DNA of 63,873 nt, counting the filler, from Licmophora abbreviata (Eukaryota), in the NCBI GenBank assembly GCA_900291995.1. It is 13 parts of 13 records of this genome, joined end to end, with 100 filler letters (N's around TTAATTAATTAA, not from the genome) between each part and the next. Parts side by side here need not be neighbours in the genome. Positions count along the whole stretch, not along the records: positions 28,261 to 38,244 come from OLMU01003593.1; positions 38,345 to 46,021 come from OLMU01003594.1; positions 46,122 to 47,740 come from OLMU01003595.1; positions 47,841 to 54,024 come from OLMU01003596.1; 9 more parts are not named here. One strand, given 5' to 3'. Positions 1-63,873 of the stretch are shown in pieces. The position numbers and the translations under genes are program-made. The notes below the pieces were generated by a model. It made no database searches, was not told where the DNA came from, and was given only the letters and a program-made list of their open reading frames with translations. Position 1 is the first letter of the stretch. Each line of letters opens with the position of its first letter.

Positions 1-291
1 GAGTTCAAGAAGATTGAAGAGGACGCGCGACAGCAGCTGGAACAAAAAATTGCTTTCCTTTGGTCCCTCCAGCAGATGGAGTTGAGCACCATTATGATTG
101 CTCGTGAGCCCGCCTGGAATGACTTCAAGGCTTCTCTTAATGTGTTCAAAGAGGAAACCGAGCTCAAGATCGCAGAAAGTTTATACGAGTTATTGCCTGG
201 TTGTTTCTTGGATGCCGCTCCCGAGATCAAAGCGATTTTGACTCCGGTCCACAACGAGTTCGATCATGCCGAGACCGAAGGTCCGCCATGA
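1..291 (+). CDS. 3' end of a hypothetical protein (5' part outside window)
   Basis: Open frame from base 1 (EFKKIEEDARQQLEQKIAFLWSLQQMELS...) to the stop at 291; no recognisable motif. Confidence 0.5.
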   Translation, partial: EFKKIEEDARQQLEQKIAFLWSLQQMELSTIMIAREPAWNDFKASLNVFKEETELKIAESLYELLPGCFLDAAPEIKAILTPVHNEFDHAETEGPP

Positions 292-595
292 GACCCGAAA
301 GAAGAAGAATGGGAGACTATAGGAGTAAAATAAAATGAGGCACGGATGTTGCTGTGTGAGTGTTCTGTACACGTAAGTTAGCTACGTGTATGACGCCTAG
401 CTATCTCTTCTCGAAATGAAGAGATAATAATCACAACGAGACGACCTGCCAACGTCCATACATCGCAACAATCAATTTCTAGATTAAGGAACTCTGTCTA
501 CCACTTACTACGAGGGTCAAATCGTCCCGGCGAGACTGCTTCTGCCCTTGGTCACTATCAGACTACCGAGCGACGTCAATGTGCCGACAGCCGAT

Positions 596-1186
596 CTAAC
601 TAAACTGCATCTGATTGTCGCTACGCTGACAGTGCTGAAGTGCTTCGTAAAGGAAGGAGCAGGCCTGTTGGTCTCCCTGATTGACCTGGAGACATTCGAA
701 GAACATTTGCTTGTCCTGAGCACAGGCTCCCTGCAACTGCGTGGTCTCGACGGCGGGTGCAGCCGCCGGTTCTTCGTAGCTGCCTTGTCCGCCGTCTCCC
801 GACAGGGCACCGGCCGCAGCGCCGACGGCACGATGAGCGATAGCACTGCCAGTACCAAATGCCATGCCCTGGGCAATGGTAGATCCGATCCCCGACATGA
901 TACCGCCACTCTGCTGCTGGGCTGGGGGAGCCGCGGCAGGACGAGGAGCCGGGGCGGTACTGCTGGACGTCGAAGCCGGACGACGAGCTGGTGTTGCTGC
1001 GGGACGACGGCGTCCTCCTCCGAGTCCGCCTCCACCACGACGAGAGCGCTGTGGTATACAAGATTGTAGAAGAAAGAAGCGAAATCGTGAGAGAGAAGAA
1101 GATTCAATCCAAGAAGCCCACAGCGATGAAAGGAATCCGCTTTGCCGGAGAACTTTCGAGCTTGCGCTTCCGAGCCATCGAAGCAT
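596..1186 (-). CDS. CHCHD2/CHCHD10 (Mix17)-like mitochondrial intermembrane-space twin-CX9C protein
   Basis: GIMSGIGSTIAQGMAFGTGSAIAHRAVG hydrophobic helix plus C-terminal CAQDKQMFFEC...CSFLYEALQHC (two CX9C); start and first exon uncertain. Confidence 0.88.
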   Translation of the reverse strand: MLRWLGSASSKVLRQSGFLSSLWASWIESSSLSRFRFFLLQSCIPQRSRRGGGGLGGGRRRPAATPARRPASTSSSTAPAPRPAAAPPAQQQSGGIMSGIGSTIAQGMAFGTGSAIAHRAVGAAAGALSGDGGQGSYEEPAAAPAVETTQLQGACAQDKQMFFECLQVNQGDQQACSFLYEALQHCQRSDNQMQFS

Positions 1187-1929
1187 CCAGTGGAACAGAC
1201 GAAGGCCGCATTCTAGTCTGGTGAGCGTCGGGTCCCATCAGACCGAGTCGAGTCACGCATGTGTCGTGCTTGGTCGTAGTGGTCTACGGGTGGTGCGCGC
1301 AGTCGGACCCCGTATCGCATCGGTCGTCTTTCTCTGCTCTTTTACTGCCGAATGTCGTTTCCTTTCTCTCCTCGTTCCATCGAAACCCTTCCGTTAAAGT
1401 ATAGTGCACTTACAGCCATGATTCTTCTTGTTGTTGTTGAACTGGGAGGCGAGAAGCGACCTACGTAGCCAAGAGCCAAGAGCCGCACGATTGTGGGCGG
1501 TGTATCGGCGCGTCATGGATGAAAGGAAGCCCGCTGAAGATTTCGATCGCCCGTCGCCACGTCACTGACGTAGAAGGTATACTGACATCTACGTATATGT
1601 GTCTGTTGATCAAACCAATCTCACCTTTCTTCACAGATCTCAACGCCAAACCAACACATGGACCGCAATCCAAATCCAAACTCTCGGCGCGCCAGAAAAC
1701 TGCACGGACAGGGTCTACCACGATGTTCGTATGTAGAGGACTACACATTCCTCAGTATCCAAGCAGACCGGCGTGCCGCGCGCCCAAATTTCTCAAGCAA
1801 GGACAAGCGCGCCGCATTCATTTTGTTGCCGTCGACTAGACCATCGCCACCATCAGAGACAGGTGCTCGTCGCTAGGCCTGAACTTCTGTCTCCTTGAGC
1901 AGGACTGCGGCTATTCGTTCGTCTAAATC

Positions 1930-4102
1930 ATGCGCAGTGCACCAGGACTGTCGTCGAAGTCTCCCGTTCGACGGGCGCCCGCTACGGCGTCGGCAGGAAC
2001 CCAGACACCGGTTTCGTCCTTGCTGCAGCACAGCCGTGCCCCCGCCGGTGTCTCAGCGAAGATCGCAGGGCCATCTCCCAAGTCTTCTGCCGCGGCACTG
2101 GCGCTCTCTGCTCTCTGTAACCAAGAGCCTGCTACTCAGACTGCTACTCAGACTGGAAGCGCGACAGTTCAGCCCAATGCTGAAGCGACTGCGACACGAC
2201 AAGCGGTAGACATGCCGTCTTCGCGTCCACTGCCCCTCCAGTATCACTGGCAAGGCGTGCAGGGTCCCTCTGTTTCTTCTTCGACTCCAACGACGTTGGG
2301 AACTCACGATGGACCTCCTGCGGGCACATCCCAGCCACGATCGTCGATCCATAGTGGCACGGCGGGGACGACGACATCACGTCATTCGATCCCCCCTCGA
2401 CAGACGGTCACTGGCCACAACAAGAAACCCAAGCTCAGCAGTAACGCTACAACTGCGACTCAGGGTCCAGAGTGTCCAGAATCTATGCTGTCTTCCTATG
2501 ACGCGTCTGTGTCCGAGGGGCGCTTGTCCTATGGCCCCCCTCCGGCTGGTGGCTACTACGCGCCGTACACCCCGGCGACGGCCGCACCTCCTATTCCGTC
2601 GTCCCATATCGAACCGCAAAATGACGGCGGTCTGGGACGCATGCAGCTGTTTCTGGATGTAAGCTTCCATTATCGATATGTGTGGTCGTCATCAACTTGT
2701 TCGCTTCTCGTTGTGCTTGCTTCTTGCTGCTCACTCGTTGCACTCTCAAAATCTGACCTGTCCACAGGCCACAAACCACTTTGTGGCTCACAATCCCATG
2801 TCGCCCCCAGCCTTTCGTCCTCCGGCGTCGGCTCGTGGTGGTCGCAAGAAGAAGGCTAATGGCACTGCTAGTAGTCTCGGCAAGAAGGCAAAACGTCCAT
2901 TGAAGACTGCAGTTGCGGCTACCGCCGCCAACAATACATCCACTGTGCTACTTGTAACGCCGACACCTGCCAAGTATCGCGTCAACTACAGCCGTAAGAA
3001 GAAGTCGCTAGGTCTCCTCTGCAAACTCTTTATGGACTACTACTCCAAGGGCAATAGCACGTCTATGGCAGCGCTTACAGAAGGAAGCGGGGTGGCCGGA
3101 CCTGTTGGAAGCGAGACGACTTCACACCCGACGGTCTCTGCCGAGGGCACCAATGCGAAGTCTGCGGTATCTACGAAGTCTTCTATCTTTGACAGCGAGG
3201 ACGACGAGAGGGGCACTGTAGTGATTGACGACGCGGCTGAGGCCTTGGGCGTCGAGCGCCGTCGTATCTACGACATTGTCAATATTCTCGAGTCGCTGGA
3301 CATTCTCCGCAAGAAGGCCAAGAACACCTACGACTGGATCGGCGCTGGTCACTTGAAAGAATTCTTTGCCACCCTTCAGTCTCAAACGGATGCGGACGTC
3401 GATCGGGAAAGGAAGGGTCTTGGTCGACTCAGCCAGAACTTTCTTCGGTTGTTCTTACACGGGCGTACGACCCTGGGATTAACGGAAGCATCAGCCGAGT
3501 TGGGACTGACGCAAGCTGACGACTTTCAGGATGGAGTCGCCATGCCGGGTATCAAGACCAAGATTCGAAGATTGTACGATATCGCCAATGTCTTCGTCAG
3601 CGTCGGTATCATTACCAAGCTGGAGAGCGATACGCGCAAGGGCTCCCGTCCGACGTTCTGCTGGGCCTTTCCGACTAGCCCACAAGAACTCAAGGCCATT
3701 GCTGCGGTCGAGGCGGCAGAAGGATCTGCGCTGTTATCGAGAGTCTCGCCGACTCCAAATGGCGTTCCGTCTGCCATCAATCGAGAAGGCGCTGCTGAGA
3801 AGCCACCAACTGCTCCGACCATGACCTCGTCGTTGTCACCCCCTTCTCCCTTGGCAACGAAGGTTCTCAACCACCCAAATGCCGGGCTTACGCCTGCTAC
3901 TGCCAATACCAAACGCATGCTGTCGCAGATCAATCAGCATGGTGCTGGTACGGCGTTGACGACTTTCCAGGTGGATGGCTGCCCCGTTTCGGGACTCGTC
4001 ACTGAGGCCTATCTTCCATCGACCACCGACAACGAAGAGACGAATCTGACGCGAGCCATTTCCATCTCTCCCACCACCACTGGAGTGCACGAAGCTCGTT
4101 AA
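1930..4102 (+). CDS. Atypical E2F (DEL / E2F7-8-like) transcription factor with two DNA-binding domains
   Basis: DBD1 YSRKKKSLGLLCKLF...ALGVERRRIYDIVNILESL; DBD2 KGLGRLSQNFLRLF...KTKIRRLYDIANVFVSVG; GTAAGC...CAG intron at about 2659-2767. Confidence 0.9.
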
Positions 4103-4279
4103 TCATGCTTCTGACTCCCTACAACACACTCCCTGGAAGAATTGACACGAGCAGTCGACACGATAAAGAACTTAGTTCATTAGGGAATTTGTTTGTTCTG
4201 CATCTTGTCGTCGTCTCCCTCTCTCTCGGTATAATGTAGCAATACATAATGAATCACACATCGTTTCGCGGTCCATCTT

Positions 4280-5939
4280 CTACGCGTTCAACTTCTTCAG
4301 CATGAATATGCTGCTCAGCGAGTCCTGCACGGCGGCGTCGGGCGTGGACGCGCCCGACGTGACACCCATGACAACCTCCTGGTCAAGATCCAGCAAGAAG
4401 GGTTCGGTCACGATTTCGCCGTCGACAGTTCGATGTGTAATCGTATTGTCCGCTCCGATGCACTCGGCACGATTGATATGGAAGGAGCGGACACCTGCAT
4501 GCACAGGAATCTCTAGCAAGTGTGCAGTATTGGAAGAATCCCATCCGCCAATTACGAGGATGAAATCCAGGCCGAGCTTCTCTGAGTCTTGTACCAGCTC
4601 ATCGACCGCGTCCTGTCGCTCCTGTTTGGTCGCATACAAGTGCCACAGCAAACAGTGAGCACGACCTATACGATAGCACACTACTCACTTCACACATCAT
4701 GCACACCCATACCTGCGTGGCGTCACAGATGGTATCGAATTCCATGTAGTGATTCTTCACCTCGACCGGGCCGAACTTTTTCATCATTGCCTTCTGCATA
4801 AGCTGTCCGATCGCTCGCGTCTCCTTCTTGTACATGGTCGTCTGATTGGCCAGTCCCACTTTAGACAGCATCGTATCCGGATCAAAGTCTTTGGAGACGG
4901 CATTCTCGAAGTGCTTTAGAAACGCTTCCTTATCGCCACCATTGACAATGTAATCAGCAACCATTTCGGCTTCTTTCATGTCCTTGACGCAAATATAATC
5001 TTCGCAAAAGCTAATTGTGGCAATCGTCTCTTCGTGGGCGTACTTGCCATGAATGACCGACGTCAGACCCTCCTTCTGATGCTTGTCGACTGTATTCCAA
5101 ACTTTCGATACCCACGGACAAGTTGTATCGATGACTTCCACATTCTAGACGAAATAATGACAACGAAGTGATGCACTCATGGTGAATTCAAAGATACAGA
5201 AGGAAAAGTGTCGCTACACTCTGTAGATCTACTCACCCTCTTGTCGAATAGATCCATCTCTTCAAAACTAGCCCCAAAGGCCGGCAGAATCACCACGTCG
5301 CCATCCTCGACGGTCTCAAAGTTCTTGCCGCCATCCTCTCTCTTTTCGATGAACTGCACATCCATATTGTGAAGATTATCGTTGACCTCCGGATTGTGAA
5401 TGAGCTCATTGGTAATGTGAACCCGCTTTCCCGGAAAGTGTTCGACAGCTTCGTACGCCAAGGCAATGCTTCGTTCTACTCCCCAGCAGAATCCAAAGTC
5501 CTGTAGTCAACCAGAGATGGGATAAAAGAGCGATGAGATGATTCGTTCACTAGAGTACCGTATGACGTTCCAAGTGACACACGACACAGACTTCGTAAAT
5601 TACCTTGGCAAGATAGACTTTGACTCCATCGCGCTCCATGAGATAGTTGTTCTGTTTGAAGTCTTCGACCAGAGTGCTCTTGAATTGACCCTGCATCGTG
5701 TCTTCGACTTTCTCTCTGACTTCCTTGAATCCCTTGCGATAGAACTGATCGGACTTCATCATGCGAAGCCGCTCTTCCTTTTTGGTCGGCTTCCTTTCGT
5801 CAGTGTCTGCTTTCGATTGTTCTGTCGTGGACATGGCGAGACCGAACCCAGGACGCATAGCCCTCGCCGAGGGACTCACAAAGCCGTGAGCGCAGCTTGC
5901 GCTCACTAGGAGTGTCACTGCTGCTGTCGAGAACTTCAT
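4280..5939 (-). CDS. ispH: 4-hydroxy-3-methylbut-2-enyl diphosphate reductase (MEP pathway), plastid-targeted, multi-exon
   Basis: [70 protein letters not shown]-terminal [23 protein letters not shown] bipartite presequence. Confidence 0.96.
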
Positions 5940-6309
5940 AGTCGATGGATGGGGTGAACGTGCCGATGGTAAGGGGGGAATGAGACTAGAGGGCGCTGCT
6001 TGCGTGCTGATGTTGAATATGCTCGTACTTCTTGTGTTCAACAGTAAAGTACTTGTACGGAACAATCTCGTCGCAAAACTTGAAAGTGGTGTGTCGTTCC
6101 CGCCCTCTGGTCGCCTCCACGTGGTTCGGAAAGTTGAACTTGCTGACGCCAAGATACGTCAGAGGTATCTTTGAGTTCTCACGAAAGATATCGTTCAAGA
6201 GAGTTCGTGTACCATTTGACACAAAAGTGAATTTGAAATTTGAGACGCGGCCGCATTCGATATTCGATGTGACCAAGACGTCGCAAAGAGTGAGAGAGGG
6301 ATTGTCGAT

Positions 6310-6409
6310 NNNNNNNNNNNNNNNNNNNNNNNNNNNNNNNNNNNNNNNNNNNNTTAATTAATTAANNNNNNNNNNNNNNNNNNNNNNNNNNNNNNNNNNN
6401 NNNNNNNNN
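6310..6409. other. Artificial scaffold spacer (N-run + TTAATTAATTAA + N-run); same spacer at 15117-15216, 18771-18870, 20494-20593, 28161-28260, 38245-38344, 46022-46121, 47741-47840, 54025-54124, 55397-55496, 60108-60207, 62531-62630
   Basis: Twelve 100-nt blocks of identical design with stop codons in all six frames. Confidence 0.99.
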
Positions 6410-9400
6410 CCAATTAGACGTACCTGCTGCACAAAGGGAGTCCTGTATTTGTTGACCTGCTTGGCACCCGTTCCTCTACAAAGTAAAGTAGTTAACTCAA
6501 CTGTGAGTTACGTTCGAAAGATCGTCGCTAAACGAGATTGCGGCCACATTGAGACCTACCTTTTTCCTTTGACAACAAAATCATCTGGAACTCTGACAGT
6601 GGCAGGAAGCTCTATCAAATACTTGTCCTTTGACTCAGCTTTCGTGTTGATGTATTTCCACTTCGACTTCGCAAGCTGGCTCGGGTGAAGGTCGTTCGTG
6701 CATGTCTCGTCCTTGTACTCCTGGAGTTCACGCTGGATACGCTGGATCGCATCACAAGCTTGATCGTACGTCTCGTCGACGCCTCGAGCGGGCTCGAATA
6801 GGCCCCTAGCAGCTTGATCACAGTCGAAGTTGTCAAAGAACCAATCAAGCTCGTTGGTCATTTCAGGAAAGCATCCGCCGTCCTGGATGGAGCGGACTAT
6901 CTTCTTTAGCAGTCCGCTTTGGATGTCAATACCATGGAAGAGTTCAGGAATTTGTGCAGCACTTCGAAGACCATTTAGAACCTTGGAAAAATCGCCGACC
7001 TTTCGCTTGGTGTGTGTCACAGTTTCATACAAGACAGCACGCTCGTTCGGGTGGTGGCCGCGCTCCTCCCGATCAGAGCCTCCTCCTCCCATACTGTGCA
7101 CTCGACTCAAGAGGCGGTCAATGTCCCCACACTTGGCTAAAACATTTCGAGCCTCCGAAATAGAGATAGCAGCGCCACCCGACACCAATTCCTCGACGGC
7201 ATCCGCACGGCGGTCAATATCCGCTTTGCGAAAAAGAGGACGCAGCAACCAGGCGCGCAACAGACGACAACCATGCGGAGTTTTGGTGGAGTTGATTTTT
7301 GACCAAAGGCTACCGGCCGTTGTTTGAGTCTGTCCATTCGTCAAGACTTCAAGATTCTGCAGGGTGGTACCATCCAGCGACAGATGATTGATTTCGCTCT
7401 CACGCGAAAGAGTCTCTGTCGACTCAAACGCAACAGCTGGGGCAGCCACGAGCGCCGTCGGTTCCGTTCCATCTTCTTCTTGGTCCTGCTGCGTCACGAC
7501 ATTAGTCAGGATCTCTGCGCTGTTAGACTTGCTCGTACCAGACGAGGCAGGAGGGATGTAAGCCCTCACAATGTTCATGCCCAGGATATCCTTGTCGATT
7601 AGATTCCTCTGCAAGAAAAAGAGCACGGCTCCAAAGCTAGCCAGCGCAAGCTCGGCATTGCCATCGACAACCGCCCGCAAGACCTTGGGCCAACGACTGG
7701 TGCTACGACGATCTTGTTGCTGACGCGACGCGCGAGGGTAGTATCCGCGTCGATGAAGCTCATCCAAAGTCTCTTCCGTGTTCCACGGTTCCACAATAGG
7801 GCTCTTGCGCTCCATCTTCCGACGGATGTCAACGTCGATAGCAGTAGATTTGGGAAATGTTTCCTTCGGCTGGATACGTTCCATCCGGCAAGCATATCGC
7901 GACGTGCTTGCACAGACTTGATAAGAGACAACAACGTGGGTGAAGCGCCCTCTTCACCGCCTTCGACAAGAACCTGTATGCGAGCAAATGAAGTACAAGC
8001 AAGACGCGCGATGGTGAGATATCAGAAAGCATGGATCGACTTCGACAGAGAGACGGCAACAAGAACATACCTCAGATGGTTCATACGCGGTCAAAAGTGT
8101 ATTCATTCGACTACGCAAGACATCGTCGGCAAATTGTCCAATCGTAATGGAACCACGTGCCGCATCCACAAGTGTAATACCATACTCGCAGACAGGCTGC
8201 GCCGCCTCTTGCTCGTTCCCGATAGAATCGTCAGTGCACGACAAGATTACTTCCCGAATGGCCAAGAGAGGTCCGACAGACGACTCGCTGCCACTCGCAG
8301 CATCCAAAAGCTGCGTATCGTCCAAGTAGCAGAAGGTTCTGGTACCCATAGTGAGGATCGAACACACTTCACGATTGACAACTTGTGGAGTCGGAGCACC
8401 ATGCTTCTTTTTCTTTTTACGCTCCTTGAGCATATCCGGCGTCTCCGTCTGTTCCACACGAGCCACCTTGTAACCAGCCCGTACCAGCTTGGCCGCCATG
8501 GTTCCGTAGGATACTTCCGGAAAGCCGGAATGCGCAATCTCACCCTTCATGTAGATGAAATCCAGCACTTGAACGCCAATATCTGCGTCCATGTGGTAGA
8601 GTTCATAGAACTTGCCCGTTTTGAAAAACAAGACGGAATCGAAGTACTGCGCCTTGAGTTCCCACCACTGCCGACTCGCTGGAGTGAGTTTCTTACTGCC
8701 GCCATGTTCCAATTCGCGGTAGTCGACCTTGAGCGTGTGAGAATCGTACAAGGGATCGTCTGGAGCACGCCCCTGAGCATCACGAGGGTTCTTCAAAAAC
8801 GCGAGATGATTGTGGAGGTGCGATCCAGCTGGATTGACGGCACCCTTGATAGGTTTCATGGTAGTCGGTGTATGGCTTGTATTTTGAATCGACGATACGC
8901 TGCGAGACGGAGTGATACGTTCCGGAGGTGTCACGCGTGTCTGAGACTGAGAGTCACCGCCAAGCACCGACGCCCGAGGGGACCACAAGGACGACGAAGC
9001 GGCGGCAGTCTGTTTATGCTTCTCTTGTTGCGAAGACGGAGCGACGACATTGGTCACTTGAAAGCGGGGCTTCTTCTTCTTGGGAGGTGCGGATGCCTTG
9101 CTCGTTTTGAGCTTGCGAGGCGTCTCCTCGTCGTCCGTCACCATCCACTGGTCCTCCTCATCGGCATCTTCGTCTTCATCTTCTACATCGCCTTGCTCGT
9201 AAGCCGATTCTTCATCGTCGTCCTCCGATTCTTCCAAGTCAAATTCGGCCTCTTCGTCCGAAGAGTCGTCTTGTTGAATACGGCGTTTCTTGCTAGTGGT
9301 GCTTGTGGTAGTAGAGTCCAGCAAGCGAAATTGACTTGTCGCGAGGTCAATGCGTTCGACTTCACCGTCGTCGTAGGAGAGAGTGGCAGCACAAGCAGAT

Positions 9401-9762
9401 CCACCACTGCTCGATTGCAGTGCAGTGACGGTAGCTGGGTAGTACGTGTCATCGTCGTCCCAGTACACTTCCAGCCGAGTTCCCAGCTTGACTTGTTTCA
9501 GTAGGGCCGAAGAAGATGAAGAAGAGGCAGTCGTAGGCACGTTGCTCTTTTTAGTAGTTCTGCTAGCAGTACTAGACGACGATGAAAGGAGCGGAGACTG
9601 CGTAGCTACGTTGGCGTCCGTCAAAGCAGTACTATTTCTCGGTGCTGCCGCAGCATTGCTCTTGCGGGCCGAAGCCGGCTTGTCTGACTTTTTTCCAAAA
9701 AAGCTAAACAACGTTCCCTGCTTCAGATTCTGCTTTGCAGGACGCTTGGCAGACGACGACAT
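6410..9762 (-). CDS. MSH6: DNA mismatch repair protein MSH6, 3' part lost in gap
   Basis: PIP box QGTLFSFF, Tudor-like domain, WWELKAQYFDSVLFFKTGKFYELYHMDA, GYKVARVEQTETP, LDGTTLQNLE, KTPHGCRLLRAWL; introns near 7990-8070 and 6470-6560. Confidence 0.95.
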
Positions 9763-9926
9763 GATCAAATACAACGTTGCGGAGCAGAAAAAAGCTGACA
9801 AACGTAGAGTAACGCTAACAGCAGCAGTAGCAGAGAGGAGATCGTCTCTCTGCTGTGTCGCCTCTTTTTGTGAATGAGATCCGAAACTCAAAAGTTGAAA
9901 CAAAAATGCGAGGCGCGCGTTCTGAA

Positions 9927-9938
9927 TTTTTGGCGCGC
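9927..9938 (+). promoter_or_regulatory. Candidate E2F site (TTTGGCGC) in the MSH6/RFC4 divergent promoter
   Basis: TTTTTGGCGCGC matches the TTTSSCGC consensus in the ~370-bp gap between two head-to-head replication/repair genes. Confidence 0.5.
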
Positions 9939-10129
9939 CCGTTGACTCGAATTTATTCGCATACAATTGCTGGAGTGTGGATACCTAGCAACTTGAAACT
10001 CCAGCCCGCGGTGAACTGACGGAAAAGAGTTCAGATTTCGAGCATTGCTGCGTCCTGAATCAATCACAGTGTTGTCGGTTGACGACCTCCTCCTCTGTGT
10101 GTGCTCATTGACTTTTGTTGATTTCTACC

Positions 10130-11352
10130 ATGACAGAATCCACCACGACACCTACTGCGCTCCCTCCGGATACCAATACTCCTTGGGTCGAACGCTATCG
10201 GCCCAAGAATCTGAGCGAAGTCTCGCACCAAAAGGAAGTCGTGTCGACTCTCCAAAATGCCTGCCAAACTGGCCGCTTGCCTCATTTGCTCCTCTACGGC
10301 CCACCCGGTACGGGTAAGACCAGCGTCGCGCTGGCCCTGTGCAAGGAACTGTGGCATCCTAACGATTACAAGCGTCGGGTCTTGGAACTCAATGCGTCGG
10401 ACGAGCGTGGGATCAGTGTCGTGCGCGATAAAATCAAACACTTTGCCAGTCTGGCGGTCGGGGGAAGTAACAGCAGTGGACAGAAGAGTAGCACGATGAA
10501 CAGCTTCTTCCAAAAGAAGAATACCGCGGACGATGATGCTATGGAGGAGGATGGTACGAAGGATCAGAACGAAAAGAAATACCCCAACCCGCCCTTCAAG
10601 ATTATCATTCTGGACGAGGCGGACACGGTAACGCCCGATGCCCAGGCAGCCTTGCGTCGCATCATTGTAAGCACAAGAGTTGAACTTATGGTTGCTTAGC
10701 TTCACTCTTCTTACTCTGTCGGTCTCTTCTTTACTTTGTACACTTGCAGGAAGCGCACTCTCGCATTACGCGCTTCATTTTGATATGCAATTATGTCACC
10801 CGCATCATTGAGCCACTTGCATCTCGTTGCGCCAAATTTCGCTTTCAACCTCTACCGAGTAGCAGTATGAAGGCCCGATTGATGGAGATCTGTCGTATGG
10901 AAGAATGTCAGATTGGAGAACCGCAAGTCGATGACATTCTCGGCTTGTGCCAGGGGGATATGCGACGAGCCGTCACCACGCTGCAGTCGGCGCATGCGCT
11001 GGGTGAGACGATTGACAGTGACACGATCGCGGAAATGACGGGATTGCCACCGACTCGTGTTGTGGACGCCTTGTGGAAAGCGTGTGGTACCAACGTCTTT
11101 AATACCATGGAAGAGGCTGTCGAAGATACCTGTGCCAGTGGGTACTCAGCACAAGCTGTGCTTGCGGCCATGTGCAAGATTGTCGTGACGTCGAAGGAAC
11201 TCAACGAAATCTCCAAGGCCAAGTTGTCGCTTCGCATTGCCGAATCGGAAAAGAATCTTGTCGATGGCGCCGATGAGTACCTGCAGCTCATGACGGTGTG
11301 CAGTCTCGCGTTGAATTGTGTGGAAGAGAGCAGGATGAGTAAGCAGTCGTGA
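10130..11352 (+). CDS. RFC4: Replication factor C small subunit (human RFC4 / yeast Rfc2 type)
   Basis: [67 protein letters not shown]; intron about 10667-10749. Confidence 0.93.
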
Positions 11353-11624
11353 TTTTATAGGCACCGCGGAAAACTATGGAAGTATTATCAGCTTGGGTAT
11401 CCTGAGGCACGTGGGAGGAAACCGGCATGTTGAATGTAGTCTGTAGACAATCACATGGCTTGCCATCTTAGCTCAGAGAGAGTCGAGGAGTCGAGTCGAG
11501 TCCTCAGACCTACAGTATTCCCTGCTATCGCGAAGTTTTGGGCTAATGATGTGACGCCTGACTCACTCGACTAGCGACAGAGGTTCCCGCACCACGCACC
11601 TCACAAACACTTTCGTCACAAAAG

Positions 11625-12599
11625 ATGTTGATGTTGACGATGATGAGACTGCAGCCGCTCCTCCTCGCTTGTCTTTTCCTGTTGTCACTTGGTGATATGG
11701 CGGTTAAAGGCTTTATAACCTCCTTGACATTGCATGAAAGTTTCAGTAGACGGAGCAACGTGGTCATCGGCCGCTCGTCGTCATCCAGCGACGCCGACCA
11801 TGATTCCTTCATGGCGTCGCTGCAGAAACGAGTGCAGCAAGTCACTCAGAATGACAGCATCTTGCCCCTGGTCGTCCTCGACTCAATGCTACCCCGACAG
11901 GTGCTAAAGCTGTCTGTCAATAATGGCTTGTTGAAGGAACTGGTAAAGCACAGACTGGAAGCCGAGACTCCGTACTTTGGGATGCTCGGCATGGCGCGCT
12001 TGGAGAGTGGCGAGCAAGTGCACTTGAAATCGGGAGTTCAGGTTGAAATTGTAGGAAAGCCTCGCGTAACGGATGATGGCACACTTCAACTTGAACTGCG
12101 AGCTGGAAAGAGATTTCGTATTCGCCCCGAGACGGTCGAGAACGCAGGACGAGGGTGGACGCAAGCGCAAATCACATATGCGGACTCGACCGACGAAGAC
12201 AATGCCGAGTGGGAAGAGGATGGCGCAGATCCAATGAGTATCACTCGAGCCATGCACACTGCGAGAGAATTTACGGCTCCAAACATGATCATGGAAGAAT
12301 CACTGAGCCTCGTCGACACGTGGATCGGACTGGCACGGGAAAAGGAGCGAGCTCCTGGACAGATTGATCAATTGCTCAAAGACTTGGGACCGATACCGTC
12401 GTGGAAAGAGCCATCGGAGTGTGCCTTTTGGGTAGGTGCGCTCATCAACCCAATTCCTGCTATGGGTGTAGCGCGAGAAATCAGACCAAGCCTGCTGGTG
12501 GCATCGACCGCTGAGAAGAGAACTGAAATCGCCTTGGACGGCATATGGAATTCCATCCAGTTTATGCAAGGTCCGACAATCGAAAGGAGAAAGGAGTAA
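11625..12599 (+). CDS. Lon N-terminal (substrate-binding) domain protein with signal peptide, probably plastid
   Basis: LPLVVLDSMLPRQVLKL...FGMLG...GKRFRI; WVGALINPIPAMGVAREIRP; hydrophobic N-terminus followed by G-FITS. Confidence 0.7.
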   Translation: MLMLTMMRLQPLLLACLFLLSLGDMAVKGFITSLTLHESFSRRSNVVIGRSSSSSDADHDSFMASLQKRVQQVTQNDSILPLVVLDSMLPRQVLKLSVNNGLLKELVKHRLEAETPYFGMLGMARLESGEQVHLKSGVQVEIVGKPRVTDDGTLQLELRAGKRFRIRPETVENAGRGWTQAQITYADSTDEDNAEWEEDGADPMSITRAMHTAREFTAPNMIMEESLSLVDTWIGLAREKERAPGQIDQLLKDLGPIPSWKEPSECAFWVGALINPIPAMGVAREIRPSLLVASTAEKRTEIALDGIWNSIQFMQGPTIERRKE

Positions 12600-12850
12600 T
12601 CGAAAAAAAGTGCGCTCGACTTGCCCCTGCAGGATACTAGTGTCGATTATGGATGTCCGTCTTTGTGTCGTCTTTGCGCGCACAAGGGTTCGACGTCGAG
12701 AGACTACGGCGACCCCAACACATCGACATCAGCTACTATAATCCTCGCTTGATGTCCGTGCAATGCAATGAGGCGTCGTTATCAGTTAACTCTTATTGGA
12801 CGCTCCGTCTCACTTTTAGTTCGCTTTGTATACATATCAATACAATGCCT

Positions 12851-14791
12851 TCATGGCATCTGTTCGAGTGTCTTTTCGATTTCCACGGCTTCGCGAGTGG
12901 CTACCACCGCTGCCGCTTTGGCTCTTTCGAGCGCTTTATCCAGTTCTGTCCTGCCGTCCTTGGACGGACTTTCGGCTGCCATGTCCAACGCCGCCTGAGC
13001 CAGCTGGAGCGCGTCAGACACGCCGCGTTCTACATCTTCTTGGGGGGTATGAGCGGCGTGATTCTTGGCCTTGCGAGCGGCTGCTGCGTTTGACCTAATC
13101 TTGTGTTTCCCATCGCCATTGACGGCTGCAATCGATTCGAGGGGAGTCCATGAGGATTTCCTTGGAACGGACACTTCGGGCTGGATACCATGCATATCCG
13201 ATTGAATGTCGGACATCTCGGGTTTGATACCAGGCCACTTGGCACCAGTAATCACGATTTCGTCACTGGGCAGTTCCATTTTCTGTCGCTCCGTACGCTT
13301 TCTCGCGTTGGCCACGGCCGAAGAAAACGCATACTTCACTCCTTTGAAAGACAACTTGGCGACACCTTTTCCAGCCCACCAGGCAGCCTTGGCCGTCTCC
13401 TTGGCAACTGCACCCGTGACCTCCCAAGCAATTTCTTCAGCGGTGACGGGTTCCGGGGGTGGTGTCCTGGGTGGATGCGGCTTCAACCGGAACTCTTCCT
13501 GGCCAGCCAACGCCTTGACGTTGTGAACGGCGTCGTCGACCCACTGCTGGGTATCTTCCACCGATGTCTGCACCTTTCCTGGGATTGCCTGTACGTCTTC
13601 TACGAAACGCTGCGTCGCCTCGATGCTATCTCCAACCGACGTTTGCACGGCGGTCACCTTACCGCTGACTTCTCCTGGAATGCCGGCAATAGTCCTTGCC
13701 ATATTCTCGACTGTCGACGGCAGAGCCGCAAACCATTCGACCGTAGCAAGCGCCATCATGCGGGTAGTTTCCGCCGCTTCCAAGACTGTGACTGGGAATT
13801 TCGACAAGGCCTCGCCAAAGGCTTGAGCAGCGTCCGTCATTTGATACATGGATTCCTTCAAGGACTCCAGCATGTTGGACGAGTCTTGCCCCTGAATCTT
13901 CCGTTGCTCCACTTCCCATGACTTGATACGCTGTTCTGAAGACCACTTGGTGACTGGGTTCGATGATGTCAATCCTGGCAAAGCTTCGATCACTTCTTTG
14001 GATGTGGACACGGTCGACTTGGTAACAGGTTTGAAATTCTGCGAGATCTCTTGTTTGGTGTCGGCCGTGGAATCCATGGCCGCCCCGACAACAGATGCGG
14101 CGTTGTATAAACCTTCCTTCATTCCATCAAACAAGTCCCCTGGCGTCAGTTCCTCCTTGGGAGGAGTTTCAGTCGTCGGCAAGGCGCGCACCTTGTATTC
14201 CTTCATGAGACGCCGCCCCGGAGACTCATCGCTTAGGGACGGCACAGAAGCAGACGCCAAAACAAGAGTTTCGAGAGACCCGTATCCCTCCGCGAGAAAG
14301 CCTTGCTCCTTGCGTTTCCCTCGAATACGCGATGGGATCGAGAGCACAGCGTCCGTCGTCCCGTAGACCGCTCGTTTCACGTTATCCCATTTGCTGTGAC
14401 CCGGCTGCGGCTGCTGCGGCATGGCGAGTTTTGCAACACTCTTTTTCGTTGGAGTCGCGCTTTCCTTGTTTGTTCCGAAACGCCACCAGTTGCGGCGTTC
14501 CTTGGAAGAGGACGAAAGTGTCGACTGCGCTTCCAAGTGAAATTTGCGTTGTTTTCCGGAAACTACTCGATTGGAGATGCGTCGCGAAATGCTGCTGGGA
14601 CTTGCTATCGCATCGACCACAGTGGCATGTCGATCCGAAACGCCGTAAAGGAAAGCTCCCAGAAGCAAGCATAGGAGAATCCACGAACGATCGGACTGAT
14701 GCATGGTCTTTCTAAACTTTTTATTTTCATTCATTGTTGTATCAAGAGAGCCTGGAATCAAGCGAAACGACGGCCCCAATTCCTCTACCAT
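12851..14791 (-). CDS. Hypothetical protein with N-terminal hydrophobic segment and amphipathic helical regions
   Basis: 646-aa ORF with plausible composition; WILLCLLLGAFLYGVS segment; no family recognised. Confidence 0.6.
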   Translation of the reverse strand: MVEELGPSFRLIPGSLDTTMNENKKFRKTMHQSDRSWILLCLLLGAFLYGVSDRHATVVDAIASPSSISRRISNRVVSGKQRKFHLEAQSTLSSSSKERRNWWRFGTNKESATPTKKSVAKLAMPQQPQPGHSKWDNVKRAVYGTTDAVLSIPSRIRGKRKEQGFLAEGYGSLETLVLASASVPSLSDESPGRRLMKEYKVRALPTTETPPKEELTPGDLFDGMKEGLYNAASVVGAAMDSTADTKQEISQNFKPVTKSTVSTSKEVIEALPGLTSSNPVTKWSSEQRIKSWEVEQRKIQGQDSSNMLESLKESMYQMTDAAQAFGEALSKFPVTVLEAAETTRMMALATVEWFAALPSTVENMARTIAGIPGEVSGKVTAVQTSVGDSIEATQRFVEDVQAIPGKVQTSVEDTQQWVDDAVHNVKALAGQEEFRLKPHPPRTPPPEPVTAEEIAWEVTGAVAKETAKAAWWAGKGVAKLSFKGVKYAFSSAVANARKRTERQKMELPSDEIVITGAKWPGIKPEMSDIQSDMHGIQPEVSVPRKSSWTPLESIAAVNGDGKHKIRSNAAAARKAKNHAAHTPQEDVERGVSDALQLAQAALDMAAESPSKDGRTELDKALERAKAAAVVATREAVEIEKTLEQMP

Positions 14792-15216
14792 GGTCGACCG
14801 CTGTGGGTTGTGAAATCAGAAATCAAAGAACAGAACTTCTTGTCGAGATCGCTCGTCACTATCCGGGTTCCCTCTTCTCAGTATGGGGTTCGGATCTCAA
14901 GAACACAGAATCAAGATCGATATGGAATCTTTCAAGACAGGATGTCTGCTTTGTGGAGATTTCGAGATTTCAGCGTGAGCTGACAGCCTCTCATCTCATT
15001 GGGTTCGGTCGCCGTACAGACAGAGAGCTGCGAGACCCGGAGATCCTTCCCCGACGTCGCCGCCGCGCCTCCGATCGAAATTCTCATCTTGCTTTTTCAC
15101 AATCTCGAAATCGCAANNNNNNNNNNNNNNNNNNNNNNNNNNNNNNNNNNNNNNNNNNNNTTAATTAATTAANNNNNNNNNNNNNNNNNNNNNNNNNNNN
15201 NNNNNNNNNNNNNNNN

Positions 15217-17636
15217 CGCCAACAACGACAACAGGATCCAACTACGAAATCGGGTTGGAGGCAAGACGCTCACACGGTCAAGACCCATCCTTACCCGCGC
15301 AACAATAATAACAACAACTACAACAGAAATAATAGAAGGAACGGCATGAACCGCGGAGGCCAAAGCGGTGGCAAAAGCAGCTTTATGGAGACCAAACATG
15401 ATTTTGAAACGAGACGGCGCAAGGAAAAAGCCACCAAAAGCACAGTTGCGACGGAAACAAATGAGCGAATGATTGAATTGCCGTCGCAGGATGTTTCCGT
15501 ATTGGACCTCTCGGCGCTCTTTCGTGTCAAGAAGCAAGAAGTGATGAGCAGTTTGAACAGTTTGGGTTTGAGGCCAAACGATAAACATGAAATGGTGGAT
15601 GTGGACACAATGGAACTGGTGGCTTTGGACCTGGGGCTGGAAGTCATCAGGTCGACTCGCCGGCATGGCGAAGACAATCATCCGCAACGCCGAGTCATGG
15701 GTGAAGAGGATCCTGTCTACGAGTCGTTCCCACAGCGACCTCCGGTCGTATGCCTGATGGGTCATGTTGACCATGGAAAGACTACCCTACTTGACTCACT
15801 GCGTTCCCGATCGCCGGCGACTGCGGCAACCAAAGGCAAGAAGAAGGCAAAGAAAAAGAACAAGGGATCCTCAAAAAAGGCTTCCTCTGGCGATACTGGC
15901 AATGTGGCGGGAACAGAAGCCGGTGGAATTACGCAAGTGATTAGTGCATTCCAGGTTGCGCTGGAGAACCAAGACAGCTCCGTGACGTTCCTTGATACGC
16001 CTGGCCATGCCGCTTTTCGTTCCATGCGTCAATCTGGATCGAATGCAGCCGATGTCATTGTACTCGTGATCGCAGCCGATGACGGTGTCTCGCCACAGAC
16101 GATTGAGATTCTGGACTTTTACAAGTCGATTGTCAAAGAGAGTGGAGGGATCTCGCTTGTTGTTGCCATGACGAAGATTGACAAACCCGGAATTAACATT
16201 GACGAATCGCGTACTCGAATCGAAAACCAACTTCTGGAACATGGCATCATGACGGAAAGCTTCGGCTCGGACGAAACCGAGTATGGATCTCCGGTTCAGC
16301 TCGTACCTGTATCGGGACTGACGGGAGAAGGCGTCGATGATCTGATCGAGGGACTGGCGCTGCAGAGTGAAATCATGGACTTGCGTGCGGATGTCAGCGC
16401 GAGAGCGGAAGGCATCGTCATGGACGCAAGGATGGATAAGGGACTCGGTGTGGTTGCCGACTGCATCATCCGATGGGGTTCTATGGAACGCGGAGATGTT
16501 GTCGTCAGTGGTGTGCACGCTGGAAAAATTAAGACGTTGAAAGATGGTGAGTTGGAGCTACTTTTCCGAGGCTCTTTTGACAGGACCATGTATCGCTAGA
16601 TCTACACCTCTCACACAACTATTGTTGTATCGTTTCAGCCACTGGTGCTGTGTTAAAGCAAGGCATGCCATCCCAACCTGTACGGATAATAGGATTCAGA
16701 TCGCTTCCAAAGGCTGGAGATTCGATCGTTTGCGTCGCATCGGAAGAAATGGCTGACCGGCTTGTCGAACGGCGCGAAGCGGCACTTCTCGGCAACGCAG
16801 CAAATGAGTATCGACCGGACAATATGGAGGATCCCGACTTGCACGTTTCCGGCAACGAATCCAAGCGTGACTACATGATGCACAACCTCTTAAGTAAATA
16901 CGGAATGGAAAACGACGCCGAAGAGAAAAGTGGTAGCTCGCAACAGATTCGTATCCCGGTCGTCATCAAGGCTGACGCTGACGGAACACTCGAAGCCTTG
17001 AGAGAGTCTCTGCTTGGCCTGGTCGCCAAGTCGACGCTAGACGTCGTCGTTGACCCCGTAAGTATAGGCATCGGTCCAGTGTCGACCAACGATGTAATGA
17101 TGGCCAGCGAAAGTGGTGCGAAGATATTTTCCTTCAACGTGAAGCAGAACGACCAAGCGGCCTTGTCGTTGGCCGATACCAACAATGTGACCATTTGTTC
17201 GCACAATGTCATTTACTCTTTGCTAGACAAGGCCAAGGAACTATTTGCGGAGCATCTCCCACCATCCCGTGTGGAACATGTGCACGGAAAGGCAACGGTC
17301 CAGGCTGTCTTTGACATAAACAACAATCGCGATGCCGAGCGAATTGCCGGTCTACGTGTCCTGGAGGGATCTTTGTTCAAGTCCACTGCCAAAAAGCCCA
17401 GCAACAAGGCGGGCGAAGCGTCACTGCCGTGTCACTATCGCGTCCTGCGCAACGGCACCCAAATCTCTCCCGATGGAGAAAAGCTACGAGCGTCGAGTCT
17501 ACGCAGGGTTAAGGACGACGTGGATGATGTCCGTCGGGGAGACGAATGCGGGTTGGGTCTGGAAGGCTTTGGTGACTTTGAAGAAGGCGACACGATCGAG
17601 TGCTATTCGGTCGAGTTTAAGCGATCCTTTGTGTAG
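15217..17636 (+). CDS. infB: Organellar translation initiation factor IF-2, 5' end in gap
   Basis: RPPVVCLMGHVDHGKTTLLD, EAGGITQ, FLDTPGHAAF, KADADGTLEAL, GDECGLGL; intron about 16547-16639. Confidence 0.93.
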
Positions 17637-17730
17637 AGTAGAACAATCCAAGCATAGCACAGAACAAGTAGTGTGACACAATGTTAACTCATCGTCGTCG
17701 TGTTCTAATAACGATAATGTATATTGGACG

Positions 17731-19207
17731 TTAGTCGGTGACTGTCAAGATCTCAACGCCCGTGTCCGTAATGAGTACAGTGTGTTCAAACTGAGCTGAA
17801 AGACCACCGTCGAGTGTGACGACGGTCCATTCGTCGTCCCACTCGCGACAGTCCCAGCTTCCTTCCGTAAGCATCGGTTCGATGGTAAAGATCATCCCGG
17901 GGACGAGTCGAACTTGATCGTTGTTGCGAAAATGCTACGCACAAGTCAATGTAGAATTCATGATGGTGAGAGGCAAGAGTTCCAAGCCCGACACTAAAAT
18001 ACCCGTACGCATCAACGTCACACAGGCATGCGTCCTTACCTTGACAAAGGGTGGACAGTGGAATTCGTGCGAGATGCCATGTCCTCGATACTTTTGCACA
18101 GTTTCGTATCCATACGCATCCGCCACAGCATGAATCGCATTTCCTACATTGGAGAGACAACCATTGGGCGTACACGCAGCGATTCCCGCATACAAGGATT
18201 CTCGAGTCGCATGCACCAATCTCCGTGCCGCAAGAATACGTTTTTCCTGCTCTTGAGAGTCAAAGTCCATTCTATACGGCACTCCCCTCCAGTCACACCC
18301 AGCTTCCCCCTCCGTATCTTGGAAGTCTCCCACAACAACAGTCGCACAATTGTCTCCGTGTACACCGTTCAAGTAGCAACTCACATCCAGCGACACTACA
18401 TCTCCAAACTGCAGTGGGCGACTGTCCGGAATTTCATGACAAATAACTTCATTGACAGACGTACAGAGTGATTTTGGAAAGCCCGAGTAGTTCAATGGCG
18501 ACGGATACGCATGGTGCTGTATGATTTCCTCGTGCACACGCGCATCAATCTCGTCCGTCGTGACGCCCTCCTGCACCAGCCCGCAGGCGTAGTTCAACAT
18601 GCGCCGTGCGAGTCTCGCCGCCTTGGTCATGCGTTCCACGTTGGCGGGATTGTGCAAGAGTATGTTGTCGGAAAACATCAAGGTGGCGTTGTTCTGGACG
18701 ACACGGCCTGTGTACGCATAGTTGGGTTTGGAAATGAAATCAGGGACCGTGCGGCGGGGACTTATGTCGTNNNNNNNNNNNNNNNNNNNNNNNNNNNNNN
18801 NNNNNNNNNNNNNNTTAATTAATTAANNNNNNNNNNNNNNNNNNNNNNNNNNNNNNNNNNNNNNNNNNNNAGGGACCGTGCGGGCGGGGACTTATGTCGT
18901 GGAGGGGCATGGGAGAGAGGCGGTGGGGGTAGTCGGGATCGTGGGGTTTTGGTGGGACGGGTGACGAGGGAGACAGTGAGAAATGGTGGCCTTGATCCTC
19001 ATCATGGCGGTGCTGGTGTACTTCGTCTGCTTCCATCCTGAAAAGAGGAGAAGCACTACTGCCGCTGCTGCTGGTGGCCAGAGAACGGCGAACTGACGAC
19101 GTAGCGAGCGCTGTTGCTGGTGACGACAGCTTTCTCAGTGACGATGCCAGTCTTGAAGACGCAACAGTAGACATTCGTCCTGTGAATCTCCTGCTGTATT
19201 GCATCAT
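17731..19207 (-). CDS. Methionine aminopeptidase 1D-like (organellar MetAP1), spans a gap
   Basis: [56 protein letters not shown]; Arg/Ser-rich transit-like N-terminus; intron about 17937-18039. Confidence 0.92.
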
Positions 19208-19694
19208 TATGGCACAATCAAAAGTGAAACGAACGAACGAACGAACCGACGGAGGTACCACTATCAGCTTCAGCGACCAGAGTATAGTCGCGACATGATT
19301 TTGTGTGAGAGGATTTTGCGCGGTAGGAAGTACAAGGGGCGGACGCGGACGGACGGCGGTATTTGCTTGGCAACCGAAGTCAAAAAGAGAGCAGACGGCC
19401 AAGGTATCTCTCTCAACCACGCCATGCATGCATTATTATAAATATAAGTTGGAATAGTTCAACAGAGCATCAAGCAACGCACCGCGTAAGCTGAAGTACC
19501 CATCATGAAACCAAGAGCGAGACGACGAGTAATGGAAACGAACCTAGACTAACTTAGAAGTTAGTACTACGTATGACTCAAGCTCCTCCGTTGATGAAGG
19601 CAAATAACAAGGATCTACCCAACGGGAGCGAGTTCTTCATCGACAAATAAAACACGCTCACCCATGCATGTATTGGCCTCCCTGGCTAGAGGCC

Positions 19695-20876
19695 CTAGTA
19701 GACATCAATCGAGACACCCTCTTTCATGATGAGTTCCTCGACGATATCAGTGGCGTCGTGATTGTCGCTGATAAAAACAAGCGTGTAACGAAGTCCAGAG
19801 AAGGACGCCATGCCATGCACAATGCTGTGTCCATGAACAAGGCAGGTCCCTGTCTTGCCCACGACTTCCTCGACTCCGTTGGGGCCGAGGAACGAGAAGT
19901 TGCCGTCCTCGACGTCGTTGAGGAACACATGCGTGACCACGCTCTCCTCGCCGTCGACATGCCACGACATGTGCATTTCATTGTCGTAGCTGATGCGACG
20001 AGCAACGACGCGCGAGACGGGGGAGTCTGCATCGTACTCCTTGATGAACTTGTAGATGGAAAGGATATTCTCCATACCAATCAGATTTTTGAGGGTCTCG
20101 GCTTCAAGAGGGATCACGATATCCTTGTTGATTTCAACACCCTGGTCAATCGTGTCTCCCTTGACGACACGCTCTTCGAGAGTAGAGTCCATGTAATCCA
20201 TGACGGTGTCAATCACGTCGGGCTGAACAAAAATATTCTCCTTGACAGCGTACGTTGCGCCAAGATTTCCTTGAAGGCCTGCGGCAATTTCGGCCGTGCG
20301 ACGGCTGCGAAGGGACTCGTCTGAGGCGTGGTTGGAGTAATCCATCGTCCCTTCTTCAAATAGGTAGCGAACCTTGCAGACGGAACATGACTGACTCCTG
20401 CAGCTATAGCCCTTGCCCTTGTAGTACGGAACTTTCCAAGTACAGACAATGTCACAGCTCTCATTTATCATCTCGTACTTATTGAACTTATACNNNNNNN
20501 NNNNNNNNNNNNNNNNNNNNNNNNNNNNNNNNNNNNNTTAATTAATTAANNNNNNNNNNNNNNNNNNNNNNNNNNNNNNNNNNNNNNNNNNNNTTATCAT
20601 CTCGTACTTATTGAACTTATACCAGGATTTGCCGCACTTGTCCTCACCGGGACACCTGAATCCTCTGAGCTCACGGTGGCCCTGATGAGACGAAGATGAT
20701 CCGCAGCAGCGCGAAGCGTGAGAACACCATCGGAGCAATCCTTGATCATTGCGTATCTTCTTTTAAAAATTTAGCAGAGCACAGCCACAAAGATCCTAAA
20801 AAACACTTACATCCTCCTGTTCCTGCGCCGAAACCACGGCAACGAGGCCAATGAGAGCACTGATAAACTTCATCAT
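19695..20876 (-). CDS. Secreted protein: signal peptide, Cys-rich region, C-terminal 2OG-Fe(II) oxygenase-like domain
   Basis: MMKFISALIGLVAVVSA signal; short intron about 20760-20810; W-H-V-D...LND...VHG...G-L-R-Y-T-L-V matches the HxD/H/R dioxygenase pattern; gap flanks overlap so the frame continues. Confidence 0.7.
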
Positions 20877-21629
20877 CTGCGGCAAGCAGAGGGGTGCACA
20901 AGCGTGAGCGCAATCTTCATTCGCATAGAGTTTAGAAGTAGAGTTCTCATGTCGTATCCATTTCCGGCAGTGCCGTATCTTTTGACTCAAAGACAAGTAT
21001 TTCCTCCAAGAAAGCCGCTGAAAGCACACGATTCGAACTTCATCGCACTTCATCGCGTCCCTTACCTTTGTTCTTTCTTTCCGGCGAGTCGGGACGGTAA
21101 TCTTCAAGAGCTAGATCTATGAAAGTCCTGAGCCTAAGTCAAAGTTGTGAGAAGAGAATAGTGGAACAGATCCAAAAAAAGTTTGAAGAAACATACTAAT
21201 TCCTACGTAGCAGGAGACGTGGATCTGCGATCAAAGAACATGATTTTTGATCTACCGTGTTTCAAAAAACCAATTTCAATGAGATGTGAGATCAGTATGT
21301 CAACATCAGTCATTATTATTATATATATATTCATTTTTTTACAAACGTGAACCCGCGAAGAACAGTTTTGATGATACAACGCGCGTGCCAGTCTTTGAAA
21401 CACATGTTGGAATATTTAAGTCGATGGAGTCGTCGAAATTTCAACAATCGAGATCCGCCCGTCGACCGTCTCCAAGGAAGCGGAGCGAAAAGCGAAGACG
21501 CGCTTTGCGACGCGATCATTGATTGTGCTTGCATTGCTCCCTGCAGACGCTGTTTGGGCTGTCTCTTGCTCCTTTTGATGCCATCGTTGCACTCCGTTTG
21601 ATCAGTATCCTGTAGAGAAACGATTCAAG

Positions 21630-22543
21630 ATGAGCCGCGATTCGTACGTGTAAAGAAAAGCAGGGAAGCGCGTGACTACGGTGCCGAAAGTATGCGGTAG
21701 CTACCAAGTTAGCCGGCACTTGTACTCCAAAGATATCCGTCTTCTTCCTTGGGTATCCATCCTGCTGCCTGTCGCTCCTTGTTCTCACTTTAGGCCTTTC
21801 TCTTTCTTTCTCTATTCAGAAACTACGATCACCACATTTCCATTTTCTCTCCTCAGGGCCGCCTGTACCAGATGGAGTACTGCTTAAAGGCGGCCAATTC
21901 CGGACTCACCGGCGTGGCCGTCCGCGGCAAGGACAGCGTCTGCGTCGTCACCCAAAAGAAAATCCCCGATCGTTTAATGCTTCCCGAAAGTGTCACCCAC
22001 TTGTTTCCTTTGACACGCCGCGTGGGCTGCTGCGTCACGGGCACCATGGCCGACTGCAAGGCGCTGGTGCAGCGGGCGCGCTACGAAAGTTCGCAGTGGA
22101 CCTTTGACCATGGCTACGCGGCGCCGGCGTCGGTCGTTGCGAAGCGTATGGCAGATTTGGCGCAAGTCAATACGCAGAGTGCGAGTATGCGTCCGCTGGC
22201 TGTCATGGCGCTGATTGTGGCTGTGGATGATGTCGAGGGACCGCAGATTTACAAGGTAGATTGTGCTGGACACTATCTTCCCTTCTTTGCGGCTGCGGCG
22301 GGGCCGAAAGAACAAGAGGCCATGAACTTTTTGGAAAAGAAAGTGGATGATATGAAGGGCTATACGTGTGACCAGACGATTCGTACGGCAATCACCTGCT
22401 TGGGCAGCGTGCTGGGCTCTGACTTTCGGGGAAGTGAAATTGAAGTGGCATGCGTGGAGGGTCCCAAGGGAGAGTTCCAAGCCTTGACGGAAGGACAGAT
22501 TGAAGGTCACTTGAATGCCATTGCAGATGATGCGGATGCGTAA
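21630..22543 (+). CDS. PSMA6: Proteasome subunit alpha type-6 (alpha1)
   Basis: MSRDS-NYDHHISIFSPQGRLYQMEY after an intron at about 21644-21819; AVRGKDSVCVVTQKKIPDRL, GPKEQEAMNFLEKK. Confidence 0.94.
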
Positions 22544-22647
22544 GTGGGATAAATGCCGTAGTACTGTAGACGGAAGATGATAAAAAGAAACGGACGACCG
22601 CAATGGTATACATTTTGTGTGTCGGTGTCGTTTGTAGTACAAACTAC

Positions 22648-23442
22648 TTATTGGGTTGTTGGTACAGCCGGTAGAGCCGAGGTAAAGGCCGCACTCGTCT
22701 TGGATATCGTGTAACCCCACTGCTCGACAACGTTCTTGCCCGTCACGGCTTCCGATACAATCTGCACCGCAAACGCCAGCATTGCAAGACGACCATTCTC
22801 CAGTTCGCTCTCCAAGGATCTAGTAGTATGAAGAGCGAGAGAGTGGACAAGATGAAGCATAGTGAGTACGGAAGATGCCCTCGCGGTTCCTGGACATACA
22901 CAAATTTAACGGTACCTTTCGTTCTCTCCCTTGTCTCGTATTCCAAAGTAGCCTGTACCATAGTCGCCAGGCATGTCGGTCACCTTGCGCTGCACAAAGA
23001 CGAAGGCTTCTAGAAAGGCGCATGTTACTAGGATTCGAACATATTCGAGTACTGATGTAGCTTCGAGAGCTTCCAGTGCTGTCTTGGCTATGGACGACGA
23101 GGGGATTTTCGGAAGAAAGCTTATTCGTTCCTGTAATACCTGTGCGTAGAGGTGAGGGGCCACCATGCCGATCGTTGCGAGCATGCATATTCGGCCGTGC
23201 TTGAGTTCACATTCGCGATATGTGGCAAAGTTATCGTCGGTGGCGAGATTCAAGGGATCAAAGTAGTAGTAGGAGTCGTCTCCGGAGCTTCCGCCGAGTA
23301 TGCGAGACAAGGTAGGACTGCATCCCAGTTCTTCTTGTAAGGGAGGGACACGGCGAAACATGTTGGCCAGTGCGGCACAACTGCGAGGGAGCGGAGTCAG
23401 ACACATTAGGATCAAAATTACGGTATTCCGGGGGATTAACAT
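22648..23442 (-). CDS. Light-harvesting complex (FCP/LHC superfamily) protein, divergent
   Basis: YFDPLNLA, YRECELKHGRICMLA, ELENGRLAMLAF; one intron near 22820-22910. Confidence 0.9.
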
Positions 23443-23755
23443 TCTAGAATCGATCGATGTAAGTATAGAAGGGTTCAAGGCGTACTAGGAGCTCGGTGAG
23501 AGCGTCCAAGGGATAGTGACATGACAGCAACGCGGACGATGCTTCGCCATGGTCGTATGATGAGTTTTTTGATGTCATCGAATGAATCGAATCGATCGAC
23601 CGGCGCGCGAGATGTTTGGCGGAACGCGCGCGACTGTAATAGGACCCGTTGGACTCAAATACGGCGTACAGACGCGCGGTCCGCATCCTTTTTCCCGTTC
23701 CTACTTACTCGAGTAGGTGTGATGGTCGCACAGTGTGTGTTCAGTAGACTTTACC

Positions 23756-24867
23756 ATGTCGTCGTCGTCGCGAAAGGAAGCTGCGTTGTTGGCAACGGCC
23801 GTTGCCGCATCACTTGCCGCTATAGATTTGGCAGTACGATCCTATAATGAAGCGTCACGGCGGCGTCGAGACGATGAACGCAAGGTCGAGATTCCCCCGG
23901 CTCTGCTCGATTCACCCTACAGTGCTGAACTGCAAATGGCCGTGCGGGTGGCGCTGGAAGCAGGAAAGAACATGAAACCTCATTGCGATAACAAGGGGAC
24001 GGAACTAGAGCTGAAGGAGCATGAACTAGGCATCGAAACGAAAGGTAGACCTGAGGACTTTTGTACGGCGGTCGACTTGGAAAATGAGGCGCTCGTCACG
24101 AGAGAGATCCAGAGGCTTTTCCCCACCTACGAAATCATCGGAGAAGAAACTACTGGAACCGGACCCATTCCGCCTCTCACTGACCGCCCCACGTTCATTG
24201 TAGACCCAATCGACGGCACGACCAATTTCGCCTCCGGAATGCCGCTTACATGTGTCAGTATTGGCTTTTGTGTCGAGAGGATTCCTGTAATGGGAGTCGT
24301 CTATGCTCCCATGACGAATGAGATGTACCTGGCCGTCAAAGGCCACGGGGCGTATCGCAACGGAGCAAAGCTTTTGTCGGAGACGACGCAAAAGAAGGTC
24401 CTTCGTGATGCAATCGTCAACGTGGAGTTCGGGTACGCTCGCTCTCATGAGGCCGTGGCAACCATGCTGCAGGGCCTGAAGAATGTCATGAACCATGGCT
24501 GTAGGACGACGCGATGCCTGGGAAGTGGGGTACTTGATCTGTGCTATGTCGCGACTGGACGGTTAGATGTGGTATATGCCGGTGTGGCTGGTGAAGGTTC
24601 GTATCTGGATGTGTGCTCGCTTGTTGCTGTCATAGCCTGACTTATCATACGCAACTAACCGCGCGCATGTTCTCTTTCCTCTCGTAAGGCTGGAAGCCGT
24701 GGGACTACTGTGCTGGAGTGGTTGTGGTAAAAGAGACTGGATGTGCTATCGAGGCGTTAATGGGTGCTGATGGGAAGGAATTCGATCTCTACTCCAAGTC
24801 CATTGTTTGCGCGACGCATAACGACTTGCTTCAGGAGTGCCGGAACGTCGTTCGAAAGGGACTCTAA
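23756..24867 (+). CDS. Inositol monophosphatase
   Basis: IIGEE, FIVDPIDGTTNF, GSGVLDLCYVATGRLD; after an intron (about 24597-24688) GWKPWDYCAG. Confidence 0.93.
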
Positions 24868-24903
24868 AATCGCATTTACTACTAGCTTGCACCTTTTAAA
24901 ACA

Positions 24904-27900
24904 CTATGCTCTCTTGCGGTCTCTCGACCCGCTTGGTGTGAGCTCTAGGTCCCCACTCGGACTGCTTGTTGCCCAGCTATCCAACGAACCTCGCCTTCGA
25001 GGACTCGCTCTTTTCGGAGAGCCCTTGCTTACGAGTTGCTCAAAGAGCTCATCGATGCTATTTTCGCTCGAATCGTCCATTGACAAGACGCGCGTGGGTA
25101 AAAGTTTGTCGGCCTCACCATCCGAGCTGCCTCCCGACGCTGCGGATCCATCATCTTCAGTTTCTTTCGTCCAAAAGAAGTACTTCATAACGAATACGTC
25201 GTACGAGCCAAAGCAAGTACTCACGAGGAAGATTGCCAGGAAAATCCCAGTCATCACCATGGTGAAAGGGCTCCGGTTGGCATACTGTCTAATTTTCTTC
25301 GTGTGAATAAGGAAGGGGTGCTCGCCCGTTGGAACCGGCTCGTCCAAGTCCTCGCTTCGAATGGTCCATGCTGATATGACCTGGCTCTGAGAAACGAGTT
25401 GGTCATTCTCGTAGAGTTGTTGGAATGGAGAGGGCGCCGGACGCGGATCCTCTTGCTCGATCAGCCGAAGCTCGGTAATGAGAGACGAAATGAAAGTCGG
25501 CCTTTCAATGAGATCATGGAGTTTCATAGCCTGAAGAGCTTGCGGGTATAGATCTCCTTCTGCGCATGTAGTTTTTCGACGAAAATTGGATTGCCAGAGG
25601 CGTTCACCCCATGAGGTGACCACTTGGAGCCATCTTCGTCCTGACGGCACGGGAGAAGATTTCCCGTTCTCCGCAGGCATAGCATTGTCTGAGTGAGATG
25701 CTTGCGGGTTAAAGACCGATATTTGGAACACGATGCGTGTCGACATGTTCTCCGCGGCATCCTGGAGCGTTTCTTCCGATACCCAGGGGCTGGTCATCAT
25801 GATGTCGATGTCGCCCGCCGTGAAGAGCCTACCAAACTGTTCACCACTTAGTCGCCGTATGGTATTTACAATGGCAACCGACAACCATTCCTCTGCTTTC
25901 CTCGTCCAATTAGACAGATCTGCTCCTTTCAGACCAATGATGGAGTGAACGAAGAAAGGGACAAAACAACGATCGTATTCTCCACACGCGCCCGTGTGGC
26001 AAGCACGACGTGTCCGCCTCTTCTCATGGCACAGCCCGTCGGATCGAAGCTGAGATACGACTCTCGACTGAGTACAGGATCGATCACAGGCGCTCCAGTC
26101 GTCGTCACAGCCTTCTTCTGTGTCAGTCGGTGACGTGTCGGCCGTTTCCAGGATATTTTCTCTGGCAGCAGTTGATGCAAGGGCGCAATGAAACTGGCAA
26201 GGCCTAACTTCCGTGCAAAGCCCTTCTCCGTTGCATTCAATACTCGGAGGATCGGGACCATTGTAATTTGTACCAAGAATTCCCGCTTCGGTGCACGACA
26301 TGCCTGTCTCAGTCCCCGACTGCTTGATGACGCGCGTCCATTGTTCGAAGCCTTTGAGCGTTTGGTTCTGTTTTGGGAGAAAAAGAGGAAATGTGAGCTA
26401 GTGAACAGAGTGCAGAGAAGCAAACAAGTGTACCGAAAGTTTGACCTACCGGATCTTGCTGACACTCATTCAAGTCGACACTATCGACACATGCATGCTG
26501 TAGCACGGGCATACCCAAGACGCAGTCATGCCCTACACGTTGCCGATTCAGTTCCTTGACAGAATCTGGAAATGCGTCGTCTTCGCGGTACTCGCAGGTA
26601 CTTTCGGAAAAGCCGATCTGTCCGTTCTGCCAGTCGAACACCACGTTGTGACCCTGCATGGCATTCGCACCCAAGACCCCTCCACGAGTCTCCGTAAAGT
26701 ATAGCCGGCTCGTGTATTGATTCGTGCTCGGCGAGTATTCCATGTAGTTGGTCGCAGGGATTGCGATGAGGAGATCGTGCGGTGAGGATGGGTCGAGGCG
26801 TCCCGCAAGACCAACCACGCCGTCCAGAGAACCAACAGTTGGTCCATATCTATGTGCAGACTAATGTAGTACAAAGAAAAAAAAAATATGAGCAGGCGTA
26901 TCCAGACGCGATATCACCTTCCCACTTGGGTGCAACTCTTTGTCTTACCTGACACTGAATGAGGATGGTCGGGAGCTGTGAAAGCTGAGCTGATGTTAAG
27001 GTAATACCGCTGTGTGTATATTCCTTTCCAGTCACTTGCTTCCAAACGGAAATGAAGCTCTTGGCGAGATTCTTGTGCAAATATGTGTCTGTCGTTCCAG
27101 AATCGACAATGACACCTTTTCCACTATTGACGACGGTCAAATCAAGAGGTATCTTGAGGATGTGTTGATCCTGTTCCGGAATATTGGTAGCGCTCTGACC
27201 GCCGTTGCTGCGAATGAAAATATTCTTGACAAATACCGTGAACCATCCGGACGACGCAATGTTCCTCGCATACACCATGGGACTTCTGTCCAACCGACTG
27301 TCGACACCGCCTAACGTCATGAATCCTGCCGTGACACCGCGTTTGCTCGTGGCGAGTTCGCGTCGAAAACACAATGAGAACATGTTGTGTTCCAATCTCC
27401 CGGCGTCATACATTTGCTTGGGCAAGGTGAAGTCGTGCGCAGACATGCCCATGATTCCGTCAGCCAGTTGCGTGACAAAGAGACCAGTCTCGGCAGTCTG
27501 ACATCCAAACAAGAAAGGGACAGAAAACTGCTGACTAGCCGAGTCTGCTGACGCCAGTACGTTGTTCCCTCCACAGTAAAACATGTCTTGCGCTTGAAAG
27601 GCGTCCCAACTACTTCCTTCCGTATAACTCTGACTGAAGAGGCATTGATCGCGATGACACGACGCGCCGAGCTTGCACTCAGTGCAAGGCAAAGATCGGA
27701 ACGTGTTGCTTCTGGAGAAGTCGTAGTACGGGTCCGTGTGATGCTCTTCTCCGCAGCCCTTGCAGCCTCTGCAAGGAAAAGCAGTGTAGTGCGAGCCTGT
27801 GTCAACAATCACCGACTTGCGCTGTGGTATCGGCGAGCCCACCCACACGTGCGCATAGTGTGTCCCATAGCCTTGGCTCAATGGCGCTGCTTGGTAGGGA

Positions 27901-28510
27901 TCATGCGGCTTCAAATTTTTCCGAAGGCGCCGTCGGGAGCGATCATTGTCGCTTTCTGTAGCAGACGTGCCATTGAATTCACCGTGAGCAATGTCTGAAT
28001 CCAGGCGATAGAATCCGTCCCAGTCGGAATCGAGAGTCAAGTCGTTTTCTAGTCGATGTTGAAGCTCATAGCGTGATAAATGTCGATGAATATGAAAATC
28101 TTCCAGGGCTCGACGGTGGTGACGCGGGACGGTATCGTCCTGTAGATTCTCGGCCTTGGGNNNNNNNNNNNNNNNNNNNNNNNNNNNNNNNNNNNNNNNN
28201 NNNNTTAATTAATTAANNNNNNNNNNNNNNNNNNNNNNNNNNNNNNNNNNNNNNNNNNNNGTGTTGCGTACACTGCATTAGTGCTCGAATCGAACCAGGA
28301 CTCCGGCAGCTCTCTCAGATCTCTCCGTCGATCTTCATCGAATCTTAGCTGTGCCGATGGATGCATTTCAAAGGACATTGGTTTTTGAACGCGATCAGTC
28401 AAAGCGGAACTTTGCAAGAACAGAGTAGAAAATAGAAGTATCCCGACAGCATCCTGGATTCGCCGTCGTCTCATTGTCGACCTTCTCTGCTTTGTTTTAC
28501 TCCTGCTCAT
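24904..28510 (-). CDS. Membrane-anchored A1 aspartic protease (plasmepsin V / ASP5-like) with TSP1-like module, multi-exon, spans a gap
   Basis: Catalytic DTGS and DSGT motifs, Cys-rich FPCRGCKGCG insert, VLGANAMQGHNVVFD, WSACDRSC...RRAC, C-terminal TM FTMVMTGIFLAIFLVSTCF. Confidence 0.85.
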
Positions 28511-28990
28511 TCGCCCCAGTAACCGAAAGAGTGATAATAGGTCAAAGGTGAAGTACCCCAGTCGTCGCGTGAAGCTCTGCCTCTGATCGGGATTCATGCC
28601 GCGACATCCCATTGTAAATTTCGTGACCCGCGCTTTCCGAATTTTTGGAAAGCGACGAGATGAACGGGAGTCATTTTTGACATCAGCCACAAAAAATTCG
28701 CGCACCTCTGCCACATAAGTAGATGGCGTCACGCCGGACATTCTTTTGTCGACTGACTCGACTGACTCACTCATCACTCGACTTCACTCGCGACTGAAGG
28801 TCTGTCTTTGTCGGGACTAGTCATTGTTCCCAGGCGACGATAAGGCTTCAGCGAGATTGTTTACTCACTAGCTAGATCTACTAGTCACCTCGCGTCGTTT
28901 CAACAATCGACAAACCGATACCTGTCCCAGTACGGTAGGTCGGTGATCCAAAACAGTTTGCGACTTATAACGTAAGGCCATAACTTATTA

Positions 28991-30409
28991 CTAGTATGTT
29001 TTTGCAGCTACTCGCTCTGCCATGACGATATCATCCGCCGCGGGCCCACGCCATCCCATGTGATCCACCGCGTGCTCCCGCAAAAATGACATGAGAAAAT
29101 CAGCATCGCCTCTTCGATTACCATCAGTAGCCTCAACATTCGTGAGATAGTGTTGCACCATCGATTGAAAGAATCGCATCTGTCTTGTTTCATTCTCTTC
29201 GTCAGGTAGTGTCAGTTGTGTGGTAAGATAATTGTGCGGTGGTCTTGTTAGACCGCTTCCGTACCCGTACAGCCCCCCATACGACTCGGTGGGGGTGTAT
29301 GGTTGTTGATATGCAGCTTGTCCACTCAGAGGAGGTGGGTGGATTGCATTTCCTTGAAAAGCCAGTGGACACTTCTCGGGACTATCATCCATCAGCAAAG
29401 TGTTTGACGCATCCCACAACGGAAAGTCTCTCCATACCTTGTCCAAGGACTTTATGAAGACAATATCTGCTGGATGATCTTCCGGATTGAGCTTGTCGCA
29501 TCTGTTTTGCGACCAAACAAACAAGAGACGTTCGGAAATAGGAGGTGGCATCAACAGTGAAATCAAACGCTTGGCGGTACTAGCCTTGGCTGATGTCCAG
29601 ACTGCCAACGTAAAGTGGGCGTCGAGAAAGGTCAAGAATGACACGAGATGCATCCTCGGCACGACGGGCGTGTTGGCAATAGTGGCAGCGGCAGGTCGAT
29701 ACGGAGCATTTGGAACTCGCGCATGCTTCCGTATCCGATGACAGAGAATGCCATTGAGATCGAGAACCAAGAGGGGTTGGACGTAAATGGTGGGATCAAC
29801 GAAGAGAGAAGGCTCACCGTCATCGGAAGGATGATGTAGAGGAAGACACGTCGTCGTGACGGCAAGAGGGGCAGAATTGTTGTGAACATCCGTTTGCTCG
29901 GTCCCTTGTTCACTATCCTTCGGACGAATCATGGTCGTCACTCGCACGGATCCAGTACGAAAGGCTTTGTCAGCACATACAAGTTGGCGATGAAGCGGAC
30001 TCAAGGGTAGGGCAGCAGTAGTAGTCTGTTTCTTCTTGGCCGCAGGTCGCTTTCGTTGGGCGTGCTTTATCGGACGACTGGCGATTGGTGCGACGCTTGT
30101 TTCATTGCTTTCTGACTTTCCGGCATTCATTTCACGTTTCTGCTGTCGAGACCACCGAGGCTTTCGGACACGGCCACCGTCGAGACTGTTGGAGTAGTAG
30201 GATGCTGTCGGTTTTGGCCCGTGCACAGCAACGGGGTTGGTTCTAGAAATAGAAGCTAGTGTAGTAGTCTCGCCCGGCGCGCCACCATTCTGGGTCTGTG
30301 GTGTTGTTGTTTCATCATTCATGATGACTTCACTTGAGGAAGGACGATCTGTAGTAAGAAAGGTCGTACGAGGAAGCAAACGGACCGATCGGCGGGTCAG
30401 TAATGACAT
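28991..30409 (-). CDS. FCP1/NIF-family HAD phosphatase-like protein
   Basis: LLVLDLNGILCHR, AVWTSA, LLFVWSQNRC, KSLDKVW, NTLLMDDSPEK; start uncertain. Confidence 0.85.
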   Translation of the reverse strand: MSLLTRRSVRLLPRTTFLTTDRPSSSEVIMNDETTTPQTQNGGAPGETTTLASISRTNPVAVHGPKPTASYYSNSLDGGRVRKPRWSRQQKREMNAGKSESNETSVAPIASRPIKHAQRKRPAAKKKQTTTAALPLSPLHRQLVCADKAFRTGSVRVTTMIRPKDSEQGTEQTDVHNNSAPLAVTTTCLPLHHPSDDGEPSLFVDPTIYVQPLLVLDLNGILCHRIRKHARVPNAPYRPAAATIANTPVVPRMHLVSFLTFLDAHFTLAVWTSAKASTAKRLISLLMPPPISERLLFVWSQNRCDKLNPEDHPADIVFIKSLDKVWRDFPLWDASNTLLMDDSPEKCPLAFQGNAIHPPPLSGQAAYQQPYTPTESYGGLYGYGSGLTRPPHNYLTTQLTLPDEENETRQMRFFQSMVQHYLTNVEATDGNRRGDADFLMSFLREHAVDHMGWRGPAADDIVMAERVAAKTY

Positions 30410-30599
30410 GCTGATGCTGTCGTCGTCGTCGCCGCCTTGTTGTTGTCCATCGTCATGGTGTCTTGTGCGTTGTGCGGTCACAACAAGGCGAGCGATATGC
30501 GCGGAGGTGCGCGCGCGCCACTTGCTAGTTTGGCATCAACCCACACACCCAACATACGAGTAATCGTATGGGATGCTAGACTGTCGTAGAGAGTTCACC

Positions 30600-31778
30600 A
30601 TGAATAACGAAAATGCTGCCACAACAACATCACTGTTCGACAAGAGACGACACATTCGTTACTTTTCCTACTGTTTGAAACAGCTTCCCAGCGCCTACGA
30701 CAAACTCGATACGAATCGACTGACCCTGGTGCACTTTTGCGTTCAAGCGCTCGATGTCTTGGGGTGCGTGGACACAGTCGATAAGGAGGCAATATTGGAG
30801 TGGATGGAACGAAAATTGCGGGTGAAACATGGATACCTCGGCGGGACCTTTCTTGGTGATTGGAATGCTTCTACGACGACGACATCATCATCCTTATCCG
30901 CAGGAATACCAATGAAACATCCCTACCTACAACCGCACATTGCCATGACTTACACGGCTCTATGCATTCACGTGACACTCACGGGCGAGCTTCCACCCTC
31001 CCTGGACGCCAACGCGGTCACAGAGCATCTGGCCGCTCTCCAGTCCTCGGACGGCAGTTTTCGGTGCGTTGCGGATGGAAGCGAACACGACATGCGCTTT
31101 CTGTACTGTGCGTGTTGTATATCGTACATATTGAATGATTGGAGGGGAGTCGATACGTCAAGGGCGGTTCGGTTTATTCAGTCGTGTCGATCGTTCGATG
31201 GTGCCATCGCACTCATACCTGGCCAAGAAGGACACGGCGGAAGTACCTTTTGTGGAGTGGCATCGCTAGTACTCATGGGCGAGTTGGAGAATGTCATGTG
31301 CACCAATACGATAAATCCTACTACTACTCATAGTACCACTACTGGCGGCGAAAATGAATGCTGGAAGAATGCCTTGGTACGCTGGTGTGTCCATCGACAA
31401 GTCGGCGGTATGCAGGGGCGCCCCAACAAGTTGGAAGATACGTGCTATTCCTATTGGATTGGGGGGACGTTGCGGCTATTGGGACGTGATGACTTGTTGG
31501 ATGGCGCCAAGCTGCGTGCGTACATACTCACCTGTCAGTCGGCACAGTACGGTGGATTCGGAAAGGTCCTCCATGCCTTTCCAGATGTTCTACATTCGTT
31601 TTATTCACTTGCTTGGCTGACTTTGTCATCCGATACTGCTGCTGCTGCGAGCAACACTATGGATGACGACGAGCAAGGTGGTGGTGACGGTTTGGGCCTG
31701 CGGAAGTTGAATTGTACGCTCGGGATTTGTCAAGAACGAGCGGATGTGTTTATCGGTGCCGATGGAAAGCTGCCGTAA
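30600..31778 (+). CDS. PGGT1B: Geranylgeranyltransferase type-I beta subunit
   Basis: DTNRLTLVHF, HIAMTYTAL, EHDMRFLYCA, EGHGGSTFCGVASL, QGRPNKLEDTCYSYWIG, PDVLHSF. Confidence 0.92.
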   Translation: MNNENAATTTSLFDKRRHIRYFSYCLKQLPSAYDKLDTNRLTLVHFCVQALDVLGCVDTVDKEAILEWMERKLRVKHGYLGGTFLGDWNASTTTTSSSLSAGIPMKHPYLQPHIAMTYTALCIHVTLTGELPPSLDANAVTEHLAALQSSDGSFRCVADGSEHDMRFLYCACCISYILNDWRGVDTSRAVRFIQSCRSFDGAIALIPGQEGHGGSTFCGVASLVLMGELENVMCTNTINPTTTHSTTTGGENECWKNALVRWCVHRQVGGMQGRPNKLEDTCYSYWIGGTLRLLGRDDLLDGAKLRAYILTCQSAQYGGFGKVLHAFPDVLHSFYSLAWLTLSSDTAAAASNTMDDDEQGGGDGLGLRKLNCTLGICQERADVFIGADGKLP

Positions 31779-31935
31779 TCGTTTCGACTAGTGGCCTATG
31801 CTAGCTGTAGGCTTATTCGGTATGTATGTAGTATAGTACAGTCTTGAGAGAAAGGTATGAACCAATGTGTTACGTTTGCTAATGGTGTGTGTTCAACCAC
31901 CAAGAAGAAGTATGTTGCATCCATATATTCAAGCG

Positions 31936-33405
31936 CTATGGAAGAGCCAACTCGGTTGCCACCATGATGACAATCCCACTCACTGTTCCGACAGCCATGG
32001 GTCCTTTCTTCGACTCGCCAGTGGTCGTGGACGTGGTGTGCCGATTCGCTTCTGGAAATAGTTCGTACAGTGCCACCATGATCATGATGCCTGCCACGAA
32101 TGCCAAGACATTTTCCATGCTCAACCATTGCGTCGTTGTTGTCGTAGATGACTTGACGTTCCGTAGAAACAAGACGGCGACAAGCGCTCCGAGAGGTTCG
32201 GCAAGTCCTGATGCACTCGCAAGTAAGAACGCCAACCACGGTTGATCTGGTCGCGCTGCGAGACACGGCACGGCAATGGCGATACCTTCCGGAATATTAT
32301 GAATCATGATGCCAATCGTTACTGCAATACCGAGCGTGTCACTTTCCAATGCCGATGCTGCCACCGCGAGGCCTTCGGGGAAGTTATGACACAGAAGCGA
32401 TACGAAGAGGAGCATGGCAACGCGCCAGGCGCGGCGTTGCGTGTGAGTTTCGAGATCGGCACCGGAAGACCAGCGAGAGAACAGAGATGAAAACGTCGTC
32501 GTAGTTGTAGGTGTCGTCTTGTTGTCGTCGCTCTTGTGATACGAAATGTCTGTAGAAGTAGTAGTGTTACTATGCGTGGAGGATTGAATGTCAGAAGCAG
32601 AGTGTTGAGCAGACAAGAACTTTTGTTGTTGTTGTTGCTGCTTCGCTGCCAGTACATCGGACGACGACGGCGAGGTCGTGTTCGATTCCAAGTCGTCCAT
32701 CCCGGGCCTAATCTTATCAGAACCAGCAAGAGCGGCAGTGTTCAATGAAGACCCCTTACTTCGACGCAAGTATGCTTTGCTGTTGTTGTTGTTGTTGCTG
32801 CTGCTGCTAGGATCGGCATGTCGTGAGACGTCCAAGTCATGTAGAAATGTGCTCGATGGCGTTGTTGTGTTGTCTAGTAGAGGCAGCGATGCTCGTTGTT
32901 GTCGTTGTTGTTGTTTTTGTGGATCGGATTGATCTGACGGTGAAGCCATCATCTTTGCTTCCGAAAGTATAATCTCATTCGGTTCGGGAAATGCAAAGAA
33001 GCTTAGTGCAAAATAGAGGACACAGCCCAGCCCGAAACTGAGCAATCGCTGCACAAAGACCCAGGACCACACCGACATCCATTGCACGTCGTCCGAAGGT
33101 CTGTCGTGAGTCGCCGGGTCTTGCAAGCATTCAGGACCAATGGAAATGACGCTGACGGTAATCATGACACTCGCCGCGAGCGCAAGGGAAAAGCTCATGG
33201 TTCCCTCTCCGACGGTCCGCTGGTTGGTAGTGGCATCACGGGGGTGCAGGAAGACGACAGCGGCTCCGAGGCAGGTGCTGGCACCGGCTAGGCAGGATAG
33301 GACGAGAGGCGTAGTCCACTGATCCTCACTAGAGCCTTGGCCAAAACCTGTAAGGAGAGAGTGCAGCAGGGACACCGACGGGGGTGCTGATACCATGCTT
33401 GTCAT
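31936..33405 (-). CDS. ZIP-family (ZupT/GufA-like) metal transporter
   Basis: LAGASTCLG, HNFPEGLAV, HNIPEGIAIA, SGLAEPLGA, VAGIMIMVALYELFP; long low-complexity loop. Confidence 0.92.
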   Translation of the reverse strand: MTSMVSAPPSVSLLHSLLTGFGQGSSEDQWTTPLVLSCLAGASTCLGAAVVFLHPRDATTNQRTVGEGTMSFSLALAASVMITVSVISIGPECLQDPATHDRPSDDVQWMSVWSWVFVQRLLSFGLGCVLYFALSFFAFPEPNEIILSEAKMMASPSDQSDPQKQQQRQQRASLPLLDNTTTPSSTFLHDLDVSRHADPSSSSNNNNNSKAYLRRSKGSSLNTAALAGSDKIRPGMDDLESNTTSPSSSDVLAAKQQQQQQKFLSAQHSASDIQSSTHSNTTTSTDISYHKSDDNKTTPTTTTTFSSLFSRWSSGADLETHTQRRAWRVAMLLFVSLLCHNFPEGLAVAASALESDTLGIAVTIGIMIHNIPEGIAIAVPCLAARPDQPWLAFLLASASGLAEPLGALVAVLFLRNVKSSTTTTTQWLSMENVLAFVAGIMIMVALYELFPEANRHTTSTTTGESKKGPMAVGTVSGIVIMVATELALP

Positions 33406-33994
33406 TTGAATGTCGGCCGTCTTGATCGGCGTGAGATGCGTACCTCCCGTGTACCGCGGTACTTCTCTCAGAAATTGACTTGGGAGAAACTGACGCATAC
33501 ACTCGCATGTGCGGTAGCAAGAGGGCGCGTACAGAGGATACTTCTGAGACTACCAGTATAGTGCGCCGACAACGAGATCAGTTACAGCAGGTTGAGATGA
33601 AAAGTGATGACCGCGACAAATCTTTTTCATCGATGAGCGCGATGACGCGACGCGCGACGCCGCGCAGCACACACGACAGATGACAACAACGGATGAAGGA
33701 TCTTCCCTGTTTGTCAGCTCGCAGCTAGCTGGCATTGCCCACGCAAGCACAACAGCAGGTAGGATCCCTTCTATCGTGAAGTATTTGTTTGCTCATTTTG
33801 ACACTCGAGTAGTTTGATGGGAACGAAAACCAAAGGCTCGAATCGATTTTGGTGATGGCTTTTTGTATCGCCACGCAGACCGGCACTCAGTGACATTTTA
33901 CGCTCATCGTTTCAAATACACGTTCGCGCCATCACCACAGGACAACATAACACTAAAAGCAAGAGAGTCGACTCAACGAGCCACGAAGAAAAAC

Positions 33995-35605
33995 ATGTCA
34001 TCCCGCTCCCTTCTACCGCTTCTTCTTGTGAGTGCATTTACTGATGTGTCACTTGGCTTTCTTCCAGTTCACCATGGTGCTAGTGCTATTAGCGGCAGGA
34101 CACTACGACGGCAACAACAACAACGACGACCCAGATCAATCATTGACCGTCGTAAACGTCGCTCGGGCAGTTGTACACGCTGGTCTGTGAAACGGTGCTC
34201 TTCCAAGACTGCATTATCCTCTTCTCTACTCTCCCTGATGACGCCTATTGCCAAGAACCCATCATTCCGGGCCGCCGCGGCATTGCTTGTATCCGCTTCT
34301 GCTGGCTTTCTCACGGACACTCGCTTGTCCAATAAGTTTGGAATCCTGACAACATTAGTCACAGCGGCAACCTTGTCCAATATGGGATGGGTTCCATCGG
34401 TACATCCCTACTACGATGTGTGCTGGTCGTGGTTTCTACCCGCCTCGCTGGCACTCTTGCTCTTGTCATTCCGAACGCCAAATGTGACCACACCCCCGCA
34501 CAATGCGGATCAAACCACCGACAATCACAACGATACTGTATCCATAGCTGTCCGAGCTGTATCACTTCCTTTTGCCATTGCATCCATTGGCTCATTTCTC
34601 GGCTGTGCCTTGTCGTTCTTTGTGTGCAAGTGGAGGCCGCAGTTGTGGTTGCCTCCCACGGACGCTGCCATTGCTGCAGGATGTCTCTGTGCGAGCTACA
34701 TTGGAGGAAGCGTCAACTTTTTTCACGCCGCAACTGTCCTGAGTCGAAGTAGTAGTTCCACTGCTTCTAGCAGTACTCATCAAACGGGCAATACTCCTTC
34801 TCTACTGTCCTCCATGGCAGCCGCAGATTTGATCGTCATGGCAATCTACTTCGCCTTTTTGACGTCAACAGTCAATTCACGGTGGCTTCAGAGGTTGTTT
34901 GACAAGGAGAAGACGATTGGCACTTCAAATCTTACTTTATCTTCTAACGCGGCAACATGGAGTGATACACCAATCGAAGAATCGTCGACCAAGAATATTG
35001 CTGATGTCGATACAACACGCGCTGCTTCCTTTTTGGCGCGACGTGGAGCTGCGCTTTCTCTCGCTGTCGCGCTTGTAGCGGGGATTGTTGTTATCTCGAA
35101 CCGAGTGGAGGCGACACTGGCACACGTTGTACCAGGTACTGGATGCGCGGCGATTGCTTTGATGGCTAGTTTCCTCCCATGGTGGATACCGTCGTCGAAT
35201 GCGCTCTGGACAGATATGCAACGAGTTGGGGCTCCTCTATCTCAGTTTTCTTTTCTGCTACTCTTTTCCTCCGTTGGAGTATCGGCCAATATCGGCCAGG
35301 CATTGCAAACAGGCCCGGCGTGCCTGTGTTTTTCAATGCTTGCACTCTGCATCCACGTTTTTACAACATTGGTGGGCTCGGTGCTGGTACGACCATGGAA
35401 CCCGTGCATGCGACTGGAAGACGTGTTCGTGGCATCCAACGCAGCCATTGGTGGGCCTGCGACGGCGGCAGCCTTTGCCGGCACACTGAGTGGGCGGCGG
35501 CATCGTGGCTGGATCGTAGCAGCGACCGTGTGGGGCGTCGTTGGGTATGCAATTGCAACAGGTGTCGGGGTTGCTCAAACTCGTCTGCTTCAAGGTTTTC
35601 TATAG
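33995..35605 (+). CDS. DUF819-family multi-pass membrane protein, plastid-type presequence
   Basis: ASYIGGSVNF, ASNAAIGGPATAAAFA, GVVGYAIAT; signal peptide ending SLG-FLPV. Confidence 0.8.
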   Translation: MSSRSLLPLLLVSAFTDVSLGFLPVHHGASAISGRTLRRQQQQRRPRSIIDRRKRRSGSCTRWSVKRCSSKTALSSSLLSLMTPIAKNPSFRAAAALLVSASAGFLTDTRLSNKFGILTTLVTAATLSNMGWVPSVHPYYDVCWSWFLPASLALLLLSFRTPNVTTPPHNADQTTDNHNDTVSIAVRAVSLPFAIASIGSFLGCALSFFVCKWRPQLWLPPTDAAIAAGCLCASYIGGSVNFFHAATVLSRSSSSTASSSTHQTGNTPSLLSSMAAADLIVMAIYFAFLTSTVNSRWLQRLFDKEKTIGTSNLTLSSNAATWSDTPIEESSTKNIADVDTTRAASFLARRGAALSLAVALVAGIVVISNRVEATLAHVVPGTGCAAIALMASFLPWWIPSSNALWTDMQRVGAPLSQFSFLLLFSSVGVSANIGQALQTGPACLCFSMLALCIHVFTTLVGSVLVRPWNPCMRLEDVFVASNAAIGGPATAAAFAGTLSGRRHRGWIVAATVWGVVGYAIATGVGVAQTRLLQGFL

Positions 35606-35702
35606 GGATATCTTATCCCGTAGCCACTCTGAGAAACTTGTACAGAACAAAAAGCAACGCTTAAACAGCAAGGCATACTAGCTACGGTGGTACCCATTTA
35701 GT

Positions 35703-37867
35703 CTAGAAGGGTACATCTTTGTAGTCTTCAGGTTGGGGAATTGAAGCCTTTGGGCGCTTGTTGCTTCGTCGGGCGGGCCTTTTTTTGGCTTCGGGAGCCT
35801 TCGCCTGGGCTTGATCCCGCTGCTTCAAGCGATCCCCAAAACGTCGCTTGAGATCCCTGAATCCCATATTCTCGTACAAAGCGAGCATTCTGTCTCCGTC
35901 AATCGCTTCCATTTGCAAGTCGGCGACGCTGCCAACTTCTTCCGGAAATGTCATGTTGGCTATCGGAATATCGCGATCCAGCTCCACCAGTCGTCGCGAC
36001 AGTTTCGCCACGTCGACACTAGCTTGAAGCTTTTCTCGGCGACCCTTTTGTTTCACTTCATCGAGGCTCTCCAGCAAGTTATCAAGTGTGCCGAACTCGT
36101 CAAGAAGAGACGCGGCAATCTTAGGACCGATGCCCTTAACGCCGGGAACATTGTCGGAGCTGTCGCCAGCAAGAGCGAGCACATCACCGACCAATTTGGG
36201 CTCTACGCCCCACTTTTCCACGACCACATCATGCGTGACACGAGACATGCTGCCGGGATCAATCATGTGGATTGCCGGCGTTGCGTCCCTTTGAATTGAG
36301 GGTAAGACGTGAAAAAAGTATGAGCAAAGGGGTTTGCAAAATTATTATGTGTGCATAAGTTCTGTACTTACTCGGCTGTAACGAGTTGCATGAGATCCTT
36401 GTCCCCGGACAGAATATCAGTGTTGACTCCTTCTCGAAGTGCCATTGTTGCAAGCGTCGCAATAACATCATCCGCTTCGAAAGACGGTGCCTCCAGCTGA
36501 TGAATTCCGTAAGCTACGGCCACCTCGCGAATCAAATCAAACTGTGGGATAAGATCCATGGGGCACTCAGGTCGATTCGCCTTGTAGTCATCGTACATGT
36601 CGTGCCGAAAAGTCCTGCCTTTTGCGTCGAACACGAGGACAAGTCGTGGCCGCTCGCCCTGTAACAACCGATTTAGTACCAACCGATTCAGCATGTTACA
36701 GAAGCCTAACACTGCTCCGATAGGTGTACCATCAGCTCGGTGCATCGGCGGCATCGAGTAGTAGGCACGGAATATGTACGCCGACGCGTCCACGAGAAGG
36801 AGCGGGTCGTCCTCATACGGCAAATCACTATCCGCCGCCTTCTTGTCGTTCACTCTTGAAGGCGACGGCGCCGGCGAAATACTCTTGACGATTCGCCCCT
36901 TCGAAATGTCGTCTTCTTTCTTTTCTTCTCGTGCAATGGAACGCACGCACTGGCGAAACTGCAGTATGAGATCGGCCATGCGATTACCCGCCCCTCCCAT
37001 GGCCTCGAGTGCTTCCTTGTTTGTCGACTGACCTGCCGACCCATAGAGGATTTCTGAAACTTGTTTTGGACTTTTAATGTTGAACTCCTTCCCATTGTTT
37101 TGAGCGTAAATTTCTTGTTCCAGCTGCTTCATCTTGCTCTTGAGCATGTCCGTCGTGGAAGTGATGGCTTGACCAGACGCCGCCTTGTCGTAGACGCTCT
37201 GTCGGTCGGAGATGGAGACGGAGGCAGTACCATGAAAGGTCGATCTTGGGGGCATGGGAAGTTTTGGGGCGAACTGGGGCCTTGGTGGAGAAGGCATCAC
37301 CGTGCTACCAGAGTCGTCCCACTCGGCCGACTGTGCCGGAATGTATTCGCCGACCGAGATAGTAGGTGGAGCAGTGGGGGGAGCAGTGGAGCCACCATCA
37401 TCGTGCAAATGGGGCTGATAGTCGTACGCCCCAAAGTCGTCAACACCCCCCAAACCATTCTCATAGCCATGGCTGCTCTCGAAGGACTCCAAGGCGGGAG
37501 GCATGGGCCTTGCCCGAGGAGGCAATGCATCGTTGCGTACCGGCATGATCGACACTCGAGTAGGATCTTCATCGTCAGCCTGGGAATCCTTGGAAGGCCC
37601 GCTATTGACAGGAGCGCGATCGTCCGGAGATGACGGCTCCAAGATTGCATCCCACCCCGCGAACGGTTGGTGAGACTCGGCCTTGTCGTCGGGTTTGGGT
37701 GCATTGGACATGTGTCGAACTGTAGCTAGTACTGATTGCCGGGAAAATCGAGACGACGTCCTCGACGCGTAACCAGGAGGAGCAAATGCCAATTCGGACG
37801 ATAGCCTTCTGACCCTCATTGATTGCATTGAAAAACGTGAAACTGACGATACTGAAACAGCCCACAT
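35703..37867 (-). CDS. Stand-alone Pol I-type 5'-3' exonuclease (flap endonuclease), organelle-targeted, with upstream polymerase-thumb-like segment
   Basis: LLLVDASAYIFRAYY, VFDAKGRTFRHDMYDDYKANR, FEADDVIATLA, ILSGDKDLMQL, ALAGDSSDNVPGVKGIGPKIA; stop follows with no polymerase domain; intron about 36292-36369. Confidence 0.93.
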
Positions 37868-38344
37868 AATTGATGAGATCAGAGGTCGAGTCCACTTAGA
37901 AGAGCGTAGCTTCAGAATCTCGGTCAGCTCAGATTTCATCGCCGCAGGAGCAACGACGTCGACTTTTTTATCCGCTCTGACTTGGTCAAAACAACTTCAC
38001 AGCCAATGAATTCTGTTGTAGAGAAGCTGTCGGTACCCTAGACTACCATCAGAGAGCCGAGACGATAGAATCCCTTTGTGTCATTGTGTCGCGACGGTGC
38101 GCCATGGCGACAGAAAAGCATTCTAGCGTGCGAACAGTATAGCGCGGAGGCTCGCGCGAAGAACCTCGATTCACGATGAGGTCGAATGTACCGGGGGTAC
38201 AAAATGGAAAGGCCTATCATAGCAACTGTATCTTTCTGCCTTCGNNNNNNNNNNNNNNNNNNNNNNNNNNNNNNNNNNNNNNNNNNNNTTAATTAATTAA
38301 NNNNNNNNNNNNNNNNNNNNNNNNNNNNNNNNNNNNNNNNNNNN

Positions 38345-38861
38345 CTTCGTAGCCTCCAAGGCTAGTTCGATAAGAATCGGGGATGCTTCCGACTTGGCCA
38401 CAACAATATCATGAGCGACTGGCATGACAGGAATGGCAGGTGCAACTTCTCCAAGGCGGTCCCTTGGATACACCCACAAGTTTTCCGTCCTGAACTAGAG
38501 CTTTCGCGGATTCGACGGTATTGTATTCAAAGTCTTCAAATGCCGTCGACACCACGTACAAATCAAAGTCCCTGGACGATTCCAAATACAATTCATTGGC
38601 AAGCGGAAGAGCGTGTATATGACATCCCGGACAATTTGGCTGAATAAGCAAGCCTATTTGCAAGTCTCTCGTGAGATCAGCCGCGGATCCTGCAAGCCAT
38701 TCTAGAGCGTTCAGAGGCGGAAGAGTGATCATCTTTCGTGGCACAATTGAAGCACAACTCGAGGCTCGAGACGTCGATGCGACCAAAGCTCTCATGTCCC
38801 GTGGACCATTACCGTCAAATGACCGAGTCTCTTTAGGTGGGAAGCAAGATAATATGGTCAA
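38345..38861 (-). CDS. Thioredoxin-fold (TlpA/peroxiredoxin-like) protein fragment with probable frameshift
   Basis: LLIQPNCPGCHIHALP CxxC motif, STAFEDFEYN; continues as PVAHDIV in another frame after about 38462; 3' end in gap. Confidence 0.65.
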
Positions 38862-39155
38862 TCGAACACTAGAGAACCCATCATGTGATCGATATCAAAA
38901 CACTGCTCGAGCATCAATCTTGATGTCGCAGGCGCGGTGTGATGTCGCCTGGCGCGATGCTGACGTCACAACACACCATCACAATTGATTGAAAGCCGGA
39001 CCGCTTCGCACGTTCGAACATTTGGGACGAGGCAAACACTGTCAATGCGTAACTCGTACTATATCTCTTGTTAACTCCTCTCCGATGACTTCAGAGTCTC
39101 CTAGAAAACTACGCCCAAGCTTTGCCACAGTTCCGAGCAGCCAATTGGAAATAGC

Positions 39156-40214
39156 TTACGCACCGTCCTCGCTCGAAATCTGAAGCGTGCCTTCATAGAA
39201 AATGGGCTCCGGCGGCTTAATCCACAGAGGTTGCGGAGGCTTGGCTGTGGTCTCTCCCTTATCCGCGTCCTTCTTTCCGTGAGACTGCTGAAAGGCACTT
39301 CCTGTGCGCCAGTTGTCAAAGGCTTGGCGATCCCTCCAAATGGTAGTGCTCACATAGGACGGATCGCCGCTACTCATCGGCACCGTACCGTGGCCCTTCT
39401 GCGATGCATCCCGCCGCAACATGGTGAATGCCAAGAAACCGTCGCATTCCTTGAGCTTGGATTCACGTTGAGCCCAACGCTGTTCGAAAGCAATAGCGTT
39501 TTCGGGTGGGACAAAGAATTGGTTGCATGCGACAAAACATTCGGATGGAAGCGTGTTGATTCCATCAGCTTCGACCGACCGCCAACCATCGACAATCTCA
39601 GGGACGGTCTCAGGTTTAACACTTTGTAAGAGAATACTATCGTAAAAGGCAGGACGAGGCGCTCCACGCAGTACCAGGGCACTGTTCACCATGGTGGACA
39701 TGAATGCTCCGATCGACGTGCCTCCGTGAGCTTCCTTGAAGGCTTCCCCCGTGCGCCACGCTGAAAAGTCACTCTTTCGCTCCCAAATCGTAAACGACAC
39801 ATAATTTCCAGCCATTGTGTCGTCTGAATCACCTTCCATGTATGTGCAGGTCCCATCTTCATTGAGCGTCACTCTGCGCATGAGGTGAAAGTACCTGAAT
39901 CCGTCCAATTCACTGAGTCTACTCTTGCGAGTCGCCCAGCGCTTTTCAAATTTGGCCGCCTTGCCCGCTCTTACAGCAAATCGATTCGTCGCAATGTATC
40001 GATCCCGTTTGATCAATCCCTTGCTAGTCACTGCGTCGGTACTATCTGCTGGGGCAGTCGTGGACATGCAGAGCGGGTTGGCGGTGGTGACCGATGGACG
40101 ACTCCTCAGCACTAGACGGGTGGCATGACTGGATTGAGTGAATCCTTGCACGCTTGCCACCAGAGCCACCACCACTACCGCACTGCAGACCAGGGCACAC
40201 AACGAGAACATCAT
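39156..40214 (-). CDS. Tandem ABM-domain (IsdG/HmoA-like) monooxygenase, plastid-type presequence
   Basis: Two repeats: YIATNRFAV...FEKRW...GFRYF...TIW...FSAWR...FKEAH and FVACNQFFV...FEQRW...GFLAF...TIW...FDNWR...FQQSH; signal ends VQG-FTQS. Confidence 0.85.
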   Translation of the reverse strand: MMFSLCALVCSAVVVVALVASVQGFTQSSHATRLVLRSRPSVTTANPLCMSTTAPADSTDAVTSKGLIKRDRYIATNRFAVRAGKAAKFEKRWATRKSRLSELDGFRYFHLMRRVTLNEDGTCTYMEGDSDDTMAGNYVSFTIWERKSDFSAWRTGEAFKEAHGGTSIGAFMSTMVNSALVLRGAPRPAFYDSILLQSVKPETVPEIVDGWRSVEADGINTLPSECFVACNQFFVPPENAIAFEQRWAQRESKLKECDGFLAFTMLRRDASQKGHGTVPMSSGDPSYVSTTIWRDRQAFDNWRTGSAFQQSHGKKDADKGETTAKPPQPLWIKPPEPIFYEGTLQISSEDGA

Positions 40215-40558
40215 GGTCGTCGATAGAAACAATGGGTCAATCGACAGCCACCGCCTTCTGTCGCGCTGACTGTGACGACGTGTGATCGCGGCGCGCGATG
40301 AGTTTTGGAGCGCAAAATCTTTGTCGTATCTTCCCAATCGTCCACAGATGTATCCCTGCTCGACACATTCCTCATTCCGTATCTCTGATGACTCCGGGTT
40401 TTTGATTCCCGCAAACTTCATTCCCCCTGTCACGAATGGACGAGCCAGCCGCGCCATTTTCAGTCTTTTGTAAAAAACCCAATCTTGTGTGTGTTGTATG
40501 GTCCGCATCACTTCTCTTGCATATGGACTAGTCGTAGACGCTGTTGTCGATCTTCATA

Positions 40559-41497
40559 ATGGAAACACTCGCCAATATCGCGTTGGCAGCCTCCAAGCTG
40601 GAAGCGGTTGAGCGTGTACCAATATCCAAGACTTCGATGGGCGAAGATCGTCTCGATACAGGCAAGGAAGAGTCACCTGGTTTACAATCACGAGTCGTGC
40701 CGCCGCCACCAGCGAAGCATCCCTTCTCGGCTCGGCGTGTCGTCTCTATAGATTCTACCTCGTCCTTCCAACTCCAACCACCTTCTTCTGTGATGTCTGC
40801 GGACGATGCTGTCGTCGAGTACGAACCCAAGTCCGAGTTGGACCCTCCACCACCATCTCCGTCTCCTAACGACATCATTTCGTACGTACTAGACGACGAC
40901 GTCTTGTGCGGACGTGGGGGAGAGACCAACCACCACATGGGAAATATTCGCTACCGTTCTCTTGTAAAGCAGTTTCAACGAGGCTATCTTAAGGCCAAGC
41001 GTCGAGACAAGCCCAAGATTGCTCGCATGATTGTCGACACGGTGAGGCGCCGAGGTGGTCGCTTCCTGAAGAAGGATCCTTCCTTCAGTGCAGCGTGGAA
41101 GGATGTAGGGAACGTCAAGGCGCGTGAGAAGACTAGTCAGGCTCTACGTGAAGGGGCACCGGAACTCCGCAATGAAGAAACTACGTCGTCGGAGGAAGAC
41201 TTCTACTTGAGTGCTATCAACGCGACTGCCCCTCACGTGGTGGAGCTCACGCCCCCAACAACCATCGAATCCAAGAAACGCAAGTTTCATGCTGCCTCCA
41301 AAAGCTTGTCGCTCATGGAGGCAACAATGGTGTCGCCCACACCATCTAACACGTCGCTAGAAACAACAATGGGGTTCGTAGGAGCGACCGTGTCGGCTGA
41401 CGACGCCGACGACTCGGCAGGGGAAAACGAGCTGAAGAAGAGCTTTCGTGGTCCGCGTCTCGCTATTCTGAAGAAGCGCTTGAGCATGTCTGGCTAA
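40559..41497 (+). CDS. DUF6824-domain protein (diatom-expanded putative regulator)
   Basis: DVLCGRGGETNHHMGNIRYRSLV...GGRFLKK...W...KAREKTSQALRE. Confidence 0.88.
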   Translation: METLANIALAASKLEAVERVPISKTSMGEDRLDTGKEESPGLQSRVVPPPPAKHPFSARRVVSIDSTSSFQLQPPSSVMSADDAVVEYEPKSELDPPPPSPSPNDIISYVLDDDVLCGRGGETNHHMGNIRYRSLVKQFQRGYLKAKRRDKPKIARMIVDTVRRRGGRFLKKDPSFSAAWKDVGNVKAREKTSQALREGAPELRNEETTSSEEDFYLSAINATAPHVVELTPPTTIESKKRKFHAASKSLSLMEATMVSPTPSNTSLETTMGFVGATVSADDADDSAGENELKKSFRGPRLAILKKRLSMSG

Positions 41498-41710
41498 GGC
41501 AGTTAACAGATTAACATGTGTATTACATGGACATAGACCTCCTAGAGAGACTTTTCCCTCCCTAGCCACGAAATTGATGTTCCGCAATCCCGTCAAAAAA
41601 GCTGTGTTGGTTTCGTCCATAAGTAAAGTTTTTGGTGTTCGTGTAAATGATATACGGGCAAGTATACAATTTGTCGTTGGTATTTCCGTTCGAGGAGCGC
41701 GCCATTTTTG

Positions 41711-44091
41711 CTATTGAGAAGGAAAGCAGACCGAGCAACAGTCGCAGGCCAATTCTGGTGGATCACCGCCACAATCTGCCGACAGTACCCGTAGAGGAAA
41801 CGTTCGGAGATCGCAAATACCTTCCGGCATAGTTCCTTCCAGCTGAGTCTGGCTCAGGTGTAAGACCTCTGTACCAGTAATCGAGACAAGTTAGATGAAG
41901 TGTACACATCTCAGTTATAAGTGACCACAATCTCATTGACTTACCGAGATTCGTCAGCAACCCCAAGCGAGATGGCACGATGCCGATGAACTCATTTCTC
42001 CATAGGACGAGCTGTTCCAAATTTGGTAGCTCCGCAAACCGCCTCGAAATGTTCCCCCTGATTGTATTGTTCCCCAAATTTAGTAACGTCAGTGAAGTTC
42101 CAGAGTCGAAAAGTTCTTCAGGAATTCTCCCAGTCAGAAGGTTGCTGGAGACATCAAACACTGTCAAAGTGTCCATGAACAGAGACCCCGACAAGCTCCC
42201 CGTTAGGGCATTGTTGTCGGCCGTGAAAGATTGCAACAGTGACAAAGCACCTAGTTCGGTTGGAATCGAACCCGATAATGCATTGTTGCCCACGTCAATG
42301 TTGATTAGCTTGGGGGACTTTTCACTCAAGGTCGGCGGCATCTCCCCAAATATGGCATTGTCCCCAAGATCCAGGTGCTGCAGTGAGCGAACGAAAATTT
42401 CCTGAGGAATGGTTCCGTCGAGTAGATTGTTACCCAGATGCAAGTACCAAATAGAAGAAAGCGATCCGAGTTGATCTGGAATTGTACCTGATATCTGGTT
42501 GCGATTCAGGAGCATCACCCGCAAGTACTGCAACCTTCCCAGATTGGTTGGTATGGTCGACGACAAAGTATTTCGACTTAAAATCAAAGACTCTAGTCGA
42601 GAAATCTCACCAATCTCCCGTGGTAGCTCTCCCTGTAGCCCGTTCTCTCCTGCGTCCAGATGAAACCGAGGCGTTAGGACAGGGGAGCAAAACAGGCTTG
42701 ACAAGCGATCAAGATAACTCACTCAAATTAACTGTCGTCACAACACCTTCGTTGCACGAAACTCCCAACCATTGGCATTCCGTGGTCCCTCCCAAGAATC
42801 TGCGACTGTCCACATCGCACCGTGTTCCATCTCCAGGTTGTCCGCATCTTAGCCATGTGTTGTCACCATTCGTCGAGTAGTACAGGACAGCTAGTATGTA
42901 CCGCTGCTCGATAGCTGGGCTGTCGGAAGCTAGAAGCTGTTGTGGATCGCCAAACAGAATCCATTGATAAGCCGCAAACTGTGGAGTGGACTTATCCAGG
43001 AGCTTCAAGACGCCCGAGATTTCAACGCACAAAGCCATAATGTCCTCTTGCCGCTGATCGCCACCACCTGAGGAAGATGGAATCGGTGTGAAACTTACCG
43101 GCGTCGATGTTGGTCCAAGAGGAGATGGTGTCACGGCGAAAGGCCTCGCTGTTGGCAACGATGAAACGATTGGCATAGTCGTGGGTGAAGGTGGGGATAT
43201 CGGCGGCGTCCCGGTGGGAGGGCGGGTACGAAACGATGGCTCGCGGGTTGGCGACGGTGTCACATTGTTTGTCGGTGCCGGTGAGACTGTCGGGGCCACC
43301 TCCTCGCCACCATCACTATTCCTCCGCACCAGCACAATTGCAACACTGGCCGCAATCAGACCGATAGCCACCAGCCATCCAAAAGCAAACAAAAGTCTGC
43401 GTCTCCTTCGACGCCTCAAGCCTCTCGTCTTGTCTTCAAAGTTTCGAGCATCTTGATCCTCTGGTACAACGCCAAGCTCTAGGCTCATGGAAGCCTGAGA
43501 CTGGTTGAGATGAGGATCGCTATCAAGGTCATCTTGCTGTAGGTCATGTTGCGAATCACTGTGCATACTCAGACTCATGCTGCCCCATCGCGACGATATC
43601 CCGCCGTTCCCACGAGACGAAGCAGCCAGCGCGGCAGCGGCCGCCTGCACCAAGGGCGACGCCAGTAACGCCGCTCGGCTGCGGGGACCATCTTCAATAT
43701 CCTCGTCGCGTCTTGCATCCTCTTCAATCTCTTGTAATAAGCGCCGCTCTTCGGATGTGACCGATTCGTTAAAATCAATTGACATGTCCTCGTCAAATTC
43801 TTGTGATTTCGCCATCGCTCGCTGTGTGATGGTCGATGAGAACCTCACCGCGTTGACCGCCGATGCCCTCGCATCTCCTCCAAAGGACTCTTGCGATGGA
43901 TCGGATGAGTTCGATGCAGTGTTTTCTTCTTCCAATTGTCTAGAAGTCGTCACATAGTCATCGTCGCCGTCCCACGACTGCGCTTTCGTTGTCGGAGCTG
44001 CGTCTTTCGGTTCTTCTGGGTAGAATGAAGAGACGATTGTCGACTCTTCCTCACTCCTATCGTTTCTGAGTATACCGTCGTCGTATTGCAT
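41711..44091 (-). CDS. Type-II membrane leucine-rich-repeat protein (diatom receptor-like family), two introns
   Basis: Acidic N-tail, RRRRRRRLLFAFGWLVAIGLIAASVAIVLV TM, P/T linker, QRYILAVLYYSTNG, ECQWLGVSC, about 10 NxLxGxIP repeats, C-terminal CDCCSVC. Confidence 0.9.
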
Positions 44092-44484
44092 GATCAACGA
44101 AGCAAGATGATGCGTTTTCGTAGCATACCAACAAAAAATGTGACGGCACACGGTGATTGAAGCGAATGAATGACTTCACAAAAGCGTTGGGACGATATTG
44201 ACCGTATCCCGAAAGTATCAAACAGGCCCATCGAATTGCCCAACGCATCGAATTCATATAGTAATTTTCGTATATATATATACTATATTGGGAGTCGTAG
44301 GAGGGCCAGACCGTATTGTCCGCGCGCAGCACGACAAAATCGCGCACACAGCCACTCAAAAGAGGATGCGGACAGAAAACACACAACCACATCACAACCA
44401 TGGCGGTGTATTGTCGATCAGTCATCACTGTGTGTCCAATCCCGTAAAAACGACGGCGCAAGCTGTTGCGAGGCTCACCGTATC

Positions 44485-45189
44485 ATGGAAAGTCTCAGTG
44501 ATGAACGACCACCCCAGATTCTACAAGGCGAAGGAGCAGGCCTCGGCAAGCTGCGCGGACTGGACGCATCAGCCTTGGACGCAGCATTCCCCGAGGTGCG
44601 AGTAGCAGAGGACGAACGGGTGTTTCCAGAAGCAAGAGGAATGATCGTGACTGCCAGCTGGAAGATTGACGAGGATCAGTCGCTGCCGCAGGACTTTCAG
44701 GATGCCGCTGGCCACGCCATTGTCACTTCGGAGCGTCTGCTGTTCGTGTCAGAGTCGGATCTAAATAAAGATGTCGCAGTGGATGCGGCTTGCATTTCGC
44801 TGCATGCCATGTCTGATGAGCCAGTTTCAGTCTATGTACAGATACAGGATGTACAAGCGGAAGAGATGTGTCCCATTGAACTTGTCATGGCCCTATCAGA
44901 CAAGACTGACTGCGAGAAGCTATTTGAGGCACTGTCGAAACTCGTCACGATGCATCCAATCGAGGTGGACGACGATGAAGATGGGGACGATGGAGGGAAT
45001 GGCCTTGGGGGCATGATGGTAGCGCCAGAGATCGACGATGGGGCAACTGAAGAGGAGCGGGAAGCCATGCTGCAGCGGCTCGATAATATGCTGGTTGTAC
45101 CTCCTCAATATGAAATGCGTGCGGGGCAGTTTGATGATCCGGACGAGGAAGACCCAGAAGGGGGAGACGAAGGTGACGACATACTGTAG
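44485..45189 (+). CDS. pICln / methylosome subunit (CLNS1A, Voldacs domain)-like
   Basis: GHAIVTSERLLFVS, ISLHAM, VYVQI, LFEALSKLVTMHP, AMLQRLDNML, GQFDD acidic tail. Confidence 0.8.
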   Translation: MESLSDERPPQILQGEGAGLGKLRGLDASALDAAFPEVRVAEDERVFPEARGMIVTASWKIDEDQSLPQDFQDAAGHAIVTSERLLFVSESDLNKDVAVDAACISLHAMSDEPVSVYVQIQDVQAEEMCPIELVMALSDKTDCEKLFEALSKLVTMHPIEVDDDEDGDDGGNGLGGMMVAPEIDDGATEEEREAMLQRLDNMLVVPPQYEMRAGQFDDPDEEDPEGGDEGDDIL

Positions 45190-45218
45190 CACCACTAACG
45201 TTCGCTACTAGTCTTATC

Positions 45219-48200
45219 CTAATTCATGCCCTTGTTTGCCAGTCTGAAGCCGGCTTTTGACAGTCGTTCAATGACCAGTGTTTCGGCTTCCCGGGAATCT
45301 GATTTTCCGCCAGAGATTGGGATGGCCGTGGCTTGGAGTCGGGACCATGGCCCGCCCTTGGCTCGGTGCTCGCGGACGCGTCGTTCCAACGAATCAGTTT
45401 CTCCCACATAGAAGAGCGGTGATTCGGAGTCAATCTTCAAAATGTATAAACAAGATTGACCCTCCAAGGAAGGTGGCGAGTGGAACGTCGGTGGAATGTG
45501 ATGAACTGGTGCACTCCACCCTGTGACCTCCTGCGCGATCTCAACTGCTCGAGCGAGAGTGGCCCTATGTGCGACACTGGGTTCAGCTGCAACCTCCGTG
45601 GAGATGCTAGGTAGCATCCCATCGGCATTGAGTGACTCCGAAAGATCAGCAGCACGACTTATAATGTCATTTGGAAGACCAAATCGCGCAGCCGTGACCA
45701 AGGCAAGGCTGTTTCGGCAAACACCGTCTTCGAGTTGATATGTCCACTGAAAATCGGCTTCTGTGGCCATGCGTTTCCTCTTGATCCGGTCGGCTCCTTT
45801 CAGTGGAAGATCAAGAACACCATGGAGGTGGGTAGCAAACACGCCGCACATGCCAGCTGTACTCATAGCTTCCAACAGAGCTCCCGCAAGAGAGGTGCCA
45901 TCCTTGGGCGACGTGCCGCGACCTAGTTCGTCCACGAAGACGAGAGATTGTGACCCGCAAGATCGAAGAAGTGATGCAATGTCGCCCATTTCAGCCCCAA
46001 ACGCCGATTTCTCTTCAGTAGNNNNNNNNNNNNNNNNNNNNNNNNNNNNNNNNNNNNNNNNNNNNTTAATTAATTAANNNNNNNNNNNNNNNNNNNNNNN
46101 NNNNNNNNNNNNNNNNNNNNNCTCGAACGAAGATGTTGTCGAAACGACGAACGACAGAGCCGGGACCGAGTGGCGCACAAAGCCCGCAGTTGGAGAGCAA
46201 CGCTGCTGCCGCCGTTGATCTCATTAACGTAGATTTGCCTGACATATTCGGAGCTGTCAATAGAAATAGTCCATCAATGTCAAACGTATTGCTGACAGCT
46301 GCATTTCGCTTCATCCAATACGGCCAAACGCGGTTGAAGCTGCCTGCGTCCGCCCGATCGTCCTCGACTCTTGCCATGTGCCATCCGAGCTGATTCGCAT
46401 TGGCAGCATGGTGGAATGCCGTCGATAGAATCAGATTCGCATGAGCAGCTTGGACAATCGCTGGAAGGTGCCCTTTTTCGCAAAGACTCTTTCCAAGCCT
46501 GAACAAGGCGTCGGTCACGTCCATGCAAGCTCTATCACATGCCGCGACGTAGTCTGCGAGAGCACTTTGCACGTTGTCCGTGGTATAACGGTTATGAAGA
46601 ATCTTGCCGTTACGATCCCTGGGATGGCGGTAGCTTGTGTCCGGATCGTCGGCCCATGCAGGCTTCTCTTTTATTGCGATAATGTTGTTGAAGATGTCTT
46701 GCACAATTGGGCTCTTCTTATCGGTCGATTGAGATATGCACCTTGAAATGTTCATGCCCTGCTCCATACCCCAGAAATCTTCGGCAACGGCCTGCGCTAG
46801 ACGTCCAGAAGAGATACGAACCGCCTCGTATGCCTCTGGAGCGGCAGTAGACCGGACTCGACCGCGCCAGTGAAGTTCGTTTCTCTCCAAAAAAGCGTAA
46901 GGAACTAGATCGCCAAAGTCGCTGATGCGGTCGTCTGCAACGCCACTTTCGTTGTTCGCCATCCGACTGGCGTGATGCAATGGACTGACGATAGTTTCGA
47001 TCACTCCCGCTGCCTCCAAGCACCGACGTCGCAGAGAGTCGGAATCTGACGCGATTCCACTCTGATGCTGCAAAATTTTCATCAAGGCCGGGACCAGTTT
47101 GCTCTCGTCGTCGGTTGTGGCCATATATTCTTCGATGACAAACACAGTGGAGGAGATGGCAGCTAACAAGGTTCCATAGACCTGTGCGCTCGCCTGACCA
47201 GCATGAAGAAGCGAATTGATCTTTCCGACGGGCGGGACAGTCATCGCCGGCATGGGTATCCCGTTGTCCTTGAGAGTTGACACCAAGCAAGACATCGCAG
47301 TCGCAACCGATGACGGCGGCGGAATCAGCAACCACTGACGGAGAAATCGACGCGTAGCCGCGGGTGCCGAAGGTAGCAAAAGATAGGATACCAGGTCGGG
47401 GATGGCCTTGTCACGCATAAGTCCCAGCTGTGTAGCAGTTTCCGCGTATAGCGGATTCAGTCCGTTGTCTCTTATCGATGACACGGCGGCGAAATCCTCG
47501 ACGCTTAAGGGAGTGTCGGAGTCTTCAGTATGCCCAATAACGTCCGCAAGAGAGCTCACAATGATGTTTCGGGCGCGTTCAACTTCCGAAACGCCATGCC
47601 TTGGTGCTTCCACCGTTGACGGAGACAATGTTTGTGTTCTGAGACGAGAGCCGGGCCCCTCTCTCGAAGCATCAGATCGCGATGGTAGAAATGGCAATCG
47701 GACCGACTCTCTCTCAACGTCAGATTGCAAAGGGACATAGNNNNNNNNNNNNNNNNNNNNNNNNNNNNNNNNNNNNNNNNNNNNTTAATTAATTAANNNN
47801 NNNNNNNNNNNNNNNNNNNNNNNNNNNNNNNNNNNNNNNNCTGGTGGATAGGCCGTGAGTCGGCATGCAACGGCTTCGGCAGTGAGTTTTTCCGACACTC
47901 GAGCCGTTCGTTCCTCCACGGATACTTCGACGAGGGTGTACCCAGCAGTGGTTGATATGACTCCCATGTAGGGCCGTGCGGCGGGAGCTGTACCAAGGAC
48001 ATCGGCATTCTCTAGCTGTAGGTTGTACATGTACGTCGGCGTCGCCGAAGAAACGGTTTGCGCCCACATACGCGTTTTTAAGCGAGACTTTGCTCCTGCA
48101 GACGCACCTGCGCCCAGCGACGAGTCCGTGTCTACAGTCTCTTCGTAGACCTCGACACGAAAGCCTTTTTCAGTGAGACAATCTAGGGTTGCCTGTACAT

Positions 48201-49301
48201 TACGAACGGGGCAACCAGCTTTGGCCTTTCCGCCCATTGGATTCAAACCGCAGTGCTGCGTCATTGAAGACAACGAGCGCACAACGATGAGATATTAACA
48301 GATCGGCCAACTCGTCTGCAGAGCTTGCAGCAATGGTCTTCACGTACCTCCACCAGCATGACGGCGTCGACACCGTACGTTTCATAGAACTCGCCCACCC
48401 GCGTCAGAATTATGGAATCTCGGTACTTTTCTTTTTGCTCGCGTACGTAAAATAGCAGCGAGCCCTTCTTTATAACCTTTGGAGACATAGCGGTATCGCT
48501 GCTACGCAGCAAATCCATCGGTGATGCATCGGGATCATATCCAATGGGACATAGCTGAGAGTTCAACTGCGCTACCATAGAGCGAGCCGATTGTTTGGTG
48601 ACCTGCAAGAGAGCTTCTCTCCAAAACTCTGACATTCGACAGCCCCGCCCGTCAAATAACGCGTCAACCATTTGTCCATAGGACACTGCTACCTTTTTTT
48701 TTGACACTCCATCGACTACAGTCTCTTCTTGAATTTCTTCTGATTCGTTCTGTAGCTCAATGGCAGTGGAAAAGTTTGCAGCAAGTCCCGATGCTTCATG
48801 GCGCGATGCTTGAACGGACTTTCGCGTCAAGGTCGATTGCTTGGAAAGCTCCCGGTACTGAATCACCAATGATGCGAGCTTTCTTCGATGGGAATCCATT
48901 CGTTCAGCATCCATGGCCTCAAGCAGTACTGATCTCGACGTGCTTTTCGTGTCGTCTCCGAATAGCGCCATGGCGACTTGCTTGGGACTGTTGGCGTTGA
49001 TAGGTCGGCCGTCATTCAGGTCGGCAATATCCCGCTCGATCGATTGGAGCTGGCCGTCGATGGAGTCACTCGATCCGAGCGGAGAATTCTTGGAGTGCAA
49101 GGATGACTGAAAAGAGGCCGCAGAGAATCGAAAACGTGTCGGAAGATCACTGTTCGTCATTCTTCTGGTGGGGTGTTGCAGACACCGCCTGGCACCGAGC
49201 GCCATTCGTGATGGTGTTTGCATGGGGTAAGCTCCGACAGTCGAAAGAAAGTCCCAGAGCAAAGCGAATAGCAAAAATACACTACTATCCAAGGCCTTCA
49301 T
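45219..49301 (-). CDS. MSH1: Plant-type organellar MutS homologue with C-terminal GIY-YIG endonuclease, spans two gaps
   Basis: LTRVGEFYETYGVDAVMLVE-HCGLNPMGG-KAGCP (intron 48256-48347), LTAPNMSGKSTLMR, FVDELGRGTS, FATHLH, CLYIL...FYVGETDSLERRVREHR. Confidence 0.92.
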
Positions 49302-49649
49302 GCGAGGGCCGTAGTTTTAGATTTCAGAGTGCCCACTGACTCACGGGAACCAACGCGAAGCCGACGACAGCCTTGTCACCATGGTCACTTTGTGATGGCG
49401 CGTCTTGTTGGCCGATCACAGAGTGTGTGTTGGTGGAGGAATGGAATATGGTATACATGGTCGAATACCTCTGATATGATACACGCAACACTGGCGCGAC
49501 AAATTTATGGCGCGCCGGTTTTATCTGGAGCGCGGAGCGCGAATTGATCAGACAGGTCGGAACAGACCATAAGAGTTTCAACTTAGGCACCGACGCCATT
49601 TCAAGTCAATTCTTTGACCGACTCTAGACTTTATGCCTTCGTAACAATT

Positions 49650-50021
49650 TTACTTATTCGTTTTCCTTTCAGCACTCAACAGCTCCCGATATTGCAATAC
49701 CAGTGACGCCAATTTTCGTCTGTCGGGATCCATCGTTTCTGTTTCTATTGCTTCCAGCAGAGCTCTGCGATTTGTGCTTTTCGAACGTACCCCAAAGACC
49801 GCAACTGAAACCTGCTGGGGGCTTTTTGGATTTATTGGATCGCCACCATTCAAGTGCACTATGTCGTTCTCAATTGATTCGAGTTGATTTTCGATAGAAT
49901 CGGTAGATGCATGATGCGTAAAAGAAGTAGCCGACGGATCGACTCTCATAGTGTCGGCTGTTTCTTGCGGAAGAGTTTCTGTGGGCGCGCTTGTTTCATC
50001 TGGTGCAGTGTAAGAATTCAA
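49650..50021 (-). CDS. Polymerase-thumb-like ORF, probably the frameshifted C-terminus of the PPR gene
   Basis: Overlaps the PPR ORF end; 45 of 73 residues identical (hand count, ungapped) to the MSH1 N-terminal segment. Confidence 0.7.
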   Translation of the reverse strand: MNSYTAPDETSAPTETLPQETADTMRVDPSATSFTHHASTDSIENQLESIENDIVHLNGGDPINPKSPQQVSVAVFGVRSKSTNRRALLEAIETETMDPDRRKLASLVLQYRELLSAERKTNK

Positions 50022-53000
50022 GAGGAAGAGCGGCAGAGGGTAAATCGATTTCGTCCGTTTCTACAGTTTCGATCGGAAGAGTCGAAGTGAGTACATTCAT
50101 ATCCTCCGTATAATCAGATCCGAACCCAAGTAGCGAAGTCGATTCATTGCTTTCTGAGGTGTCGGTGGCATCGGCTGGGCGGGCAGGCGCCGTGGAAACA
50201 TTCATGTCATCCGTGAAATCAGATCCGAACCCAAGTAGCGTAGTGGATTTATTATTTCTCGTAGTGTTGGTGGCATTGTGCGGACGTGTAGGCGCCGTGG
50301 ATACGTTCATATCCTTCGTACAGTCAGATCCGAACCCAAGTAGCGTATCGGATTCATTGCTTCCTGAGGCGTCTGTGACATCCGGTGGACGGGCAGGCAC
50401 CACGGATACGTTCATATCCTCCGTGAAATCAGATTCGAACCCAAGTAGCGTATCAGATTCATTGCTTCCCGAAGTGTCGATTACATCGGGCGGAAGGGCA
50501 GGCACCGTGGGCACATGCATTTCATCAGTGTAGAGAGATCCAAGCCCAAGGAGAGTTTTAGATTCACTGCGTTTCGTAGCTTTGGCAGAAAATTTGAGCG
50601 GAAGAGCAGGCGCCTTGGGCACTTTCATTTCCTTAGTGTCATGAGGTCTGAAGCCAAGGAGTCCACTGCTTTCCGCAATGTCGGTGAGCTCGGGCGCTAG
50701 GTGTGTATCAGACACGGTAGTTCTTGCAGTGGTGGAAGACGTCGGTGGAAGGGGTGCAACGGAAACATGGCTTTTAGTAGTTTTGTCAGATTCGGGCGGA
50801 AGGGGTGAAGCGGATACCTTGGTCTTCGCAATTTCGACGGCTTTGGGTTCAATAGCTTTAGCGGGAAAGCTGATGTTCGCAGTTTCCCCAGATCCTGGCG
50901 AAACGTGTGAGGAAGGCGCACGCGATGCCGTGATTTTCGCGGTCTCGAATGATCCAGACGGCAGAGGAGAAGCATGTACAATGGGTTTTTGAGTTTCGAT
51001 TGACTCAGGTGGAAGTATTTTTGAAGTTGGAGACTTAGTCCGACTTTCAGTGTCCTGATCTTCGTAAATCAAATAAGACAACTTGTTCATGTGAAGCACA
51101 TGGCTGAGGCCCTTTATGGCAAGCTTCGAATCAAGAATCTGTCGCGCAACCTCTTTTACCCGCGCTTTGCGAGCTTCGGGAGACTGTATCAAGTTCGTGC
51201 AGCACCACAGAAATGTTCGAAATGTTGTTTGATTGGGAGCGAGACCACGATCGAACAATTGCTCGTACACGCCATTCGCGATATCAAAGGCCTCCGCTTT
51301 GTCGGATTTCTTCGTGACGTAGTTGCAAACAGAAAGCACTAGATTGTACGCATCGACCGTGGGACGGAGCCTCTCGTTGTACACCGACGACGCAACCTGG
51401 AGCTCGAAGTCAGATAGATTGCTCAGAGACGCCACAGACATGTCCGCAACACCACTCTGAGCGTTCATACTCTCGAGGAGGCGGAGACTCTTCCGCGCCT
51501 CCTCTACTTTGCCACGAGACTTGGCCGTGTGCCGAAATCGTCCAAGTGCCCAGAGATAAACAGATGAATCCATATGAATCTCGTCACGATCGTCTTTCGG
51601 TAAACCTAATCGCCGGATCTCCAGCATAGACAGCCATTCTTCTGGAGAATCTTCGCTGCCAAGAAGCAAATACTTGAATGTCTGTTGATTTGGCCACGTT
51701 GCAGCGCATCGTGTCATCTGATCAAAAATATCCTGAGTGTACTCGCTTCTACGAGGATGGCTCCCTAAAGCTTTCAAGAGCGCATTGTAAGTGTCAACGT
51801 TGGGATACTGCTTGATCTTGTAGTACCCATTGGAGTTGCTTTCCGACCGCGCTCTTTCCTGCACATACTCCATGCATCGAATAACGGAAATGGCATTATT
51901 CAACTTCGTCTCGCTACTAGATCCAGCATAGATCAAAATGAGATTGTGCAGTAGAGCCGGGCTGAATTTGTTTTGTAAGAACCCATGCTGTTTCGAGGGC
52001 GGATGAAAGTTTATAACGTGATCAAATTTTTCTCCACCTAGTCGTTTCATGAGGAACTCTACCCGTTCACAAAGATCAGGCACAGCTGTGATTCCAGCGT
52101 TGCGGTACGCTTCTAGCAAAATGCGGTAGTGCGTCCCCACCTTCTTGCTATCGCCTGACGCTTCTTCTCGCTGAATGACCAGTTGTTCTGCTCGTTTGGC
52201 TGCCTCGGCACGATTCGACAGTGAATTGTCGAATGAGGCGGCTGCTTGGAAGGCATAGAGTAGCGGCGAGAATGCCGAGAACATGGAGACTCCTCTTTGG
52301 TTCGCAAAAAGATTGTAGACGCGTTCCGCTTCCAGAGCAACCTCGAGGGTCCCGATTTGCTGGTGCGACTTTAAGACGAGACCCAAGGTCGGCTCTGTAG
52401 GAATGAGATCCAGTTCCTTCATGATTTCGAGCAGGGCTACCATGCGATGGGATCTCTCCAAACATTGTTCAGTAGAGAGGCCCCTTCGGTCTTTTTCGCG
52501 CTCGTCACTGACACTCGGATCATCGTCGTTGTCTTCGTCTTGCTCATGAGCGATAGTTTGTGCAGCGATAGTCTTGTACTCTTCATCAATGCACGTAATG
52601 ATGCGGCTAATAGTAGAGGATGACGGCCCAAAGGCTTCGCCTTTATGCGCCTCCAGCTTCGATTGGTCAGTCGATGCTTCACGCTTACTTTCTTCCTCAT
52701 CTCCCTCCGTCGATGTGACGAACACATTCCGAAACCAAGATTTCCACCTTTGGATATAAGTCTGCCCCGCCGGCGCCTTATCAATAAGCTCTGCTCGATC
52801 CTTTCGAAGCACAAGCAAAGCATGCAATAGCTGTTCTGCCACCCTACTCAGACTCTCTTCTTCAGTAGCGGGCGACGACTGGGACCGAATCATGGCAATG
52901 GACGAGACAGCTCGATCCAAGAAAATGCAAATGTGTCGAAACGCCTCCTCCGTCTCGTATAACTTTTCCATGGGAACCGTCTGTGTGGGGTCTGATTTGA

Positions 53001-53549
53001 GCTCGTGCAGGCTTTCAAACATGGATAGCAAGTCTTCCTTTCCTGCAAGTCCATCCATACTAGACCGAGGCGGACATGCTGCGTCCGGGTAGAGTTTTGT
53101 ATGATAATTTCCAAGCAATCGAAAGCATTCATTTTGCAGTGTCGAGAGCTGGTCTTTGGTCAAACGATGAGAAGGCTTCGTGTCGTGATTTTTGCTTTCG
53201 CGGATGCGGGGCTTTCTCACCCCATTGTTTCTTGGTCGGAACGCATCGACAGCGTCAATTCCATTCTTGCCCTTGGACCGTCGTCGGCCCCGATCTTCAC
53301 CGTCGGATGTCGGTTTGCTACTATTTTTGCTTTCGTTGGACTCGCGCTGGGGTCGATATGCGTCGGGCACGTAGTATCGTTTCTGGTCATGAGGCAGCTC
53401 GACAATGACGGTACTGGTGATGAGTACTGATGACTAATTCGTCCCAGAGACATACTATCAGTGACAGGCCTTTCCGGAATTTTCAGTCGGATAGGCGCAG
53501 AAGAAGCGATGCGGCGTCGAAGGAGGACGCATCGTACTGTAGCGCTCAT
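49996..53549 (-). CDS. Pentatricopeptide-repeat-like protein, probably mitochondrial, with C-terminal tandem repeats
   Basis: PPR-like helices YPNVDTYNALLKALG, WPNQQTFKYLL, RPTVDAYNLVLSVC, GLAPNQTTFRTFLWCC; Arg-rich presequence MSATVRCVLLRRRIASS joined by a probable +1 indel near 53383. Confidence 0.75.
50095..50690 (-). repeat. Coding tandem repeat, 105-bp (35-aa) unit, four conserved plus about two degenerate copies
   Basis: TCAGAT(C/T)CGAACCCAAGTAGCG starts at 50114, 50219, 50324 and 50429; protein unit SNESDTLLGFGSDxTEDMNVS..PARP. Confidence 0.92.
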
Positions 53550-54124
53550 AGTTTTATGTGCTTAGCTTTTCCAATGATTCGATGAGCAATGAGTCCGTAG
53601 CACAAATTAGAGACATCAATCGGCTGACGTAAATCCGGTTCAGTCAAACAAAGCTTTAGTGCGCGCATTCAGGTTTACAAACTGCGGGGAGAGAGAGACT
53701 CAAGTTGTATGGTATCAACGACGGACTGCTAGAGCAATCGCCTTGTTTTCCTCCCGTGTGATGATGACAAAGCCGCGTTCGTCGTGATAGTCTACGAGAG
53801 CCGCGCCATTTGAGTATTGAATTTGATGAGATTTTAGATTTTGACAACGCAGCGATGTTTTGTGTGATGTGTGGTCAAGATGAGAGTGGAAAGGTGCGCG
53901 CTAATTGTAGGGAAAATGAAACTCAAAATTCCAAATTCCCTGGGCGCCAAAGGTGTGAGAGTACAGATGCGACCTTGTGTGCGCGGACATGGCATGGCAA
54001 ACGACACATCAGAACAAAAGCATCNNNNNNNNNNNNNNNNNNNNNNNNNNNNNNNNNNNNNNNNNNNNTTAATTAATTAANNNNNNNNNNNNNNNNNNNN
54101 NNNNNNNNNNNNNNNNNNNNNNNN

Positions 54125-55208
54125 AAACCAACGTCTGCTCCGCCGTCATCGATTGGCTCCATAACTCCTTCTTTTGCTCCTTCAACAGGTCAAGCGGCTG
54201 ACGCTCCTTCTAGTGGCCTCGGCTCGGGTCGTATTGAGTGCGACGACCATCTGCAGCGCCAAACCGATTTGCACACTACTTTGTCCATCATTACGTCTGA
54301 CGTTGATGATCCTTCGACGCCCTCCGGAAAAGCGTTTTCGTGGATTGTTCACGATGACAGCAGACGCCTCTGTAGTAAAGACAGGAGTCTGATGTCACGC
54401 TTTGCGCTTGCAACTCTATACTATGCTACGTCTGGTGAGCATTGGATTTCCGACGATACCAATCCCTTGTTTCTCTCGTCTCGATCGGAATGCGACTGGA
54501 CTGGTATACATTGCAACGCGGAGGGAGCTGTCCGATTCGTTGAGTTGGGTGCGTGTCAATCTTGTTCTTCCGTTGCCGCTGCAGAAATATGGTGGCACGT
54601 GCTGACCTTCATATACTCATTTCCGTTTCACAAAATTGTACAGATGGTCGCAATCTAACGGGAACAATTCCCTCTGAGGTCGCGTCGATCGAAACACTTC
54701 GTGTTCTCGGACTGAAAGACAATCAGATTTATGGTACCCTCCCCCAGAGCTTGAACAAGCTCCATCCCTTCTTGGTGCTTCGTGTCCAGAACAACCATCT
54801 TAGTGGTACCATTCCGTCTGGGCTCTCTTCCTCGCTTGTGCGTCTCTTGGTGCAAGACAATGATATCATTGGAACGCTTCCTATCGGCAACATGACCAAG
54901 TTGAGGATCCTTCAAGTCCAGAATAACGAAATGACGGGAACCATCCCCTTGGAGCTGGCGAGCGCGACGGATCTATGTAAGTACTGCTTCGATCCTAAAG
55001 ACCTTGACTTTCATTTATATGCTTTGTGTCTGACATGTCCTTTTCCTTTGTTTCAGCCATGGCTCATTTTACCGGCAACAGCTTTTCAGGTTCCATCCCT
55101 GAAGAAATTTGCACGTTGTTCGTCGAGCATAAGCTGGATGAGTTGACGGCGGACTGTCCAGCTCTTGACTGTCCTTGTTGCACGAACGACGAGTGTGCCA
55201 ACGTTTGA
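54125..55208 (+). CDS. Second diatom-type LRR membrane protein, 5' part in gap
   Basis: SRFALATLYYATSG, SECDWTGIHC, NLTGTIPSE / NHLSGTIP repeats, C-terminal DCPCCT; two introns. Confidence 0.87.
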
Positions 55209-55673
55209 ATCAGTCGTCGACATGACAGTGAATCGGACAGTTTTACTATGGATGAGACTGTTGCGGACGGCTGACTTATGCGTTCCCTTTCGATTCCACT
55301 TTACGGCAGGAATGCCGCCACCACTATTATAACTTGGTAGCAATGAACCCTTATCCGTCAATGATTACAAACCCACTCTGCTCAGATCATCACTATNNNN
55401 NNNNNNNNNNNNNNNNNNNNNNNNNNNNNNNNNNNNNNNNTTAATTAATTAANNNNNNNNNNNNNNNNNNNNNNNNNNNNNNNNNNNNNNNNNNNNGAAT
55501 CAGTCGTCGACATGACAGTGAATCGGACAGTTTTACTATGGATGAGACTGTTGCGGACGGCTGTCTTATGCGTTCCCTTTCGGCAGGAATGCCGCCACCA
55601 ATATTATAACTTGGTAGCAATAAACCCTTATCCGTCAATGACTACAAACCCACTCTGCTCAGATCATCACTAT
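55207..55673. repeat. ~180-bp near-identical duplication flanking a gap (55207-55396 vs 55497-55673)
   Basis: Direct comparison shows about four substitutions and one 13-nt indel; likely two uncollapsed alleles. Confidence 0.9.
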
Positions 55674-55862
55674 CGGACTTGAGCGGAAGCAGTAGCCGGA
55701 TTGGCGGGAAGATCAATTCAAAAAGACTTCGCGCGAAAAAGCTCGCGCGGAGCGCATGATGGATGTGGTGTTAAAACAGTGAGGTCGACCGTTGACCCGA
55801 TGAGCTGAGCTGATGAAATTGCCATATGATCGGGCTGGTGTACGGCACAGCTGTCGGACGCC

Positions 55863-56771
55863 ATGAGTGTCTCACAGAGTCGTGGACAGCCGACTGACGT
55901 TCCTCTGGAAAGCTTTTTTGGTCCAGATCTGAGGCCACAGTCTCCAGAAAATGAGAGACATGGACGAGCAATGATGCACCACTTCCACCACGTCGCCGAG
56001 CCGCTCCTGCAGCAGTCCAACCGTCCTGATGATCAAATACGCATTCCCAAACTCCTGCACATGATATGGTTGGGTCATTCCGACATGCCGAATCCTCAGT
56101 GCCAATTGTCATGGCGTCAGTTTCATCCAGACTGGGAACTCCGCGTCTGGACGAACGCCGACCTTGAGAACCATGACTGGACCAATCGAGACGTCTTGAA
56201 TTATGCCATGAGTAAAGAATTGTACGGATTGGCGTCAGATATACTGCGATTGGAAGTTCTTTGGAACTTTGGGGGACTCTACGTCGATGTGGACTACATG
56301 TGTGTGGCTCGACTGGACGACATGCATCGATCTCTAAATTTCTACATCGGAGCCAGCTGTACGGGCATGGTGGAAGTCAACAACGGCCTGGTCGCAAGTC
56401 AGCTCCAGCACCCTCTTCTAGCTCAGCTAATGGATGAAATCCACACGTGGTGGAGAGATCGACAAGCGACCTTTGGTCAAGTTGCCGCATTCTTAGGACC
56501 GGAGGCTGCTGGGCTGGCCCTCGCGACACAAGTTTCCGCACAGGAAATCCTTGTCCGAACGGGGCCTGGACTACTCACCCGTACTCTGGGAAAGTATTTC
56601 CTCGCAAGTGACACCGAGGAGGAAATCGATCGCGTTGCTGTTTTGCCCTTTACATTCTTTCATCCCATGCCCAATACTGAGCGAGGCAACTCGGAGGCAT
56701 GGGAAAACTACGTGAGACAGGACGAAACTCGCGCGGTCCACCTCTGGAGGTGTTCTTGGCAAACCTCATGA
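55863..56771 (+). CDS. Glycosyltransferase, DXD sugar-binding family (GT32 / OCH1-like)
   Basis: IPKLLHMIWLG, SWRQFHPDWELRVW, ASDILRLEVLWNFGGLYVDVD, NNGL, TGPGLLT, AVHLW. Confidence 0.9.
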   Translation: MSVSQSRGQPTDVPLESFFGPDLRPQSPENERHGRAMMHHFHHVAEPLLQQSNRPDDQIRIPKLLHMIWLGHSDMPNPQCQLSWRQFHPDWELRVWTNADLENHDWTNRDVLNYAMSKELYGLASDILRLEVLWNFGGLYVDVDYMCVARLDDMHRSLNFYIGASCTGMVEVNNGLVASQLQHPLLAQLMDEIHTWWRDRQATFGQVAAFLGPEAAGLALATQVSAQEILVRTGPGLLTRTLGKYFLASDTEEEIDRVAVLPFTFFHPMPNTERGNSEAWENYVRQDETRAVHLWRCSWQTS

Positions 56772-56809
56772 GCTATAAATAATTGGTATCCTTACGCATC
56801 CAGAATTTT

Positions 56810-57670
56810 CTAACGCTTGCTCTTGGACCGCTTGCGTCGGTCCTTTATTCGTTCCCTGTGCTTCGAACGTCGTCGCTTTCGCTTACGCTTGTGTTGTCGG
56901 CGCCGATATTCGGAAGACTCGTCGGAATCACTGGATTGGGCAATACCGTCGCTGGTTTCGTTTCGAGTAGCTCGTTTCTTTTCATTTGACTTAGTCTCGG
57001 CATCTGTCCGCGCGCGGAAAGCTTGCATTGCCGGTTCTTGTTTGGATCCAAACAATAGAGGCGCACATCTCATACACAAACGTAACTTGACGAGCTCATT
57101 CTCTGTGTTTCCATGTTCTATATACGAGAATGGGACTTCGTAGTTGCAAAGGCCAGCTCCAGCAGGGAAAACTTCCAACCGTTTGCGCTCCTCGTCCTCC
57201 GACGTCGGCATCGGGAGAGAGTGATACTCGTTCAGATGACACGGGTCCACTACGACCATCATCTCCCCATTTGCTGTCGTAGCACGATACGACGGACAGT
57301 GCTTGTTTCCACAGGTTCTTTGTCCTTTCCCATTCTGCACTTCGGCTTGTGTGCGCCACCGTAATCCAATCCTGCCTTCGCTACTCGACCTCGAAAGGTC
57401 CGCCAGGACGAATTCCTTGTATAAATGCGAATGGTAGGTCTGAACCATGCGCTCTTGCCAAGACGAAGAGCCGCGCTGCTTCGGAACAAATGAGTAATGC
57501 TTCTCAAGAGTGGAGCGATCATTGGCCGATGTGACATTGCGGATTCTTCGTGGCTTCTCTTCTTCCATCGGGACAGTAGGAGCGGCGCCGGCGGGGCCCG
57601 ATGGATTTCGTTCTCGAGTATGGTTGTGATGGTCGCGATGGGAGACGATCGCTCGAGAAAATGAAGACAT
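56810..57670 (-). CDS. FRA10AC1: FRA10AC1-like spliceosome-associated protein
   Basis: LYKEFVLADLSR, IGLRWRT, GKGQRTCGNKHC, YEVPFSYIEHG...LVKLRLCMRC, basic tail. Confidence 0.9.
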   Translation of the reverse strand: MSSFSRAIVSHRDHHNHTRERNPSGPAGAAPTVPMEEEKPRRIRNVTSANDRSTLEKHYSFVPKQRGSSSWQERMVQTYHSHLYKEFVLADLSRSSSEGRIGLRWRTQAEVQNGKGQRTCGNKHCPSYRATTANGEMMVVVDPCHLNEYHSLPMPTSEDEERKRLEVFPAGAGLCNYEVPFSYIEHGNTENELVKLRLCMRCAPLLFGSKQEPAMQAFRARTDAETKSNEKKRATRNETSDGIAQSSDSDESSEYRRRQHKRKRKRRRSKHRERIKDRRKRSKSKR

Positions 57671-58185
57671 CTTCTCCCTCAAATTAGCGTAATAGACCAG
57701 CTCAATATGCGCTTTGGTAGCTCGCGAATCGCAAATGGATCTCCGCTGATCTCTTTCGGTGATGGACATTCAACCCTGTGGCAATCAGAAGTGCCGGCGC
57801 AGTCCCATGGTGTTCTGTGTGATGTGTTTTTTTTTGTGTTTTGCTGATGGAATAGCTGATGACTGACTGACTGACTGATTGGAATCGAATCGACTCGACT
57901 CACTCGACTAGTCTCTTCGAGATGAACGTATGACGTACTGACTATCGCGGGCGAAATGAAGGACAAAAATCAAAAATGATTCGACGACAAGACCGCGTTG
58001 ACGCGGGTGGAAAGGTCACATCATCATACGTCGACAATAAGCGGTCCTCGCTTGTTGTTTCTAGTGAAACTTAGCTGAAATAGGCATATGCATTCAGGTG
58101 AATCGGTTGGAAGTCAAAAGCCGTCTGATTTTCCCTCCAATCCGCAAGAAAATCGGGTAAAAGTAGAGCGTCGTCGTTGGCCATC

Positions 58186-61100
58186 ATGCATCCCCAGCGC
58201 GTCGGCAGCGGCAAGAGACTCAGAACCAAGTCGACGAACCCGTTCGACTCTTCGGATGAAGAATCTCTTTCTGGTGATGTTTTTCAAGACTGTATGGATA
58301 CATTGGATGATTCTAGTCTACCCGAAGGACGCACTGCGCTGCTGGATTTCAACTTTAGAACGACACAGTCTCACGGTGCGTAATAGCGCGTGTCATCTTT
58401 TGAGCCGCGAAGAAACTCTGCTGATCAGATCCTAACATTTCATTCCTTTCCTACTTGTTTCATCTCAGAGCCTGCATTGCAGTTTGATGTGGTGGGTCGA
58501 CAATCTGACACCCTTTTCGCCTCCCCGCTGGTCACCGCGTTGGATGGTATGCGGATGGACGGCGGCCAAACTGATACGACTTCGTCCAAATGGCGCGCCA
58601 GGACCACTCCCAGCGGCGCCAGAAAGGATAGTAAAGAATCGTTTGAATCACCTTGGTCAAGAGTGCTGCGACTGGCGTCAGGGAGGATTCGAGGTACCAA
58701 CGATTACGACAAGTGCGATGAGCCGGAGATCAGCACTGTAGCAGCGGAGCCCGGTTCGGAAGAGCAGTACCCAGCAACCCCGCCAGTAGCGACCCCGAAG
58801 CGCCCTTCGCATCCGAAGAGTACAGTAGGTCAGAAGGGAAGGATTGATCCTCTTCGTTCCTCTTTCAAAACTATGAAAGCGAGAAGTATCTTGGAGAAAC
58901 TCGACAACTCCGATTGCTCCACGGAGACGCCATGGACCAAGATGATTCTTCTGGAAGAGCTCGGCACAGCATCCTCATGGACGATACTGATCATTCCCTA
59001 CATTGCTTTCTTTCTATGCCTGCTACTGGATACGCATTCATCACTTGTTGTAACATCTCTCGGGCCTCTCGACGGTGCCACGACGTGCGCCAGCTCCGGG
59101 ATGTCATCGTCGAACATACCGCTGCTACCCGCACCGGATGCACCCTGCTCTTACAACGTTTCTCTCGAACCAGGGAAGGGTCTTCTAGCCCAAGGCAGGA
59201 AGAGCTATTTGTTTCAGACGTATCATTACGGCGAGCTAATGTCCAATGGAACGGCGTTTGCGTCTGGACCCATCAGCGGTGTATCTCCGTTATCACCTTT
59301 CCTTCACGGGGATGCCACCTTTTCGGATCTGCCTCCTGACACTACCGCACTGGTAGCCAAAGGAAGGGTACTGGTATCAGCTATTGTACTGCAGAGATCG
59401 GTGGAAGCGGTGTCTGGGTGGGTGCCCGTGTTTATTGCGAAACCAGAGATTCTTTCGATGAGCTGTGTACCCAGCGATTCAAAGCGTGCTGTGTCCAAGG
59501 CTTCACGCTGGGACTGTAGAAGTCCTCGTATCATCGATGTCTTGTTTCCCATGCCAGGAACGGGAGTCCTTTCTTTGGAGGAGATCCAAGTAAATGTTCT
59601 CTTCTCACTTTACAAACCCCCAAGAAAGCCAGAAAAGGCTGGACAGAACATTGAAGTCGCCAACCCATCTAGCTCTTTCGTGTACTCGGAATCAACTGGT
59701 TATCTGGATCTGCTTTCAGATGTCGATATTTTCCATCCCAATGATAACGTCGCTTCGCTCGTTTGGTCCTCTTCCTACACTATCGAACACGAGAGCCAAT
59801 TTTATCGAAGAGTCAAGATCGGTGTGAGACTCTCCGCAATGGTCATGACAATTCTCTTCACTATTTTCTGGTGCTGGAGCCTCGGAATGAAAGGCTTCTT
59901 TGCGACCGGCAATCAACCGTGCTGTTGCCAGGGCCTGCTCTACTGCTTTCGGTCTCAGAATAAAGAAGAGCTTCCTCTGACTGGGGCAAAGAGAAGAGGT
60001 GAGTGGATAAGTCTTACTCTTTTGATTCGCGTGATCCCTCGCGCACTCACTTTTCTTCTGCTGTGTCGATCTCTAGGCTCGACATGGTGGGATTCTCCAT
60101 GGATAGTNNNNNNNNNNNNNNNNNNNNNNNNNNNNNNNNNNNNNNNNNNNNTTAATTAATTAANNNNNNNNNNNNNNNNNNNNNNNNNNNNNNNNNNNNN
60201 NNNNNNNGGAGCGACGATACCTAATGTTGCTTCTCCTTGGCGTTGATCCTTGTGCAGAACCCTTTGTTTGCCTTGGCTTATTTTCGTTCTGCACTGTACA
60301 CCGCAAAAGATATACACCGAGCGGCCGATTCGATGGTTGGGATTGGGGTTCATCTGTTTCTTCTCGTTTGGCTCTGTCTATTACAGTCACTGCGGTTCCA
60401 TTCAGCAGAAGTTGCGCGCCGAAGAGCAAGATATCAGCTTCAGGCGCTTGAACTCCGTCGTGTTGCAAACTATATGGCACAACCTGACGCGTTGAACTAC
60501 GGTACGGAGGAGTATGTGAATCGGTACACTTCGGACTACTACCAGCGATATGGAGACCTCGATGGAAGTGGATCGACGGGGACGTTGCATGTGCGGTTAT
60601 ACAACGATCCTTGCGGGGACTCATGGGCGGACTTTCTGCTGCCCAAACTCTTCTTATTTGTCGTTGGCGCGTTATCGGTCACGATTGCGTCATGGTGTCG
60701 GTACCCCACTACTTCGGAAAGTACCGCCGTGCTGAGTTCCGAAGAGTTGTACCGCTACAACGCAGCGTACGCTGGAAGTTCTATCTCGCAGCTCTTTGTT
60801 CTGGTAGTTTGGGCTCTTCTGATTTTCAGCGCGACAATCGATACTGGGCGTTCCCTGCGAAAAGAACCGTTTCTCAGCACAAGACCTGCTCAGCTCGCAT
60901 TTCGAGTCCTTCTGGGTATCACAGTCCTCGGGTTTGGAGCTCTTCTTGTTCCTTTCGCCTCCGATTTCATGGGACTACTCGCAAAGTGGACCGGTCCTCC
61001 CAGCAGCCAGACACTTCATTTATCGACAGGCGTTGGAACATCAAGCCGCAGCTCAAATACTCTTGACGTCCTATTGCGGCTACTCTTAAGGGTCGGCGAG

Positions 61101-62530
61101 AAATTTCCGTATAGTGGTACAGCGGCGAGTGTCGGACCTGGGAAGTTAATTTTCGCCACGGCGTGCGCATTTGTCGCATGCTTCATCTTTCTTCCTTCTC
61201 GCCCATTCATGGGGGACAAAAACGCGAGTGATCGAACCGCTGATCTACCTGGGATGGAATCTGTGTTCTCGCCGTTGCTTCGCCCGGAGATACTTCGACA
61301 ACGCAAAGACAAGCGTACCGTTGTCGCGCTTGCACGATACACAAAAACCTGGCGAGTCTTCCCTCTCCCGATCAAGAAGCTCAATACAGCATCACTCCTG
61401 TCGGAAACATCCTTCTACTTGGATCCTACAAGCGAGAGGAGCATAGCGTACTTTGACCGCTATACACCCGTGTTTTGTCTGGAGCTGGCTTGTTGGCTGT
61501 TGGAAGCATCATGGCAAGCGTACTACTCGCCGACAGATTATTCTCTGGATGACTTTGCACCAGGAAGGATGTCGCTGGATAGGATCGGTTTATGCCTGGA
61601 AAACTCATTCTTCGACGAGGATACTGACACGCAAGCGTTCATTGCCTCAAATGTGTCGTCCCAGGTTGATGGCGAGGAGGACAGTATTATCGTCGTGGCA
61701 TTTCGCGGAACGGCAAGCTCCAAAAACGTCCAGACCGATCTCAAGTCTAGAATTTTTCCACTTCCAGAGCAAATAACGGGACGTGGTGACAAAGCAGTCT
61801 TTAGTGTCTATCCGGATAGAGTCGATACTTGCGACGATACTGGGAGATTCTGGGAAAAGCAGTCTCGCGACGCAACGAGAGTTCAGAGCTACTCACCAAA
61901 CAAGGTGTCCAAGAGCGAGATCAAAATTGCAGAGCTGGCTCCTCCACCTAATTCTTCCGTCTTTTCAGCGACATCTCGAATAGCCAAGGCGCTTATCCGA
62001 GCGACTCCGATGGCCCGTCAGACTCTTCCGTGTGTTCATGCTGGTTTTCTGGAGGCGTACATGAATATTCGAAAGCAGGTCCTGGAGGCTGTATTGAAGG
62101 TGCTTCAGAGACAAGTAAGCAACGCAGTAACCCGTACAAGACTGAGCGAAGCGGTGGGCGACGGCAACGCGCCGCTGGTGCTTCCAAAGATCTACGTGTG
62201 CGGCCACTCTCTTGGCGGCTCTCTCGGTCAGATCCTTGCCTTGGACATTGCTAGCAACTGTGAGGTGGTTATCGAGACGCAACCCATGCCGGAGACTGCA
62301 TCTGCCGAAGAATTGTTTCATCTGCCGTTTTCCTCTCCCGATGGGACATTGACAGCTGCGTCGGGCACCGGCAGCGGACGCACGCGCACACGTTTCTTTT
62401 CCTTCGATGACGCAGACGGCATCGCCCAGCCCAAGCGGCGTACCCTGGCCCTGCAACCGCCGATCGCAGTCTACACATATGGACAAACTCGTGTTGGGAA
62501 CAAGGCGTTTGCACGCGTGTACAAGCAACG
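58186..62530 (+). CDS. Multi-pass membrane protein (TMEM181/Wntless-like region) fused to class-3 lipase, spans a gap, 3' end missing
   Basis: Several TM helices; IIVVAFRGTAS...TDL, VHAGFLEAY, YVCGHSLGG, VYTYGQTRVGN lipase-3 motifs. Confidence 0.85.
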
Positions 62531-62630
62531 NNNNNNNNNNNNNNNNNNNNNNNNNNNNNNNNNNNNNNNNNNNNTTAATTAATTAANNNNNNNNNNNNNN
62601 NNNNNNNNNNNNNNNNNNNNNNNNNNNNNN

Positions 62631-63184
62631 GGAGAAGACCCGCGGCGTCGAAGCGGAGAAGGACTCTGGCTGCGATGCGACCGAAACATCATGGAGGGAG
62701 TACGACTCCGAGACCCTCCCCGAGGAAGGTTCGGTGTGCTACGCGAAGGCGATCGTCCTCGCTCGTTTGCCTGTTCGACTGACTTGGACGGTTTGGGGGA
62801 CGAATTCACTGGCGTGGTCGCATCGATCGGTGTAGACGCAGACACAGAGTCATTTGGTCGAGGAGTCGTATAAGCGGCAGCTGGTTCGTTTTCCTTCGTT
62901 GACGAGGCCGACCGTGACTCCTCTTCCGAGTCTCCTTCGTCGATTGCATCAACAGAGCTTTCTTTCAAGCTACTGACAAAGAGACTGGCCATACGCTTCG
63001 AGAGGACATCATCGTCCACGTTGAGTTCCAGCTTTCGCAGGAGGGCGCCCACGACTTCATCCACATTGGTCGCAGAGCTTTCATTCAAATCAAGAGCATT
63101 CATCCATTGCGATAGATTCTTCACTCGCTTCTCCGGTTGCTGTTGCTGAGCAGCGGGAGAGCTGGAGGCTGGAGTCGTCGCCAT
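62631..63184 (-). CDS. 5' fragment of a hypothetical Ser-rich protein
   Basis: ATG-initiated ORF running into the gap; no family recognised. Confidence 0.5.
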
Positions 63185-63663
63185 GATTCTTTGTTGCCTG
63201 GACGGCAGGCCCGAATGCCCTTTCGTTGGGATGAATCAATCGAATCGCAGTGTGGCGTGTCCGTCTTGTTTTTTGTGTGAATTGTGGAGCGAGGTCGCGA
63301 CCGTGAGGTGAAAAAAGCGTGGCAAGCCAACTGTTTGGAGTTGACTTCACTCCCACGTAGACTCAGTAGTTGCTGTACGTCGATCTCCGTTGTGGTGTAT
63401 TTTCGTATATTAAGATCTTTAGTAAAATCATTGAAATCAAAATGGTGATCCTACCGAATATATTGATCTTAGAAGAAAATGTTTCAAACAATTAGCGCTT
63501 TAATCAACACAAAACATTGCGAGGAGCTCGAATAGACGTCGCGCCGTCGTGTGTCGTGTGTCGTCGTGTGATGATGTGACGATGATGGCCACATAAAGAC
63601 GCCCGCGCTCTGTCTTTCGTTATCCATCCTTTCTCTACTCAAATCACAAATAACGCATTCATC

Positions 63664-63873
63664 ATGGCCCAAGGTGTCGTAATCGAAGATGGATTCATCG
63701 TCAACACAAATCCTGCGACGGGAGAAGTTATTTCGCGAGTACCGTGTTCTTCCAAAGAACAAGTCGACGACATGGTAGAAGACGCGCACCAAGCCTTGCC
63801 TTCCTGGTCGGACATGGACGTGGAAGAGCGAATTCAACTCTTGCGAACTGGATTGGAGGTTCTCGAGAGTAAT
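63664..63873 (+). CDS. Aldehyde dehydrogenase family protein, 5' fragment
   Basis: MAQGVVIEDGFIVNTNPATGEVISRVP...VDDMVEDAHQALPSWSDMDVEERIQLL, a typical ALDH N-terminus. Confidence 0.85.
   Translation, partial: MAQGVVIEDGFIVNTNPATGEVISRVPCSSKEQVDDMVEDAHQALPSWSDMDVEERIQLLRTGLEVLESN

Follow-up and report, generated by a model that had tools for sequence, protein, structure and literature searches.

The window, by which we mean the whole analysed stretch of 63,873 nucleotides from the Licmophora abbreviata assembly GCA_900291995.1, carries on its minus strand a 5'-3' exonuclease gene of the Pol I type, a plant-type MSH1 gene and a PPR-like open reading frame (Table 1). Three related modules lie among them, one in the exonuclease (copy 1), one in MSH1 (copy 2) and one between the PPR-like ORF and MSH1 (copy 3). 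A six-frame scan with a profile of 23 module sequences gave exactly three matches in the whole window, with E-values of 2.2e-36 for copy 1 (ORF 36371-37996), 2e-30 for copy 2 (ORF 48264-49316) and 4.2e-29 for copy 3 (ORF 49653-50060), which are inflated because the three copies themselves belong to the profile. No fourth copy was found in the window by the same scan, the next match having an E-value of 0.58. Identity between copies 2 and 3 is 57%, and copy 1 shares 28% and 34% with them. The peptides which the earlier note had quoted for the three segments do occur at the coordinates it gave, although they are encoded by the minus strand; translated from the plus strand, these stretches are ridden with stops.

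Table 1. Features of the window that are discussed in the text.
Feature	Position	Strand	Remarks
Pol I-type 5'-3' exonuclease/FEN gene	35703..37996	-	PF02739 E 7.3e-47, PF01367 E 1.3e-28
Exonuclease exon 1	ORF 36371-37996 as far as 36372	-	
Exonuclease intron	36371-36289	-	GTAAGT...AG, 83 nt
Exonuclease exon 2	36288-35703	-	stop included
Exonuclease candidate start Met codons	37939, 37867, 37828, 37819, 37711	-	
Copy 1, thumb module (exonuclease type)	36911..37162	-	residues 279-362 of ORF 36371-37996
Plant-type MSH1 gene	45219..49301	-	ATG 49301-49299; MutS_I, MutS_V and GIY-YIG matches
Copy 2, thumb module (MSH1 type)	48807..49073	-	residues 82-170 of ORF 48264-49316
Copy 3, thumb module (MSH1 type), duplicate	49653..49913	-	between PPR ORF and MSH1
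Smallest self-contained copy 3 candidate ORF	49650..49949	-	ATG 49949-49947 to TAA 49652-49650, 99 codons
PPR-like ORF	49996..53433	-	stop 49998-49996; neighbour of copy 3, other frame

The predicted product of the exonuclease gene combines a PIN-like nuclease domain with an H3TH (SAM-fold) domain. Its spliced frame contains one stop, at the end, and the alignment with P0013 reaches the last residue with 303 of 535 positions identical. A polymerase active site was not found in this gene.

By its Pfam matches the MSH1 gene is of the plant type, with MutS domains I and V and a C-terminal GIY-YIG domain, although part of the gene is masked: it is broken by four runs of N, those at 46022-46121 and 47741-47840 among them. 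MutS_I reaches 26.5 bits (cut-off 20.6), MutS_V an E-value of 1.1e-22, and GIY-YIG 24.0 bits (cut-off 22.6, E 4.7e-5). The protein starts with a hydrophobic N-terminus, which is followed by the module, MutS domain I, MutS domain V and GIY-YIG, and the same domain order is found in the full-length MSH1 relatives P0027 and P0031.

Relationship to the thumb of family-A polymerases

That the three segments are homologous to the thumb of family-A DNA polymerases, as the earlier note had proposed, is borne out by profile comparisons and by the predicted fold. The Pfam family DNA_pol_A (PF00476) matches copy 1 with an E-value of 1.7e-9 and 37.6 bits, above the cut-off of 34.3, at profile positions 4-86 of 381. 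Copies 2 (E 6.7e-6, 25.7 bits, positions 8-108) and 3 (E 5.9e-4, 19.3 bits) remain below this cut-off, and in each copy only the first ~90 positions of the profile or so are matched. A profile of the three window sequences alone retrieves Bst Pol I at an E-value of 7e-5. In a search of the PDB with the 23-sequence profile the best 60 of the 63 sequences at E<=1 are all family-A polymerases, including Bst (1.9e-10), Klenow (1.7e-4), Taq (2.4e-4, residues 463-540) and Pol theta (3e-4).

When four complete Pol I proteins were compared with the window by tblastn, the matches were limited to the 5'-3' exonuclease (aa 3-318) and the thumb (aa ~529-690). Palm, fingers and 3'-5' exonuclease were found nowhere in the window by this search, with nothing further below an E-value of 0.2, and in none of the three module ORFs does the PF00476 match extend past the thumb. 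The absence of palm and fingers from the window, which had been claimed before, is hereby supported, and therefore the module is a domain derived from the thumb, not a polymerase; it cannot polymerise.

The AlphaFold2 model of copy 1 (pLDDT 94.7, pTM 0.82) has four helices at residues 3-21, 32-40, 49-57 and 61-84, and that of copy 3 (pLDDT 90.8) at 3-22, 33-41, 50-58 and 64-87. In these predicted models the thumb fold is present, with a long helix H, the short helices H1 and H2 and a long helix I, and the structures they match best are thumbs of family-A polymerases. All 50 matches listed by Foldseek for the copy 1 model are family-A polymerases (TMq 0.67-0.76), with E-values that are weak for this model of 85 residues, namely 7.8e-3 to 6.7e-2 among the matches listed and none at or below 1e-3. 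For the copy 3 model, compared with 48,161 chains, the best nine all belong to family-A polymerases and can be superposed over 77-86 of 88 residues with an rmsd of 1.7-2.4; their Z-scores of 7.4-9.7 are below the value of about 13 under which, as the tool itself cautions, a common arrangement of helical proteins may be reflected. Past these nine chains Z falls to 6.3 with 55 residues aligned.

The order of the four helices is shared with the thumbs of bacterial Pol I (Klenow, Bst large fragment, Taq and M. smegmatis Pol1) and of other family-A enzymes (Pol nu, Pol theta, T7), and the motifs N-x2-S-x2-Q, S-T and (Y/F/H)R are common to the module and the polymerase thumb. Unlike the thumb of Pol I, the module stands alone, without palm, fingers and 3'-5' exonuclease. 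After the last helix Pol I has a motif that leads into the palm; in its place, modules of the exonuclease type have a basic helix and those of the MSH1 type a linker of low complexity. Compared with the true Pol I proteins P0034, P0037 and P0038, the loop that joins H1 to H2 is shorter by about 10 residues, and with this shortening the module lacks the primer-contacting tip hairpin of the Pol I thumb.

With the module profile 1538 representatives were retrieved at E<=1e-3, and 148 at E<=1e-10. The best module matches are only 63-68% identical. Among 172 relatives that were gathered, 104 group with the exonuclease (a number which includes four complete Pol I), 38 with MSH1, none with the PPR-like ORF and 30 with neither. 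Conservation of the module among relatives of both the exonuclease and MSH1, on which the claim of the earlier note depended, is thus found in 104 and 38 of the 172, and judged from these sequences both arrangements recur widely. At one locus (L002) a single ORF of 1387 codons carries module and MutS together. Further partner families were not found among the relatives with Pfam.

Status of the third copy

The earlier note had taken copy 3 for the end of the PPR gene and concluded that three different proteins carry the module. This could not be upheld, as the PPR-like ORF stops ahead of copy 3, which lies in another frame. Of 96 possible GT-AG pairs that would restore the frame between the two, none has a strong donor. 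The PPR-like ORF itself reaches 27.2 bits with PPR_3 (cut-off 25) and 26.1 bits with PPR_2 (cut-off 30), and ends in a long acidic, Ser/Thr-rich repeat tail. The frame of copy 3 remains open upstream to 50060 (ORF 50060-49650).

Copy 3 could be a dead leftover from a local duplication that involved the 5' exon of MSH1, untranslated and outside the PPR protein. This would agree with the different frame and the lack of a strong splice donor that restores it, with the lack of another module in the 4-6 kb that precede MSH1 at the loci L001 and L003, and with the fact that 0 of 172 relatives is a PPR-module protein. We regard it as decidedly doubtful, since over 85 codons (59% nucleotide identity) synonymous sites are saturated between copies 3 and 2 (pS 0.85), yet pN is only 0.28. 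Moreover, a frame of 99 codons is open, for which the chance in random sequence is ~0.009, (61/64)^99, all residues conserved in the family are kept, and the fold is predicted with the confidence given above. Copy 3 goes back to an old duplication of the module in MSH1; it is still open and conserved, and by this pattern of substitutions it is maintained by selection.

Proposed role of the module

In the thumb of M. smegmatis Pol1 the template phosphates are contacted via Asn558, Ser561 and Gln564, and the primer phosphates via Thr586, Thr587, Arg611 and the hairpin residues 581-583, named as Thr581, Lys582 and Thr583, as given in the accessible part of PMC7102940. Residues 1-88 of copy 3 align structurally with residues 531-622 of 6vde_B, and counted along this range N29, S32, Q35 and R77 of copy 3 correspond to 558, 561, 564 and 611. 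In 143 complete modules, whose mean net charge is about +2, the conservation of N (0.99), S (0.98), Q (0.97), R (0.94) and of the S-T pair (0.88 and 0.85) is among the highest. The best-conserved motifs of the module, N-x2-S-x2-Q, S-T and R, are therefore the equivalents of the phosphate contacts of Pol I, which makes an accessory grip on duplex DNA the most likely role. The dsDNA binding that the earlier note had suggested gains indirect support from this conservation.

Our preferred reading, to which we give a probability of roughly 0.6, is that the module is an autonomous domain with four helices and some 80 residues, derived from the thumb, with a tip about 10 residues shorter, that likely still grips duplex DNA on both enzymes. 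Placed across the minor groove of the duplex, it would hold the phosphates of both strands without sequence specificity, through the motifs N-x2-S-x2-Q and S-T, which cap helices, and through an arginine in the last helix. On the nuclease it would most likely provide an additional hold on the duplex upstream of a nick or flap, and on MSH1 on the flanking duplex. The conservation of N, S, Q and R could also reflect folding alone, since the same residues cap helices. Against a DNA grip it may be noted that the tip hairpin, the source of several primer contacts in Pol I, is lost from the module, and that the thumb of Pol I works jointly with the palm.

The same helical hairpin might instead be a protein-protein docking or oligomerisation domain without DNA binding of its own, which brings exonuclease, MSH1 and the copy 3 product together or recruits them to a partner that they share, for instance the organellar polymerase or a protein of the nucleoid. 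Functionally linked enzymes do bear the same domain, and according to the accessible part of a preprint (10.1101/2024.11.05.621957) Arabidopsis OEX1, for which the module is not reported there, binds POL1A and POL1B in yeast two-hybrid assays. We consider docking unlikely, since conservation is strongest at the residues equivalent to DNA-phosphate contacts and does not mark out an evident hydrophobic face, a monomeric fold is predicted for the module with confidence, and it is without a known partner.

It would be very improbable that the module is only an evolutionary leftover, serving as a structural or spacer unit between targeting peptide and catalytic domains, for which binding is irrelevant. 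Its origin in a dismantled Pol I, the low-complexity linkers of varying length on its flanks and the missing tip hairpin would fit such a leftover. Yet it has been kept in two unrelated enzyme families and in more than 140 clusters at 50% identity, its polar surface residues N, S, Q and R are conserved at 0.94-0.99, and its third copy is under purifying selection.

An extension of the proposed DNA grip, which we offer as quite unlikely, is that the thumb acts as a portable "polymerase footprint". It would place the flap nuclease, the mismatch sensor MSH1 and possibly copy 3, as a small free or PPR-linked protein, on the newly synthesised duplex just behind the 3' end, where the thumb of the organellar polymerase sits. 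Competition for this one DNA site, or hand-off at it, would then tie the removal of primers and the surveillance of mismatches to replication; copy 3 would be a trans-acting or RNA-protein-linked member of the kit.

Origin and context of the architecture

Among the three copies, the one closest to true Pol I proteins by tblastn is copy 1 (45% identity, E 1.7e-10), followed by copy 2 (35%, E 2e-4), while copy 3 is matched only weakly. In copy 1 the module lies N-terminal to the Pol I-type 5'-3' exonuclease, opposite to the order in Pol I, and therefore simple truncation is no explanation. The source would be the thumb (helices H, H1, H2 and I) of a bacterial-type family-A DNA polymerase. Most likely a Pol I gene was reduced to an exonuclease gene in which the thumb was retained; the module would then have been copied onto MSH1 and later, in this lineage, once more to give copy 3.

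In plant and algal organelles the tasks of bacterial Pol I are shared by a polymerase that lacks the 5' nuclease and a 5' nuclease that stands free. How such separate organellar enzymes reach the same DNA ends is a question to which a thumb on both the nuclease and MSH1 would offer a concrete answer in this algal group. As far as the accessible part of the OEX preprint goes (10.1101/2024.11.05.621957), Arabidopsis OEX1 and OEX2 are free Pol I-derived 5'-3' nucleases (PIN-like and H3TH), like the product of the copy 1 gene, and serve organelle DNA, as that product presumably does; their N-terminal extensions are described there as targeting sequences only, whereas the copy 1 gene keeps a thumb upstream. 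The word "thumb" has 0 occurrences in that part of the text.

The plant-type MSH1 family is reported from stramenopiles in the available portion of 10.1101/2020.02.13.947598. The MSH1 of plants and that of the window share GIY-YIG and the MutS domains I and V, and the latter adds an N-terminal Pol A thumb module to the protein as described; in the portions available of the above text and of PMC11275761 "thumb" has 0 occurrences. A precedent for an organellar MutS that gained an N-terminal accessory domain is the MutS1 of Viridiplantae with its DPD1-like 3'-5' exonuclease. That fusion concerns another MutS subfamily and a catalytic accessory domain, whereas the thumb added to the MSH1 of the window is non-catalytic.

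In the literature searched no description of a stand-alone thumb on an exonuclease or on MSH1 was found. Thumb plus exonuclease and thumb plus MSH1 represent a new domain architecture from a known domain, and it seems that the DNA grip of a polymerase has found further use as an add-on to other enzymes. If true, a subdomain of a polymerase would persist here as an independent, reusable DNA-binding domain, which would be unusual.

Some sources give such proteins the name "DNA polymerase-1", yet the gene of the window has no polymerase active site that could be found. In the relatives the PF00476 match covers the first third of the profile only.

A polymerase thumb in three copies

The earlier note had claimed three related segments in this DNA, and all three were found at the places it gave, their peptides being encoded on the minus strand; plus-strand translations of the same positions contain many stops. 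A six-frame scan of the whole window with A2, a profile built from 23 module sequences, returned three matches (E 2.2e-36, 2e-30 and 4.2e-29) and no fourth copy, the next-best match having an E-value of 0.58. A2 contains the three window copies, and the independent scores are the Pfam ones listed in the table. In each copy the match to PF00476 covers only profile positions 4/8 to 86/108 of 381. Twelve pairs of 44-base N runs, with 12 bases between pair members, are irregularly spaced across the window; MSH1 contains two of these pairs, and a further one lies shortly upstream of the exonuclease ORF, which leaves parts of these genes unreadable.

Features of the window discussed in the text; scores are those against PF00476 (DNA_pol_A, cut-off 34.3 bits), and module limits are from the profile alignment
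Feature	Position	Strand	Within ORF	E-value	Bits	Cut-off
Copy 1, module	36911-37162	-	36368-37996	1.7e-9	37.6	above
Copy 2, module	48807-49073	-	48261-49316	6.7e-6	25.7	below
Copy 3, module	49653-49913	-	49650-50060	5.9e-4	19.3	below
Exonuclease gene, intron	36371-36289	-
Exonuclease gene, G-x-Y-D-Y-x-P motif	~37350-37480	-
ORF with ABM domains	39156-40553	-
Two leucine-rich-repeat ORFs	41763-44175	-
MSH1 gene	45219-49301	-
Copy 3, stop	49652-49650	-
Copy 3, sole ATG	49949-49947	-
PPR-like ORF	49996-53433	-
PPR-like ORF, stop	49998-49996	-
PPR-like ORF, C-terminal repeats	~50100-50750	-

When a profile was built from nothing but the three window copies, it matched the large fragment of Bst Pol I among the PDB sequences (E 7e-5). 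With A2, 63 PDB sequences were found at E<=1, and the best 60 of these 63 are all family-A polymerases, including Bst (1.9e-10), Klenow (1.7e-4), Taq (2.4e-4; 1taq residues 463-540) and Pol theta (3e-4). The nearest ESM Atlas clusters are short PF00476 fragments (score 0.95).

The AlphaFold2 model of copy 1 (mean pLDDT 94.7, pTM 0.82) has helices at residues 3-21, 32-40, 49-57 and 61-84. Among the 50 Foldseek matches listed for it, all are family-A polymerases (TMq 0.67-0.76, rmsd 1.9-3.5); given the short query the E-values are weak, from 7.8e-3 to 6.7e-2, none reaching 1e-3. Copy 3 is predicted to fold similarly (pLDDT 90.8). When it was compared with 48,161 representative chains by an aligner independent of Foldseek, the top nine chains were family-A polymerases, namely Pol nu, phage G20c Pol I, Klenow, T7, Aquifex, M. 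smegmatis Pol1, apPol, a Taq variant and phiVC8 DpoZ, with Z 7.4-9.7 and 77-86 of 88 residues aligned; the following rows have Z 6.3 and 55 residues aligned. Since Z values of this size are common by chance among helical models, as the aligner itself cautions, the case for a thumb is built on the agreement of sequence and fold and not on Z by itself. Judged by the PF00476 and PDB profile matches and the concordant predicted folds, the thumb homology proposed for the module is borne out and can be regarded as secure.

The module differs from the thumb of true Pol I proteins (P0034, P0037 and P0038 among the gathered relatives) in that some 10 residues are missing from the loop joining the two short helices and the motif linking the last helix to the palm is replaced. 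Four complete Pol I proteins matched the window by tblastn only with their 5'-3' exonuclease and thumb parts, and the earlier statement that palm and fingers are missing from the window was right.

Two enzymes that carry the module

Some 40-odd residues separate copy 1 from the Pol I-type 5'-3' exonuclease domain downstream of it (PF02739, 7e-47), and PF01367 (1.3e-28) is found in the exon that follows. Removal of the intron (GTAAGT...AG) gives a frame with one terminal stop, and the spliced product aligns through the last residue with the full-length relative P0013 (303 of 535 aligned residues identical). Copy 2 stands between a hydrophobic N-terminus and MutS domain I; MutS domain V and GIY-YIG come further downstream, which is the architecture of plant-type MSH1. 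By the general rules for such signals, we take the N-termini of both proteins to be putative organelle presequences.

Exonuclease-type proteins also have a short acidic-aromatic motif, G-x-Y-D-Y-x-P, upstream of the module, immediately preceded by a P-P-x-L-[DE]-S stretch in low-complexity surroundings. The motif is common to the relatives P0013, P0014, P0077-P0079 and P0124, and may serve as a brief docking site.

With the three copies as queries, a word-seeded search found 34 longer proteins, most of them with exonuclease domains and a short PF00476 match, and three of them MutS proteins. When 1.84 billion representatives were searched exhaustively with a profile, 1538 sequences matched at E<=1e-3, of which 148 reached E<=1e-10; the best 150 of the 1538 were examined. 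Pfam scans across all 172 gathered proteins revealed just two partner architectures, 5'-3' exonuclease or MutS I/V. By BLAST, 104 go with the exonuclease domain, four of them being complete Pol I proteins (P0034, P0037, P0038 and P0176), 38 with the MSH1 body and 30 with neither. Sixteen of these 30 were inspected; at least six continue into the opening residues of the exonuclease domain, and the remainder are mostly short or truncated models. In all non-polymerase cases among the 172 the module is N-terminal to the catalytic domains. At the metagenome locus L002 a single ORF of 1387 codons encodes both the module and the entire MutS body, and there the module is therefore co-translated with the enzyme. 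The best module matches in the protein sets are only 63-68% identical, so the window species is probably absent from the sets searched. Three short module-bearing proteins (P0147, P0165 and P0175) are divergent, showing for instance L-N-S-R where N-S-P-K-Q is usual, and their flanks differ; their origin may be in other lineages or different gene contexts.

Each of the components is already well known: the thumb, the OEX-type nucleases and plant-type MSH1. In the openly accessible main texts searched, no description was found of an exonuclease or an MSH1 that carries a thumb-only module. The word 'thumb' is absent from the OEX1 preprint (10.1101/2024.11.05.621957), from two papers on MSH1 and MutS evolution (PMC11275761; 10.1101/2020.02.13.947598), from a review covering organellar replication enzymes and from a survey of the family-A polymerases of organelles. 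Automatic pipelines do register the partial PF00476 match, and some label such proteins 'DNA polymerase-1'. The architecture is real and conserved and apparently undescribed; the function proposed for it is plausible and testable, and it does not amount to a novel type of system. A precedent for an N-terminal accessory domain on MutS is the DPD1-like fusion of green-lineage MutS1, as described in PMC11275761.

Several observations concern the surroundings of MSH1. An ORF between the exonuclease and MSH1 genes encodes two antibiotic biosynthesis monooxygenase-like (ABM) domains (PF03992, E 6e-22), and its start resembles a signal peptide. In P0122, a protein of 211 residues encoded by a different organism, an MSH1-type thumb module is followed by the second half of a homologous ABM domain. 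Either the gene model is chimeric, in which case it would hint that the linkage is conserved, or ABM is one more partner of the module. Two leucine-rich-repeat ORFs, one of them with a Pro/Thr-rich stalk and a transmembrane-like stretch, are situated between the ABM gene and MSH1. Of three sequencing runs compared with the window, one alone gave contigs, four short ones without joints, none of them across 49650-50060; this bears neither way on expression. The only contig of run X1 to cover the spacer that separates copy 3 from the start of MSH1 has 19 bases fewer than the window, at 49541; this may reflect an indel polymorphism, or strains may differ in what is likely the MSH1 promoter.

Probable contacts with duplex DNA and proposed descent of the module

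In the reported structure of M. smegmatis Pol1 with DNA (PMC7102940), the thumb spans the minor groove and engages the two strands; template phosphates are contacted by Asn558, Ser561 and Gln564, and primer phosphates by Thr586, Thr587 and Arg611 together with the hairpin Thr581-Thr583. Counting along the structural alignment of copy 3 (residues 1-88) with 6vde_B (531-622) places N29, S32, Q35 and R77 at positions 558, 561, 564 and 611, and S47-T48 stands immediately before the third helix, like Thr586/587. These positions rank among the most conserved across 143 complete modules (N 0.99, S 0.98, Q 0.97, R 0.94, S-T 0.88 and 0.85), whose mean net charge is about +2; only the hairpin contacts of Pol I are missing from the module.

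Because the phosphate-contact residues are conserved, we infer that the module still lies on duplex DNA, and a DNA-grip function seems likely from residue conservation. It would act as a non-specific minor-groove grip. In a Pol I-type flap nuclease that no longer has its polymerase partner it would restore the hold on the upstream duplex, and in MSH1 it would add affinity for the flanking duplex. The algal nuclease would thus have kept two parts that are neighbours in Pol I.

True Pol I proteins match copy 1 best by tblastn (45% identity, E 1.7e-10), then copy 2 (35%, E 2e-4), and copy 3 most poorly; the nuclease adjoining copy 1 is itself Pol I-like. This ranking and the kind of nuclease suggest a descent from Pol I to a nuclease gene with a retained thumb, from there to MSH1 and then to copy 3. 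Here the thumb precedes the nuclease, whereas in Pol I it comes after it, and a rearrangement or permutation is therefore required.

The third copy

The module had been claimed for three different proteins. This holds for the exonuclease and MSH1, but the third copy is in a separate ORF, out of frame with the neighbouring PPR-like ORF to which it had been ascribed. Its frame has a sole ATG and a stop directly after the module. Copies 3 and 2 are 57% identical in protein and 59% in nucleotide sequence; over 85 codons pS is 0.85, with synonymous sites saturated, and pN is 0.28. Every residue conserved in the family is retained. It is very unlikely that copy 3 is dead, being an old duplicate which is still open and conserved. 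A metagenome scan gave 13 loci, four of them of the MSH1 type (L001, L002, L003 and L007) with one module each; at <=43% identity these are too distant for dating the duplication, and in the distant loci L001 and L003 a second module is absent within 4-6 kb upstream of MSH1.

By rough odds, the most probable form of expression of copy 3 is a free protein of 99 residues, at about one in three. That it is instead the C-terminus of the PPR protein, reached through an unrecognised intron or hidden by a 1-base assembly error, is only slightly less probable. There are 96 GT-AG pairs which restore the PPR frame, the smallest removing 34 nt; none of the 96 has a convincing donor or one like the GTAAGT of the exonuclease intron. 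No fusion of PPR and module occurs among the 172 gathered relatives, and none of them matches the PPR ORF by BLAST. Another transcript arrangement is less probable still. As an alternative first exon of MSH1, copy 3 has 80 in-frame GT-AG pairs, among them the donor AA|GTAAAA at 49653, with no acceptor prominent, which is chance level. Least probable is that the copy is untranslated.

A complex prediction of copies 1 and 3 gave ipSAE 0.00 in both runs, which counts neither for nor against binding between modules. In the C-terminal third of the PPR-like ORF, a unit of about 35 residues with many Ser, Thr, Asp and Pro is repeated imperfectly, with the pattern L-L-G-F-[GE]-S-D-x-T-x-D-M-N-V-S..., and the same weak GT site is present in each repeat.
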